Shown: piece by piece, positions 1-41,446 of the stretch
Position numbering within the stretch: the first letter of the stretch is position 1
Layout of the letters: every line of letters begins with the position of its first letter
IMG/VR virus record: IMGVR_UViG_3300045592_000084
Strand: one strand, 5' to 3'
DNA: 41,446 nt
From: a virus
Program-made: the position numbers and the translations under genes
The notes under the pieces: generated by a model
Databases searched by the model: none
What the model was told of the DNA's origin: nothing
What the model saw: only the letters and a program-made list of their open reading frames with translations

Positions 1-127
1 GACGACAGATTCAAAACATTGAGTTCCCGAAGCCGCCGTCCTCGCTGGCAGTCTTACGGCTGTGGCACGCATGGCACAGCGCCTGCCAGTTGTTCTGATC
101 CCACATAAGCTTCTGGTTCCCCCGATG
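1..127. repeat. Terminal direct repeat copy 1 (assembly overlap)
   Basis: 1..127 (gacgacagattcaaaac...ggttcccccgatg) is identical to 41320..41446. Confidence 0.95.
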
Positions 128-400
128 TGGAATGATGTGATCCACATCAGTTGCCTTAACCAGCAGCCCACGCTTCAGACACTCCTCACATAGTGGGTGT
201 TCTTTCAGGAATGCCGCTCTGCGCTTCCGCCACTTAGAACCATAGCCACGTTCAGCGGAGGAGCCTTTGAATCTCTTCCGCCTTGCTTCGCGTTCCGCCG
301 CCAGTTCTTTGCCCTTCTCTTTATGGCGGGCACAGTACTTATCAGACAGAGGGATAGCTTCCTGGCAGCCTGGGTAAGCGCAAATATGGAGAAGAGGCAT
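11..400 (-). CDS. HNH endonuclease, terminase-associated (HK97 gp74-like role)
   Basis: ORF track gives 11..478. Start trimmed to ATG 398-400 (MPLLHICAYPGC...) because the upstream ORF ends at 406. Motifs CEEC ... DVDHIIPHRGN ... NWQALCHACHSRKT. Lies directly upstream of TerS across the circular junction. Confidence 0.85.
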   Translation of the reverse strand: MPLLHICAYPGCQEAIPLSDKYCARHKEKGKELAAEREARRKRFKGSSAERGYGSKWRKRRAAFLKEHPLCEECLKRGLLVKATDVDHIIPHRGNQKLMWDQNNWQALCHACHSRKTASEDGGFGNSMF

Positions 401-405
401 ACGAT

Positions 406-666
406 CTATGGTAAACCCTTGGCTTCCATAACAACGAGGCAAACAAAGAAAACAGCAAGACCGGCGGTCACCCCCCACAGGATCCCAACAATCATATTCT
501 GCCTTGCCGCCATTCTCCCTAGCTCTTCTAAATTACGTCTCTGTGCTTCGTTTTCCATTTCATTCATCTTCCTTTCTAACGAAGCAATACGTAATTCCGC
601 TTCCATTAGGTCGCGGCGAGATCCTGAGTAGGAGGTATCAACCACTGGCAAGATGTTCTCCCGCAT
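406..666 (-). CDS. Small tail-anchored membrane protein (coiled-coil N-terminus, single C-terminal TM)
   Basis: 86 aa. Charged helical N-terminal part, then the hydrophobic stretch IVGILWGVTAGLAVFFVCLVV. First ORF after the putative late leader. Same architecture as 20214..20408 and 20949..21158. Confidence 0.5.
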   Translation of the reverse strand: MRENILPVVDTSYSGSRRDLMEAELRIASLERKMNEMENEAQRRNLEELGRMAARQNMIVGILWGVTAGLAVFFVCLVVMEAKGLP

Positions 667-667
667 A

Positions 668-700
668 AAAAAATCCCCGGATCTGCGTACGGATCCGAGG
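668..700 (-). terminator. Candidate intrinsic terminator at the end of the late leader (tR-prime-like)
   Basis: On the minus-strand RNA: stem CGGATC/GATCCG (678-683 with 692-697, 8-nt loop), then GGGA plus a U7 run (complement of A-run 667-673). It ends 1 nt before the ATG of 406..666. The stem is only 6 bp. Confidence 0.35.
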
Positions 701-763
701 ATGGAGTTGTATATCCGGAGGAGTTAACCAGCACCTACACGCTGTTTCTTTCGGGCACAACAA

Positions 764-781
764 GAGAGCCAACCGGCTCTC
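764..781 (-). promoter_or_regulatory. Perfect 7-bp hairpin in the late leader transcript
   Basis: GAGAGCC-aacc-GGCTCTC. On the minus RNA it is followed by UUGUUGUG. Lies about 40 nt downstream of the predicted late promoter -10. Confidence 0.4.
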
Positions 782-821
782 CAATCGTACTTCTTGCGTC
801 TTTCGCTTACTGGTACCCCCA

Positions 822-849
822 ATTGTATCCCATTATTTTATTTTTTCAA
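822..849 (-). promoter_or_regulatory. Candidate late promoter (PR-prime-like)
   Basis: Read on the minus strand: -35 TTGAAA (849..844), 16-nt spacer, -10 TACAAT (827..822). Overlaps the stop codon of the Q-like gene. Confidence 0.45.
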
Positions 850-1229
850 GAGCAATCCCGAGCGTAGAACTCCAGGATATTAGAAAGCATGACCGAAGCG
901 CTGTGAATCTCCTCATCGAACCTTCTTTTGCTTAGCCCCATCGCCCGGCTAATTCTTCCTACCGAGAGAGACGGGCGAAGGTAGAGCGCGCAAACCATAA
1001 GCCTGTACTTCTCCGGATAGAGTGGAGAACACAGCGCTCGCTCAACCCTGGCGGCGTCTTTTACATCTACAGGGCTGCAATCTTTCTCACACTCGTTCGC
1101 TATGCCCCTGCCTTCCGCTCCGTACAGGGCGATCATCTTCGCAAGCCACGATGCGCGTAAGCATGATCGGTCCCTGTAAACTCTCGCCCAGTTCTCAAGC
1201 CTTGCGTTCAGATCCCGGTCTTCGATCAC
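846..1229 (-). CDS. Putative late-gene regulator, short Q-type antiterminator-like
   Basis: 127 aa. The N-terminal LENWARVYRD and the C-terminal helix-rich part (YRLMVCALYLRPSLSVGRISRAMGLSKRRFDEEI) resemble small phage 21/82-size Q proteins, judged from memory. It is the last early gene and is immediately followed by a strong promoter, hairpins and the late genes. Confidence 0.4.
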   Translation of the reverse strand: MIEDRDLNARLENWARVYRDRSCLRASWLAKMIALYGAEGRGIANECEKDCSPVDVKDAARVERALCSPLYPEKYRLMVCALYLRPSLSVGRISRAMGLSKRRFDEEIHSASVMLSNILEFYARDCS

Positions 1230-1241
1230 GTATCTCTCCCG

Positions 1242-1628
1242 TCAGAACTCATCAACATCCCATCCACCGCCGTTCTTTTTGGCGCGCGGATAGACAACCT
1301 TCATCGCGAAAGGGAAGGAAGTCGCAACCACTTTGACCTTGCACTTCGCATCGTCAAAGAAGACTCGCGGGCTGCCCTTGACCTCATGCAGCTCCAGCTC
1401 GCCGTTCGGTCGAAGGATCATGAAATCGGGAAGGTACCAGCAGGCGCCATCCGCGACTTTTAGTTTTAGGCTTTCGAACCAGAAGTCCACTATTTTTCCG
1501 GCCTGCTTCTCGCCCTCGAGGTACATCGCGTATGCTGACTCGGTTCGATTAAGCTCTCCCTTCTTCATCCGGCCTTTCGCTCTGAGAGCCGTGAGGCCGT
1601 AGTTCTTGTGCTGCGTCTTAAAAAACAT
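1242..1628 (-). CDS. DUF1064-like PD-(D/E)xK nuclease (possible junction resolvase role)
   Basis: 128 aa. The motif YLPDF ... ELHEVKG and the overall pattern are typical of DUF1064 phage proteins found in nin-like regions. Confidence 0.55.
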   Translation of the reverse strand: MFFKTQHKNYGLTALRAKGRMKKGELNRTESAYAMYLEGEKQAGKIVDFWFESLKLKVADGACWYLPDFMILRPNGELELHEVKGSPRVFFDDAKCKVKVVATSFPFAMKVVYPRAKKNGGGWDVDEF

Positions 1629-1631
1629 CCC

Positions 1632-1817
1632 TCAGTCCTCCTCCATCTCCACATGTGTATAAAGCTCGAGGACTTTCTTCAGGGTAGCTTTAGCGTCTTG
1701 AAGGTCCTGATACTCCTGTAGGTGTGGATACTTTTCGTAAAATTTGTAGTCACCTATGAATTGCCCAAGAGCGTCGATAATCGTCAAGAGATCATCCTGA
1801 CTCAGCTTTTTTGCCAT
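1632..1817 (-). CDS. Hypothetical small acidic protein
   Basis: 61-aa ORF tightly packed between the DUF1064 and SSB genes on the same strand. No motif recognised. Confidence 0.45.
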   Translation of the reverse strand: MAKKLSQDDLLTIIDALGQFIGDYKFYEKYPHLQEYQDLQDAKATLKKVLELYTHVEMEED

Positions 1818-1835
1818 ACCTTCATCCTCTCCCCG

Positions 1836-2288
1836 TCAAAATGGGACATCCTCGTTAGGGGCAGATGCGGTGTTCCGCGGGAGATCTCTACCCTTCGCCG
1901 CAGCGTACTGGGCTGCCGTAGTAGCTGCAGGTTTCGATGACGCAGATGAAGATTTCCCCTGAGGCCGTGCCCCCAGCTGCAGGGACTCGCAGATAACCTC
2001 TGTCGCGTAACGCTCGATACCGTCCTTGCCCGTGTACTTTCGCGTATGCAGCCGCCCCTCGATATAGACCTCAGAGCCTTTCACGAGATACTGCTGAGCG
2101 ACTTCCGCCGTTTTCCCAAAAACCACAACGTTATGCCACTCGGTCTCTTCCTTCTTTTCACCATCCCGGCCCTTGTATCGGCGGGTAGTGGCAAGCGCGA
2201 GGCGGCAGATTGTCAGCCCCTGCGCGTCGCTCGTCTTGGGGTCTCTCCCCAGGCGACCCAGAAGGGTCACGCAATTTACTGATGCCAT
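1836..2288 (-). CDS. ssb: Single-stranded DNA-binding protein
   Basis: 150 aa. OB-fold N-terminus (VTLLGRLGRDP ... TEWHNVVVFGKTAEVAQQYLVKGSEVYIEGRL), Gly/Ala/Ser-rich linker and an acidic tail ending in DVPF. Confidence 0.95.
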   Translation of the reverse strand: MASVNCVTLLGRLGRDPKTSDAQGLTICRLALATTRRYKGRDGEKKEETEWHNVVVFGKTAEVAQQYLVKGSEVYIEGRLHTRKYTGKDGIERYATEVICESLQLGARPQGKSSSASSKPAATTAAQYAAAKGRDLPRNTASAPNEDVPF

Positions 2289-2385
2289 GCTGTACTCCTA
2301 TCCTTACCTTTGATACCGTTTCCCGGGGCGAGAAGGCGCCTTCCTGCCCTCTCTTCTCCCTCGCCGCCCTTCTGTACTGAAAATC

Positions 2386-2586
2386 TCATTTCGAAGCTCC
2401 TGGCGCGTTTAAATTAGGATGAGAGAAAGAGGAAGCCTTTCCCTTCATCGCCACCTCCCGCGCGGCTCTCGCCCGGCAGGCTCTCTCCCGGCACTTCTTC
2501 TGCTGTTCGTGGCGCTTGGCTCTTTCCTTCTCCAGCTCCTCGACCGCTCCCGAGAGAGTCTCCGCGATAAATCTGTTTGAAATCAT
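2386..2586 (-). CDS. Hypothetical basic coiled-coil protein
   Basis: 66-aa Lys/Arg-rich ORF in the replication operon. No motif recognised. Confidence 0.35.
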   Translation of the reverse strand: MISNRFIAETLSGAVEELEKERAKRHEQQKKCRERACRARAAREVAMKGKASSFSHPNLNAPGASK

Positions 2587-2598
2587 TTCTTCATGCCC

Positions 2599-3612
2599 TC
2601 AAAGCCATCCTTCCTCAGCCACATTCAAAGCGTCCGCCTGATGAGATCTGGTGAGATCTGCCCCGCTCAGATTCTTCGGCATCAGCTCCATCAGCTGGCG
2701 CTCAGGAGAAAGACAGAACTGCCCGCTCGACTTTTCGTACCAAAGCTTCTGCTTCGCTACCGCACCGGTCTTCCGCTGCTTATCGAGGAGCAGTACCGTG
2801 TCAGGCGCCTGGTCCCACCCGGCGTTTTTTGTCTTCAGCTCAACCGCTTTCTTTTCCTTCGAAAAATTCCGGAAAACAATCACCACGTTATCGGCAAGAT
2901 TGCTGATGTCGGCAGACCCTGAGATGGAGTAGCGGTCAGGAAGCTTTTCTTCGTCATGATCAGCGTTCGCTTTTCTGAGATGCGCTACAAGGTGGACGTG
3001 GACACCAGTCTCAACCGCGATCCGCTTCAGCTGCTCGGTAATGTGGCGCTGAGTCTGAAAGAGCTGATCGCTCGAGTGCCCGCCCGTCAGCATCATGAGG
3101 TTATCAACGAAGACATGCCGGCAGTGTTTGACAGCAGCGGCATAAGCCACTGCGTCAAGGGCATACCCGGGATCGATCGCCCCGCGGTTGCGGTATACCC
3201 AAAGAAGCCGCTCACACCAGTCGAAGAACTTCTCCACCTTTCCGGACTCCCCGATGGAGAGACCGCGGCCGTAAGCCATACGAACCATCTGCATCACGGT
3301 GTCCTTCGGCGCCATCTCGAAGGAGAGAAGGCACACGGCGCGCTTCTTCATCATCATTGAAAGCGCAACCTGGGACATCAAAGCGCTCTTGCCGGCGCCG
3401 TTATTTCCCGCCCACACAGTGAGTTCACCAGGTCTCATCTGAAACCTCGGGATCACAGGACAACTAACCCCGCTGTTCCTAAGAGGATGATCCACCTCTT
3501 CCATAAGTTCAGCCTGCATCGTTGCGGCAAGGACGATATCTGGTGATGGGTCCTTCCCTGACCAAAAGCCTTTCACGTCTTCTGGTTTCAGAAGGAAATT
3601 ACCTGCGTTCAT
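2599..3612 (-). CDS. DnaB-like / RecA-fold replicative helicase (ATPase-domain type)
   Basis: Walker A GNNGAGKS and Walker B HVFVDNLMML, with LVAHLRK and a C-terminal DnaB_C-like layout. Start set at ATG 3610-3612, which is preceded by GGAGGGG. The ORF track extends to 3681. Confidence 0.65.
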   Translation of the reverse strand: MNAGNFLLKPEDVKGFWSGKDPSPDIVLAATMQAELMEEVDHPLRNSGVSCPVIPRFQMRPGELTVWAGNNGAGKSALMSQVALSMMMKKRAVCLLSFEMAPKDTVMQMVRMAYGRGLSIGESGKVEKFFDWCERLLWVYRNRGAIDPGYALDAVAYAAAVKHCRHVFVDNLMMLTGGHSSDQLFQTQRHITEQLKRIAVETGVHVHLVAHLRKANADHDEEKLPDRYSISGSADISNLADNVVIVFRNFSKEKKAVELKTKNAGWDQAPDTVLLLDKQRKTGAVAKQKLWYEKSSGQFCLSPERQLMELMPKNLSGADLTRSHQADALNVAEEGWL

Positions 3613-3964
3613 AAACTGCCCCTCCATAATTTCTGATGTATCTCTCTGCCTTGGTATCTCCATGAGCCGCAAAGACGACAATAAGAGGAAGTCCTGAAAA
3701 GATTCCTTCTCTGGCTTCCAGCATTCTCTTCATCCCCTCTTCACCGTCGTACATAACGTGTACCATGCGTCCTTTAATGAACCTCTGCCAATCAATGACA
3801 GAAAGACGGTCTTGAAGAAGGATGTCTACGACACCTTTTATTCCTACGGACTCGCCTTTCTCTACGGTTTGGAAATCTGGAGTCTCTGAGTGAAAGAAGA
3901 CAACGACAGAATCCATTGGTTCAGCATCCATTGCCTGACTGATCAGCATTTCAGATTTCCTCAA
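3599..3964 (-). CDS. Hypothetical replication-module protein (possible helicase loader by position)
   Basis: 121-aa ORF between the initiator and the helicase, overlapping both by a few nt. No motif recognised. Confidence 0.45.
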   Translation of the reverse strand: MRKSEMLISQAMDAEPMDSVVVFFHSETPDFQTVEKGESVGIKGVVDILLQDRLSVIDWQRFIKGRMVHVMYDGEEGMKRMLEAREGIFSGLPLIVVFAAHGDTKAERYIRNYGGAVYERR

Positions 3965-4661
3965 ACAGACGTTCTTCAGCAGTCAGATGCCTCACTTCCC
4001 TTCTTTGTGCTTCTTTCTCTCTCCTTACCCATGTCTGCCAGCTTTGCGTCCAGCCTTTATCTGACCTTCTGGTGGAGGAACCTCTGCCGTTCTCCCAGTA
4101 GAACCTGAAGTCAGTAAAGACTTTCTTAGGATCCAAATCAGGGCGTACGGCTTCGATGTATTCCTTCCAAGCATCCGGGATCTCGGCGAGCGAGAAGAGG
4201 TGTGTCTGTGCCTCCCGCTTCGCCGCAGGCGAGGGGGGAGGTAGGGGCTCTTCCCTGATTTGTTCATTGATATGTTCACTGATCTGTTTGTGTCCCAAAT
4301 TCGGTACTACTGTTTGTCCCGTTTTCGGTACTACTGCCGTACCGTTTTCGGTAGTACCGTTTTCGGTAGTACCGTTTTCGGTAGTACCGTTTTCGGTACG
4401 ACAGAGGGCATAATTAAGCTGGTACCGATTCGCGTTTCTCTCACTTTTTTGAGCTGAAACCACCCCGCTTTGGGAAAGAGCTTTCAGAGCTGAAAAAACT
4501 GTCTTGCGATTCAAGTGCGTAATCGCTGTTAGCTTTTCTACAGACGGGAAGCACCGTCCGGCATCGTCCGAAAACTTCGCCAAGGCAAGAATCACCAGGC
4601 GTTCAGACGAAGAGGTCACGGGCGCCTCCCAAGCAAAATCGGTCGCTTTGTAGCCGTGCAT
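3951..4661 (-). CDS. Replication initiator (lambda O-like role, N-terminal winged helix)
   Basis: 236 aa. The N-terminal segment ERLVILALAKFSDDAGRCFPSVEKLTAITHLNRKTVFSALKALSQSGVV is typical of phage O/DnaD-like initiators. Contains an in-frame iteron array and directly follows the Cro-like gene. Confidence 0.65.
   Translation of the reverse strand: MHGYKATDFAWEAPVTSSSERLVILALAKFSDDAGRCFPSVEKLTAITHLNRKTVFSALKALSQSGVVSAQKSERNANRYQLNYALCRTENGTTENGTTENGTTENGTAVVPKTGQTVVPNLGHKQISEHINEQIREEPLPPPSPAAKREAQTHLFSLAEIPDAWKEYIEAVRPDLDPKKVFTDFRFYWENGRGSSTRRSDKGWTQSWQTWVRREKEAQRREVRHLTAEERLFEEI
4300..4398. repeat. Iteron array, candidate origin of replication
   Basis: Four perfect tandem 15-mers GTACCGTTTTCGGTA (4339-4353, 4354-4368, 4369-4383, 4384-4398), each containing the inverted repeat TACCG-TTTT-CGGTA. 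They are preceded by two copies of TTCGGTACTACTG (4300-4312, 4324-4336). Confidence 0.6.
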
Positions 4662-4871
4662 TTAGAAGCCTCTCGGGAGCCCTTTCCACGCTTGAAGCTT
4701 CGGATACTTAAGCCGGAAGTACGGAAGCCGGCTCTCTGGGATGCCGAATTTCTTCCACTTCCAGACTGCAGGCAAAGAAACCCCGAAAGCGCGGCTCATC
4801 TCTGTAAGTGAGTTGAATTCCTCTCTTATTTCCCTAAAAGCGAGTTTTCGCCTTTCGTCTAACTCAGTCAT
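4662..4871 (-). CDS. Cro/YdaS-like HTH regulator
   Basis: 69 aa. HTH segment SLTEMSRAFGVSLPAVWKWKK. First gene of the minus-strand early operon and divergent from the CI-type repressor. Confidence 0.7.
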   Translation of the reverse strand: MTELDERRKLAFREIREEFNSLTEMSRAFGVSLPAVWKWKKFGIPESRLPYFRLKYPKLQAWKGLPRGF

Positions 4872-4902
4872 ATTCTCACCAAAGTGAATTTTCTTCTTTA
4901 AT

Positions 4903-4966
4903 AATTTAACTCAAGTTAATAATAAAGTAAAGCACAAAAGGGAAGAAATGGCATAACCTAAGTTAA
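4903..4966. promoter_or_regulatory. PR-like promoter with two operator palindromes in the cI-cro intergenic region
   Basis: On the minus strand: -35 TTTACT (4931..4926), 17-nt spacer, -10 TAAATT (4908..4903). Operators are TTAACtcaaGTTAA (4906-4919) and aTAACctaaGTTAA (4953-4966). Confidence 0.5.
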
Positions 4967-4985
4967 TATTTACAGAGAGGCAAAC

Positions 4986-5630
4986 ATGACTAGCTGGAAT
5001 GATCGCCTAAAGCAAGTGATGCAAGAAAAAGGTGTCTTGGCTGCTGATTTAGCCCGAGCTACTGGGCTATCCCCGGCGGGGATAAAGAAATGGTTAGACG
5101 GGGCAACGCTGGCGCCCAGATATGATGACGTCATTAAAACGTGCCGCATCCTTAACGTTTCTCCCGAGTGGCTAATGGACGGGGTCGGAGTCGCCGCTAT
5201 AAAAAATTCCATCAAATTAGACCTGATCGACATAAAAGGCTCATGCGGCACTGGTATAGAGAATTTTGAAGAAATCCCTCAAATCCGCCAGCTTCTTGTT
5301 TCTCCCGAGTGGTTCAGCCGGCATTTTTCATACTTTAAACCGGGAAATATAAAAATCATTTCATCACTGGGCGATTCCATGTCCCCAGACATCGAAGACG
5401 GGGACGCTGTATTTTTAGATACCTCCGATACTTCTCTAATCCGTGATGGAATTTATGCGGTTCTCATTGATTCAGAGCTATTTATAAAGCGAGTGCAACG
5501 GGCTCCGGGGAAACTTATTTTCATAAGCTCTAACCCGGTTTATACGCCGTTTGAAGTCCATTCCGGCGATGGCAGAAATGTCCGTTTTCTTGGGCGAGTG
5601 GTCAAAAGTATGAGGCTTCTTGATCTTTGA
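4986..5630 (+). CDS. CI-type repressor (XRE HTH plus S24 LexA-like autopeptidase)
   Basis: 214 aa. N-terminal HTH (AADLARATGLSPAGIKKW). C-terminal S24 domain with GDSMSP (Ser nucleophile) and FIKRV (Lys). Confidence 0.9.
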   Translation: MTSWNDRLKQVMQEKGVLAADLARATGLSPAGIKKWLDGATLAPRYDDVIKTCRILNVSPEWLMDGVGVAAIKNSIKLDLIDIKGSCGTGIENFEEIPQIRQLLVSPEWFSRHFSYFKPGNIKIISSLGDSMSPDIEDGDAVFLDTSDTSLIRDGIYAVLIDSELFIKRVQRAPGKLIFISSNPVYTPFEVHSGDGRNVRFLGRVVKSMRLLDL

Positions 5631-5659
5631 TGTAAAAAAGATTTTTTTACTTCACCCTT

Positions 5660-5690
5660 AACCTCCTCTGACAAAAGAGGAGGTTTTTGC
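5660..5690 (+). terminator. Intrinsic terminator after the repressor gene
   Basis: Perfect 10-bp stem AACCTCCTCT / AGAGGAGGTT (5660-5669 with 5676-5685), 6-nt loop, followed by a T-run. Confidence 0.8.
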
Positions 5691-5700
5691 GTCTCTGCTA

Positions 5701-5729
5701 TTTACTTTTGAATTAACTTAGGTTAATAT
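5701..5729 (+). promoter_or_regulatory. PL-like early promoter with operator
   Basis: -35 TTTACT (5701-5706), 17-nt spacer, -10 TAATAT (5724-5729). The perfect palindrome TTAACttagGTTAA (5713-5726) overlaps the spacer and -10, the same layout as the PR-like promoter. Confidence 0.5.
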
Positions 5730-5774
5730 ATTTATCAGATAAGAACACTTTGGTGAAATATTCAAGGAGCCCTC

Positions 5775-6017
5775 ATGTGCACCTACCGAATCAGCATCAA
5801 ATCCAATTTCGCAGATATCGAAGGAACCTTCTCACAGGAGGAGCCCTTGACCTTTGCGGACTTTATCCGCCTCACAAGTGATTTCATGCCATCAGGCGAC
5901 GAGATTGATGAATCAGCATTCGAAGCTACGGACAAGGGGGATTGGTTCCACATCTACCGCAAGGTAAAGACTCGTACAGGCGGCGTGGCTACCGCCGAGT
6001 GCGAGCTGATCGATTAA
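5775..6017 (+). CDS. Hypothetical acidic protein, first gene of the early plus-strand operon
   Basis: 80 aa, SD AAGGAG upstream. By hand count about 16 D/E against 8 K/R. Confidence 0.55.
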   Translation: MCTYRISIKSNFADIEGTFSQEEPLTFADFIRLTSDFMPSGDEIDESAFEATDKGDWFHIYRKVKTRTGGVATAECELID

Positions 6018-6029
6018 CAGGAGACAGAC

Positions 6030-6248
6030 ATGGGAAAAGACATGAACAAAGAAAAGCTGGAAATGCTGATCCGCGACACGAAGTTCGCAGTCGAACAAGT
6101 TGGCTACGCGGCACGGTGGTACGCCGACGGAGGTTTCCAGGCTAAAGACTCAGCCACCTACGTGAGAAAGATTTTAGAGGCCGCAAAGCTCGCGGCGCTC
6201 CGGGTTGAGGTTCTTGCCAACGAATTTAAGAAGGAGTGCGAGGAATGA
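6030..6248 (+). CDS. Hypothetical protein
   Basis: 72-aa ORF, 12 nt after the previous gene. Its stop overlaps the next start (ATGA). Confidence 0.5.
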   Translation: MGKDMNKEKLEMLIRDTKFAVEQVGYAARWYADGGFQAKDSATYVRKILEAAKLAALRVEVLANEFKKECEE

Positions 6249-6700
6249 CAGCCGTCAAGCTTGATAAAAACGCCGCCCGGGATATTTGGGCAGCCGAGCT
6301 GAGAAACGGAGCCGAAGCTGCTTACAGGTTCGGCCCCGTAACAGGGAATCTAGTCGCGGTTCTTAAGGAATTACATGAGTCCGTGGATGGCGGCGCTGAC
6401 GACCCGCTCGGCTTCTTCCTCAGTGAGCCCGGTGATAAGCATCTGCCTGAGGCAAAGGAGGTACATAGCGTCGGCTCTGGCCAGATACCCAAGCATAGAC
6501 GGGAGTTTGTTACGTATTGCCTCATTTACCTTCTGTTCAAAGATATCGGCCTGCCCCGGGGGGACCTCTTTGAGGTCACCTTTAACACTATTTTGGAATC
6601 TCTCCTGGTTGAACGCCTGAAGGAATGGAAATCCGATAGCACCGCTCTCAATCCCCGCGATGATGATGTCGGCGGCCTCGTCGGTGGCAAAGGCGTTTGA
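6245..6700 (+). CDS. Hypothetical protein, paralog of 6918..7343; its 3' part is antisense to 6371..6712
   Basis: ATGA coupling at 6245-6248. The N-terminus KLDKNAARDIWAAEL is paralogous to KLTAETARQIWSEWL, with changes that are synonymous in the plus frame. It is uncertain whether the overlapped C-terminal part is functional. Confidence 0.45.
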   Translation: MTAVKLDKNAARDIWAAELRNGAEAAYRFGPVTGNLVAVLKELHESVDGGADDPLGFFLSEPGDKHLPEAKEVHSVGSGQIPKHRREFVTYCLIYLLFKDIGLPRGDLFEVTFNTILESLLVERLKEWKSDSTALNPRDDDVGGLVGGKGV

Positions 6701-6712
6701 TGGCTTATCCAT
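6371..6712 (-). CDS. Hypothetical protein, paralog of 7092..7355
   Basis: 113 aa. SD AGGAGG 6 nt before the ATG. Paralogy is IIAGIESGAIGFPFLQAFN against LLEGIRSGSINFPFLQKFN. Differences between the copies are mostly synonymous in this frame. Confidence 0.7.
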   Translation of the reverse strand: MDKPSNAFATDEAADIIIAGIESGAIGFPFLQAFNQERFQNSVKGDLKEVPPGQADIFEQKVNEAIRNKLPSMLGYLARADAMYLLCLRQMLITGLTEEEAERVVSAAIHGLM

Positions 6713-6808
6713 GAGTTTCCTCCTGTGAGTTGATTTGAATGCGCGGTTACTGGTGGGTACCGCATTCCGATCTTCTCACGGGGGGACCTGAAAAGAAAGA
6801 GGAAGCAA

Positions 6809-6916
6809 ATGAAAGACAACGTCATCTTGGGTACAGCCCTGTTCCTCGCACTCATCGGGGCGGCAACGGTGCTCGGCTGGGTGTACTGGGCAATCTGTGC
6901 AATTGCGGGGGCGTGA
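6809..6916 (+). CDS. 35-aa hydrophobic peptide (single TM)
   Basis: Not in the ORF track because it is under 60 aa. GAGGAAG SD, ATG 6809, sequence MKDNVILGTALFLALIGAATVLGWVYWAICAIAGA, TGA 6914-6916. The stop lies 1 nt before the next ATG (6918). Confidence 0.4.
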   Translation: MKDNVILGTALFLALIGAATVLGWVYWAICAIAGA

Positions 6917-6917
6917 G

Positions 6918-7343
6918 ATGGAAGACAAAAAGTTAACTGCCGAGACGGCCAGGCAGATCTGGTCGGAATGGCTGAAGGCCAGGGCAGGCAAATTTACTCC
7001 TGGAGAACTCATGGATGAGTGCTCAGATTTGCTTGGCCGTTTACAGCAGAGGTTACCGGAAGAATATTCCAGGCAACCTCTTGGAAGTTTTTTAATTCCC
7101 GAGATCCATAGTGAGGGCGTCAATCAGGCTTCGGATATAAATGGCGTCCGCTCTGCCATAGAAGCTCATGGCCTCCGGGATCTTCTGAGACAGAGATCCC
7201 TCAGCAATGCTCATTTTGTTTCTGGCGTAAACGGCTTTGATGATCTTTTCTGCCTCTTCCTCATTGAACTTCTGGAGAAACGGAAAGTTGATCGAGCCGC
7301 TTCTAATGCCCTCAAGAAGGAGCTGGAAAGCCTCTTCTTTTGA
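6918..7343 (+). CDS. Hypothetical protein, paralog of 6245..6700; its 3' part is antisense to 7092..7355
   Basis: ATG 6918 follows the stop of the small peptide (TGAgATG). The N-terminus is paralogous to module 1. The ORF track starts at GTG 6897. Confidence 0.45.
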   Translation: MEDKKLTAETARQIWSEWLKARAGKFTPGELMDECSDLLGRLQQRLPEEYSRQPLGSFLIPEIHSEGVNQASDINGVRSAIEAHGLRDLLRQRSLSNAHFVSGVNGFDDLFCLFLIELLEKRKVDRAASNALKKELESLFF

Positions 7344-7355
7344 AAACTTGGTCAT
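7092..7355 (-). CDS. Hypothetical protein, paralog of 6371..6712
   Basis: 87 aa. SD AGGAGA 6 nt before the ATG. Shares the motifs GxxxSGxIxFPFLQxFN and RADAxY with the first copy. Confidence 0.7.
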   Translation of the reverse strand: MTKFSKEEAFQLLLEGIRSGSINFPFLQKFNEEEAEKIIKAVYARNKMSIAEGSLSQKIPEAMSFYGRADAIYIRSLIDALTMDLGN

Positions 7356-7483
7356 TTCAATTCTCCTAAGGGATGGTTGAGTGATGAGCGTTTACCAGGT
7401 TCGCTCGAACTCAATCATCCCACCTGGGAGAAAAGGAACTCAAATGAACTATGTAACACTGATTTTTAGGAAAGGAGCGTGAG

Positions 7484-8107
7484 ATGGAAGGCACAGCAAA
7501 GGTATACGGCGCGGTGCTGGAAGTCGCCCGCGATCTTGGCAGAGCCGGCATCGGGAAGCGATCCTCTCAAGGGCTGCGGTTCTCATACCGCTCGATTGAA
7601 GATGTGCTGGCGGCTTTAAACCCGCTTCTGTATCAGCACCATCTGATCATCTACCCAGAGCGAATTGACCAGGAGCCGGAGCAGTCCGTCAGCACTCGGG
7701 GCGGCGGTGTGCAGCGCCTTGTCCGGACGACGATTACATACCGTTTCGTAAGCACTGAAGACGGGAGCTCCTTTACCGCGCAGGCGCTCGGAGAAGGGCT
7801 TGACAGCAGCGATAAGGCAAGCGGCAAGGCGATGAGCTACGCGTTTAAGAGCGCGATGTTCCAGACCTTCTGCATCCCGGTTATCGGCATGCCAGACCCT
7901 GACGCCGAACAGGGAACCGAGATAGCCGCGGCGCCGGTCTCGCAAGATTTGCTGGACCGTGCCCGTGACGCCGCTATGAGCGGTCTCGAAGCATACAGAG
8001 CTTTCTTCAAGAGTGTCTCTCAAACTGAGAGAAAGAGCCTCGTCTCGTCAGGCGAGCACGAAAAATTAAAGGCATTTGCTGAAGGAGGAGAAGGAAATGC
8101 AGGCTGA
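7484..8107 (+). CDS. erf: ERF-family single-strand annealing protein
   Basis: 207 aa. FSYRSIEDVLAALNPLLYQHHL and SDKASGKAMSYAFKSAMFQTFCIP match the pattern of P22 Erf-like recombinases. Followed by an exonuclease gene. Confidence 0.7.
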   Translation: MEGTAKVYGAVLEVARDLGRAGIGKRSSQGLRFSYRSIEDVLAALNPLLYQHHLIIYPERIDQEPEQSVSTRGGGVQRLVRTTITYRFVSTEDGSSFTAQALGEGLDSSDKASGKAMSYAFKSAMFQTFCIPVIGMPDPDAEQGTEIAAAPVSQDLLDRARDAAMSGLEAYRAFFKSVSQTERKSLVSSGEHEKLKAFAEGGEGNAG

Positions 8108-8777
8108 ATCACTTAGCCACGGAGACGCAAACCCACTCCAGCGAACTGCGAAGTGGTTCTCAGACCGTTGCGGCTGTCTCACGGCATCCCGCGCGGCTGA
8201 CGCGCTGGCGATATCGGCGAAGACCGGGAAACCGCTCAAATCCAGGCAGGATCTGATTGATACACTGATCGCGGAACGGGCAACCGGAGTTGCGCAGAGT
8301 TCCGGGACGACCTGGGCGATGCAGTGGGGGATTGATCATGAAGCTGAGGCACGCGAGGCGTATGAAGCGGCTACAGGCGAGATGGTGGATCTGGTGGGCT
8401 TCATCCCGCACCCGGATATTCCTTGGTTTGGAGCGTCTCCGGATGGCTTGGTCGGCTCGGATGGGCTTGTAGAAATCAAGTGCCCGCAGACTGTAACCCA
8501 CCTTCGCCGCATAGCGGCTGGGGTCCCAGCGCCAGAGTATCTCCTGCAGATGGACGTGCAGTTAATCTGTACCGGCAGGAAATGGTGCGACTATGTTGAC
8601 TATGACCCGCGGCTTGAGGCAAAGAATCCGGAGCTCACGCTTTTTATCCGGAGATATGAACCCGCCCCCGAACATCTTGCGGGGACGCTTGAGGCTTGTC
8701 GGGTATTCCTCGCGGAGGTCGACAGCCAATATAGGAAGCTCATGAATCTTGGAGAGAGGAGAGAACAAAATGTGTGA
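8097..8777 (+). CDS. YqaJ-like (lambda Exo fold) recombination exonuclease
   Basis: PD-(D/E)xK core ASPDGLVGSDGLVEIKCP. Start at ATG 8097 after GGAGGAGAAGGAA. The ORF track starts at 8076. Confidence 0.8.
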   Translation: MQAESLSHGDANPLQRTAKWFSDRCGCLTASRAADALAISAKTGKPLKSRQDLIDTLIAERATGVAQSSGTTWAMQWGIDHEAEAREAYEAATGEMVDLVGFIPHPDIPWFGASPDGLVGSDGLVEIKCPQTVTHLRRIAAGVPAPEYLLQMDVQLICTGRKWCDYVDYDPRLEAKNPELTLFIRRYEPAPEHLAGTLEACRVFLAEVDSQYRKLMNLGERREQNV

Positions 8778-8976
8778 AGCGAAATTCTCAATTGAAATCG
8801 GAAATGGCAACCCTAAACTGCTGATCCGTGTTGGGGCTTTCAACACACTGCAGGGTGATTACGTGCTGAAAGATAAAGAGACGTGCGAGCGGCTGAAGGC
8901 TCTGATTGATCAGGCGGAGGACTTCTTCCCCTCTGAGGGCAAAGGCCTTAAGGAGAGCGGAAATGCCCGCCAGTAA
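8770..8976 (+). CDS. Hypothetical protein
   Basis: ATG 8770 overlaps the exonuclease stop. 68 aa, no motif recognised. Confidence 0.45.
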   Translation: MCEAKFSIEIGNGNPKLLIRVGAFNTLQGDYVLKDKETCERLKALIDQAEDFFPSEGKGLKESGNARQ

Positions 8977-9493
8977 GAAGCCTCGAAAGAAGCACCACCA
9001 TAAAGTCACCTGGGCGAGCGCTGAGAAACATTGCAGTTTCCTGATCCGCGGTGAGGACTGGACGCCTGACATGCTGAATGATTTCGCGCAGGACTTCCTC
9101 TTCCCCCTGGACGCGATCTACTGGAGCAAAGGGGAGGATCCTTACATGAAAAGGCTTTTCGGGAGAACCAAGGATCAGCTCGTCATGGCGTGGGTGCTTG
9201 GGAATCTTCTCATCGAGCGGGATGAATACCGGGAGGTGATCGCTGAGGCGAATAAGTGCCTGCAGGCGGCGTTTAACTGCTGGCTGGATCACAAGAGGAT
9301 CCTTTACCCGCAGCTGAAGCGATGCAAACACCTGATGCTTCAGCTTTTTGAGGCTATCACCTCGGTCTATCAACCACATGAAGTCAACACCTGCCACAGC
9401 CAGGAGTCTCGGAACCTCTGGGTTTTCGATAAGGCTGAAGCCGAACTGGACGGGATGCTGGGGCTTAAGGGGAAGGAGATCCACTATGCCTGA
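8963..9493 (+). CDS. Hypothetical protein
   Basis: ATG 8963 (MPASKKPRKKHHH...) overlaps the end of the previous gene. 176 aa, no motif recognised. Confidence 0.5.
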   Translation: MPASKKPRKKHHHKVTWASAEKHCSFLIRGEDWTPDMLNDFAQDFLFPLDAIYWSKGEDPYMKRLFGRTKDQLVMAWVLGNLLIERDEYREVIAEANKCLQAAFNCWLDHKRILYPQLKRCKHLMLQLFEAITSVYQPHEVNTCHSQESRNLWVFDKAEAELDGMLGLKGKEIHYA

Positions 9494-9863
9494 AGAAAAA
9501 ATCAATCACCCGGCGCACTACAACCAGCTGCCGCACGAAGTCATCGAGATCGTTGCTGATCGGGATTTCTGTTCTGGGAACGTTGTGAAGTACCTGATGC
9601 GCGCCCCATATAAGGGGAATGCAGTTGATGACCTGAAAAAGGCGCGCTGGTATCTGATATGGCTCCTGGAGCATAACTACCCGATAGGCTCGCGCGATCT
9701 TTACCATAAGGAATACAGAATGACTTGTGAAAACGCTAATGCGATCAGCGGTCCTGGAGCCAAAGAAATCTCAAAAGCAATCAAGCTTTTTGTGTCCGGA
9801 TATGGGGAGGAAGCTTTGGCCGCTATAGATAAAGCAATAGATGAACAGGAGAGCGAGAAATGA
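9486..9863 (+). CDS. DUF3310-family phage protein
   Basis: Begins MPEEKINHPAHYNQ, then VIEIV, GNVVKYLMRAPYKG and DLKKARWYL, the hallmark DUF3310 pattern. ATG 9486 overlaps the upstream stop. Confidence 0.7.
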   Translation: MPEEKINHPAHYNQLPHEVIEIVADRDFCSGNVVKYLMRAPYKGNAVDDLKKARWYLIWLLEHNYPIGSRDLYHKEYRMTCENANAISGPGAKEISKAIKLFVSGYGEEALAAIDKAIDEQESEK

Positions 9864-10081
9864 GGAAGCGTGGCAGAACAATCCCCCCGCTGGGGTTACT
9901 GATGGTGGATGTGAAAGAAGCCGCGGCCATGCTCTCGATTGGGGAAAGCACCGTGTGGAAAAAGGTGAAGGAAGATCCCTCGTTCCCTCAGCCCGTGCGC
10001 CTCAGCCCAAAGTGCACGAGGTTCAAGGTAGACGATATCAGGAAGTGGGTGAAATCCGTCGGTACGGGAGTCTCAGCGTGA
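9860..10081 (+). CDS. AlpA-family HTH, probable excisionase
   Basis: 73 aa. The segment VKEAAAMLSIGESTVWKKVKEDPSFPQPVRLSPKCTRFKVDDIRKW is typical of AlpA/Vis-type excisionases that partner P4-type integrases. ATGA overlap with the upstream gene. Confidence 0.7.
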   Translation: MRKRGRTIPPLGLLMVDVKEAAAMLSIGESTVWKKVKEDPSFPQPVRLSPKCTRFKVDDIRKWVKSVGTGVSA

Positions 10082-10157
10082 GTTTGAAAGAAGACAAAAT
10101 AAACTGTACAACCCCCCTCGATGCAACGATAATAAAGAGATAAAGGCACAAGAGAAA

Positions 10158-10997
10158 ATGGCACACATGAGTTTAAGGACACCTCTCCGATATCCTGGCG
10201 GGAAGCGAAAATTAGCAAACTTTGTTGAGGCACTAATTTCTCATAACTCCCTTCCCGGGTGCGATTATGCTGAACCATATGCCGGAGGGGCAGGCCTAGC
10301 TATTGAATTGCTTCGTCGCGGAGCCGTTGGGCAGCTTTGGTTAAACGACATTGACAAAGGCATTGCCTCGTTCTGGGGACTCGTCCTCAAACAACCTGAT
10401 TTGTTGTGCAAAATGATCGAAAAAACCGATGTAACTATAGGGGAGTGGAACAAACAAAAGGAACTTGCAAAAAGTGAAGACCCTGTTCTACGTGGCTTTG
10501 CAACATTTTTCCTGAATCGAACCAACCGATCTGGCATCATCAAGGGGGGCGTCATTGGAGGGAAGAGCCAGAGCGGAATCTGGAAGCTTGACTGCAGGTT
10601 CAACAAAGGTGCGCTCATTGATCGTATTCAAGAAATCTCCAAATTCAGTGACCGCATCCATTTCTATAACATGGATGCACTTGAGTTCTTGGTTTCTGCA
10701 GTTCCTCTGCAACTTAAAACTGTTTTGTTCAACCTTGATCCCCCTTACTATGTGAAGGGGGCCGGGCTCTATACCAACTTCTACAGCGATTCGGATCACT
10801 TAAGAGTATCCACTTTCATCAGAGGCGAGTCGCGCCCCTGGATCGTCTCGTACGATAATCATGAGTTCATCAGAAAAATCTATTCTGGCTGCAAGTTTAT
10901 TGAATACGAACTCACTTACACAGCTCAGCGCAAAAGTGTAGGGAAAGAAATAATGTTCTTTGGCAATCTTAGAGAAATCCCTCAAACTGTGAATTAG
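10158..10997 (+). CDS. D12-class (Dam-like) N6-adenine DNA methyltransferase
   Basis: 279 aa. Motifs RYPGGK, EPYAGGAG (AdoMet binding) and NLDPPYY (catalytic DPPY). No adjacent classical restriction endonuclease. Confidence 0.85.
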   Translation: MAHMSLRTPLRYPGGKRKLANFVEALISHNSLPGCDYAEPYAGGAGLAIELLRRGAVGQLWLNDIDKGIASFWGLVLKQPDLLCKMIEKTDVTIGEWNKQKELAKSEDPVLRGFATFFLNRTNRSGIIKGGVIGGKSQSGIWKLDCRFNKGALIDRIQEISKFSDRIHFYNMDALEFLVSAVPLQLKTVLFNLDPPYYVKGAGLYTNFYSDSDHLRVSTFIRGESRPWIVSYDNHEFIRKIYSGCKFIEYELTYTAQRKSVGKEIMFFGNLREIPQTVN

Positions 10998-12661
10998 TTA
11001 CCAATCCTCCTTTTAACCACCGACAAAACTTTTAAGTATTTGTCGGCGAACCCTTTCACTTCTTCAGGGTGAGTGTCAACCCAGGCGGAAATAATATCAG
11101 CTCTATCTTTGGCGCTGATATGCGAAAACCATTTCTTATAAGCATCTCTGCGCTTCTTATCTTCCTTGCCGACTTTGCTTAAGCTTTCTTGCAAACCATT
11201 GATTTCTTTTTGCAAAAAATCCCATGAAATTTTCTTTTTTAGTAAAGTCTCGTGTTCCTTCCCCTTTGGATTGTTAATAGCCTTCATTAGGAAATATTCA
11301 ATTTCTTGTTCCGGGCTGCGAAGCCCACCTGCTTCCGTAGGCAATTTGATGCAATTATCTAATTTTTCAAAACGTTCTGTTTTTTGATCTCCATCTAGCA
11401 CACAGGCAGAATATCTGCTGAAATGTGTAGCTGATTTGTTATGAAACAGCTTTATTAATTCTCCGCATCCCATCTTCAAGGGAACTTTTTTCACGGTAAC
11501 TCTTAAGACCTTTTCGTCGACATGGCCAAACCTTACAATGTTTTTTAAGAAAGCCCCCGCTTCGGAATCCTCAAAATACACAAATAACTCCTTTTTGCGT
11601 TTTTTAGCAAATGCGGTCTTGCTCAGCAGCAATTGATCCAGCATTTCTTGTAGGGTTAAATTTTTTACGCATGGCGTCTTGGTATCCATCAGATAAACAA
11701 TGCCATCAATCGATTGCTTTTTCTGCGAAACGCCGTAAATTTGCTTAAGAAAGACAATCGAATGAGTCGTTACTATAACCTGCAAACTCAACTTCTTCGC
11801 CTCTCTAAGTAACGCCTTCGCTAACGATACTTGCGCTCTAGGATGCAACCCTGCTTCAATTTCATCAACCACAAGAATCCCGCCAGGGTAATCTTGCTTG
11901 AGTTCTCGCTTTAGCCTCCTAAAAGATGCCAGCGCTGTAGCGATAGAAGCCAACGCACCTTGACCAAGAGATATTGTTGACGCGTCGTACTGGTATGTCG
12001 GGTGTTGTGTTCGAAGAACACGTCCTCCAGAAAGGCTCACATCCAGTTCTCTGGCTATCCCATCAGTTACCTCCCCTGGAATAATTTCGTTATGAAACTC
12101 CCGGATAAAATCTGCATCATCCGGGGCCAAAATTGAGCTTGTCACTTCTACTTTGGAGCTTTCTCCGATCGGCCACATTCTCGCTGCACTGACAAAAATC
12201 GTAGGCATTGGGATCTTGCCATCCGGCTTAACGCCCTTCTTGGCCGCGTAATCCTCATTACCTTTAGTACGAGGAACAACTCGATAGCGAGGCTCCTTCG
12301 TCATAGGTGTTTTCGTTTGTCCGATATTGCATACCTTCAGAACCTCTCCCCCATCGACCTCATACGTTAGGCGAATGTAGCCGCTATTTTTCCTCCCAGA
12401 GGTGATATCAGCAGGAGCCAATCGGAACTGCTCTTCAAACTTAGAAATAAATTCCGTCCCAAAATAATTTTTTCTTTTATCAATTTCACGGGCCCGCAAA
12501 CCGCTCGCATTAGCAATAAACCCCAAAATTGAAGATTTCCCTATCCCGTTAAGGCCGGCAATCACAGTCAATCTCGGGAAAATGGGGATTTCCAAGCGGG
12601 AAAGTTTACGCCACGAGTTAGGGTCGAAAGCAACCTTTTTGAGAATAAAACGAGGCTTCAT
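10994..12661 (-). CDS. OLD-family-like ABC-type ATPase with C-terminal Toprim-like domain
   Basis: 555 aa. Walker A GLNGIGKS (K42), signature-like SLGQG (231-235), Walker B ILVVDEIE (D266/E267), TTHS (298-301), then FVYFEDSEAG (E364) and CVLDGDQ (D423, D425). Starts 39 nt downstream of int on the same strand. Confidence 0.75.
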   Translation of the reverse strand: MKPRFILKKVAFDPNSWRKLSRLEIPIFPRLTVIAGLNGIGKSSILGFIANASGLRAREIDKRKNYFGTEFISKFEEQFRLAPADITSGRKNSGYIRLTYEVDGGEVLKVCNIGQTKTPMTKEPRYRVVPRTKGNEDYAAKKGVKPDGKIPMPTIFVSAARMWPIGESSKVEVTSSILAPDDADFIREFHNEIIPGEVTDGIARELDVSLSGGRVLRTQHPTYQYDASTISLGQGALASIATALASFRRLKRELKQDYPGGILVVDEIEAGLHPRAQVSLAKALLREAKKLSLQVIVTTHSIVFLKQIYGVSQKKQSIDGIVYLMDTKTPCVKNLTLQEMLDQLLLSKTAFAKKRKKELFVYFEDSEAGAFLKNIVRFGHVDEKVLRVTVKKVPLKMGCGELIKLFHNKSATHFSRYSACVLDGDQKTERFEKLDNCIKLPTEAGGLRSPEQEIEYFLMKAINNPKGKEHETLLKKKISWDFLQKEINGLQESLSKVGKEDKKRRDAYKKWFSHISAKDRADIISAWVDTHPEEVKGFADKYLKVLSVVKRRIGN

Positions 12662-12700
12662 ATTGAGTGAGTGTTTTTTTAGCTGAAGTGACAGGAGATT

Positions 12701-14059
12701 TTACATCTTACATTCAGAGCAACAAAACTCTCCCCACGCTTCATAAACATCACGCATATCACCCAGAGCCTGCTCCCGATCGTACGCGCACTGGTAGGAC
12801 TCGTTGCGGTGATCCAAGCAGCTTTCTCTCAGATCGCGCGAGAACGGCTTGTGGGAGTATCCCTTGGCATCCTTGGCCCAGGTATTGAAAGTTGCCCGCG
12901 CGAGCCCGTGGAGGGTCACTATACGGGGTTTGCCGGTCTTCGCATGGAACTGATCGGGGTCTACCCAGCCAATCCCGTCAATTCTTTTCTGTTTGTCGTG
13001 CATGCGCTTAATCAGCGCCCGGGCAGAATCACGGGAAAAAGGAGAATTTCTCCCCTTGTTCACATTGGGGAAAATATAGGAATCTGGAGATCCCCCTACC
13101 CGTGGGGCTGATTCCAGCAGCTGAACGGCTTCTGGGCAAAGCGGTGTTTTGCGGTCAAAGGGAATCTTTTCGCTCTTCACCTTCATGCGGGCACGAGGAA
13201 TAACGTGCAGCCACCTCCCATCATCATCCTGCTGGATTTCCCCCCATGTTGCTTCACGCGCTGTTGTGTTGCGCGCTGAAGTAAGGATCGCGAATGCAAG
13301 ACAGCGGGCCGTCTGACTAACCGGGACAAGCTGCATAAGTGCCTTAAAGAAAGCCGGCATACGTTTCGGCGGCAGTGCCGGCTCGTGCCCGCCTTCCGGT
13401 CGATTTAGTGGCAGCAAATCCCCTAAACGCCCGTCCACCACCTGGCACGGGTTAACCATCGGCGGGATCATCTCCGAGCGTATTGCCCAATCAATCGCTC
13501 TTTTAGCGTCGCTAAGGATCCTTTCGGGCGTGTCAATCATGGTCCCCCACTTTTCCCCCAGGGCATCACAGAACATCTGAGGTTTCAGGTCTACAACCGG
13601 GCAGTCTCTGATTTCTTTAGGGATGTGATTCCTGAAAAAGCCATCCCAAACCAGATCGCGGGATTTTTCAGCGTTTTTCCACCTCCCCCTCTTTGTGTTG
13701 AACTCAATCCACTTCCAGATAAGTTTTTCAAAGGTTAGTGCGTCCTTCTCTTTTTGAGGTGCCGGGGAGGGGCGTAGCGCGTCTCTGGTCGCTTTCTCCT
13801 GCTCAGATGGGTCAATCCCTTCCGCTATCAGTTTCCTCCATCTGAGCCCCTTCTCGAAGGCCTCAGCGAGTGACATTTCGGGATACTTCCCGAGAGTAAA
13901 GACCCGCTTCAAACCACGATCCCGAAGCAGGAAATAACGGGCATATGTCCCGTCCTTGAGCTTCCTGACTCCAACATAAAGCCCGGGGACAATCCCGCAT
14001 GAAGCGTCAGCCGTCAGGGCTTTCAAACGCTTGTCAGTCATCCTGTTTGCCACGCGCAT
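12701..14059 (-). CDS. int: P4-type tyrosine integrase
   Basis: N-terminal arm-binding-type segment (MTDKRLKAL...GLYVGVRK...YFLLRD). C-terminal catalytic segments (TSARNTTARE, LHGLARATFNTW, CLDHRNESYQCAYDRE). Start chosen at ATG 14057-14059 with GGAGA 9 nt upstream. The ORF track extends to TTG 14068. Confidence 0.9.
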   Translation of the reverse strand: MRVANRMTDKRLKALTADASCGIVPGLYVGVRKLKDGTYARYFLLRDRGLKRVFTLGKYPEMSLAEAFEKGLRWRKLIAEGIDPSEQEKATRDALRPSPAPQKEKDALTFEKLIWKWIEFNTKRGRWKNAEKSRDLVWDGFFRNHIPKEIRDCPVVDLKPQMFCDALGEKWGTMIDTPERILSDAKRAIDWAIRSEMIPPMVNPCQVVDGRLGDLLPLNRPEGGHEPALPPKRMPAFFKALMQLVPVSQTARCLAFAILTSARNTTAREATWGEIQQDDDGRWLHVIPRARMKVKSEKIPFDRKTPLCPEAVQLLESAPRVGGSPDSYIFPNVNKGRNSPFSRDSARALIKRMHDKQKRIDGIGWVDPDQFHAKTGKPRIVTLHGLARATFNTWAKDAKGYSHKPFSRDLRESCLDHRNESYQCAYDREQALGDMRDVYEAWGEFCCSECKM

Positions 14060-14283
14060 AACGCTCAATCTCCGTAATCAAATGTTTTTAAATAAAAAAT
14101 ACAGTTATTACCACAAAAAATTCCGTTATGTTTGGGGAGAAATTGAAGTTTCCCCGCTCATTTGTGGTAATGATTGTGGCATAGATTCTTAGATAATGAC
14201 ACGCCTTACGGAGAGGATTAGAGACAAAGACAACACGCGTATTGTGTCTTAAGCTCTTGTTTTTATTGAGTTGTCGTAGACGA

Positions 14284-14320
14284 ATACAAAGAAAAAGGAG
14301 GCAACTTTCGTTGTCTCCTT
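14284..14320 (-). terminator. Intrinsic terminator immediately downstream of the tRNA-like core
   Basis: 11-bp stem (14295-14305 with 14310-14320, one G-U pair), 4-nt loop. On the minus RNA it is followed by UUUCUUUG. Confidence 0.65.
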
Positions 14321-14360
14321 TCCTGGAATTGGTCGGGGTGGTGGGACTCGTATACCACTA

Positions 14361-14388
14361 TTAACAAAGGGTTTTAATCTGATACTAT
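14361..14388 (+). promoter_or_regulatory. Candidate promoter for the adhesin gene
   Basis: -35 TTAACA (14361-14366), 16-nt spacer, -10 TACTAT (14383-14388), about 130 nt upstream of ATG 14521. Confidence 0.3.
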
Positions 14389-14520
14389 TGCCAGTTTGTG
14401 GCTTAGTTTGTGGTAATAAATCCCTATGCTCTCCAACAATTAGGGGTAAACCCCTGAATTGAGGGAGGGGTAGGAGGGGTAATCTCGTATCCATACATTC
14501 TTTACTCTTAGGAGAGAAAC

Positions 14521-17211
14521 ATGCGTACACAGAATAAAGGTACAAGGTCCTCACGCTTCAGGATAACCACTATAGCTATCGCTGTTGCTTCATCTTTTGC
14601 CATGACTCCGGCTTGGGCTGCTGATACCGCAACGGGGAGCGGTAGCGGTGTCGCTTATGGCACTGGAAGCGACGCGCCTAAGGCTGAAAACGTTGCTATT
14701 GGTCCCAACGCCAAAACAGACAGCACCCACAGTGTGAATACCGGCGAAGCGGGTATCGCTATCGGCGCCAACGCCAAGACCATCACCGAAGTCGGCAGAA
14801 AAGGCGCAGCTGTCGTATTCATGAATCCCGACTTGCCTACTGGGAACTTTGGCGCGGGCGGTATCGCGATCGGTAAAAATTCCATTGGCTACAACGGCTC
14901 AACCGTTCTTGGTCAGCACGATTACACCGGTCAGATCGGCGACGTGAATGTCAATAAGCAGGAAGACGCTTCCAACTCCTATGAAAACCTTCAGTACGGG
15001 TTCGGAGCGACGAGTGTAGGCTATAACTCTTATACCGCTGGTCAGTACGCCACTTCGATCGGTGCCTATAACGTCAATTCCGCCAATTACTATCCGGGCG
15101 GAACAAACAAGGTCAATGGCAATAACACTGTTTTCCAGGGGCTCGGCGCCACGATCATTGGCTCTTTTAACAGCAATGAATCCCGAAGCTCTCAGTCCGC
15201 GTTTTCCGGGATGGCAAACAGCCTTATCGGCATTGCTAACAGAACTCAGAACTCTAATGGCTCTTTGATTTTTGGCGCTGGCAACGAAATTACAAATTCC
15301 TATGCCTCCATTTCTGGACTGCCAAGTTCAACCCCATCTTCAGCAGAAGACTTGCCATCTTCAGCAGAAGACTTGGCCAATACAATACGCGAGTCAGTCA
15401 AAGACTCTGATGGTGGCGGTGCTACCCTCGCAATTGGCGGCGGCAACACTGCCGATTACACCCAAGCCTCACAGCTGATCGGCGTTAACAATACGCTCAA
15501 AGGCACGTCCAGTTCCATAAGCCAATACAACGCGCTGAATGGCTACAAGAACACCGCAACCAACGTTAAGCAGACTTATATCACTGGCTTAGAAAACACC
15601 GTAGATAACAGCCTTCAGGTGAAGGTTTTGGGCGACAACAACACTGGAACCAGCATTAAGAACACCTCCCTGATTGGCACAGGAAATACCGTATCCAGCA
15701 GTCAGAGTGACATTGTGATAGGCGATTATCACACTCTTTCTGGCGGAGGAAATAATGTAATTATTGGCTCTATGGAGACACAGGACCAGCCACAGGCCCA
15801 GCAAGTAACGGAAACTTATAGCGTCACTGCAAATGGTGTTTCCCAGGACATCTCAACAGAGAAAGTTCCGGTCAAAACTCACAAATCTGACATCAGCGAT
15901 ACGGTAATGATTGGCCATAATGCAGACGTCACCGTCAATGGCGGCGTTGCGTTAGGGGCTAATTCTGTTGCCTCTACAGATAAGGGCGTTGCAGGCTACG
16001 ACCTTTCGACCGGAGCGGCATCTACAGAAACTTCAGTTGCTTGGAAATCAACAGCAGCAGCCGTCTCAGTCGGTGATGTTGATCATGAGGTAACGCGGCA
16101 GATTACGGGGGTGGCGGCAGGCTTAAATGATACCGACGCGGTCAACGTTGCACAGCTCAAGAAGGCTGCAGCTGCCGCGACTACGACTGTTGCTACGACT
16201 GATAGCAACCTCACCGTCGCGGAGACTCCCTCAGGCTCCCATAACTACCAGGTTGGACTGAATAAGAAACTCACCGGCATGGAAAGCGCGGAGTTTAGGG
16301 CTGACGCCGCAAAGACGACTATCTCTGCTGGTGGCGTGACCATCGCCAAGGACAGCACAACGGTAAGCCTTAAATCCAATGGACTAGATAATGGCGGGCA
16401 AACCATCAAGAATGTGGCTGCTGGCAAAACCGACACTGATGCGGTTAACCTCTTGCAGCTGAAGAATTCCGTTACGAAGGTGGAATCTGCCAACCAGGAC
16501 TATATCGATATCACAACACGGAAGGAAAATGCCTCAACCAATACCGGGGCAACCATCTACTCCGTGGGACTGTCTGTTGATGCCGAAACCGCGATCACGA
16601 ATGCCAATCATTATCTGACGGCTGATGGGATCAATGCCCAGAACCAAAAGATAACGAATGTTGCCCCCGGAACGATTTCCGCGACGTCTACTGATGCTGT
16701 GAATGGCAGCCAGTTGTATCAGACAAATCAGGCGGTTCAGCAGAATTCTGATGACATTTCCAAACTGTATAACCGCAGCGCGGAACTTAACCGCAAGATC
16801 CATCGTGCCGGCGCGCATGCGGCTGCTCTTGCCGCACTGCATCCGCTGGACTTCGATGAAAATCATCGGGTGTCCGCCTCTCTCGGCCTTGGCCAATACC
16901 ACAGCAGCGGGGCGGCCGCTCTTGGTATCTTCGTCCGCCCGACGGAGAACTTTATGGTCAGCCTGGGAGGATCAATCGCCTCTGGCAGTGATGTGATGGG
17001 GAATCTCGGCGTGCATTATCGCTTTGGCGGCGACAGCGTGCGGGTGAACAAAACGGAACTTACTCAGCAGGTAAGCACTCTCACCGCTGAAAACCGGGAT
17101 CTGTCAGCAAAATTGGCTTCTTCCAACTCAAAGCTGGAAGCCGCTACGTCAAAGATTGACTCTCTGATGGAAAGGATCCACGCTATCGAAGCCAAACTTA
17201 ATATGAAGTAA
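14521..17211 (+). CDS. Trimeric autotransporter adhesin (YadA/Hia type)
   Basis: 896 aa. Signal peptide ending AMTPAWA. Many head repeats (AIGPNAKT, AIGANAKT, AIGKNSIG, ALGANSVAS). Three neck/stalk motifs (TRQITGVAAGLNDTDAVNVAQL, IKNVAAGKTDTDAVNLLQL, ITNVAPG..TDAVNGSQL). YadA-type anchor (AGAHAAALAALHPL ... GNLGVHYRF). Confidence 0.9.
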   Translation: MRTQNKGTRSSRFRITTIAIAVASSFAMTPAWAADTATGSGSGVAYGTGSDAPKAENVAIGPNAKTDSTHSVNTGEAGIAIGANAKTITEVGRKGAAVVFMNPDLPTGNFGAGGIAIGKNSIGYNGSTVLGQHDYTGQIGDVNVNKQEDASNSYENLQYGFGATSVGYNSYTAGQYATSIGAYNVNSANYYPGGTNKVNGNNTVFQGLGATIIGSFNSNESRSSQSAFSGMANSLIGIANRTQNSNGSLIFGAGNEITNSYASISGLPSSTPSSAEDLPSSAEDLANTIRESVKDSDGGGATLAIGGGNTADYTQASQLIGVNNTLKGTSSSISQYNALNGYKNTATNVKQTYITGLENTVDNSLQVKVLGDNNTGTSIKNTSLIGTGNTVSSSQSDIVIGDYHTLSGGGNNVIIGSMETQDQPQAQQVTETYSVTANGVSQDISTEKVPVKTHKSDISDTVMIGHNADVTVNGGVALGANSVASTDKGVAGYDLSTGAASTETSVAWKSTAAAVSVGDVDHEVTRQITGVAAGLNDTDAVNVAQLKKAAAAATTTVATTDSNLTVAETPSGSHNYQVGLNKKLTGMESAEFRADAAKTTISAGGVTIAKDSTTVSLKSNGLDNGGQTIKNVAAGKTDTDAVNLLQLKNSVTKVESANQDYIDITTRKENASTNTGATIYSVGLSVDAETAITNANHYLTADGINAQNQKITNVAPGTISATSTDAVNGSQLYQTNQAVQQNSDDISKLYNRSAELNRKIHRAGAHAAALAALHPLDFDENHRVSASLGLGQYHSSGAAALGIFVRPTENFMVSLGGSIASGSDVMGNLGVHYRFGGDSVRVNKTELTQQVSTLTAENRDLSAKLASSNSKLEAATSKIDSLMERIHAIEAKLNMK
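15334..15375. repeat. Perfect 21-bp tandem duplication inside the adhesin gene
   Basis: ccatcttcagcagaagacttg occurs twice (15334-15354, 15355-15375). It is in frame and encodes PSSAEDL twice. Confidence 0.9.
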
Positions 17212-17220
17212 GCAAAGCTC

Positions 17221-17250
17221 AAGGAGAGGGGGCTTGCCCCTTCTCCTTTC
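17221..17250 (+). terminator. Hairpin / weak terminator after the adhesin gene
   Basis: 12-bp stem AAGGAGAGGGGG / CCCCTTCTCCTT (one G-U pair), loop CTTG. The T-run is short. Confidence 0.45.
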
Positions 17251-17368
17251 GTCACCATATAATGTATATGGTCTTGTGAAGGCCACTGTGGTTCGCATGT
17301 GGGCACCAGCTCTCCCCTTGTAAGACTGGCACGGCCTAATAAGAGGCCAAGATGCAAGAGAACTGTGC

Positions 17369-17402
17369 GCGCCCCTTGAGGAAACTCGGGGGCGCCTTTT
17401 TA
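17369..17402 (+). terminator. Intrinsic terminator between the adhesin and transferase genes
   Basis: GC-rich 7-bp stem GCGCCCC / GGGGCGC (17369-17375 with 17389-17395), followed by CTTTTTAT. Confidence 0.65.
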
Positions 17403-17426
17403 TGAAATCAAAAGGGAGGCGCCCAG

Positions 17427-19148
17427 TTGACTACAATTTTTAGTCAACTGAAGTTAGCAGCGGCTGACGGTAAAAAATATACGATGTTACTGCACAAAAG
17501 CAAATTCTGCGCATTATCCAATTCGTTCACTCTCCCACCCACCCTTTTTGTTTATCTGATTGCAGTTACTGGGCTTTTGGTCTTCTCCCTGCTTCTTCCT
17601 GCAGCCATGGGATTCGCCCACGGCAAACCATCAATCGTTGAGGCATGGGACTGGAAAAATATCCTGTTTGTGGTGCTGATTTTCTTTGCCCTCAGTCAGT
17701 ACAGAATCACGCGCTGGTTCGTAGCTATTCCTCTTATTCTGATTTTCGGGCTCTATATGCCGGCAGGTTTGCTTTACGGGAAACCCAGCCTCATCGTTTC
17801 AATAGCCGTTTTGCAGACCAATCCCGCAGAAGCAGGTGAATTTCTCACGAACATCCCTTGGCAGGTTTTCGCGGGCGTCATTGGGCTTTTGGCCAGCGGT
17901 TTTATAGGTGTCTTCTACAGCTCAAAGATCAGAGTTTCAGCAAAAATCATTTTGGGTATCGGCGTGGCGTCTTTCATCATCGGGGAAATGATTTCTTTCG
18001 GAAGCGCCGTAAATTCGAAAGCAATCCAGACGGTTTACTTTTTCCGTCTCCTCAGACCCAGTGTAATTGATGGCTATGCCGCCCTAAAGGAAGAAGAAAG
18101 GCTAGGTACTCCCTCGTGGCAAATCGCTTCCGTCAAGCCTCGATATAAAACCTATGTCGTCATTATTGGTGAAAGCCAACGGCGCGATTACGCATCTGTT
18201 TACGGTTATCCACTAAATACGACTCCGTATTTAAACAGCGCCAACGGCATCTTCTTCTCAAACTTTATTACCGCTGGTGGCAATACTGTTATCTCGCTGC
18301 CAAGGATGCTTTCTTACAACATTCCCGGCTCTGAGCAATACAGCAAAGATGACAACATTGTTACTCTCGCCAATGCCGCTGGCTTTGACACTTGGTGGAT
18401 TTCCAATCAGGGGCGTGGCGGGCCATTCGACAACCCTATTGCTCAGATCGGCATTCGAAGCCACCACACAATCTGGCTGAAGGGCAATTGGGCAGACGAA
18501 AATGTAGATGACGATAATCTGCTACCCAAAATTCAGGAGGTGTTGAAGGTCAAACCGTCAGAAGATAAGCCCAGATTGATCTTTGTCCACCTGATGGGGT
18601 CGCACCCAACTTTCTGTAAACGTCTGTCCGGGCGTCCTGTTGCGTTTAATGTCGGAGACAGTGCGATGAATTGCTATCTGACTACTTACCGCACCTCCGA
18701 CGCCTTCATTAAAAGGACTGTTGATCTTCTGAAAACTGAAGCCGGTAATTCATGGTCACTCTTATATTTTTCTGATCACGGGCTTTCCATGCAAGAGAAA
18801 CTGGGAACCCCTTTGGGCAAAGAGCTCATGCACGGGACCGCTTTTCGTCAGAACTATGAAGTACCTTTTCTGAATATTTCTTCTGACAGCAGAGCTCACG
18901 ATGTCAATCCGGCGTATAGAACAGGATTCCGTTTACTGGAGGGAATGGCCGAATGGATGGGAATCAGTGCCAGCAATATCAATCTTAAGAATAGTCCTGA
19001 TTTCTGGAGCAAAACGAACGACGAAGACATCCATGTCGCAGGCAAACAGCTATACCATCAGCTGGCAAATGACCCCGCTCTGCACTTCAGTTCCCAATTA
19101 TCTCAGAACCACCAACAAAATTTGCCATATCCCACGCCACGCATGTAG
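17427..19148 (+). CDS. Phosphoethanolamine transferase (sulfatase superfamily, EptA/CptA/OpgE-like)
   Basis: 573 aa from TTG 17427 (GGGAGG 7 nt upstream), or 554 aa from ATG 17484. Several N-terminal TM helices, then motifs YVVIIGESQRRDYASVYGY, FVHLMGSHP and YFSDHG. Confidence 0.8.
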   Translation: MTTIFSQLKLAAADGKKYTMLLHKSKFCALSNSFTLPPTLFVYLIAVTGLLVFSLLLPAAMGFAHGKPSIVEAWDWKNILFVVLIFFALSQYRITRWFVAIPLILIFGLYMPAGLLYGKPSLIVSIAVLQTNPAEAGEFLTNIPWQVFAGVIGLLASGFIGVFYSSKIRVSAKIILGIGVASFIIGEMISFGSAVNSKAIQTVYFFRLLRPSVIDGYAALKEEERLGTPSWQIASVKPRYKTYVVIIGESQRRDYASVYGYPLNTTPYLNSANGIFFSNFITAGGNTVISLPRMLSYNIPGSEQYSKDDNIVTLANAAGFDTWWISNQGRGGPFDNPIAQIGIRSHHTIWLKGNWADENVDDDNLLPKIQEVLKVKPSEDKPRLIFVHLMGSHPTFCKRLSGRPVAFNVGDSAMNCYLTTYRTSDAFIKRTVDLLKTEAGNSWSLLYFSDHGLSMQEKLGTPLGKELMHGTAFRQNYEVPFLNISSDSRAHDVNPAYRTGFRLLEGMAEWMGISASNINLKNSPDFWSKTNDEDIHVAGKQLYHQLANDPALHFSSQLSQNHQQNLPYPTPRM

Positions 19149-19599
19149 CTCTCATTGTTTCCTTATCCGCCGCTATTCGTACAGAAAGCTCTGCACCTTC
19201 TCCAACCAGTTCTGCGCCTTCTCCGAGTAGGCTTTCGCATCGGGCGAGGCGCTCTTGAGTACGGTCTCCGGTATCTCGGGCGATTTGCAGATCACTCTTG
19301 GCTCTGGTGTCTGCGGCGTCGCGCACCCGGACAGCAGTAACCCGCACAGCGCGAGCGCTAACCATGGCTTTATCTCGTGCCGCCAGCGCCTCGGCCAGCT
19401 GTTTGCTCTGTTTCTCATAGCGTTCCTGCGCCTCCTTTTCTACCGCCCTGGTCTGCTTCTGCCAATCAGATTTAAGCTCGCTGATCTGAGCTTCATACTT
19501 CTCCGCCGTCGAGGATCTTCCTCTGGAGTATCCCCAGAACGCAGACACTATCAAAGCGCCAATGATGACACCGGCAATGGCCAAATTCTTTTTTATCAT
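19087..19599 (-). CDS. Rz: Rz-like i-spanin
   Basis: 170 aa. N-terminal TM (LAIAGVIIGALIVSAFWGY), long coiled coil, and the RLARCESLLGEGAEL motif typical of Rz-type proteins. ATGA-type overlap with the endolysin stop. Confidence 0.75.
   Translation of the reverse strand: MIKKNLAIAGVIIGALIVSAFWGYSRGRSSTAEKYEAQISELKSDWQKQTRAVEKEAQERYEKQSKQLAEALAARDKAMVSARAVRVTAVRVRDAADTRAKSDLQIARDTGDRTQERLARCESLLGEGAELVGEGAELSVRIAADKETMRATCVAWDMANFVGGSEIIGN
19173..19418 (-). CDS. Rz1: Rz1-like o-spanin lipoprotein embedded in the Rz frame
   Basis: Lipobox LLLSGC followed by a Pro-rich mature part (ATPQTPEPRVICKSPEIPE). Lies entirely within 19087..19599 in another frame. The start codon is uncertain. Confidence 0.65.
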   Translation of the reverse strand: MRNRANSWPRRWRHEIKPWLALALCGLLLSGCATPQTPEPRVICKSPEIPETVLKSASPDAKAYSEKAQNWLEKVQSFLYE

Positions 19600-20057
19600 T
19601 CCTGACCCTTCATACAGATCCGATACTCTTTTTCCCGCCGATTCACCAGCCCCGGGTGCTTCTTATTTTTGAAGTAGCACCAGCGCCTGATTTCGGTGCA
19701 GGCTCCTTTGTAGTCCTTGCGATTCAGCTTCTTCACGAGTGCCGAGCTACAGAATTTCTTTTGGCCGATGTTGTAGGTTAGACGGAGATAAGCGTCGAGC
19801 TCCCCTTCCGAGAGCGGCACTTTGACACAGCGGCTGATCCCTGTCTTCGCCATCTCGGTATCCCGGTACAGTCTCTGGAGCGCCTGCGTCGGCTCAATAG
19901 TGTCCCCTTTCTTCACACCGGCTGTTGTCCCCCACCCGATAGTGGGGACGTCTCCTTTCACGGGGACATAGGCGGTTGAGCTATAGCCCTCGTACCCGGC
20001 GATCCCTACCAGCGTGGCGGCTGATACGGTCATTGCGGTGATCTGGTAGCGGTTCAT
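19596..20057 (-). CDS. GH24 lysozyme with N-terminal signal-anchor (SAR-type endolysin candidate)
   Basis: Begins MNRYQITAMTVSAATLVGIAGYEG. The weakly hydrophobic Ala/Gly-rich N-terminal TM runs into the catalytic Glu, followed by AYVPVKGDVPTIGWGTT. Start at ATG 20055-20057 with GGAG 7 nt upstream. Confidence 0.75.
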   Translation of the reverse strand: MNRYQITAMTVSAATLVGIAGYEGYSSTAYVPVKGDVPTIGWGTTAGVKKGDTIEPTQALQRLYRDTEMAKTGISRCVKVPLSEGELDAYLRLTYNIGQKKFCSSALVKKLNRKDYKGACTEIRRWCYFKNKKHPGLVNRREKEYRICMKGQE

Positions 20058-20179
20058 ATAAATCTCCATCTTTCCCCATACGAGCGCCCCGTCCTTCGGT
20101 TTCTCGTTATAATGCCCTCTGTAGGGTTTCTCTCCTTACGTAGGTGGTCTAGTAAGTGGTCTATAGAGTCAGTAGTTTT

Positions 20180-20215
20180 TCCCCGGAAGAGCGCATGCTT
20201 TCCCGGGGATTTTTT
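20180..20215 (+). terminator. Plus-strand-oriented hairpin plus T6 inside the minus-strand lysis cassette
   Basis: Stem TCCCCGG / CCGGGGA (20180-20186 with 20203-20209), an inner AGC/GCT stem, then TTTTTT (20210-20215), which overlaps the stop codon of 20214..20408. Confidence 0.4.
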
Positions 20216-20408
20216 ACAGAGATCGGATAAAACCGATGACGCCCAACGCGCCCCCGATAATGGCGCAAGCGACCAGCACGAGTTCTTTCCAGAAGTGGAA
20301 ACGCTCCTTTTTGTATTCGCTGATAGCCGCTTGCTGAGCCTGTTTCAACTTCTGTTCATCCATAAAAGCCTCTAGCTTATCTATTCTTTCTTTGGTATCA
20401 TCTCCCAC
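20214..20408 (-). CDS. Small tail-anchored membrane protein, paralog of 20949..21158
   Basis: 64 aa. Coiled-coil N-terminus and C-terminal TM LVLVACAIIGGALGVIGFI. The segment SEYKKERFHFWKELV aligns with EEKQKERREFLLEIV of the other copy. Confidence 0.55.
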   Translation of the reverse strand: MGDDTKERIDKLEAFMDEQKLKQAQQAAISEYKKERFHFWKELVLVACAIIGGALGVIGFIRSL

Positions 20409-20438
20409 GTACAGACCTCATATGTACACATTGCTCAG

Positions 20439-20476
20439 TCCCCGAAAGAGCTGCAACTCTTCCGGGGATTTCTTTT
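20439..20476 (+). terminator. Plus-strand-oriented hairpin plus T-rich tract after the first lysozyme gene
   Basis: Stem of about 11 bp, TCCCCGAAAGAG / CTCTTCCGGGGA (20439-20450 with 20457-20468, one mismatch), then TTTCTTTT, which overlaps the stop of 20475..20939. Confidence 0.4.
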
Positions 20477-20939
20477 AGCTGAGAAAGAGCTCCTTCTCTG
20501 CCTCTCGTCTCCTTACCAACCCTGGAAGCTCCCTCCCTCCCGCTCGCGCCCAACGCTTGAATTCATACCCCGCATTAATTACCTTGCCGGCATTGAAAAG
20601 TTTGAGGAGAGTAGATCTGCAGAGTGCCCCAGCGCCACAGTTGTATGCAAAATCCAACAAAGCGATGAACTGCCCTTGCGTTACAGCGACCCTGACAGAT
20701 CGGGACAGCACATCACGAAGACGGTAAAGCTCAGACTCCAGAAGCTCGTCTGCCTCCTCTTGAGTAATCTTTATGTTCCTGATGACAGGGTTCCCAGATG
20801 CCAGGCGTGTAGAGCCATAACCCACAGTCCATACCCCCGCAGGATCCCGGTAGGAAGCCAGCCGACACCCCTCGTTCGACTTAATGAAGGGGACCGCAAT
20901 TGCCGGGTCCCACGCCGAAAATTCTTTCTTTTCAGCCAT
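20475..20939 (-). CDS. GH24 (T4/P22-type) lysozyme, soluble
   Basis: 154 aa. Canonical E-x8-D-x5-T triad in SNEGCRLASYRDPAGVWTVGYGST. No N-terminal hydrophobic segment. Confidence 0.9.
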   Translation of the reverse strand: MAEKKEFSAWDPAIAVPFIKSNEGCRLASYRDPAGVWTVGYGSTRLASGNPVIRNIKITQEEADELLESELYRLRDVLSRSVRVAVTQGQFIALLDFAYNCGAGALCRSTLLKLFNAGKVINAGYEFKRWARAGGRELPGLVRRREAEKELFLS

Positions 20940-20948
20940 GATCTCTCC

Positions 20949-21158
20949 TTATTTTGTCAGCCAAAGGACAAGAACTGCTGTCACGACTGGGGCAATAAAC
21001 GCCTTGACAATCTCGAGCAAGAACTCTCTTCTTTCCTTTTGTTTCTCTTCAAATTCGGCCCGCACACGCCTTTCAATTTCCTGCTCTTTCTGCATATCCA
21101 TAAGCACACCAACCTCTTGCTTTAGTTTTTGAATTTCAGCTATACTGGCGCTGTGCAT
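20949..21158 (-). CDS. Small tail-anchored membrane protein, paralog of 20214..20408
   Basis: 69 aa. Coiled-coil N-terminus and C-terminal TM FIAPVVTAVLVLWL. Lies 9 nt upstream of the soluble lysozyme gene. Confidence 0.55.
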   Translation of the reverse strand: MHSASIAEIQKLKQEVGVLMDMQKEQEIERRVRAEFEEKQKERREFLLEIVKAFIAPVVTAVLVLWLTK

Positions 21159-21182
21159 AAGTTCATCTGTGTTAAGTGGAAT

Positions 21183-21220
21183 AAAAAAGCCCTCGGGAGT
21201 TCGCTTCTCCCGAGGGTTTT
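21183..21220 (-). terminator. Strong (bidirectional-looking) intrinsic terminator after the holin gene
   Basis: Perfect 10-bp stem CCCTCGGGAG / CTCCCGAGGG (21190-21199 with 21207-21216), flanked by A6 on one side and T4 on the other. This gives U6 on the minus-strand RNA. Confidence 0.7.
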
Positions 21221-21248
21221 CGTTTGATGGGGAGGATCCCCTATCCTT

Positions 21249-21746
21249 CTATTCGTCTCTGTGCTGCCGGTGAATCTCTCCCCCGCTCACCACATCTGAC
21301 GCCATCGCCTCTGACCGCTCTTCCATCGCCTTCAGCATCTTGCGGATCGGCGCCGGGATGATTGCCCCATACCCCATGCGCTCAATATTCTCTAAAATGC
21401 TGCCAAAGTCGTTCAGGCAGAAAGCAAAGACCGCCGCATCCCTGACACTGACGAAAGGTATGACCGAAGTGATATCCAGCCCATGGCAAAGTGCCACGAG
21501 GCTCAGCATGACGATCTTTTTGGTGATGCCAAGGAACCCCGTACGGGAATTCCATTGCCCACTCTTTAAAGCCGCAAAGGTCCCCGATAGGTAATCCACA
21601 ACGATAAAGACAAGGAGCCACTGAATAGCGTCATCAACGGGGCCAAAAAGAAAGGAGCACAAGGCTCCCAGAATCCCGCCAACCGCCAGAAAAACGCGGG
21701 ATGAAAAATCAGGAATCAGATCCACCTGTGCCCCCATCAAAGACAT
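21249..21746 (-). CDS. Holin (Phage_holin_4_1 / TcdE-like family)
   Basis: 165 aa with 3-4 TM helices. The family-like motifs VVDYLSGTFAALKSG.WNSR.G..GI.KK and NDFGSILENIERMGYGAIIP are recognised from memory. Confidence 0.7.
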   Translation of the reverse strand: MSLMGAQVDLIPDFSSRVFLAVGGILGALCSFLFGPVDDAIQWLLVFIVVDYLSGTFAALKSGQWNSRTGFLGITKKIVMLSLVALCHGLDITSVIPFVSVRDAAVFAFCLNDFGSILENIERMGYGAIIPAPIRKMLKAMEERSEAMASDVVSGGEIHRQHRDE

Positions 21747-21749
21747 TGC

Positions 21750-21968
21750 TCAGCCTTCAGCAGCAGAATCCGTGATTTCGTCCCCGGACTCGTCGTATGT
21801 CTTCTCAATTCCCTTATTGGCGTCCATCCAAACATCAAAAGATATTGTTCGGACACGAGTCTTCGGTACAGAGGCAAGTGCCTCGCGAAGTTTACGCTGA
21901 GTTTCGGCGGAGTCCGCAGAATCACAGTTCATGAGAATTTGAACGGTATACCGGTTGTAAACGGTCAT
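21750..21968 (-). CDS. Hypothetical protein between the fibers and the holin
   Basis: 72-aa ORF, 3 nt upstream of the holin gene. No motif recognised. Confidence 0.45.
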   Translation of the reverse strand: MTVYNRYTVQILMNCDSADSAETQRKLREALASVPKTRVRTISFDVWMDANKGIEKTYDESGDEITDSAAEG

Positions 21969-22009
21969 GGTTTGCTCCTATTGAAATGTAAAGATTGATA
22001 TTTGTGGCC

Positions 22010-23338
22010 CTATGCCGTACGCCGCCACATATTTACCGCAATGTAGGGGTTGCGGACGCTAAACGCCTGCCCACCCCCTGTTGCCCCAACTCCCACCGTG
22101 TGCGTGTGGTTCCCTGCGCCGTCGACTCCGACGTTATGCATATGGCTGGCATTAATATTCACGATGGAGGAATCGGTAGCGTAACCGCTGTTTGACGGTT
22201 GCTTGCCCGCTCCAAGGCTGCAGATGCCGCTGGCTGTGACGCCAAGGCCGCCCGGGTTGAAAGAGCCCGTGAGGTTGGCTGTGTCCGTTCTTGCGGCGTG
22301 CCCATGCAATCCCGCCTCCCCCGTCCACGCAGTATGTGCATGAGACGGCATCTCTTCTACCGTCAGTGTGTGGGTATCTGAACCACCCTCACTCCCCACA
22401 GCGAACCCACCGCCTGCTGCCACTAAAGCACGGCCAGCCCCAATTGCCACCCAAGTTCCGCCAAAGAGTGTCCCTGGGTCGGTCGAATCAATAGAGCAAT
22501 AGATAGAACCTACTGGATATGCCGCAAGCTTTGCCTCAGCGACAGCCGCCGCGATCAGAGAGCTCAGCTCATCCTTTTTCGCGTAACCAGCAAGAACAGA
22601 ATCCGCCTCAATCGCCTGGATGCTCGCCGCTTCCTGAGCTGTCACAGCCGCTACCGCTCCATTTTTTTGTGTTTGGATCGCCGCTACGGCCGCCGCTTGA
22701 AGATCTGTTATCGCCTGTTTTCCATCCGAAACCGTGGTTGCAGCAGAGGACGCGCTGGCAGCAGCATTTTCAGCGTATGTTTTGGCATTAGATTCAGAGG
22801 CTGTGATCTGATCGAGGATGTCCTGCGCCTGCTGTTTAACGTAAGCGGCTTCTGTACCGCCTTCTGCATCCAACTGGGCAACCAGCTCCTCAAGCTTTTT
22901 CTGCAAGCTCGCTATGCCTGCCTCGACATCGCCAGAAACAGAACCCCCTGCCGCGGTGACAGCAGAAACCTGCTTACTTCCCTCATCTTGAATTTCTTTG
23001 ATTTTGCTGGCGGTCTCTGTCACTACCCCGGACGCGCTTTCCGCGGCCGCGTCAGCGCTCGCCTTGGCTTGCGTTGCGAAGCCTTCCGCCGCTGATGCCC
23101 TTGCTTTGAAATCAGCAAAAACATCCGCAAGCTGATGAAGATTCTCCGCGCTTGGCTCTAACCCGTTTTGTTCGATAAGAGTAGTGAATTCAACCATCAG
23201 CATGTAGTAAAACCATGCCCCGGGCGTTGTCGGCGGCTTCCCCGTTACAGGATCCCCATTGGATGGATAACCAACAGACGGATTACTGGGTCGCTTCGGC
23301 GGCGTGTCAGAAGCATCCGCTAAAAATTCAAATTTCAT
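22010..23338 (-). CDS. Tail fiber protein 2 (Ala-rich coiled coil plus collar-type C-terminal domain)
   Basis: Start at ATG 23336-23338 (MKFEFLADASDTPP...). Fiber-type N-terminus (VGYPSNGDPVTG), long Ala-rich helical region and a C-terminal YPVGSIY...GGTWVAIG...THTLTVEEMPSHAHT collar/MdpB-like domain. Confidence 0.75.
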   Translation of the reverse strand: MKFEFLADASDTPPKRPSNPSVGYPSNGDPVTGKPPTTPGAWFYYMLMVEFTTLIEQNGLEPSAENLHQLADVFADFKARASAAEGFATQAKASADAAAESASGVVTETASKIKEIQDEGSKQVSAVTAAGGSVSGDVEAGIASLQKKLEELVAQLDAEGGTEAAYVKQQAQDILDQITASESNAKTYAENAAASASSAATTVSDGKQAITDLQAAAVAAIQTQKNGAVAAVTAQEAASIQAIEADSVLAGYAKKDELSSLIAAAVAEAKLAAYPVGSIYCSIDSTDPGTLFGGTWVAIGAGRALVAAGGGFAVGSEGGSDTHTLTVEEMPSHAHTAWTGEAGLHGHAARTDTANLTGSFNPGGLGVTASGICSLGAGKQPSNSGYATDSSIVNINASHMHNVGVDGAGNHTHTVGVGATGGGQAFSVRNPYIAVNMWRRTA

Positions 23339-23381
23339 GGTGTCACCTAAAAGAAAATACCTTTCAGCTCTTCTCGATAAC

Positions 23382-23416
23382 AAAAAACCCGCTCAGATGG
23401 AACCGTCTGAACGGGG
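23382..23416 (-). terminator. Intrinsic terminator between the two fiber genes
   Basis: Stem CCCGCTCAGA / TCTGAACGGG (23388-23397 with 23406-23415, 9 of 10 pairs). On the minus RNA it is followed by U6. Confidence 0.7.
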
Positions 23417-23440
23417 TTTGCCTGTTTTATAAAGGTTTAA

Positions 23441-24199
23441 TTAAATATGAATGCAGGGGAGCAGAACCAAAGCCGGAGGCTGTACCGTTCCGGATCGCCC
23501 ATAAATCGGGTTACTGCGGCTGGCGTCAAAGAAAATTGCCTGACCATAATCACTGTATTTAGAGCCTGTATCGTGCCTATTCGGATCTGCCCAGAAAGCT
23601 CCTGAAACCGTCCCGTCCCACGTTTGACGATCGTCGCAGCCAAATGAGCCTGTAATATTCGGGAGCCCCGGCTGGCGGTATTCGCCGACATTGGACGTTC
23701 CGCCCCAGATCGTTCTATCCAGCAGATACGGCAGATTGAAAGTGGTCGAGCCATTCCCCGCCCCATACTGCGTCCCAATCATCGCAAATAGATTCGGATA
23801 CCCCGTCCGGCTCACGGCTCTCCCATCACAGATCAGCCAGTTCCCATTGGGGGGAGTGGATTTCGGGAAAAACATAATCATCCCGGAAGGGACCACTTCA
23901 ACCTGTGAGACTTTCGCCTGAATCTGTGCCGCCACATCAGACAAAGCCTGATTCACGGTCCTGATCTGCGCTTTAATCGCTGCGTCAAGCTGAGTCAGAT
24001 CCGCCGCGTCGGGAGTAACCCCTCCCCCTTTGATCGCGTTAACGATCTCCTGGGTAACGGCGTTGTACCAATAATCGCCAATCACCGTCGCAAGAACACC
24101 CCCCGTAGGGCTGCCGTTTGTCGGATATCCCTCTGAAGAAGCAGAATTCGGCAGCTCCGGAGGATAAGAAACCGCGCGGGACTGATAGACTGATTTCAT
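23441..24199 (-). CDS. Tail fiber protein 1 with tail-collar domain
   Basis: 252 aa. N-terminus GYPTNGSPTGGVLATVIGDYWYNAVTQEIVNAI. Collar-domain motif PNGNWLICDGRAVSRTGYPNLFAMIGTQYGAGNGSTTFNLP. Confidence 0.8.
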   Translation of the reverse strand: MKSVYQSRAVSYPPELPNSASSEGYPTNGSPTGGVLATVIGDYWYNAVTQEIVNAIKGGGVTPDAADLTQLDAAIKAQIRTVNQALSDVAAQIQAKVSQVEVVPSGMIMFFPKSTPPNGNWLICDGRAVSRTGYPNLFAMIGTQYGAGNGSTTFNLPYLLDRTIWGGTSNVGEYRQPGLPNITGSFGCDDRQTWDGTVSGAFWADPNRHDTGSKYSDYGQAIFFDASRSNPIYGRSGTVQPPALVLLPCIHI

Positions 24200-24204
24200 A
24201 TTTA

Positions 24205-24828
24205 TTAATCCTCAAAATACCCAAAAATTACATTGGTATGCGCTGGGGCGTAATGCCGGATTACGCATTCAATGACAGAATCCCCCCACCAGGCCAGCGC
24301 CTCTTCCGCTGTCCCTATCGCCGTATGCCTCGAAACGGTAGCGCCGGCATTTTTGTAAACATGGACTCTCCACTGCGATGCCCAGCCCACACCGCTCGCA
24401 AACGGCGTTAAAACTGTGCTTAAAACCGTTTGATTAAACAACTCGTCAATCGTGATGCTGTATCCATGGGTTTTTGCCAGATCAACAAAAAACTGAAGAC
24501 TCTGTGACCCGATTGTTGTGATTTTCTGCAGCAAGGCCTGCCGGAGAATGGTTTCAGTCAACCCATCCGCAAGCAGCGACCCCCAGGCCTCAAGGCAGGA
24601 ATCAGGAACCCCCCATTGGGTGATCCAATCTTCAAATGTCTCAGAACAGAACCGCGGATCCGCCTCATTAATGAGCGCCATTGCCTGCGAATCTACACGG
24701 GAAAACTCCACCGCCCAACATTCAATCAGCATCGCCATTACGGAACCGGTATCATCCCGAGGCCACGCTGGCCCGGGAGGCAGCAGCGCTTTGATATTGG
24801 CGTCATATTCAGCTGCGGTTACTGCCAT
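24205..24828 (-). CDS. Mu gp48-like tail/baseplate protein (DUF2313)
   Basis: 207 aa. YDANIKALLPPGPAWPRD and EDWITQWGVP match the hallmark pattern. Follows the baseplate J gene. Confidence 0.75.
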   Translation of the reverse strand: MAVTAAEYDANIKALLPPGPAWPRDDTGSVMAMLIECWAVEFSRVDSQAMALINEADPRFCSETFEDWITQWGVPDSCLEAWGSLLADGLTETILRQALLQKITTIGSQSLQFFVDLAKTHGYSITIDELFNQTVLSTVLTPFASGVGWASQWRVHVYKNAGATVSRHTAIGTAEEALAWWGDSVIECVIRHYAPAHTNVIFGYFED

Positions 24829-25871
24829 GTAATTTCTCCAACAGTGGGAAGAATCTTGTTCCCTAGCGCTATATTCCCGGCCGGTGTGACGAGCGTGTGG
24901 TCTGTCTCACCAACAGCCGCGGAAATAGCGGCTCGGATATGGGACAAATAAATCACTGCGCCCGGTCCGCCTTCCTGCCTGAAAAGTGTCTCCAGAGAGG
25001 CTTTTACCGCGGCTTTCACCGTGTCATTGTTAGGGTCGAGCCCGGATATCGTGAATGGAATTGCCTGAATGGTCGGCGCAGATACGGTGACATTAGCCGT
25101 AACCGGGCGAACAGAGTCAATGTATGCCTGCACTTTCTTAATCATTTCTGCAGAGGGCAGAATGTCGCTGCTGTTATCGCATACGAAACGGATAACCACC
25201 GTCCCCGGCCCTCCCTCAAGCGGGTACACCCAAGCCCTGGTTACTCCCTCAATCTCAAGTGCCCACGCTTTGTAATCGGCCGCAGTCCCGGCATGCGGTG
25301 GCTCCCTTACCCGCGAAAGCAGACGCGCGCGCAAAGATTCGTCCGTTTCCTCGTCGGCCCCCCCGGAAATGCCCTCTGCCGTCTTGCATTCGCTGGAAAT
25401 TCCTTCAATAGGAGAAACAAGAACTAACGTGTCGCCCGCCGATACATTGCCTGCCGTCCCCGCAGTCAAAGCTCTGGCCGACGCTTTCCCTTCCGAGACC
25501 GCGGATGTCGTTTCATATACCGCCTCATTATCAGCCTGCAGCAAGGTTCCCTCCGGTACCGTGGCTCCCTCTTCCAGTACTGTAAAAACCACCGTACCGC
25601 TGGCCAGAGAGGGCGGTTTGCGGACAAGCCCGTAAATAGACGCCCAACGGTCAAGGTACTCCGCCTCTGCTGTATCAAAAAACAACTGTCGGCTTAAAAA
25701 CTCAATAAAGCCGTGCAGCTCATGGCTCACCCCTGCAAGCACACGCGCATACACTTTCGCGTTGGATCTGCGAAGCTGAGAAGTTGATAACCGTGACTCA
25801 AGATCCGCGTCAATGCGGTCAATCAGCGTTTGTAAATTCGGTCTTTCAAATGGCATTTTCAACTTCCCCAA
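24819..25871 (-). CDS. Baseplate J-like protein (Mu gp47)
   Basis: 350 aa. Position and length match gp47/gpJ. Shows the central conserved region typical of Baseplate_J. Confidence 0.75.
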   Translation of the reverse strand: MGKLKMPFERPNLQTLIDRIDADLESRLSTSQLRRSNAKVYARVLAGVSHELHGFIEFLSRQLFFDTAEAEYLDRWASIYGLVRKPPSLASGTVVFTVLEEGATVPEGTLLQADNEAVYETTSAVSEGKASARALTAGTAGNVSAGDTLVLVSPIEGISSECKTAEGISGGADEETDESLRARLLSRVREPPHAGTAADYKAWALEIEGVTRAWVYPLEGGPGTVVIRFVCDNSSDILPSAEMIKKVQAYIDSVRPVTANVTVSAPTIQAIPFTISGLDPNNDTVKAAVKASLETLFRQEGGPGAVIYLSHIRAAISAAVGETDHTLVTPAGNIALGNKILPTVGEITWQ

Positions 25872-26272
25872 ACGTTCTGAAACTGCAGGTTAAGTGTTGC
25901 CTGATCAGGTCTTTTTATGACTACATTCAGATTCAGCTGCTCCACCCCGCCTCGTTCCGCGGAAACGCTTACCGATTCCGCTACATGGTCATCGACCAGC
26001 CACTGAAGTGCATCCTCGGCATACTCCCTCGCAAGCTTCAGCGTGCTGTCGGTCAGTACCTCTCTGGATAGCAGCCAGAGTTTTGATCCTATTGGCGGCT
26101 CATCATCGTTATATGAATCTGCCCACCACCCCATCCTGCTTTTCCCCGGCAGCACATCATCTTCCCCAGCCCGCTTCCAGGAAAAAAGGCTGATGATGAT
26201 GGAACGAACCAGTGGCTCAGTATCAAAGTCTGAAAGTGTCGCCTGATGCCTGCCGTTTAAGAAAAACTGCAT
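25859..26272 (-). CDS. Mu gp46-like baseplate protein (GP46 family)
   Basis: 137 aa. Motifs GWWADSY, GSKLWLLSRE and AREYAEDALQWLVDD. Confidence 0.8.
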   Translation of the reverse strand: MQFFLNGRHQATLSDFDTEPLVRSIIISLFSWKRAGEDDVLPGKSRMGWWADSYNDDEPPIGSKLWLLSREVLTDSTLKLAREYAEDALQWLVDDHVAESVSVSAERGGVEQLNLNVVIKRPDQATLNLQFQNVWGS

Positions 26273-26429
26273 ATTTCATCCCCCTCCCAAGCGACAAATT
26301 ATTCCTGATACAAAAAGCTTTAACCAAGGAAGCGCTCGTCCCCATAGCCTTATCTTTTGATCCGGATCCAGTAGTTTTAAGATGAGCATGGCTATAACTC
26401 CCATGTGCCCTCACCATTACTGAGGTCAT

Positions 26430-26462
26430 AAAAAACCCAGCCAGAAATCCCGTCTGACTGGG
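26430..26462 (-). terminator. Intrinsic terminator inside the baseplate operon
   Basis: Stem CCCAGCCAG / CTGACTGGG (26436-26444 with 26454-26462, 8 of 9 pairs). On the minus RNA it is followed by U6 (complement of A-run 26430-26435). Confidence 0.6.
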
Positions 26463-26545
26463 TTTATGTTTATTGAATTGTGTTGTAGCTAGACCAAAGC
26501 TTTTAATCCCACCTTGATCAGCTCAAGAGTGATCGGATGTGCCCT

Positions 26546-27079
26546 TCACATCTTTTGATCAGGGGAGCTGCCGCCGTTATGTGTATGGTTATTGTAAGTG
26601 TCGCGGATCGATTGCAGCCTGCCCCTCGCGTCATAAATCTGAGCCTTCCCCACGATGTCGCCCTCTACTGTGACTGACCCGGAAAATACAGCCGCCGGGG
26701 CGTCCACAGCCAAAGTTTTATCCGTATGGATCCTTATCCCCTCCCGAGCCAGGACGACTTCCTGCCCCTGGTCATCGTAAAGAGCGACCTCCCCGGAAGT
26801 AAGGCCTGTCAGCCTGTACCGGCGGTCAGCGACACAAATCGCGATTGAATGCTCTCTGTCCCCATCCAAAGCGACAATAAGCGGTTCAGCGCCGGTCTTC
26901 GGTTCAGAAGTGAACCCATACGGCTCAAAATGCTCGACATCATCCCGGAGGTCTCCCGCCATTGTCTCGGCCTGAATAGTTCGCATCTTCTTCCTCCCGG
27001 CCGATCCTGTCAGGCGTCCTCTGACTATCAAATTCCAAATAGCGTCTTTAATATCGTCAAGCATTACTTTCCCGTCCAT
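26546..27079 (-). CDS. Baseplate assembly protein V / spike (Mu gp45-like)
   Basis: 177 aa. Motifs FEPYGFTSEP, GDREHSIAICVADRRYRL, GEVALYDD and a C-terminal YNNHTH. Confidence 0.8.
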   Translation of the reverse strand: MDGKVMLDDIKDAIWNLIVRGRLTGSAGRKKMRTIQAETMAGDLRDDVEHFEPYGFTSEPKTGAEPLIVALDGDREHSIAICVADRRYRLTGLTSGEVALYDDQGQEVVLAREGIRIHTDKTLAVDAPAAVFSGSVTVEGDIVGKAQIYDARGRLQSIRDTYNNHTHNGGSSPDQKM

Positions 27080-28194
27080 GCGGCATCAGCTACCGTCGCC
27101 TTCACATAATTCCTGCTGCTACCAGTTTTTGCCGCCGCTTTCTTCGTGGCTTTCTTTGCCATCGCCTCATCAGGAGATTCATTCATCATGACGAAAGCTT
27201 CAGGCGGCATCAGCGTCAGCTGGGTTTTGGAGCCTCCGGAATCTTTCGTAAAGCTGACCTCTGTAATCAAATACTGAGCATCAACCCCCAAAATAGAATC
27301 TTTAACCCGGCAGAGCCGATTGACCTTCCACAGACTGCCGTCACTTTGCCGCCACCCCTGCACGGTGTAGTGCAAAGCCTGAGCCTGCCCGCGACGGTAC
27401 TCGGCCAAAAGAACCGATCTTTGCTGGAGATCCGCAGCCGTGGGAGACCCACTTAGCTTCTCTACGTAATACCGGGGGCGCTGTACCTGACTATCCTCCG
27501 TGTACCTGAACGCTCCATTCGCGGAAACCGGATGAGTGCTCCCTGAGTTGGACTGCTGCCCCACCACATAGTAACGGCTGAACAGTTTTGAAGAATCAAA
27601 TGTCTGGTCCCCGGATAAGACGTTTTTCCCTAACTCCAGAGAGTCAGCGGTGCGCCCACCGCCGCCGGGGCTCGCCATTACCAAATCGCCGCTTTCATTA
27701 TCCGTGATGACGAGGGTATGCTTCTTCACCACGCCATCCAAAATCTTTTTTATGGAATCTGTGGCGGCAATAGCCACTGACGCTTTTGGGTCTTTCCCTG
27801 CCTTCTGACGGACTACCGACACTCCATACGGTTTTGCCAATAGCTGGAGCGTCTGCGACACTGTCAGATTCGTGAATTGCTTAACGCTCTGAACCGCCAT
27901 ATACCCTTCGGCGAGATCAACGGTTTTGCTCGCTCCTTCTATGGACAGTTCGATGCCTTTTTCTGAATACGAGAAATTTGTCTTGGTTACGTATCCGGTC
28001 AAAACCAGGTCGTCATCAATCTTTACCCGCACCAGATCGCCGATCTTAATTCCTATCCCAGTCCCCGCTGACTCACGGGTAAAACCCACTCTGAACACTC
28101 TCGCGTAGCTCAGCAGCTTTGAAGATATGCTGACAAGCTGCCACGCGCGGTATTCTTTACCACCAATCAGAAGTTTTACGACCGTTTGTTCCAT
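27064..28194 (-). CDS. Baseplate hub protein (Mu gp44 / gpD-like)
   Basis: 376 aa. Sits between the gp43-like and gp45-like genes, with length and N-terminal pattern as in Mu P. Confidence 0.65.
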   Translation of the reverse strand: MEQTVVKLLIGGKEYRAWQLVSISSKLLSYARVFRVGFTRESAGTGIGIKIGDLVRVKIDDDLVLTGYVTKTNFSYSEKGIELSIEGASKTVDLAEGYMAVQSVKQFTNLTVSQTLQLLAKPYGVSVVRQKAGKDPKASVAIAATDSIKKILDGVVKKHTLVITDNESGDLVMASPGGGGRTADSLELGKNVLSGDQTFDSSKLFSRYYVVGQQSNSGSTHPVSANGAFRYTEDSQVQRPRYYVEKLSGSPTAADLQQRSVLLAEYRRGQAQALHYTVQGWRQSDGSLWKVNRLCRVKDSILGVDAQYLITEVSFTKDSGGSKTQLTLMPPEAFVMMNESPDEAMAKKATKKAAAKTGSSRNYVKATVADAAWTGK

Positions 28195-28195
28195 A

Positions 28196-28225
28196 ATAAA
28201 AAAGCGCCCTGTTCCCAGAGCGCTT
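28196..28225 (-). terminator. Terminator-like hairpin after the secreted-protein gene
   Basis: Stem AAGCGC / GCGCTT (28202-28207 with 28220-28225, 12-nt loop). The minus RNA continues with U6 and ends 1-2 nt before the hub gene ATG. Confidence 0.45.
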
Positions 28226-28248
28226 AATCCCCCTCCTTAACTACCGTC

Positions 28249-28608
28249 TCATCGGCACCCCGATTCATTGCATATGTAGGTGCGCCCATTCCTGGTGTCT
28301 TCCCAAACCTCCCCAAGACCATTCCGCCCGACCCTTCTCATGTCAAGGAATGAAGGTGGTGTTTCCTTTTGGATAGGCTCCCTCAATCTGACGGTTCCCC
28401 CCTTCCCTGCCCTAAATACATATCCGCTAGGGGAAACATAAACCCCGTTTTTATCAAACTTCCCTTTTCTGGAAGCAGCAGTAGCTTCTCCATGCAGGGG
28501 CTTATCCGGCGACGAAATGGAGGCCCTTCTCTCGGGAGAATTCCCACCAGCCGAAACGGCAGGTATTGCCACAAGCAAACCTAACAGCAATACGAAAATC
28601 TTTCTCAT
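28249..28608 (-). CDS. Small secreted protein (moron inside the baseplate module)
   Basis: Start at ATG 28606-28608. Signal peptide MRKIFVLLLGLLVAIPAVSA/GG. The mature part is about 100 aa, basic, with Cys residues near the C-terminus. Unique intergenic spacers on both sides. Confidence 0.6.
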   Translation of the reverse strand: MRKIFVLLLGLLVAIPAVSAGGNSPERRASISSPDKPLHGEATAASRKGKFDKNGVYVSPSGYVFRAGKGGTVRLREPIQKETPPSFLDMRRVGRNGLGEVWEDTRNGRTYICNESGCR

Positions 28609-28699
28609 GCTCCCCTCCATCAGCAGAAACACCTCTGCGTAGGCAGAGAAAAGCTTCTCATTTCATCTTACCGCCCGGGAGGGATCTTAAAAAGAAAAA

Positions 28700-29947
28700 T
28701 TAAGTACTCAAAAGTTTCAGGGGCTTCGCGGGGACAAACGCCGGTCTTCGAATGCCGTTACGCTCAACAATTTCAGTATCCCGCGCGGCGTCTCCGTAGT
28801 AATCATAAGCCAGCACCAGCGCCGGCATGATCTCCTCGGGGGTGTAGTCAATCAGCCGGGCTTTGTTTTCTGCCCGGACCGTCATGTCATTCCACACGGA
28901 CGAGTAAGCCAAAGAAAGCGCTGAGTACACGCTGTCATCCGACACCTTCAGCATCTCATTATCAATCGCGGAAAGCAGGCTATCACGTACCGCAATCATG
29001 TCGTCATAAGCCATCACCTGAGGAGGTTGAGTTTCATCTACCCGATCAAGATCCGTCCCAATGTTGCCTGCCGCCCCAACGGCGTTACTGATACTGATCA
29101 GCCGGATCCCCGTGTTAATAGCCTCAACAGCCTTCGCGGTTTCATAATCAGCCGTCCCGGATGGGTATAGGATCGAATCCCTTACATTGAAATCCGCCCC
29201 ATATGAAATCCCCTGGGCAAGATAAGCCACCCGCCGCCAGTCCCTCACCGTTTCTACAAAAGAACCAAGACCAAGCGAACTCACAAGCGTACTCGCAAAA
29301 GCGCCCGGATCCGTCATCAGAACCGTCGCGGCCACCTTTGCCAGTTCATCCAGCTTATCTAACTTAAACATCGTGGCGAGCGATTGTATCCCCTCATCTT
29401 TCAGGGCCGACTCAAGCTTTCCCACAATGTTACTGACCACAAAATCCTGAGCCCCTGACAAGTCAATTGCCGTGCCCACATAATTCTGTGCCGCCTCAGC
29501 TATCCCATCCGCTTTAATACAAACATCATCGTGCGTACTGATTGAAGCCGTTGGGAAGGACAGCTCACCAGATTCCACGAATGTGATTGAAATCTGCGCC
29601 AGCCGAAGCCTTGTTGTGTACGTTACCTGGCTGACAGATTGAGGCGTCGCTGTCATCCTCCCTACCCACGGGTCTACCAGTTCGCCCCCGCCCTGCGTCT
29701 CGAGCGCCTTAACCAGCGCGCTCATACGCTCGACATAATCCCTCCCGGTCGTGAACGCCTCTACCGTTACAATCCGAGCGGCCCGCCCTAGATCCTCTAC
29801 AAAAGGTTTGTCTTGCTGAGGGTATTCAAAAAGCACCACTCGCCGTCCCACTTTCAGCTTTGTACTGGTGACATAGAACGGAACTCCGCGGTACGACGCA
29901 TCCATGAGATTTTTCTGCGCTCCTGTTGCTGCCGATGATACTGTCAT
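28700..29947 (-). CDS. DNA circulation protein-like tail protein (Mu gp43)
   Basis: 415 aa. N-terminal SYRGVPFYVTSTKLKVGRRVVLFEYPQQDKPFVEDLGRAAR is the DNA_circ_N hallmark. Confidence 0.8.
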   Translation of the reverse strand: MTVSSAATGAQKNLMDASYRGVPFYVTSTKLKVGRRVVLFEYPQQDKPFVEDLGRAARIVTVEAFTTGRDYVERMSALVKALETQGGGELVDPWVGRMTATPQSVSQVTYTTRLRLAQISITFVESGELSFPTASISTHDDVCIKADGIAEAAQNYVGTAIDLSGAQDFVVSNIVGKLESALKDEGIQSLATMFKLDKLDELAKVAATVLMTDPGAFASTLVSSLGLGSFVETVRDWRRVAYLAQGISYGADFNVRDSILYPSGTADYETAKAVEAINTGIRLISISNAVGAAGNIGTDLDRVDETQPPQVMAYDDMIAVRDSLLSAIDNEMLKVSDDSVYSALSLAYSSVWNDMTVRAENKARLIDYTPEEIMPALVLAYDYYGDAARDTEIVERNGIRRPAFVPAKPLKLLST

Positions 29948-31651
29948 TTAGAAAGAATCTCCCGGGTCATAACTCTTCGCGTCCGCCGAAATATTCATAT
30001 TGCGGGCATCCAGATTATCGATTCTCGCCTTTGCCCCGTTTTCCCCAACCACATGAATCGTCATGCTGCCAACTCCAGCGGCCGGAGATGAGGGAGAACC
30101 ACCGGTAGCAGGGACTCCTGGGACTGCGGGTGCAGGTGCTGTTCCTCCTCCGCTCCATCCGACAAGATCTTTCAGCCACGACGGCGCCAGATTGGCCAGC
30201 GCGTCAAGCTTCGACATAATCCAGTCAAAAATCGGCTGGAGGATAGGTTTCAAGGCATCCCATGCCGCGCGAATAGGAAACGTAAGCGCGACAAAAGCAT
30301 CGCGTACCATCCCCGCCAAAAACACAAGCGCTCCGCCTATCACTCTGATAACCGGAGAAAGCCCGCGTATGATCGCGGAAATGGCGTCAATCGTTGTCCC
30401 TATGGAAACAGCCAGCACTCCTGCAAAGGCCAGAAATACCGTTTTCAAAACACGGATAACCGGCCCCGCCACCTCATAAAATTTTGCGGCGAGTATGCGC
30501 AGTTTCTCCGAAATGACATCCCAGTGCTGATAAATTACAGTCGCCAGATACACAACCGCGGCAACAGCCCCCGCGATAAGAAGCCCCGGGAGCCCGAAAG
30601 ACGCCATAAAAACGACTCTCACCCCATTCAGCGCGCTGACAAGCCGGGCGACGCTCATGATAAACCGTCCGATGCCCACACCCGCCAATACAGCGAGAAT
30701 CGTGTTCACTCCGCCGATAGCGTTAAACACCCACCCAAAAGCACCGATTACCGATGAAATCACTGTAATGACGGTGTCCCAGGGAACGCGCTCCAAGGCG
30801 TCAGAAAATGCCTGAACAGCCTCCGCGATCTTCTGGCTGATCAGCTCTTTGTTTCTCCCGATCACATCTTCCAGACGTTCAACCACCCGTTTGATGACAG
30901 GGGCAAGCCGCGCGCCAATGGTCGTCTGCAAAGCTGAAAGTGACATATGGAAAATATCCATTGTGTCGCCAAGCTCAGCTGCCGCCTTGACGTCATCAGA
31001 ACTGACAACAATCCCCAGCTCTTCAGCTTTCTTTGACATTTCGTCAAGCCCGGCTGCCCCGTCCTTCATCAGAGGGATCAGCCTGGCGGCCAGCTTGTCG
31101 CCAAAAACGTCCGTAAGAATCTGAAGCCTTGTCGCGGGATTCTCATTAACCTTGATCGCCTCAGAGAGTTCCCGAAATACCGTTGCGGAATCTTTAACGT
31201 GGCCCTTTGCGTCTTTCCATGAAACGCCCAAATCAGAAAACAGTTGGGGAAGATTTTTATTTTCCCCACTCGCGGCCTTCCCCATCTCCCCGGAGAGCTT
31301 GGAGAGCGCCCGATCCATTTCTTCGGCTTCCATCCCGGAAAGTTCCGCGGCAAACCGAAGCTTCTGCAGCGCTCCGGTTCCTACCCCTGCCCGCTGAGAT
31401 GCCTTGTCAATTGCGTCTCCCAGCTCGATAAACGTCTGGACAGAAGAAGCCACAGAGAACAGCCCCGCGCCGCCTACTGCCATCAATGGCGCGAAAACCT
31501 TTGAGGCAACGTCCCCAGCGGATCGGCTCACTCTGTCAAAAGCCCGATCAAGGCTCCTGAGATTCGTCCTGACTTTCTTCAGTTTCTCGGATATTTCGTC
31601 CTGGCAGGCAAGAACAGTTTTCAGCGAGAATACTTTGTTTGTTGCCGCCAT
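29948..31651 (-). CDS. Tail tape measure protein
   Basis: 567 aa. Helical N-terminal half and a Gly/Ala/Val-rich hydrophobic central region. Follows the chaperone pair. Confidence 0.85.
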   Translation of the reverse strand: MAATNKVFSLKTVLACQDEISEKLKKVRTNLRSLDRAFDRVSRSAGDVASKVFAPLMAVGGAGLFSVASSVQTFIELGDAIDKASQRAGVGTGALQKLRFAAELSGMEAEEMDRALSKLSGEMGKAASGENKNLPQLFSDLGVSWKDAKGHVKDSATVFRELSEAIKVNENPATRLQILTDVFGDKLAARLIPLMKDGAAGLDEMSKKAEELGIVVSSDDVKAAAELGDTMDIFHMSLSALQTTIGARLAPVIKRVVERLEDVIGRNKELISQKIAEAVQAFSDALERVPWDTVITVISSVIGAFGWVFNAIGGVNTILAVLAGVGIGRFIMSVARLVSALNGVRVVFMASFGLPGLLIAGAVAAVVYLATVIYQHWDVISEKLRILAAKFYEVAGPVIRVLKTVFLAFAGVLAVSIGTTIDAISAIIRGLSPVIRVIGGALVFLAGMVRDAFVALTFPIRAAWDALKPILQPIFDWIMSKLDALANLAPSWLKDLVGWSGGGTAPAPAVPGVPATGGSPSSPAAGVGSMTIHVVGENGAKARIDNLDARNMNISADAKSYDPGDSF

Positions 31652-32069
31652 CGTTCTTCCTCTTCGTGAATCTCGTTTGCCTGATACAGCAGTTCCTGGA
31701 TGTCAGACAAAGGCCGTTCTTCAAGTTCAAAGGGGTTGATGCCCCACCAGTGCGCCAGCTGGAACACCCGCCCCCTGAACTCTTTCTCACTTATTCCGGC
31801 GCACCACCGAAAAAACCAAGGACCAGCGCCATCAGCCCAATAAAATCAGAAGCCGAAATCTGATCCACAGTAGACGGAGGAATAGCCGCCAGCCGCTCGA
31901 TATAGTCGTAAACAACTGCCGCGTCGACACGCTTCTCCCCGGTAATCGGGAAGCCAAGCACCTTGATGTCCTTCGCGGTCGGCTCGCGCAGCTCCAGTAC
32001 TTCAATCGTGTCTTCGCCGCGCTTGATCGGTGCCGTAAGTTTGAATTCTGCCGCTCCCATCAGGACCAC
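31621..32069 (-). CDS. Tail assembly chaperone, long form made by -1 programmed frameshift
   Basis: The zero frame runs 32069..31809, then slips at T_TTT_TTC. The -1 frame stays open for a further 62 codons (RWCAGISEKEFRGRVFQLAHWWGINPFELEERPLSDIQELLYQANEIHEEEERW...) to TGA 31621-31623, overlapping the tape measure start. Confidence 0.6.
31791..32069 (-). CDS. Tail assembly chaperone, short form (P2 gpE / Mu gp41-like)
   Basis: 92 aa, between the tube and tape measure genes. C-terminal sequence DFIGLMALVLGFFGGAPE. Confidence 0.75.
   Translation of the reverse strand: MVLMGAAEFKLTAPIKRGEDTIEVLELREPTAKDIKVLGFPITGEKRVDAAVVYDYIERLAAIPPSTVDQISASDFIGLMALVLGFFGGAPE
31809..31815 (-). promoter_or_regulatory. 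Slippery heptamer T_TTT_TTC for the -1 frameshift
   Basis: Minus-strand sequence GGT TTT TTC, with zero-frame codons at 31817-31809. Confidence 0.6.
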
Positions 32070-32422
32070 GCTCCTTTAACGCCGGTAAAAGTCAGCTCAA
32101 TTGTGCCTTCTCCGGTTTTGTAGCTCACATCACCGGAAACAAAAGCGTCAGAAAGCGTGTAAACCTTCCCTGTCACCAGTTCCGCGGTTACAGTGAACTC
32201 CGTCCCATTCATCAGTTTCTTCAGCGGGAAATCCGCCGTAACATTGAATGTCCCCGAAATAGTCGGGGCAACCGCTTCTTCCGAATATCCGGCAAGCCCG
32301 GTAGACCCCATAACAGCCTCCCGCTTCACCTCCGCGGACTGAATGGAAATCGAATTGGAACTGACAGAAAGCTGCTCTCCGTCAACCTTCAGGTAACACG
32401 TACCCGCAATGCCTTTAGCCAT
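32060..32422 (-). CDS. Tail tube protein
   Basis: 120 aa, directly downstream of the sheath gene, with Mu gpM-like size. Confidence 0.7.
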   Translation of the reverse strand: MAKGIAGTCYLKVDGEQLSVSSNSISIQSAEVKREAVMGSTGLAGYSEEAVAPTISGTFNVTADFPLKKLMNGTEFTVTAELVTGKVYTLSDAFVSGDVSYKTGEGTIELTFTGVKGAWS

Positions 32423-32433
32423 TTTCTAAATCC

Positions 32434-33924
32434 TCATTCGTTGTACTGAAGACGGAACTGAACCAGTGTCGCGAAAATCCGCAGCTGATTCACAAGATCG
32501 GGCGGCAGGAGTACATCTACCCGATTCGGGTCTGACGCGTTTCTCTCAACAATCAGGTTTTCAGCAAATGCCTCCGCGTTCTCGACAATGCCCTCTGTCT
32601 CCAGGCGGGAATACATGGCGATAATTTCTGATTTGATTACAGAAGGCGTAACAATCGCCTGGCCGGGGCCGTAATGAGTCCCGTCATCCGCCAGTTTGCA
32701 GCGCGGATACTTAGACGTGGCAACACTCTTAAGGCGCCGAATGATGTAAGCCAAAGAATGGAGTGTGTTGCTGTCAAGATAACTGGTGTCAGCGTCCCCC
32801 AGACTATTTGTCTGATAGGTCGTAATGCAGCGCTCAATTCTCACATACCCACCCGCGACATAACTGGTCGCGATTCCCGATGTAAGCAGTGTCTGCTTCT
32901 CGGTAAGGGTAAATCTCTTCCCAATTGGAGAAGGCGTAATCCCAACCAGTTCAAGCGTCTGAAGCGGACGCGCCGGATCATTCTGAATAGCCGTGAGGCA
33001 GCTCCCGACCAGCGCCCCAAGAACCTCAACCGCGAGACTCGGGCATTTCGGCTCAACGGCCATCACCGTTAAGTGCTGGTCGTTAAGCCCTTTCCCAAAC
33101 GCCTGAAGGTTACTGACGGTATCACGCTTCGCGGTATACACATGCCCATAAATCTGCCGGGTAGGGCTCCACCTGCCGGTTTTGTCATTCATTTCCGTGG
33201 TGAAACTCGCAATATGAGCTCCATCCGCGTATGGCATGGCGATGAAATCATACGATTCATCCCCCATGGCTGTAATAACTGCCTCCAGATCGGCCTCTCC
33301 CGATCCCCCTGACAGAGCGGCAACTTCGCACGCAATGCCTTCAGGCAGCTCCTCCCCCGCCGCATATCCTTGGAAGTTCAACTGCAGAGCAATGTCATTC
33401 CCATATGCGCCGGTATTCTTTGCCTGGATCGTGACAACGCCTTCTGACGCTTCAGCCGTTACCGGCAAATCGGTTTTGGCGTTAATCCCCGCAGTGACCG
33501 CCTTCGCAACTGCGGCAGCGTCTGAGGAGTTCGGGATATTAATAGCTACGCAATCCGCCCCAATGTAAACGTAAACCGTTCCCGCCGCCGTGACCGTCCC
33601 GGAAAAAGTGAGGGTTCCTGATGCTTTCTTCCCGCCTTCCGGGTCGGAGACAGCAATAGCCCATACTTCGCCAACGCTGTTATTCTCGCGGAACGCTGAA
33701 TTCATCCGCGCCAGCATCGACCCATGGCCAAAAAGCTCTTTCCCCTGGCTGTCACCGGTAACCAGAACCGGGACTCCGTCTTCTGCCTTGCCACTGGATA
33801 CCTTCTGCCCAATCAGAAGCGCTTTCAGGTTGTTTGACCCGATATTCGCCTGGGAATTATCAACCTCAGCATAAAAAAGCGGGACCCTGACCCCGCTGGG
33901 AATATTTGAAAACGAAATTGCCAT
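32434..33924 (-). CDS. Contractile tail sheath protein
   Basis: 496 aa, with Mu gpL-like size and position. N-terminal sequence FSNIPSGVRVPLFYAEVD. Confidence 0.85.
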   Translation of the reverse strand: MAISFSNIPSGVRVPLFYAEVDNSQANIGSNNLKALLIGQKVSSGKAEDGVPVLVTGDSQGKELFGHGSMLARMNSAFRENNSVGEVWAIAVSDPEGGKKASGTLTFSGTVTAAGTVYVYIGADCVAINIPNSSDAAAVAKAVTAGINAKTDLPVTAEASEGVVTIQAKNTGAYGNDIALQLNFQGYAAGEELPEGIACEVAALSGGSGEADLEAVITAMGDESYDFIAMPYADGAHIASFTTEMNDKTGRWSPTRQIYGHVYTAKRDTVSNLQAFGKGLNDQHLTVMAVEPKCPSLAVEVLGALVGSCLTAIQNDPARPLQTLELVGITPSPIGKRFTLTEKQTLLTSGIATSYVAGGYVRIERCITTYQTNSLGDADTSYLDSNTLHSLAYIIRRLKSVATSKYPRCKLADDGTHYGPGQAIVTPSVIKSEIIAMYSRLETEGIVENAEAFAENLIVERNASDPNRVDVLLPPDLVNQLRIFATLVQFRLQYNE

Positions 33925-34479
33925 TTAAGACCCCGCTTTTTTGTCTAAATTAACCTTAAAACTTACTGCATCAACCCAGTCCGCCGGGGCTGGATCAATT
34001 TTCGAATCAATACCTTTCAAATCAGGCAAGCCATCAAGCTCCCGCCCATGCCCCGTATCTGCGTCAACAACGTCGTAAGAAACAGAGAAAGACAGCTGAA
34101 GCGCCAGCCGGGCCCGATTAAGATCCGGATCTGAATAGCCTTCATAGACAATCTCATCCGTCTCGGCGGTTGAGGTTCCTAGAATCGCTTTGAAAATCTC
34201 AGCCTTCAGATCTTCAATCGCGTCAAAAGCATCCTGCCCTCGTTCCTGATCAGCCGTAGATACCAAAATAACAACACAAAAGATCTGTTTGACACGCTGT
34301 CGGTAATCGGTCCCCATGCTGTCCATGTCTTCCCCGATCTCAGATACCGGCAAAACAAAGGCGCAAGGCATCGGCAGATTGGTAATATCAATGGCCGCGT
34401 ATTCCGCCGCGCCCCCAACCCGCCCTTCAAAACTCGAGCAGTAGGCTCTAAGAGCTGAAATGATCGTCGCAAGCTTCAT
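33925..34479 (-). CDS. Putative tail terminator / completion protein (Mu gpK position)
   Basis: 184 aa, immediately upstream of the sheath gene. ATGA overlap with the upstream gene. Confidence 0.45.
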   Translation of the reverse strand: MKLATIISALRAYCSSFEGRVGGAAEYAAIDITNLPMPCAFVLPVSEIGEDMDSMGTDYRQRVKQIFCVVILVSTADQERGQDAFDAIEDLKAEIFKAILGTSTAETDEIVYEGYSDPDLNRARLALQLSFSVSYDVVDADTGHGRELDGLPDLKGIDSKIDPAPADWVDAVSFKVNLDKKAGS

Positions 34480-34991
34480 CCCGATATGATCCCCGGCTTA
34501 AGTGCCTCATCAAGAATTTCCGCCATATCTTTCTGATACGCTTCATTCCCGTATTGATTGGCCGCCTCAACAATCCAGTTTTTGCGAGGAGCCGCTACCT
34601 TTTCCCCGTGCCTCTTTTTGTGCTGCTGCCGTCTGTCCGGCTTACGAAGCGCGTTCCTGTCCGCTCCCGGCGCCCTGTGCCCCCAATACACAAAAGCGGG
34701 GTAATAAGCTCCCCGCTCCCGAATGCTGTTGGTCATATAGTTGGCAATACCAACCGAAAACCCTGAATGGGACACCCGGTACTTAATCGAGCCCCTGAGT
34801 TTCCCCGTACTCATCCCCGGGAATTCATCCGCCTTCGAAACTCCTCTGGTACTGACGTTCTTCTTGGCCATCCCCTGGACTTTCTGTCCTATCTTTCGGA
34901 ATGACCGTTTCAGCACCTTGGTGTCAAAATCGACAAAACGGAAGGGCTTCCGGAACCGAACCGAAAACTCAAGCGCAGATGCTTTATCCAT
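34476..34991 (-). CDS. HK97 gp10-like neck/tail-completion protein
   Basis: Start at ATG 34989-34991 (MDKASALEF...). Position after the head-closure gene and a basic central region as in the gp10 family. Confidence 0.5.
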   Translation of the reverse strand: MDKASALEFSVRFRKPFRFVDFDTKVLKRSFRKIGQKVQGMAKKNVSTRGVSKADEFPGMSTGKLRGSIKYRVSHSGFSVGIANYMTNSIRERGAYYPAFVYWGHRAPGADRNALRKPDRRQQHKKRHGEKVAAPRKNWIVEAANQYGNEAYQKDMAEILDEALKPGIISG

Positions 34992-35346
34992 GGAGTGCCT
35001 CACATTCAAGTGCGGTAAATCTCCCCACTCCATTCATGTCAGTGACGCGCCGGACGCGATACGTAATCCCATCGCAATCAAGCTCAATCATCCGTTTCAG
35101 ACTTGGAGGGGTCGTCTGCAGTGACTTTGAGTACCGGATAATGAATCGATCTGTCACGGTTTCTTCAACATTCACCGAGTCCCAGTAATTCTGCCCGCCT
35201 ACTATTTCATGCTTCGCCCATGCTTCCAGCATCAATACTCGCTTTTCTGAAAGCGCCGAAGCCCCCGAAGAAGAGAACGCAACGTTATAAATCGCAACCC
35301 GCCTTCTCATTTCGCCTACCGTCGGAAGCTGCATATCGCCCCTCAA
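34984..35346 (-). CDS. Head closure / head-tail joining protein
   Basis: 120 aa. Has the GEMRRRV motif near the N-terminus. ATGA overlap with the connector gene. Confidence 0.6.
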   Translation of the reverse strand: MRGDMQLPTVGEMRRRVAIYNVAFSSSGASALSEKRVLMLEAWAKHEIVGGQNYWDSVNVEETVTDRFIIRYSKSLQTTPPSLKRMIELDCDGITYRVRRVTDMNGVGRFTALECEALHG

Positions 35347-35663
35347 AAAGTTCTATACCCATCCAGCAAATGGTCATAAAACCGCCGACCGGTAGCCACT
35401 GGGCTCTCAGACGCCCCCCGCTTCTCATACAGATCCGTTACGGTCAGAAGCACCCATGTTTTGACTGCCGCGGGGACGGTATCCACAGACTCACACAGCG
35501 CGTTGCTATCCGCCCTCTTCACGATCTCCCGCCCACATATCTGCTCACACTGCGCGGTAGCCGCGGCAATATATGCTGTGATAAGGGCGTCATCCTCGGT
35601 GTACTCAACACGCAGCTGCTTCTTCGCTGTCTCCAGATCTACGGCGCCAACAACATCACTCAT
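35343..35663 (-). CDS. Head-tail connector (gp6-like, DNA-packaging QLRG-type)
   Basis: 106 aa. The segment LETAKKQLRVEYTEDDALITAYIAAATAQCE is typical of gp6-like connectors. Confidence 0.7.
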   Translation of the reverse strand: MSDVVGAVDLETAKKQLRVEYTEDDALITAYIAAATAQCEQICGREIVKRADSNALCESVDTVPAAVKTWVLLTVTDLYEKRGASESPVATGRRFYDHLLDGYRTF

Positions 35664-35841
35664 TTTCCCCGCCCTTCTTCACTGCCTTCCGCGGTCTGCC
35701 CTCCGGTTTGAGCGCTTTTGCCGCCCGTGCCAGCCCGGCTTCAACCAAAACAATGGCATATGGGTCATAAATCTCTTCAACATCTCCAGCCTTGTGACGC
35801 CCAATCATTGAAAGGCTGTCTTTCAGAAATTCAATTCGCAT
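35656..35841 (-). CDS. Hypothetical small head-module protein
   Basis: 61 aa, between the capsid and connector genes. No motif recognised. Confidence 0.4.
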   Translation of the reverse strand: MRIEFLKDSLSMIGRHKAGDVEEIYDPYAIVLVEAGLARAAKALKPEGRPRKAVKKGGENE

Positions 35842-35898
35842 ACAAAAAGCGGGAGAGTTTCCTCTCCCGCCCCAGTCAAACCAAACGGTTATGGCTTA

Positions 35899-37083
35899 TC
35901 AGGCCGAAGGAACAGCGAGCGCGCCGCCGATAACCGCGTTGGAATGCTCAACCGCAAGCGCAAGACGACGTTCGGCTCGGATCGTATAGAGGTTCTTGAT
36001 GAAGTCATCCTCATTCTGCGCGGCAATGTCGACCACCGTAGACATACGGTCATAGACCGTTGCGGCACGGGCGAAGTCGCCGGCAAGGAACTTGCCCTTA
36101 GCCATAGCGGCAGACTCAACTACGCGGACTCCCCAGATCGAAGACGACGCGAAGGAGTTAGCCGGAGACCCAAGCAGATACACACCATCCGCCGCCTTCA
36201 GCCCCTGAAGAACCGCCCAATCCACCGGATTAAGCACTACCGCGCTTGTGCGGTAGCCCGCGGCGTTAATAGTCGCGAAGCTCACGCGGAGCAGGTCAAG
36301 CATCGTCGAGCCGGCGCCGCCAATGTCAGCAAGCTGAAAGCTCTGAGCGGTATAGTTCCCTGCCGCCATAATGCCGGACAGATTGGAAGAAGTCCCATCC
36401 CCTGTCAGCAGCTGATCCTCAGCCGCAAGGTCCACACCGTAGATCATGCGCGCGTTAATGAAAGCCTGGAGAGCCGGAGCATCATCAGCAAGCTGACGGG
36501 TAATCTTGGTCCAATGCGCGATCACCTGAACAGGGGTCTGCTTCAGTTCGAACTCGAAAGAGGAGGAGGGCTTCAGCGCCGCCTCCGCGACCGTAGCGGC
36601 TCCATTCGTGAAAGTCTTCTCACGCATGTACTCAATCGTCTGGGCCGCAGTCGGAATCCTCGGGAAGAGCCCCTCAATCGTAAGCTCACGAGTGTCAAGC
36701 GGGACAATACCCGGGACACGATACGGAACCAGTTTTGCCTGAGCCGAAGTGACGGGATTCTCTGCCGACTTATTCGAAACCTCAGCCGACGCGGAACGAG
36801 CGCCCGAAGTGCCCTTGAAGCGCTTATAGGAATCAGAGTTTACAAACTGCGCCCCAATCGATTTATCCACCAGATCGGCGGCACCCTCTGCCTTCTGGGC
36901 TTTCTGCTGGATATCCAGCAGCTGGCGGGAAAAAAGCACCTGCTTCTCTCCCAGCTCGTCAATCTTCTTCTGGACATCCGCCTGCGCGGCTTCGCCCTTC
37001 TTAACGGATTCCTGCATGCCCGCGATAGAGGCGTCAATCTTGGAAAGAGCCTCAAGAGCGGTATTGATTTCTTCTGTTGCCAT
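35899..37083 (-). CDS. Major capsid protein, HK97 family
   Basis: 394 aa. N-terminal coiled-coil delta-like domain, then an HK97-fold body. Follows the prohead protease. Confidence 0.9.
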   Translation of the reverse strand: MATEEINTALEALSKIDASIAGMQESVKKGEAAQADVQKKIDELGEKQVLFSRQLLDIQQKAQKAEGAADLVDKSIGAQFVNSDSYKRFKGTSGARSASAEVSNKSAENPVTSAQAKLVPYRVPGIVPLDTRELTIEGLFPRIPTAAQTIEYMREKTFTNGAATVAEAALKPSSSFEFELKQTPVQVIAHWTKITRQLADDAPALQAFINARMIYGVDLAAEDQLLTGDGTSSNLSGIMAAGNYTAQSFQLADIGGAGSTMLDLLRVSFATINAAGYRTSAVVLNPVDWAVLQGLKAADGVYLLGSPANSFASSSIWGVRVVESAAMAKGKFLAGDFARAATVYDRMSTVVDIAAQNEDDFIKNLYTIRAERRLALAVEHSNAVIGGALAVPSA

Positions 37084-37102
37084 ATATCAGTTCCTCTGAT
37101 AG

Positions 37103-37774
37103 TTAGAACCTTCCGGCGATAGTCTTAAGTTTCGCCAGTACCTGTTTTTCAGCTTCAGACTCAGAATCCCTCTGATCCCTTTCGCTGAGAATCAGCTCTT
37201 TGGCCTTCGAAATAAAGGCCTGAGCCTGAGCTTTGGACAGGCCTGCGTCCCGCAGGTTCTCTTCAAGCTCCCGAATAGAAATTGCTCCCTGAATGTCTTC
37301 ACACTTCACCAGGCCAATACGCGCCCGGTCATCAGCGGGGAATGTGCAGACCGAAATTTCCCGCAGCCCGGAAACTGATTTGATGTTCCGTCCGCCGTCC
37401 TCGTTCCAGTCATAGTCCTGTTTGGAAAGCAGGATCCCAACGGAGAGCCCGTCAATCGTCCCCGCTCTCATCGCTTCATAGACATCCCGGGCCTTTTGAA
37501 TCGAAAGGGTCAGCTTCCCTTCAACATAAAGTCCCTGGGCGTTCTCCTTCATCGCCGTATACCGACCAATCGGGAGATCCATCGTGTTGTGGTTCAGAAA
37601 GATCGGCGGCATTTTCTCTCCCAGGACCTTTTGATAGGCTCCGGGGAGAATGGTGTCACCATAGCTGTCAATGCCGTTGAACTTTGAGGCGTAACCGCGG
37701 AAAACTCCCGCGTCTCCTTCTGTCTTCAGTTCCACATCATCGAGCGAAAGCGTCTTTTCAATAATCTGCGTCAT
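37103..37774 (-). CDS. Prohead maturation protease (HK97 / S78 family)
   Basis: Start at ATG 37772-37774 (MTQIIEK...). Motifs FRGYASKFNGIDSYGDTILPGAY and FLNHN. Confidence 0.85.
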   Translation of the reverse strand: MTQIIEKTLSLDDVELKTEGDAGVFRGYASKFNGIDSYGDTILPGAYQKVLGEKMPPIFLNHNTMDLPIGRYTAMKENAQGLYVEGKLTLSIQKARDVYEAMRAGTIDGLSVGILLSKQDYDWNEDGGRNIKSVSGLREISVCTFPADDRARIGLVKCEDIQGAISIRELEENLRDAGLSKAQAQAFISKAKELILSERDQRDSESEAEKQVLAKLKTIAGRF

Positions 37775-37781
37775 ATGCGCC

Positions 37782-39032
37782 TCACTGCTTAATTGGTTCC
37801 CCCAGCGGGGTCTGGCTGGTGTTTTTCTGCTCCCCAAGCTTGTCAAGCGGGACAAGATTGTTCTGGGCAGTCAGCGCGTCCGCGCCATCCACAACCGGAA
37901 GGTTCTCGAGCCGCCTCACCTCATTCCGTGTCATGAAGCCGTTCTGGAGTGCTTTGCTGTAGCTGTCATACCGACTGGCGATATTCGCTCTCTGAAGCGC
38001 GCTCATCTTGAACTCGCAATTAAGCGTCTCGCTTTCGAGAACCGTAAACAGCGTTTTCGTAAGCGTTTGTTCAAGGCCAGTGCAAAGCGGCTGAATCGTC
38101 GACCGATAAAAGCCTTCAATAATCTGCTCAAGCCCACTTGCCGCCGTACCGCCAGAGCTATTAAGAAGCGCGCTGGGAACACCAAACCACCTACCTATCT
38201 CCTCAATCCCAAACTGCCGGGTTTCCAGCAGCTGCGCGTCAGCGGCCGACATCGCGATCTGCTGATATTTCATATCCCCCGGAAGAACATGAAGCCAATC
38301 GCTTGAATTCCCGGTCACCGGCGGGAGATTCCCATATCGCTCCCTCAGCTGCCGAATCTGGTCTTCCGTCAGATCCTGGTCAATCATCAGCAGACCGGTC
38401 AGCTGGTTGCCATTACCGTACATCGTTGTGGCATTCTTCTGCGCATTCACAAGCTCTGCCGTGGTTGCCTGCATATACTCGAGCGTAGACAACCCCACAA
38501 TGCCGTTCCCCAGCCCCTTCCAATGCAGAATTTTGTCGGCTCTGAACTCGTAGAGGTTCCCGTCCTTGTAATACTGATAGACAACCTCGCCATTTACCAC
38601 GCCGACCTCCATCTGGTCAGCGGCAAGAGGTGTCAGACTCACAAGCTGCCCCGCACCGTCCCTTGTAATGAGCGCATACGCATTCCCTCGAAGGAACCGA
38701 TTCAGCCCCATCGCGAGCCAGAAATCATGCGGCGTCATATTGGCATTTGGCGCGCGGAGCACCTGCCACACTCGGCAATTCCGTTCTTCCTCCCGATTCC
38801 CATCAGAATCTCTGCGATAAACAACAATGGGCAGAGACGCTATTGTTTCCGCAAGCAGAGTGACGCATGACCATACTGCCGAAAGCTGAAGGCCATGGTC
38901 CGGCGGAATCGGACGGACGCCGCTGACAGCTGCCCCCGTTGGCAATCGGTTCTGGACCCCGGACGCGTCGCCGATAGGTGAGCCCCACCCCACCATATGG
39001 GCAATAGACCCAAAAATAGAGGATATCTTCAT
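37782..39032 (-). CDS. Portal protein, HK97 family
   Basis: 416 aa, between TerL and the protease, with the typical portal length and pattern. Confidence 0.9.
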   Translation of the reverse strand: MKISSIFGSIAHMVGWGSPIGDASGVQNRLPTGAAVSGVRPIPPDHGLQLSAVWSCVTLLAETIASLPIVVYRRDSDGNREEERNCRVWQVLRAPNANMTPHDFWLAMGLNRFLRGNAYALITRDGAGQLVSLTPLAADQMEVGVVNGEVVYQYYKDGNLYEFRADKILHWKGLGNGIVGLSTLEYMQATTAELVNAQKNATTMYGNGNQLTGLLMIDQDLTEDQIRQLRERYGNLPPVTGNSSDWLHVLPGDMKYQQIAMSAADAQLLETRQFGIEEIGRWFGVPSALLNSSGGTAASGLEQIIEGFYRSTIQPLCTGLEQTLTKTLFTVLESETLNCEFKMSALQRANIASRYDSYSKALQNGFMTRNEVRRLENLPVVDGADALTAQNNLVPLDKLGEQKNTSQTPLGEPIKQ

Positions 39033-40711
39033 AATTTGAGAAACTCATTCAAATCCATTGCCCGGTGCTCGTCATTCAGCAATGCCCGGGAGAGCGCCAT
39101 GATCCCTGCTACAACCCCGTCAATCTTGTTCTCCGGAGCGTCCTTCCTGGGATAAATGTTCTCCTTGACATCAACATGACAGACCACGTTGCTTACCATC
39201 CATGTAAGAACCGGGTCTCCGTTGAAATGCAGACGATGATCAAGTACCAATGCCTGAAACTGCTTCATAGGATCAGAAAGGTTCGCGACGGTCTGTTTGC
39301 AAAGCACCATAGGCACACCGTCATCGCTGAGTTCTTTCGAGAGCTGTACGGCCTGGAATGGGTCATAAGCCACTGATTGAACGGAGTAGCGCCCACAATC
39401 CTCAAGGATTGAATCTCGTATCTCGGCGAAATCCGTCACTGGACCTTCACAAACATGGAGATACCCCAAGTACTCCCACCCCTGGTATTGAGAATTCACA
39501 CCTCGTTCAATCGCTGTTCTTGGGAGCCAATAATCCCCAAACAGGTAGTAGTGGCTGGAACCATCAATCTTTCTCTGGAAAATCTTCACCTTCGCCGTCA
39601 TGTCGCTCGTAGACGCAAGGTCAAGCCCCAGCCAGCACGGCTCTCCGTCAAAATCCGACTCATCCAGACTTTCATCCGCGCAGGCATCCCACGCCTTCAT
39701 GTCCATCCAGCCGACATCCGCGTTGCACCAGACATCAAGATGCTTCGTCTTGAAGTTGTTCTCAGCGCTGGGCGTCGCGATCGCTTTTGCCTGCAATGCC
39801 CGTATGACCTCAGGCCGGACAGACACTCCCCAGTTCGGGTTGGCTTTTGCCAGCGCCTCGTCACTCTTCCAGTCATCATCCGGATCCAGCGTGTAGATGA
39901 TCCCAAAATAGGATTCGTCCTGAAGCGACCCTGAAAGAATCTTTGTTACGAGCGTGCGCTGCTCATAACAAATCCCCGTCCGGTCAACGCCTGCCGTTGT
40001 GATCGAAACCATTAGCGAATTTCTGCGCTTCCCCAGCGATGTCTCAACAACGTCGAAAACGTCTCTCTTCTTATGCGCATGGAGTTCGTCAATAATGGCC
40101 AGATGCGTGTTCAGGCCATCCAAAGTAGACCCTTCCGCACTCTTCGCCTGAAAGGTTGAATTGGTCGCGGGGACATACAGTGCGTGCGCAGTAACCTCCA
40201 GCCCATACGCTTCCTGCAGCGCGCGATTACCCCGCGCCATCGTCTGCGCATCACCAAAGACGATTTTCGCCTGCTCCCGCGTTGTCGCGAAGCTATACAC
40301 CTCTGCCCCGGGCTCGTGATCCGCACAAAGGCAGAAAAGCCCAATTCCCGACAGAAGCGTCGACTTGCCGTTCCCTCTCCCGACTTCCACATAGGCTGAC
40401 CGGAATCGCCGATTACCCGCCTTCGCCTTCCACCCAAACAAGGTAGTCAGGAGAAAACATTGCCATGGCTCTAGGTGAATCGCCCTGCCCGCTAACTCCC
40501 CCTTTGTGTGCGTCAGATTCTCAATGAACCAGCATGGCCGGGAAGCCTCTTTTTCGTCAAAGTAGTAGTCACCACCCTCGGGACCCCATCGCCTCAGGTC
40601 ATTTAACTGGCGCTGAACTGCCTGCTTCACAAAGGAACAAGCGGGCACACTCCCGTCCAATACGCCGCGCATGTACTCCTTGGCTATGGCAACGTAATCA
40701 GGTTTCTTCAT
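39029..40711 (-). CDS. Terminase large subunit
   Basis: 560 aa. N-terminal ATPase (VEVGRGNGKST Walker A, LAIIDELH Walker B) and a C-terminal nuclease domain. Confidence 0.95.
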   Translation of the reverse strand: MKKPDYVAIAKEYMRGVLDGSVPACSFVKQAVQRQLNDLRRWGPEGGDYYFDEKEASRPCWFIENLTHTKGELAGRAIHLEPWQCFLLTTLFGWKAKAGNRRFRSAYVEVGRGNGKSTLLSGIGLFCLCADHEPGAEVYSFATTREQAKIVFGDAQTMARGNRALQEAYGLEVTAHALYVPATNSTFQAKSAEGSTLDGLNTHLAIIDELHAHKKRDVFDVVETSLGKRRNSLMVSITTAGVDRTGICYEQRTLVTKILSGSLQDESYFGIIYTLDPDDDWKSDEALAKANPNWGVSVRPEVIRALQAKAIATPSAENNFKTKHLDVWCNADVGWMDMKAWDACADESLDESDFDGEPCWLGLDLASTSDMTAKVKIFQRKIDGSSHYYLFGDYWLPRTAIERGVNSQYQGWEYLGYLHVCEGPVTDFAEIRDSILEDCGRYSVQSVAYDPFQAVQLSKELSDDGVPMVLCKQTVANLSDPMKQFQALVLDHRLHFNGDPVLTWMVSNVVCHVDVKENIYPRKDAPENKIDGVVAGIMALSRALLNDEHRAMDLNEFLKL

Positions 40712-41166
40712 CAGGCTTCAAAAGGATTTTTCTCTAACAGCTCTTCTTCCTGCGCGGGCGCGTGCGCGCGGGAGACAGGGGTAAAACCAAGCTCTTTTTC
40801 AAGCTTGATCAGCGTCCCGACAAGAATCTGCATCGCTTGAAACTCCGGGCTGAGTTTCCTCCTCCCGGTCGTTTCTTCCTCATCAAAAAGGGCTCCATGC
40901 TCTACCGTTTTTGCCATCCGACGCCACAGAGCATACGTGCGGCACCATTGCTCAAGCGCCGGCCCGTCTACAACCGACAGCCGCCCCTTCGGCGCGTTCT
41001 TGACCGCAAGCGCCCATACCTCTTTTGCGTCTCCCGGAATCCCGACGGGAGGTTCTTCAGATAAAACACTCCCCGAAACCGGGTACGGCTTGGAAGAACG
41101 GCATTTCTGCAGCGTCCCTCTGGCCGATTTCTCCGCATCGGATTTTCTGAGCCTGGGCATATCCAA
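40711..41166 (-). CDS. Terminase small subunit (P27 family)
   Basis: 151 aa. The segments LEQWCRTYALWRR and LIKLEKELGFTPVSRA are typical of P27-type TerS. Confidence 0.8.
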   Translation of the reverse strand: MDMPRLRKSDAEKSARGTLQKCRSSKPYPVSGSVLSEEPPVGIPGDAKEVWALAVKNAPKGRLSVVDGPALEQWCRTYALWRRMAKTVEHGALFDEEETTGRRKLSPEFQAMQILVGTLIKLEKELGFTPVSRAHAPAQEEELLEKNPFEA

Positions 41167-41319
41167 AAATTGAAAAGCACGCGTAAAAAATTGGTGAAGG
41201 GCGCGGTCTCAGGGGCTTTTGCGTCCAAAATCTGACCCGCCTCACCCCTGCTTCGTCAGCTCACCTTCTCCGATCCAATCAGTTTGACCAAGATGTTTGT
41301 TTTGCAATCACTGAGCCGG
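41167..41319. other. Non-coding region between HNH and TerS, probable cos/packaging site
   Basis: About 160 nt without an ORF, lying between the HNH stop (position 11, equivalent to 41330) and the TerS start. Contains AAAAATTG twice (about 41175 and 41196). The position is typical for cos in HNH-TerS-TerL phages. Confidence 0.3.
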
Positions 41320-41446
41320 GACGACAGATTCAAAACATTGAGTTCCCGAAGCCGCCGTCCTCGCTGGCAGTCTTACGGCTGTGGCACGCATGGCACAGCG
41401 CCTGCCAGTTGTTCTGATCCCACATAAGCTTCTGGTTCCCCCGATG
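41320..41446. repeat. Terminal direct repeat copy 2 (assembly overlap)
   Basis: Identical to 1..127. Confidence 0.95.

Follow-up and report, generated by a model that had tools for sequence, protein, structure and literature searches.

Two antisense modules in the early region of a prophage

The locus described here lies in the early region of a gut-bacterium prophage, within a window (the whole stretch of DNA that was analysed) of 41,446 nt from IMG/VR virus record IMGVR_UViG_3300045592_000084. CI-like repressor and ERF/YqaJ recombination genes, on the plus strand, flank the locus on either side, and between them are two modules, each with a plus-strand ORF, a minus-strand gene opposite its 3′ part and a hairpin past the plus stop codon. 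The features are listed below.

6245..6700, plus strand: plus gene 1, an ORF call of 151 aa with its ATG at 6245
6371..6712, minus strand: minus gene 1, 113 aa, all but the first four codons of it inside plus gene 1, with AGGAGG 6 nt before the ATG
6401..6418, plus strand: DPLGFF motif, residues 53-58 of plus protein 1, antisense to the minus-protein segment EEEAERV
6718..6786, plus strand: hairpin 1, an imperfect inverted repeat starting 17 nt past the plus stop, scoring 57.1 bits with covariance model R1
6809..6916, plus strand: gene of a hydrophobic peptide of 35 aa (MKDNVILGTALFLALIGAATVLGWVYWAICAIAGA), located between modules 1 and 2
6918..7343, plus strand: plus gene 2, an ORF call of 141 aa with its ATG at 6918
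7092..7355, minus strand: minus gene 2, 87 aa, paralogous to minus gene 1 but shorter at the C-terminus, with AGGAGA 6 nt before the ATG
7361..7430, plus strand: hairpin 2, of the same position and architecture as hairpin 1, 17 nt past the plus stop, scoring 58.5 bits with R1

All ORF coordinates and sequence statements given for these modules in the initial annotation were correct, with overlaps of 330 and 252 nt and with strong Shine–Dalgarno sites ahead of both minus ATGs. In module 1, codons 1-42 of the plus gene (6245..6370) are free of overlap and codons 43-151 are antisense to minus gene 1; in module 2, codons 1-58 are free and the remainder is antisense to minus gene 2. The two frames are opposite each other codon for codon, and thus plus-frame stops correspond to TTA, CTA or TCA codons in the minus gene.

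Start signals of the two genes in a module are independent, with a Shine–Dalgarno site and ATG for the minus gene, and an ATG with either a Shine–Dalgarno site or stop–start coupling for the plus gene. The coupling proposed for both plus genes is present: the ATG of plus gene 1 overlaps the stop codon of the upstream 72-aa gene (ATGA, 6245-6248), and that of plus gene 2 is 1 nt past the stop codon of the preceding 35-aa gene (TGAgATG, 6914-6920). Plus homologues in relatives have ATG starts with Shine–Dalgarno sites, and homologues of 143-182 aa, from 21 database clusters, have been called as proteins in public data. Judged by these signals, the plus ORFs are real early-operon genes with a Shine–Dalgarno site and ATG.

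The modules had been described as a duplication, and they are indeed paralogous, but the duplication is not a recent one, since at 31% identity they are as diverged as any two family members. The proposed paralogy of the minus proteins is borne out by BLASTP (E = 3e-14, 32% identity), and that of the plus N-termini, weak in the pairwise match (E = 0.07), is confirmed by the family alignment. Relatives carry module 1, module 2 or both, and modules occur singly, in tandem or swapped. From these comparisons, the two modules here are read as two old, diverged copies of a cassette. The same 35-aa peptide follows the cassette in loci L001, L003-L007 and L040; its gene is, as far as synteny indicates, a conserved neighbour, and a role in the mechanism is not shown. 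The host assignment is weak: a Sutterella metagenome-assembled genome contains one homologue, one member of a cluster bears the label Collinsella tanakaei, and the window encodes a YadA-type adhesin, which suggests a Gram-negative host.

Selection on the two overlapping frames

The profile search gave 33 diverged cluster representatives of the minus family, and minus genes are about 90-140 codons long across cassettes. A match of the minus profile to a 1765-aa protein (P0026) was treated as spurious, the protein being a repetitive coiled surface protein. The AlphaFold2 model of the minus protein is confident (pLDDT 92.1, pTM 0.73). Identity at codon positions 1-3 of the minus gene was 0.64/0.76/0.39, so that variability is greatest at minus position 3, and when plus-synonymous codons were shuffled with the plus protein held fixed, minus identity fell from 0.53 to 0.29 (z = 31). 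The six differences between 6608..6667 and 7263..7322 (GGG/GGC, GGT/GGC, CCA/CCG, TTC/TTT, CTT/CTC and AAC/AAT), which had been taken as a sign of selection in the minus frame, all fall on minus third positions; they leave the minus protein unchanged and alter the plus protein. These alignments and the predicted structure show an unnamed family of ∼110 residues, helical and well folded in the model, and under strong purifying selection over its whole length.

Loci were mostly retrieved with the minus protein, and an intact minus frame is therefore partly a consequence of retrieval; in addition, some annotations call the plus ORF instead. It could thus be argued that the 150-aa plus gene is real and the minus ORF only its shadow. 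However, the fold, the concentration of variability at minus position 3 and the shuffling result all speak for a minus protein, and in loci L037, L038a and L042, for which the plus protein was the query, the minus genes are likewise intact and have a Shine–Dalgarno site and ATG. Minus homologues also persist without the plus frame, in the solo chromosomal copy L043 and in L023, where the plus frame is cut by a premature stop. An artefactual minus ORF is already contradicted by these results, and we give it next to no credence.

Stop codons in the plus frame of relatives, inside the overlap, had been named as the observation that would refute dual coding, and they were found in 0/14 cassettes. 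The minus proteins of these diverged cassettes share 21-69% identity, and in every cassette the codon-aligned antisense frame runs without a stop once the first few minus codons are passed; it is among those codons that the plus frame ends, in all cases at a TCA or TTA. In minus gene 2 no antisense stop follows codon 5. Antisense-stop codons account for 0/148 Leu and 0/85 Ser codons, where ∼11% and ∼14% were expected, or ∼28 of 233 together. At or before the last antisense-stop codon 15/17 Ser codons are TCA, compared with 0/85 after it. The joint probability of this openness is ∼1e-13 if the 14 cassettes are treated as independent and ∼1.5e-8 for the nine lineages that are mutually <50% identical; both P-values treat lineages as independent. 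Over the same genes the codon-aligned antisense frame has 1 stop, and the other two antisense frames have 44 and 153.

Of the antisense frames, the aligned one has the best odds of being open by chance (∼0.09-0.23 per gene when codon usage is pooled), and gene callers usually choose the minus ORF, hence the plus extension might be no more than a by-product of TTA/CTA/TCA-poor codon usage, with the minus gene the only real gene in the overlap. Chance openness of this order, however, has to be set against the 0/233 Leu and Ser codons and against the open frame of 14/14 diverged cassettes, including loci in which 21% and 38% of Leu codons are locally TTA or CTA (P = 0.019 and 0.001). Moreover, each of the control CI genes of the same loci contains 2-16 aligned antisense stops, and these genes show none of the antisense excess (z = -1.2); the CI control alignment held one ERF sequence, which leaves the stop counts unaffected and could only add noise to z. 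The solo homologue L043, which is outside any cassette, has gained two TTA codons. A shadow ORF would also have to survive the retention of DPLGFF through minus-nonsynonymous changes that is described below; it is already contradicted by the results and is in our opinion scarcely credible. From these counts and controls, the openness of the plus frame is under selection.

Outside the overlap the plus N-terminus has a plus-frame coding signature: nucleotide identity at codon positions 1-3 was 0.59/0.70/0.35, with variation greatest at plus third positions, and the conserved N-terminal motifs of the plus protein are located outside the minus ORF. Inside the overlap, the DPLGFF motif was compared in distant pairs, in which identity is 83-100% for the plus residues F, F, G, L and D and 68% for P, whereas the minus residues that share these codons show 28-85%. 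Here, swaps among E/K/Q and among A/T/S in the minus protein leave the plus residues unchanged. Glu/Lys codons of the region end in A without exception (25/25, P ∼ 8e-8), and all codons of the Gly column (13/13) are NCC (P ∼ 1.5e-8). Third positions of the plus frame, on the other hand, vary freely at fixed plus amino acids (CTC/CTT/CTG/TTG for Leu, GGC/GGT/GGA for Gly, TTC/TTT for Phe). With the minus protein held fixed, plus identity was 0.352 compared with a null value of 0.292 (z = 8), the excess being concentrated in DPLGFF and a few other columns.

Minus-synonymous conservation could in principle arise without a plus protein, from an element in the overlap that acts as RNA or DNA (for instance a binding site, or the terminator of the minus gene), and there is indeed a conserved block near the 3′-end of the minus gene, a possible terminator site, together with a weak terminator-like match at 6395..6412 on the plus strand. 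Yet the variation is structured by codons, with plus third positions free while plus amino acids are fixed, and the frame is continuous with an N-terminus bearing a coding signature. Such an element also cannot explain the absence of stops over a further 80 codons, and we consider it very unlikely to be the cause.

Constraint on plus amino acids was detected only in the non-overlapped N-terminus, in the first ∼20 overlapped codons and in a DD pair near the C-terminus. The selected N-terminal part revealed by these data is ∼65 residues long and consists of two helices with an AA-DIW motif, followed by DPLGFF. In the remaining ∼80 plus codons, between DPLGFF and the C-terminal DD pair, no excess plus-frame conservation was detectable, and the model of this tail is of low confidence (pLDDT < 50). 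As far as conservation can reveal it, the ∼80-codon tail is shown to be constrained only to lack stops, and it may be translated without a function of its own.

Either partner can be lost alone, since the minus gene is kept in the solo chromosomal copy and the plus gene is kept where the minus start is deleted, as in the plus variant P0054 (143 aa, 13 contigs), which retains plus gene 2. Of the two readings offered in the initial annotation, that of genuine antisense overlapping gene pairs is supported by the open frames in 14 cassettes and by protein-level selection in both frames. On this evolutionary evidence the module is judged to be a genuine, long-conserved antisense dual-coding cassette.

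The hairpin downstream of the plus stop codon

A hairpin of ∼70 nt, which includes the Shine–Dalgarno site of the minus gene, is present in 14/14 cassettes, 8-27 nt downstream of the plus stop. Read on the plus strand, the 5′ arm of hairpin 1 has CCTCCT, complementary to the Shine–Dalgarno site of minus gene 1, and hairpin 2 likewise contains the complement of the site in its own module. Double changes were found in 10/18 pairs, and 0/500 shuffles reached the observed covariation values; covariance model R1 has only two matches in the window, one per module. RNAalifold gave no pairs on the ATG-anchored MAFFT alignment of the leaders, in which the 3′ arms were misaligned, and gave pairs after trimming to the hairpin. 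Stability is higher in the plus sense than in the minus sense (total -514 versus -417 kcal/mol; 58 versus 13 G-U pairs), and hence the main role of the hairpin may be on the early mRNA rather than in the control of minus translation. Rfam 15 gave no match covering 6718..6786, and a scan of 5600..7600 gave only sub-threshold chance matches; the sole Rfam match that touches 7361..7430 is the Pseudomonas sRNA P1 on the minus strand, at 13.8 bits (gathering score 100). An integron attC-like site was considered for the hairpin and rejected, as there is no integron integrase nearby and no R/L box consensus, and the G-U asymmetry is equally RNA-like.

Each module is a cassette of three parts, in which a plus-strand gene of the early operon carries the minus gene in its 3′ two-thirds and is followed by the ∼70-nt hairpin. 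The position of the plus stop is fixed relative to the hairpin, and with the low-confidence tail model and the lack of excess plus conservation between DPLGFF and the DD pair it raises the question of whether the tail is needed as protein at all. It is conceivable that only the first ∼65 plus residues are functional and that the rest, a functionless translated spacer, is open solely so that translation of the early mRNA continues over the antisense gene and stops at the hairpin, in which case translation would prevent Rho-dependent polarity, RNase III attack on the sense/antisense duplex, or misfolding. This would be a narrower version of the main explanation and not an alternative to dual coding. 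Disordered tails, however, can work without sequence conservation. In addition, L007, a close relative whose CI is 98% identical, holds at the module-1 position a different reverse gene with five antisense stops, hence the operon of this near-identical phage tolerates an untranslated antisense stretch of ∼420 nt at the same place. This tolerance weakens a general anti-polarity explanation of the open frame, and in its simple form that explanation was down-weighted. A tail that serves only as a spacer remains a real possibility, somewhat short of an even chance.

A model of mutually exclusive expression and its relation to known systems

The explanation that we consider probable as a whole is the three-part dual-coding cassette with mutually exclusive expression of its two genes, the latter being inferred. 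In this model, the repressor-proximal early-left promoter would drive the plus gene in lytic growth, and the minus gene, with its own promoter and leader, would be expressed while the early operon is repressed, i.e. in the lysogen. Convergent transcription and translation over the shared DNA would then make the products mutually exclusive in time, and a plus frame that is open up to the hairpin would allow ribosomes to cover all of the early mRNA complementary to the minus mRNA. In the absence of expression data, what the two proteins do, when they are made and why the tail is open are matters of inference only. The other reading first offered, that early transcription silences a lysogen-expressed minus gene, is compatible with this layout and is part of the model only. 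A promoter and terminator scan stayed at background level and identified no minus promoter or terminator.

The most speculative step, for which there is no direct support, is that the plus protein would counteract the minus protein; this might be why both genes constantly travel together in phage contexts. The cassette would then hold obligately co-inherited opposed functions, with a lysogen-expressed minus factor (e.g. for exclusion or defence), an early plus antidote or switch, and either/or expression aided by the hairpin, a proposal that we regard as unlikely though worth stating. In phages P22 and lambda, the sieB-esc locus has an exclusion gene with a self-protection product inside it, Esc being made from an in-frame internal start on the same strand. 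If our proposal holds, the two loci would be alike in that a temperate phage encodes opposed, co-inherited products on one piece of its early-left DNA, and would differ in that Esc is same-strand and in frame whereas the present products are antisense; the likeness in function is inferred, without homology data. Convergent promoters with transcriptional interference are found in coliphage 186 (pR/pL), and an antisense RNA in lambda (oop/cII). As there, face-to-face transcription over shared temperate-phage DNA would make two programmes mutually exclusive, but those systems have either a short overlap or an antisense partner that codes for no protein, and here a whole gene is dual-coding. A type I toxin–antitoxin system (hok/sok-like) was rejected, since the minus protein is predicted to be soluble, helical and ∼110 aa long, its antisense partner is protein-coding and there is no Rfam match.

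No named family or defence system was found for either protein in Pfam, PHROGs, NCBIfam or PADLOC; a Csx16 match (E = 0.0056, one member of 30) and a Nore1-SARAH match below the family cut-off were dismissed as noise. Foldseek searches of the confident minus model against PDB and BFVD gave nothing below E = 4. At the nucleotide level the region had no match among GenBank phages (BLAST in distant DNA mode, and tblastn with the minus protein) or, with megablast, in complete E. coli genomes. No relative came up in a genome scan with the window protein, and two viral scans were likewise empty.

To our knowledge, bacterial antisense overlapping genes are mostly restricted to narrow taxa. Reported cases include candidates in E. 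coli O157:H7 (PMC9927249) and pairs in Pseudomonas aeruginosa (PMC8850804), and the subject has been reviewed (PMC7457138); the evidence for the E. coli candidates is mainly expression data from a single strain (PMC9927249), and the P. aeruginosa pairs are called evolutionarily novel by their authors (PMC8850804). The present pair resembles these cases as a coding ORF antisense to a coding gene and in the type of evidence, namely open frames and purifying selection. In contrast to them, it is kept across relatives at only 21-69% protein identity, has its own starts outside the overlap and a structured RNA element, and is found in an exchangeable phage cassette; on the other hand, those genes have expression data and the present locus has none. 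A long stop-free antisense frame on a conserved gene, with stop depletion as evidence, is also known from asp/env of HIV-1, a eukaryotic retrovirus, where only particular lineages have the ORF (PMC8622228; bioRxiv 10.64898/2026.09.03.749113); the locus described here differs in its conserved plus-frame motif and in an N-terminal domain that is free of overlap. Phage DNA coding for two proteins in different frames is known from the overprinted genes of phiX174 (PMC7457138); those overlaps are on the same strand, and here they are antisense with codons exactly opposite.

Antisense overlapping protein genes of bacteria and phages are still a contested subject. The present locus supplies evolutionary evidence, with both frames kept in 14 lineages at 21-69% protein identity. 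By these criteria of conservation it is an unusually well-supported, old case of antisense overlapping genes, and if the opposed-function reading were true, it would represent a new architecture of phage self-immunity and be among the oldest demonstrable antisense dual-coding loci in prokaryotic viruses. Gene callers report one gene per locus, hence antisense pairs are systematically under-annotated in viral metagenomes. The locus is genetically tractable, as both starts are outside the overlap and many stop mutations that are silent in one frame are possible, and loci that have lost one partner exist as natural controls. The codon tables already contain, in both directions, substitutions that alter one protein and are silent in the other.

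Genomic setting and the two gene families

The window corresponds to the genome of a temperate phage or to a prophage, in which both modules, each a plus-strand gene with an antisense minus-strand gene inside its 3′ part, sit between a CI-like repressor and ERF.

1.8-4.7 kb, minus strand: replication genes (SSB, DnaB-like helicase, DnaD/HTH_36 protein)
4986..5630, plus strand: CI-like repressor, HTH + S24
6245..6700, plus strand: plus gene 1 (module 1)
6371..6712, minus strand: minus gene 1 (module 1)
6918..7343, plus strand: plus gene 2 (module 2)
7092..7355, minus strand: minus gene 2 (module 2)
7484..8107, plus strand: ERF, early-left operon

The early-left operon, on the plus strand 3′ of the repressor, includes ERF, a YqaJ-like exonuclease and a D12 methyltransferase, and is followed by an AAA_21/AAA_15 ATPase and an integrase, both on the minus strand, which also carries the structural genes, the large terminase being the last of them. 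The D12 adenine methyltransferase (10158..10997, plus) is convergent with the 555-aa AAA_21/AAA_15/SMC_N ATPase (10994..12661, minus) beside the integrase, local GC falls to 0.41, and in the related locus L023 this convergent pair is likewise found beside the cassette region; the pair may be defence-type cargo. A YadA-type trimeric autotransporter adhesin (14521..17211) and a protein of the sulfatase family (17427..19148), both plus, separate the integrase from the structural genes and represent either lysogenic-conversion cargo or flanking host DNA; the adhesin indicates a Gram-negative host, in agreement with a minus-gene homologue in Sutterella. A 35-aa hydrophobic peptide gene (6809..6916, plus) separates the two modules; near-identical copies occur in L001, L003-L007 and L040, in every case 3′ of the hairpin of module 1.

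The minus ORFs are genuine genes, members of a family that has no name. An exhaustive profile search returned 33 cluster representatives, word-indexed searches yielding only a handful of close relatives, and, with the exception of a small number of fragmentary or N-terminally extended calls and a single large protein judged spurious, the members are ~85-120 aa long with the motifs F..EEA.QIIIAGI.SGAI.FPF and LAR.DALYLL.L...L..GLTEEEA.RI. The two minus proteins of the window are paralogues (E = 3e-14), as the initial annotation had proposed, and its ORF coordinates, Shine-Dalgarno sites and ATGA and TGAgATG junctions to the preceding genes were all exact. AlphaFold2 on the family alignment gave a confident, all-helical model (pLDDT 92.1, pTM 0.73), for which no structural neighbours were found in PDB or BFVD; searches of Pfam, PHROGs, NCBIfam and PADLOC gave no family match.

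The plus ORF is also a gene. In relatives it begins 10-20 codons 5′ of a conserved AA-DIW motif, at an ATG that either follows a good Shine-Dalgarno site or is coupled to the preceding stop, and the minus ORF does not reach into its N-terminal part (42-65 codons). Nucleotide identity at conserved columns of this part is 0.59/0.70/0.35 by plus codon position, which reads as a plus-frame coding signature and bears out the earlier view that the plus ORFs are real upstream of the overlap. A profile of plus translations retrieved 21 database proteins of 143-182 aa in the plus frame, hence gene callers choose this frame at times, and the loci retrieved in this way (L037, L038, L042) have the minus frame too. 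The AlphaFold2 model of the plus protein was not confident (pLDDT 43 overall, ~55-58 in helices 8-46 and <50 in most of the tail).

Openness of the plus frame

Fourteen diverged cassettes were compared, namely the two of the window and those of L001, L009, L018, L019, L021, L023, L026, L028, L029, L032, L033 and L042, whose minus proteins are 21-69% identical in pairwise comparison. Only L042 was retrieved with the plus protein; the other 13 were retrieved with the minus protein and are thus unbiased as to the plus frame. The two frames oppose each other codon for codon, minus position 3 being opposite plus position 1, so that every stop in the plus frame reads on the minus strand as a TTA, CTA or TCA codon. 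Plus-frame stops inside the overlap of relatives, which the initial annotation had named as refuting its proposal, occurred in 0/14 cassettes: the codon-aligned antisense frame has 0 stops over the entire minus gene in 14/14, minus TTA, CTA or TCA being confined to the first few minus codons, where they act as the plus stop. The plus frame of L026 is likewise open despite a 30-residue N-terminal extension of its minus protein.

Beyond those first minus codons, antisense-stop codons account for 0/148 Leu and 0/85 Ser in the 14 cassettes, and in long ORFs of the same loci TTA/CTA make up 10.6% of Leu and TCA 14.2% of Ser. The chance of an open frame is 0.06-0.23 per gene, and the joint chance is ~1e-13 for all 14 cassettes and ~1.5e-8 for nine lineages mutually <50% identical; openness is improbable also in AT-richer loci, with TTA/CTA at 38% of Leu in L023 (P = 0.001) and 21% in L029 (P = 0.019). 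Ser codons are TCA in 15/17 cases up to and including the last antisense stop and in 0/85 beyond, a contrast that is partly built in, since the boundary is set by the last antisense stop itself. The remaining two antisense frames over the same genes have 44 and 153 stops, and the CI repressor genes of the same loci, used as a control, have 2-16 aligned antisense stops apiece.

Selection in both frames within the overlap

For pairs <50% identical, nucleotide identity at minus codon positions 1-3 runs 0.64/0.76/0.39 for the N-terminal block and 0.59/0.77/0.48 for the C-terminal one, and thus the minus frame is the dominant constraint. Purifying selection on this frame had been inferred initially from six differences between 6608..6667 and 7263..7322, which are minus-synonymous as claimed, and the inference held when synonymous codons were shuffled inside each gene with one protein held fixed: with the plus protein fixed, minus identity fell from 0.53 to 0.29 (z = 31). 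With the minus protein fixed, plus identity was 0.352 compared with 0.292 in shuffles (z = 8), nearly all of this excess residing in the C-terminal block (z = 8.5; N-terminal block, z = 1.9). The CI control family gave z = -1.2, with an identity of 0.295 at position 3.

Per column, the plus excess falls on DPLGFF (6401..6418), a few adjoining columns and a DD pair near the plus C-terminus, and in the rest of the overlap no amino-acid constraint on the plus protein was detected. At the two Phe columns the minus protein has E or K, and 25/25 Glu/Lys codons end in A, giving TTC or TTT (P ~8e-8); at the Gly column it has A, T or S, encoded by NCC throughout (P ~1.5e-8); and at the Leu column it has E, K, Q or D, the plus codon being CTC, CTT, CTG or TTG. 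These substitutions, silent in the plus frame and changing the minus protein, point to a translated plus frame and not to an RNA element. Sequence comparison, without expression data, thus shows the DNA to be dual-coding with both frames selected inside the overlap, which supports the initial reading of genuine antisense-overlapping gene pairs.

The hairpin, natural controls and mosaic relatives

Directly 3′ of each plus stop is an imperfect ~70-nt hairpin, its base 8-27 nt from the stop across cassettes and 17 nt in each window module. One arm is the complement of the minus Shine-Dalgarno site, which would be sequestered by the predicted fold in the minus mRNA. The hairpin is kept in 14/14 cassettes and is clearly stabler in the plus sense (summed free energy -514 vs -417 kcal/mol in the minus sense; G-U pairs 58 vs 13). 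RNAalifold on the trimmed alignment gave 18 pairs with compensatory double changes in 10, and 85.5% of hairpin cells are paired, compared with 76% in shuffles (0/500 match the observed value) and 40-58% with partners slid. The cassette was thereby shown to have three conserved parts: plus gene, minus gene and hairpin. A covariance-model scan of the 41-kb window found two copies only, at 6718..6786 and 7361..7430, and Rfam held no family match. The model also matches 5′ of unrelated reverse genes, the 104-aa gene of L007 (8571..8639) and the 129-aa gene of L038-L040 (L038 4029..4098), and, weakly, the 146-aa gene of L023 (3541..3596); thus the hairpin looks like a portable leader or boundary element common to the reverse genes of this hot spot, one that may act on either the minus or the plus mRNA, or on both.

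Natural controls show that either partner can be lost. The minus gene is kept alone in L043, a solo homologue outside a cassette in a Sutterella metagenome-assembled genome, where the minus gene contains two TTA codons, the hairpin is degraded and the plus N-terminus is missing. It is also kept in the abundant L023/L034 lineage (P0010, 77 contigs), where the minus gene is intact and the plus N-terminus present, and where the plus gene of L023 has a premature TGA at ~3391..3393 (minus strand of the locus) in place of the TGG of related L029, reflecting a recent nonsense mutation, read-through or reinitiation. The 128 codons 3′ of that TGA are stop-free, though 38% of local Leu are TTA/CTA. In L038-L041 (P0054, 13 contigs) plus gene 2 is intact (143 aa), and other genes replace the 5′ end of minus gene 2 with its Shine-Dalgarno site and ATG. 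The near-identical phage L007 (CI 98% identical) has at the module-1 position a different reverse gene (104 aa, 8647..8961), a very distant relative of the minus family at best (hhalign probability 26%), with five antisense stops and no plus gene. Antisense stops appear once the plus gene is missing, and the L007 gene weakens the explanation that a general anti-polarity need keeps the plus frame open.

From its layout and established lambdoid biology, the plus gene would belong to the repressor-controlled early-left operon and be made upon induction; the minus gene faces this operon and needs its own promoter, hence its expression is most plausible while the operon is silent. With transcription and translation converging, the two products would alternate, and we think that the plus frame is kept open as far as the hairpin to let ribosomes cover the part of the early mRNA that is complementary to the minus mRNA; a disordered plus tail with a function of its own is not excluded. 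In phage cassettes the two genes strictly occur together, which suggests that they are linked in function, and, more speculatively, the plus protein could act against a minus protein expressed in the lysogen, the analogy being sieB/esc.

Antisense overlapping genes are a known yet contested category, and the published bacterial cases are few and are called evolutionarily novel or rest mainly on expression data (PMC7457138, PMC8850804, PMC9927249). What is new here is not the category itself; the locus carries an antisense dual-coding pair that is old, spread across the family, borne on a cassette and associated with a structured RNA, its function being unassigned. No published description of the minus family, hairpin or arrangement was found, protein, structure and RNA libraries gave no name, and GenBank phages showed no DNA match to 5700..7500 and no encoded relative of minus protein 1.

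The repressor-ERF stretch in relatives is a hot spot of reverse-strand cargo (L038-L041 1800..4100; L007 8647..8961; L039 1929..2624), including 160-aa and 129-aa genes, a 231-aa DUF3800 protein and the 104-aa gene, and it is mosaic, modules 1 and 2 being present singly, jointly or replaced in part. In recombinant cassettes (L003 with P0002, and proteins P0038, P0042, P0047 and P0051) both the plus and the minus gene are chimeras of window, L001 and L009 types; the crossovers fall within the overlap, close to the DPLGFF block, whose nucleotide sequence is conserved. The 72-aa gene 5′ of plus gene 1 (6030..6248, plus) has the N-terminus M.KDMNKEKLEMLI in common with a 70-aa gene of L007 (8958..9170), and the two proteins differ past it, which is a further mosaic junction at the cassette border.

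What the first reader, a model, noticed from the sequence alone, without database searches (positions are those of the whole stretch)
10158..12661. Convergent, stop-codon-interlocked Dam-like methyltransferase and OLD-like ATPase-Toprim gene pair in an AT-rich island that splits xis from int
Seen in the sequence: (a) A 279-aa plus-strand ORF carries RYPGGK, EPYAGGAG and DPPY motifs, marking a D12-class N6-adenine methyltransferase. (b) A 555-aa minus-strand ORF carries Walker A GLNGIGKS (K42), signature-like SLGQG, Walker B ILVVDEIE, TTHS, and then a Toprim-like E364 ... D423-G-D425. (c) The two stop codons interlock (TAG 10995-10997 against TAA on the other strand at 10994-10996), with no terminator between them. 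(d) Spot counts on 60-nt lines give roughly 33-52 percent G+C inside the island, against 53-63 percent in sampled structural-gene lines. (e) The island sits between the AlpA/Xis-like gene and int, and the ATPase gene follows int by 39 nt on the same strand. Established knowledge: OLD-family ATPase-Toprim nucleases (P2 Old, GajA) and ABC-ATPase/Toprim pairs (PARIS, AbiL) are anti-phage effectors, and int-proximal prophage slots are defence hotspots. Inference: this is a lysogen-expressed exclusion or defence module. The tight pairing with a methyltransferase suggests a modification-based self/non-self logic that I do not recognise as a named system.
Basis: partly seen in the sequence, partly recalled or inferred. 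Interest (0 to 1): 0.78.

Follow-up and report, generated by a model that had tools for sequence, protein, structure and literature searches.

The report
Methylase-coupled ATPase-Toprim phage defence pair
A gut-bacterium phage carries a DNA-marking enzyme from a validated anti-phage system (PD-lambda-5), but its usual partner is replaced by an ATP-driven OLD-like nuclease; this pairing is conserved across bacteria and archaea and I found no name for it in the libraries and papers available here.

Summary
In detail: both ORFs, all motifs, the 4-nt stop overlap, the low G+C (44.1% vs 52.0%) and the xis/int position are confirmed. The window is a complete circular ~41.3-kb temperate phage of Mesosutterella multiformis.

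The MTase is a full-length PD-Lambda-5_B member (PADLOC E = 1e-110). The 555-aa partner is not PD-Lambda-5_A (ParB/HEPN). It is an ABC ATPase fused to a Toprim plus helical domain. K42, D266/E267, H300, E364, D423 and D425 are invariant in 33 homologs. Its C-terminal model best matches OLD nuclease C-terminal regions, and its only specific profile hits are HEC-04 and the retron I-B ATPase-Toprim.

The pairing is not chance: 72 of 77 informative species-level loci carry this MTase subfamily next to the ATPase, in all gene orientations, so the convergent interlock is a minority layout. Seen from the MTase side, partners are PD-Lambda-5_A (49), ATPase-Toprim (18), both (4) or a NurA-like/HerA module (2).

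Best reading (inferred): a restriction-modification-like defence in which methylation marks self and the ATPase-Toprim attacks unmarked DNA. This is a new effector variant of PD-lambda-5. Neither function nor target has been tested.

The parts
10158..10997 (+). D12-class N6-adenine DNA methyltransferase (279 aa), a member of the PD-Lambda-5_B subfamily. Identical to MCI1638214.1 of Mesosutterella multiformis.
   Evidence: PADLOC PD-Lambda-5_B E = 1.1e-110, 367.6 bits, residues 6-276 against profile positions 4-277 of 291. Pfam MethyltransfD12 E = 5e-15. Catalytic and SAM-binding motifs invariant. Exact-sequence look-up.
10994..12661 (-). ABC ATPase-Toprim fusion protein (555 aa), the presumed effector. 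Identical to MCI1638215.1.
11627..12661 (-). ABC (SMC/Rad50/OLD-type) ATPase domain, residues ~1-345. Walker A K42, signature-like S231-L-G233-Q, Walker B D266-E267, H-loop H300.
   Evidence: Pfam AAA_21 1.5e-17 and AAA_15 8.8e-17. Motif residues invariant. Foldseek hits to SMC/Rad50 heads, Ts OLD 6p74, GajA and PtuA at E = 1e-8 to 1e-11.
11342..11590 (-). Toprim-type core, residues ~358-440: beta1 (358-363), E364/D365, alpha1, beta2 (389-394), beta3 (418-422), D423-G-D425, beta4 (437-439), then invariant L440-P441.
   Evidence: AF2 model of the domain alone, pLDDT 93.5. E364, D365, D423 and D425 invariant. Top 5 PDB fold hits are OLD C-terminal regions, prob 0.82-0.98. PADLOC retron I-B ATPase-Toprim profile aligns across residues 247-444.
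11000..11314 (-). C-terminal helical bundle, residues ~450-554, with invariant P450 and K509. It corresponds in position to the helical region that follows the Toprim core in OLD nucleases.
   Evidence: The PADLOC HEC-04 profile aligns to residues 259-542, and to the isolated C-terminal fragment at E = 4e-6.
10994..10997 (.). 4-nt overlap of the two convergent 3' ends (TAG of the MTase, TAA of the ATPase).
   Evidence: Not conserved in geometry among relatives.
10105..10133 (+). Weak sigma-70-like promoter match (TGTACA-17-GATAAT), 25 nt upstream of the MTase start. Its significance is doubtful.
   Evidence: 4 sites found against 5.7 expected by chance in the region.
9860..10081 (+). Context: AlpA/Xis-like HTH gene flanking the module.
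   Evidence: Phage_AlpA E = 5.7e-6, HTH_17 E = 9.9e-6.
12701..14068 (-). Context: tyrosine integrase (Arm-DNA-bind_3), 39 nt upstream of the ATPase gene on the same strand.

Best explanation
This is a two-gene, restriction-modification-like anti-phage module carried by a temperate Mesosutterella phage. It is a PD-lambda-5-type system whose ParB/HEPN effector has been replaced by an ABC ATPase-Toprim nuclease.

Shown here:
- The MTase belongs to one subfamily (PD-Lambda-5_B) that is almost never an orphan. It sits next to one of at least three alternative effector modules.
- The ATPase-Toprim family has invariant ATP-binding/hydrolysis residues and an invariant E...DxD metal site.
- The two genes are co-inherited across phyla.

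Inferred:
- The MTase methylates adenines in the DNA of the lysogen and the phage, marking it as self.
- The ATPase-Toprim protein, probably as an oligomer and possibly in complex with the MTase acting as a DNA-recognition subunit (Type III-like), uses ATP binding or hydrolysis to engage incoming unmethylated DNA and cuts nucleic acid at the Toprim site.
- The outcome is direct restriction, or death or dormancy of the infected cell if the target is broader.
- Without the MTase the effector should be toxic.
For: MTase membership: PADLOC PD-Lambda-5_B 1.1e-110, full length.

Effector anatomy: invariant K42, D266/E267, H300, E364, D423 and D425. AF2 models with pLDDT 89 and 93.5. OLD C-terminal regions are the only credible fold matches. 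Profile links to HEC-04 and to the retron I-B ATPase-Toprim.

Coupling: the MTase is adjacent in 7 of 7 metagenome/genome contexts in three orientations. It is adjacent or nearby in 6 of 6 phage records that carry the ATPase. It is within 0.7 kb in 65 of 77 informative species-level loci and within 3.6 kb in 72 of 77. Identities of the MTase and the ATPase to the window pair fall in parallel: 85/73, 75/60, 59/46, 54/35, 47/32, 45/34, 34/25 %.

Hub behaviour: of the 80 best MTase relatives, 49 pair with PD-Lambda-5_A, 18 with ATPase-Toprim, 4 with both and 2 with a NurA-like/HerA module; only 2 have neither with room to tell. MTase clusters with different partners are interleaved (identity A-A 0.466, P-P 0.465, A-P 0.435). 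The window has no PD-Lambda-5_A or NurA-like ORF.

Literature: PD-lambda-5 (ParB/HEPN + methyltransferase) is a validated broad defence. It was described as a compacted 'RM+Abi' system and had to be cloned in a delta-mrr host, which implies active DNA methylation (PMC9519451). HEC-04 defence needs its Walker A lysine and its Toprim E/D/D residues, and it is toxic when induced (bioRxiv 10.1101/2024.01.29.577857). AbiR is toxic without its methylase (PMC13064643). One distant standalone-type relative (L085) sits next to a C5 cytosine methylase instead.
Against: No experiment shows defence, methylation sensitivity or MTase-dependent toxicity for this pair.

Toprim/OLD nucleases characterised so far are non-specific DNases, or in PARIS AriB a tRNase. 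Toprim is not a known restriction-enzyme fold.

The Toprim assignment is weak numerically (Foldseek E ~ 0.015-0.07, TM ~ 0.34-0.41) and there is no Pfam Toprim hit.

Under a strict 2.5-kb cut-off, 4 of 80 MTase-centred loci carry both effectors. A looser 2.6-kb count over all loci gives 15 of 157 unique MTases. In those loci the ATPase-Toprim may be an accessory rather than the primary restriction component.

Distant standalone relatives (L047, L074, L100, L102) and HEC-04 itself work or exist without a dedicated MTase.
Confidence: 0.55

Rival explanations
1. Abortive-infection guard or backup effector. The ATPase-Toprim does not read methylation. It is held inactive (possibly by binding the MTase) and is triggered by a phage cue such as an anti-restriction or DNA-mimic protein. 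It then cleaves tRNA or bulk DNA and kills the cell, as PrrC does with EcoprrI, PARIS with Ocr, and the RloAB genes inside hsd loci. The MTase acts as sensor, decoy or antitoxin.
For: Loci with ATPase-Toprim plus a complete PD-lambda-5 exist in several phyla. HEC-04 is embedded in methylase-containing Hma systems, and OLD-ABC modules are described as backup effectors of BREX. Vassallo et al. called PD-lambda-5 'RM+Abi'. PARIS AriB shows that a Toprim can be a tRNase (abstracts).
Against: In most loci, including this phage, the MTase is the only partner. A bare MTase confers no restriction for a guard to back up. The strict co-inheritance and parallel divergence fit a protective modification at least as well. 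No anti-restriction trigger is known.
Confidence: 0.25
2. Selfish addiction or stabilisation module. The nuclease-MTase pair mainly acts like a toxin-antitoxin pair, killing cells that lose the phage or island after segregation. Any phage defence is secondary.
For: The module sits on mobile elements (next to a phage int, in islands with integrases or resolvases, near an IS) and has low G+C. Orphan effectors are absent among close relatives.
Against: This is not exclusive of the main explanation, since classical R-M systems do both. Its relatives PD-lambda-5 and HEC-04 were selected or validated for phage defence.
Confidence: 0.1
3. Phage-serving host-takeover nuclease. During lytic growth the phage methylates its own DNA, and the ATPase-Toprim degrades unmethylated host DNA to supply nucleotides.
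For: The MTase lies on the same strand as the early-left genes (ERF, YqaJ, DUF3310, AlpA) and could be expressed early.
Against: Many family members lie in loci with no phage genes in view, for example Sutterella wadsworthensis L001-L004, Paraburkholderia L013 and Methanococcoides L090. The module sits at the int-proximal slot where relatives carry it as cargo.
Confidence: 0.07
4. Two unrelated genes that are neighbours by chance: an orphan anti-restriction MTase and a solitary OLD-like defence gene.
For: Orphan phage Dam-like MTases and class 1 OLD genes both exist. There is no operon here, because the genes are convergent.
Against: 72 of 77 informative loci across Proteobacteria, Firmicutes, Actinobacteria, Bacteroidetes, Spirochaetes and Archaea keep the pair. 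Identities fall in parallel. Of 75 MTase loci where both flanks can be judged, only 2 lack a recognised effector partner.
Confidence: 0.03

Closest known systems
PD-lambda-5 (Vassallo et al. 2022, Nat Microbiol; ECOR7 RCQ13837.1 + RCQ13838.1)
   Same: Same methyltransferase subfamily (PADLOC PD-Lambda-5_B, 367.6 bits, full length). Also a compact two-gene MTase + effector module, often on prophages. The MTases of the two variants are interleaved in clustering, and the window's MTase is ~50% identical to PD-Lambda-5_A-linked MTases.
   Different: The A component (ParB/HEPN, ~460 aa) is absent from the whole phage genome. An unrelated 555-aa ABC ATPase-Toprim protein takes its place. A detection rule that requires both the A and B components would, I expect, not call this pair; I did not run PADLOC's or DefenseFinder's system-level calling.
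HEC-04 / IbfA (Payne et al. bioRxiv 2024; PMC12111858)
   Same: Single polypeptide of ABC ATPase + C-terminal Toprim with an E...DxD site. The E-to-DxD spacing is similar (E319 to D375/D377 in HEC-04; E364 to D423/D425 here). HEC-04 is the only PADLOC profile that hits the isolated C-terminal domain (E = 4e-6). HEC-04 is found inside methylase-containing (Hma) systems.
   Different: The profile score is weak (57.8 bits for the whole protein). There is no BLAST-level similarity: tblastn against plasmids found no IncI1 ibfA. HEC-04 defends as a single gene, whereas this family is tied to a dedicated D12 MTase.
OLD-family nucleases (P2 Old / Ts OLD class 1, GajA class 2, retron Eco8 class 3, PARIS class 4)
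   Same: ABC ATPase followed by Toprim and a helical region. The full-length model hits Ts OLD 6p74 and GajA. The C-terminal model's top 5 PDB hits are Xcc and Bp OLD C-terminal regions. The retron I-B ATPase-Toprim profile aligns through the Toprim.
   Different: No Pfam Toprim_OLD or DUF4435 match in any of the 33 members. TM-scores are only 0.34-0.41. The genomic context (a D12 MTase) is none of the four described classes; the 2023 OLD review does not mention methyltransferases at all.
Classical Type II / Type III restriction-modification systems
   Same: Adjacent MTase and nuclease genes whose orientation varies freely while adjacency is kept. Carried on mobile elements. Orphan nucleases absent among close relatives.
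   Different: [quoted passage not shown] To my knowledge that fold has not been described for restriction endonucleases (known folds: PD-(D/E)XK, HNH, GIY-YIG, PLD, half-pipe). Sequence specificity and methylation sensitivity are unknown.
PrrC-EcoprrI, RloAB and lactococcal AbiR (ATPase-nuclease effectors tied to methylase/R-M loci)
   Same: An ABC-ATPase-regulated nuclease genetically bound to a DNA-modification module. AbiR is toxic without its methylase.
   Different: Those effectors accompany complete R-M systems or have other domains (HEPN anticodon nuclease; ParB + Snf2). Here the MTase is the only partner.

Membership tests
PD-lambda-5 | B component: D12-class MTase of the PD-Lambda-5_B profile family | tested here: met
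   PADLOC PDLC04018 E = 1.1e-110, 367.6 bits, residues 6-276 against profile positions 4-277 of 291.
PD-lambda-5 | A component: ParB/HEPN protein (PD-Lambda-5_A) adjacent to the MTase | tested here: not met
   The neighbour is an ABC ATPase-Toprim. Its C-terminal fragment hits only HEC-04. An HMM built from 7 PD-Lambda-5_A proteins finds nothing in any window ORF at E <= 10. Positive controls L022, L029 and L065 score E = 4e-90 to 5e-150.
PD-lambda-5 | Both genes together confer anti-phage defence | not testable with these tools
   Needs cloning and phage challenge.
OLD-family nucleases | N-terminal ABC ATPase with Walker A, signature, Walker B and H-loop | tested here: met
   Pfam AAA_21 and AAA_15. 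Invariant K42, S231/G233, D266/E267 and H300. Fold hits to SMC/Rad50/OLD/GajA.
OLD-family nucleases | C-terminal Toprim domain with a conserved Glu after beta1 and DxD after beta3, followed by a helical region | tested here: inconclusive
   Topology and invariant E364 and D423xD425 fit. The top 5 PDB matches are OLD C-terminal regions with prob 0.82-0.98, but E = 0.015-0.07 and TM = 0.34-0.41. No Pfam Toprim, Toprim_OLD or DUF4435 hit in the 33 members at E <= 1.
OLD-family nucleases | Class-defining context (class 1 solitary; class 2 UvrD-like GajB; class 3 retron RT/ncRNA; class 4 PARIS) | tested here: not met
   The neighbour is a D12 MTase in 72 of 77 loci. No helicase, RT or separate AriB lies in the module.
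HEC-04 | Match to the HEC-04 profile over the full length | tested here: inconclusive
   E = 1.8e-16, 57.8 bits, residues 259-542 against profile positions 231-485 of 494. C-terminal fragment E = 4e-6. Standalone relatives score 71-84 bits. I could not see PADLOC's own thresholds.
HEC-04 | Functions as a single gene | tested here: not met
   This family is obligately linked to an MTase. That is a genomic inference, not a functional test.
PARIS (AriA/AriB) | AriA ABC ATPase plus a separate or fused DUF4435 Toprim (AriB) | tested here: not met
   AriA profiles align only to the ATPase core, residues ~226-305. AriAB matches only residues 17-55. No DUF4435 hit.
Dam (orphan GATC adenine methylase, TIGR00571) | Score above the NCBIfam dam cut-off | tested here: not met
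   44 bits against a cut-off of 114.85. It is D12-class but not Dam proper, and its target motif is unknown.
Restriction-modification system (generic) | Nuclease activity blocked by the cognate methylation; nuclease toxic without the MTase | not testable with these tools
   Only indirect support: adjacency regardless of orientation, and no orphan effector among close relatives.

The most novel reading that the evidence does not exclude
The ATPase-Toprim protein is a genuine ATP-dependent, methylation-sensitive restriction enzyme. That would make Toprim a restriction-nuclease fold not described before, as far as I know, and add a fifth, methylase-linked context class to the OLD-like nucleases. 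More broadly, the PD-Lambda-5_B methyltransferase would be a universal self-marking hub into which unrelated effectors (ParB/HEPN, ABC-ATPase-Toprim, NurA-like/HerA) plug. Such a modular 'methylation-gated immunity' family would span bacteria and archaea, with the MTase possibly serving as the shared DNA-recognition subunit.
Probability: 0.35. Interest if true: 0.8.

Novelty: new variant of a known kind. Interest (0 to 1): 0.6.

Why it matters
PD-lambda-5 is experimentally validated, but I found no mechanistic study of it. OLD-like and HEC-04-like nucleases lack a known way of telling self from non-self. A natural system that couples an OLD-like ATPase-Toprim to a dedicated methylase makes both questions testable with simple genetics: methylated versus unmethylated targets, and MTase-dependent toxicity.

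It also points to a likely blind spot in defence annotation. A detection rule that requires both PD-Lambda-5 components would, I expect, miss this variant. It made up about a quarter of the MTase-centred loci sampled (22 of 80). The effector family has 711 representatives of 50%-identity clusters at E <= 1e-30. It occurs in human-gut Sutterellaceae, Acinetobacter, Streptococcus, Lactiplantibacillus, Neisseria and Fusobacterium, and in archaea.

If the MTase is a hub for interchangeable effectors, it is a compact model for how immune modules are rewired.

Tried and rejected
- **Near-identical DNA:** megablast of the region against E. coli genomes and phages found nothing.
- **First locus scan:** a single-protein scan of genome contigs found nothing. 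The scan with an alignment worked.
- **Pfam Toprim, Toprim_OLD and DUF4435:** no hit in any of the 33 family members at E <= 1. A PDB sequence-profile search matched only the ATPase part.
- **Apparent natural loss of the MTase beside an intact ATPase (L009):** this is a 10-N scaffold gap and was rejected.
- **Direct comparison with IbfA:** plasmid R64 (AP005147) is not in the collection, and tblastn against plasmids found no IncI1 ibfA. The link to HEC-04 therefore rests on the PADLOC profile alone.
- **Krishnan et al. [quoted passage not shown] It is not held and could not be read.
- **Literature searches for the pairing:** no description found. PA1939/PA2735 of P. aeruginosa turned out to be an unlinked OLD gene and a Type I methylase.
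- **BFVD fold search of the C-terminal domain:** only weak RloB-like, Toprim and primase hits.
- **Promoter and terminator scans:** at or below chance level.
Full report
**1. The observation**

The 279-aa ORF at 10158..10997 (+) and the 555-aa ORF at 10994..12661 (-) are listed. Their stop codons overlap by 4 nt: TAG at 10995-10997 and TTA, the reverse complement of TAA, at 10994-10996.

The MTase matches Pfam MethyltransfD12 (E = 5e-15). The second protein matches AAA_21, AAA_15 and AAA_23 above Pfam's cut-offs, and SMC_N just below its cut-off. The island is 44.1% G+C against 52.0% for the genome, which places it in the lowest 0.9% of 2.5-kb windows. It lies between an AlpA/Xis-like gene (9860..10081) and a tyrosine integrase (12701..14068). 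The ATPase gene starts 39 nt after the int stop.

The window itself is a complete circular temperate-phage genome. Bases 1-127 repeat exactly at 41320-41446. TerL, portal, capsid and baseplate genes lie on the minus strand, and a CI-like repressor, ERF, YqaJ, DnaB-like and DnaD-like genes are also present. Both proteins are on record with identical sequence as MCI1638215.1 and MCI1638214.1 of Mesosutterella multiformis, each seen on more than 110 contigs.

**2. The two proteins**

The MTase hits the PADLOC model PD-Lambda-5_B over its full length (E = 1.1e-110, 367.6 bits). It is not Dam proper: the TIGR00571 model scores 44 bits against a cut-off of 114.85. Its RYPGGK, EPxAGGAG and DPPY motifs are invariant in the subfamily.

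PD-lambda-5 was found by functional selection in E. coli ECOR7. [quoted passage not shown]

The 555-aa partner here is not the ParB/HEPN A component. It has only generic ABC-ATPase matches (AriA, mad3, PtuA, GajA, all at about 1e-17 or weaker and all in the ATPase core) plus two profiles that extend beyond the ATPase. These are HEC-04 (residues 259-542, E = 1.8e-16) and the retron type I-B ATPase-Toprim (residues 247-444, E = 2e-16). The isolated C-terminal 216 residues hit only HEC-04 (E = 4e-6). An HMM built from seven genuine PD-Lambda-5_A proteins finds nothing in any ORF of the phage.

**3. The Toprim claim**

In an alignment of 33 homologs (25-75% identity) the invariant residues are K42 (Walker A), S231/G233 (signature), D266/E267 (Walker B), H300 (H-loop), E364/D365, D423/D425, L440/P441, P450 and K509.

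No Pfam Toprim, Toprim_OLD or DUF4435 model hits any member even at E <= 1. A profile search of PDB sequences matched only the ATPase.

The AlphaFold models are confident, with pLDDT 89.1 for the full length and 93.5 for the C-terminal domain. The C-terminal domain has the Toprim order beta1-[E364]-alpha1-beta2-alpha-beta3-[D423xD425]-beta4, followed by a helical bundle.

Foldseek with the full-length model finds SMC/Rad50 heads, the Thermus OLD nuclease 6p74, GajA and PtuA. With the C-terminal domain alone, the top five PDB hits are all C-terminal regions of class 2 OLD nucleases (Xcc 6njw/6njx/6njv and Bp 6nk8). They have prob 0.82-0.98 and 219-232 aligned columns, but E = 0.015-0.07 and TM = 0.34-0.41. 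Everything below them has prob at or below 0.3. The viral library gave only weak RloB-like, Toprim and primase hits.

[quoted passage not shown] Its K62A and E319A/D375A/D377A mutants lose defence, and it is toxic when induced (bioRxiv 10.1101/2024.01.29.577857).

I conclude that the protein is an OLD-like/HEC-04-like ABC ATPase-Toprim. The architecture, motifs and best fold matches all agree, but it is a distinct family rather than a demonstrable member of either.

**4. Is the pairing real?**

Yes, strongly. Seven homolog contexts at 73% down to 25% identity all have a D12 MTase adjacent:
- Convergent: L001, L005, L008, L018.
- Co-directional: Acinetobacter L011 and L. plantarum L015.
- Divergent: Paraburkholderia L013.

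Identity of the MTase to the window's falls in step with identity of the ATPase: 85/73, 75/60, 59/46, 54/35, 47/32, 45/34 and 34/25 %. All six phage records that carry the ATPase also carry the MTase nearby.

In 80 loci from species-representative genomes, an HMM of the partner MTases finds the MTase within 0.7 kb in 65 loci. Of these, 51 are ATPase->MTase, 13 are MTase->ATPase and 1 is convergent. The MTase lies 1.3-3.6 kb away in 7 more loci. Three loci end at a contig edge and 5 lack the MTase.

The five exceptions are shorter, more distant proteins. Four are solitary, and the best PADLOC hit of three of them is HEC-04. One sits beside a C5 cytosine methylase.

The exhaustive profile search gives 711 representatives of 50%-identity clusters at E <= 1e-30. 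All of the best 150 score E < 1e-110, nearly all over their full length. The convergent 'interlock' is therefore a minority layout. Even among convergent relatives the 3' ends range from an 8-nt gap to a 47-nt overlap.

**5. The unexpected part: the MTase is a hub**

In the loci where the MTase is 1.3-2 kb away, the intervening gene is a genuine PD-Lambda-5_A (L029 E = 5e-150, L065 E = 8e-97, L072 E = 1e-15). Three-gene loci of ATPase-Toprim + PD-lambda-5 therefore exist.

Starting from the MTase, the 80 best relatives pair as follows:

| Partner | Loci |
|---|---|
| PD-Lambda-5_A only | 49 |
| ATPase-Toprim only | 18 |
| Both | 4 |
| ~465-aa NurA-like protein + HerA-like ATPase | 2 |
| Neither, with room to tell | 2 |
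| Contig edge | 5 |

The MTases form one family. Mean identity is 0.466 within the ATPase-linked set, 0.465 within the ParB/HEPN-linked set and 0.435 between the sets, and the clusters are interleaved. The window's MTase is 50% identical to ParB/HEPN-linked MTases, about the same as to many ATPase-linked ones. This pattern implies repeated exchange, gain or loss of effectors on one MTase backbone.

**6. Mechanism**

Shown: an intact D12 MTase and an ABC ATPase-Toprim with invariant catalytic residues are co-inherited as a unit across phyla. The MTase is almost never an orphan.

From established knowledge:
- D12 MTases make N6-methyladenine.
- OLD and HEC-04 Toprim sites are metal-dependent nuclease sites that need the ATPase in vivo.
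- PD-lambda-5 defends broadly and methylates DNA, since it needs a delta-mrr host.
- Methylase-dependent restraint of toxic effectors has a precedent in AbiR.

Inferred (confidence 0.55): methylation marks self, and the ATPase-Toprim attacks unmarked incoming DNA. The MTase may act as the recognition subunit, which would explain how unrelated effectors can share it.

The main rival (0.25) is a PrrC/PARIS-style guard in which the effector is triggered by a phage factor rather than by unmethylated DNA. The three-gene loci and the embedding of HEC-04 and OLD-ABC modules in Hma and BREX systems favour that view. The predominance of loci with only the MTase argues against it. An addiction role, a phage host-takeover role and chance adjacency are less likely; chance adjacency is effectively excluded.

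**7. Comparison and novelty**

It works like an R-M or PD-lambda-5 system. It passes the B-component test for PD-lambda-5 and fails the A-component test, so it is a variant and not a member.

It resembles OLD nucleases in architecture, but its context is none of classes 1-4, and the 2023 OLD review never mentions methyltransferases. Public names for the family are all generic: 'AAA family ATPase', 'ATP-binding protein', 'ATP-dependent nuclease' and 'Prophage P2a protein 4 AAA ATPase'. NCBIfam (June 2026), Pfam and PADLOC-DB 2.0 have no specific model for it. Five literature searches found no description of the pair.

One caveat remains. Krishnan et al. [quoted passage not shown] REBASE and DefenseFinder could not be queried.

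Verdict: a real, widespread, apparently unnamed effector variant of a known MTase-coupled defence system. Interest 0.6.

Noticed in passing
window 1-127 and 41320-41446: An exact 127-nt terminal repeat, which is the overlap left by assembly of a circle. The window is therefore a complete circular ~41,319-bp temperate phage genome. It has no tRNA genes.
   Followed up: partly
window 14521-17211 (+) and 17427-19148 (+): Two cargo genes lie next to int and the probable attP gap (14069-14520). One is a YadA-like trimeric autotransporter adhesin of 896 aa (YadA_stalk 2e-30, YadA_anchor 2.5e-11). The other is a sulfatase-family protein of 573 aa (6.7e-48). They are likely lysogenic-conversion genes of a gut Sutterellaceae phage.
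   Followed up: partly
window 15334-15375: A perfect 21-nt tandem duplication (CCATCTTCAGCAGAAGACTTG, two copies) inside the adhesin gene. It adds an in-frame 7-residue repeat (SSAEDLP).
   Followed up: no
window 4291-4413: Iterons: the 15-nt unit GTACCGTTTTCGGTA repeated about 4 times (4339-4413), plus two related 22-nt copies (4291-4336). They lie inside the DnaD/HTH_36 initiator-like ORF 3951-4661 (-), next to a DnaB-like helicase gene (2599-3681). This is probably the phage replication origin.
   Followed up: no
L029 4986-9060; L065 4962-9553; L061, L067, L072, L082: Three-gene loci in Pandoraea, Kushneria, Chitinophaga, Algoriphagus, a Leptospiria MAG and a Cytophagaceae MAG. The ATPase-Toprim gene is followed by a genuine PD-Lambda-5_A (ParB/HEPN) gene and then the MTase.
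   Followed up: yes
L021 4366-7825 (Vibrio phage PQ189353); L028 6779-11168; L123; L170: A third effector set for the same MTase subfamily: a ~465-aa protein (no PADLOC hit for the L028 copy; one marginal hit, PDC-S58 at E = 0.0014, for the L021 copy) plus a HerA-like or P-loop ATPase. I labelled the 465-aa protein NurA-like by context only; that label was not tested.
   Followed up: partly
L085 4058-4918 (-) and 4995-6563 (+): A distant, shorter relative of the ATPase-Toprim (523 aa) sits divergently beside a C5 cytosine DNA methylase (Pfam DNA_methylase 1e-41) instead of a D12 MTase.
   Followed up: partly
L020 (Citrobacter phage phiNP OR565852.1), record 43923-44756: The homolog of the MTase (50.9% identity, 99% coverage) is not annotated in the GenBank record, although the adjacent 'AAA family ATPase' (42059-43846) is. 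In this phage the module lies downstream of xis and int.
   Followed up: partly
L009 about 8275-8284: A run of 10 N (a scaffold gap) splits the called MTase gene and mimics a truncated MTase beside an intact ATPase. It is an assembly artefact, not a natural loss.
   Followed up: yes
L005/L006/L007 5502-5792; L018 4540-4788: Related prophages have a small ORF (82-96 aa, no Pfam hit) between int and the ATPase gene. The window has no such ORF (39-nt gap). Its role is unknown.
   Followed up: no
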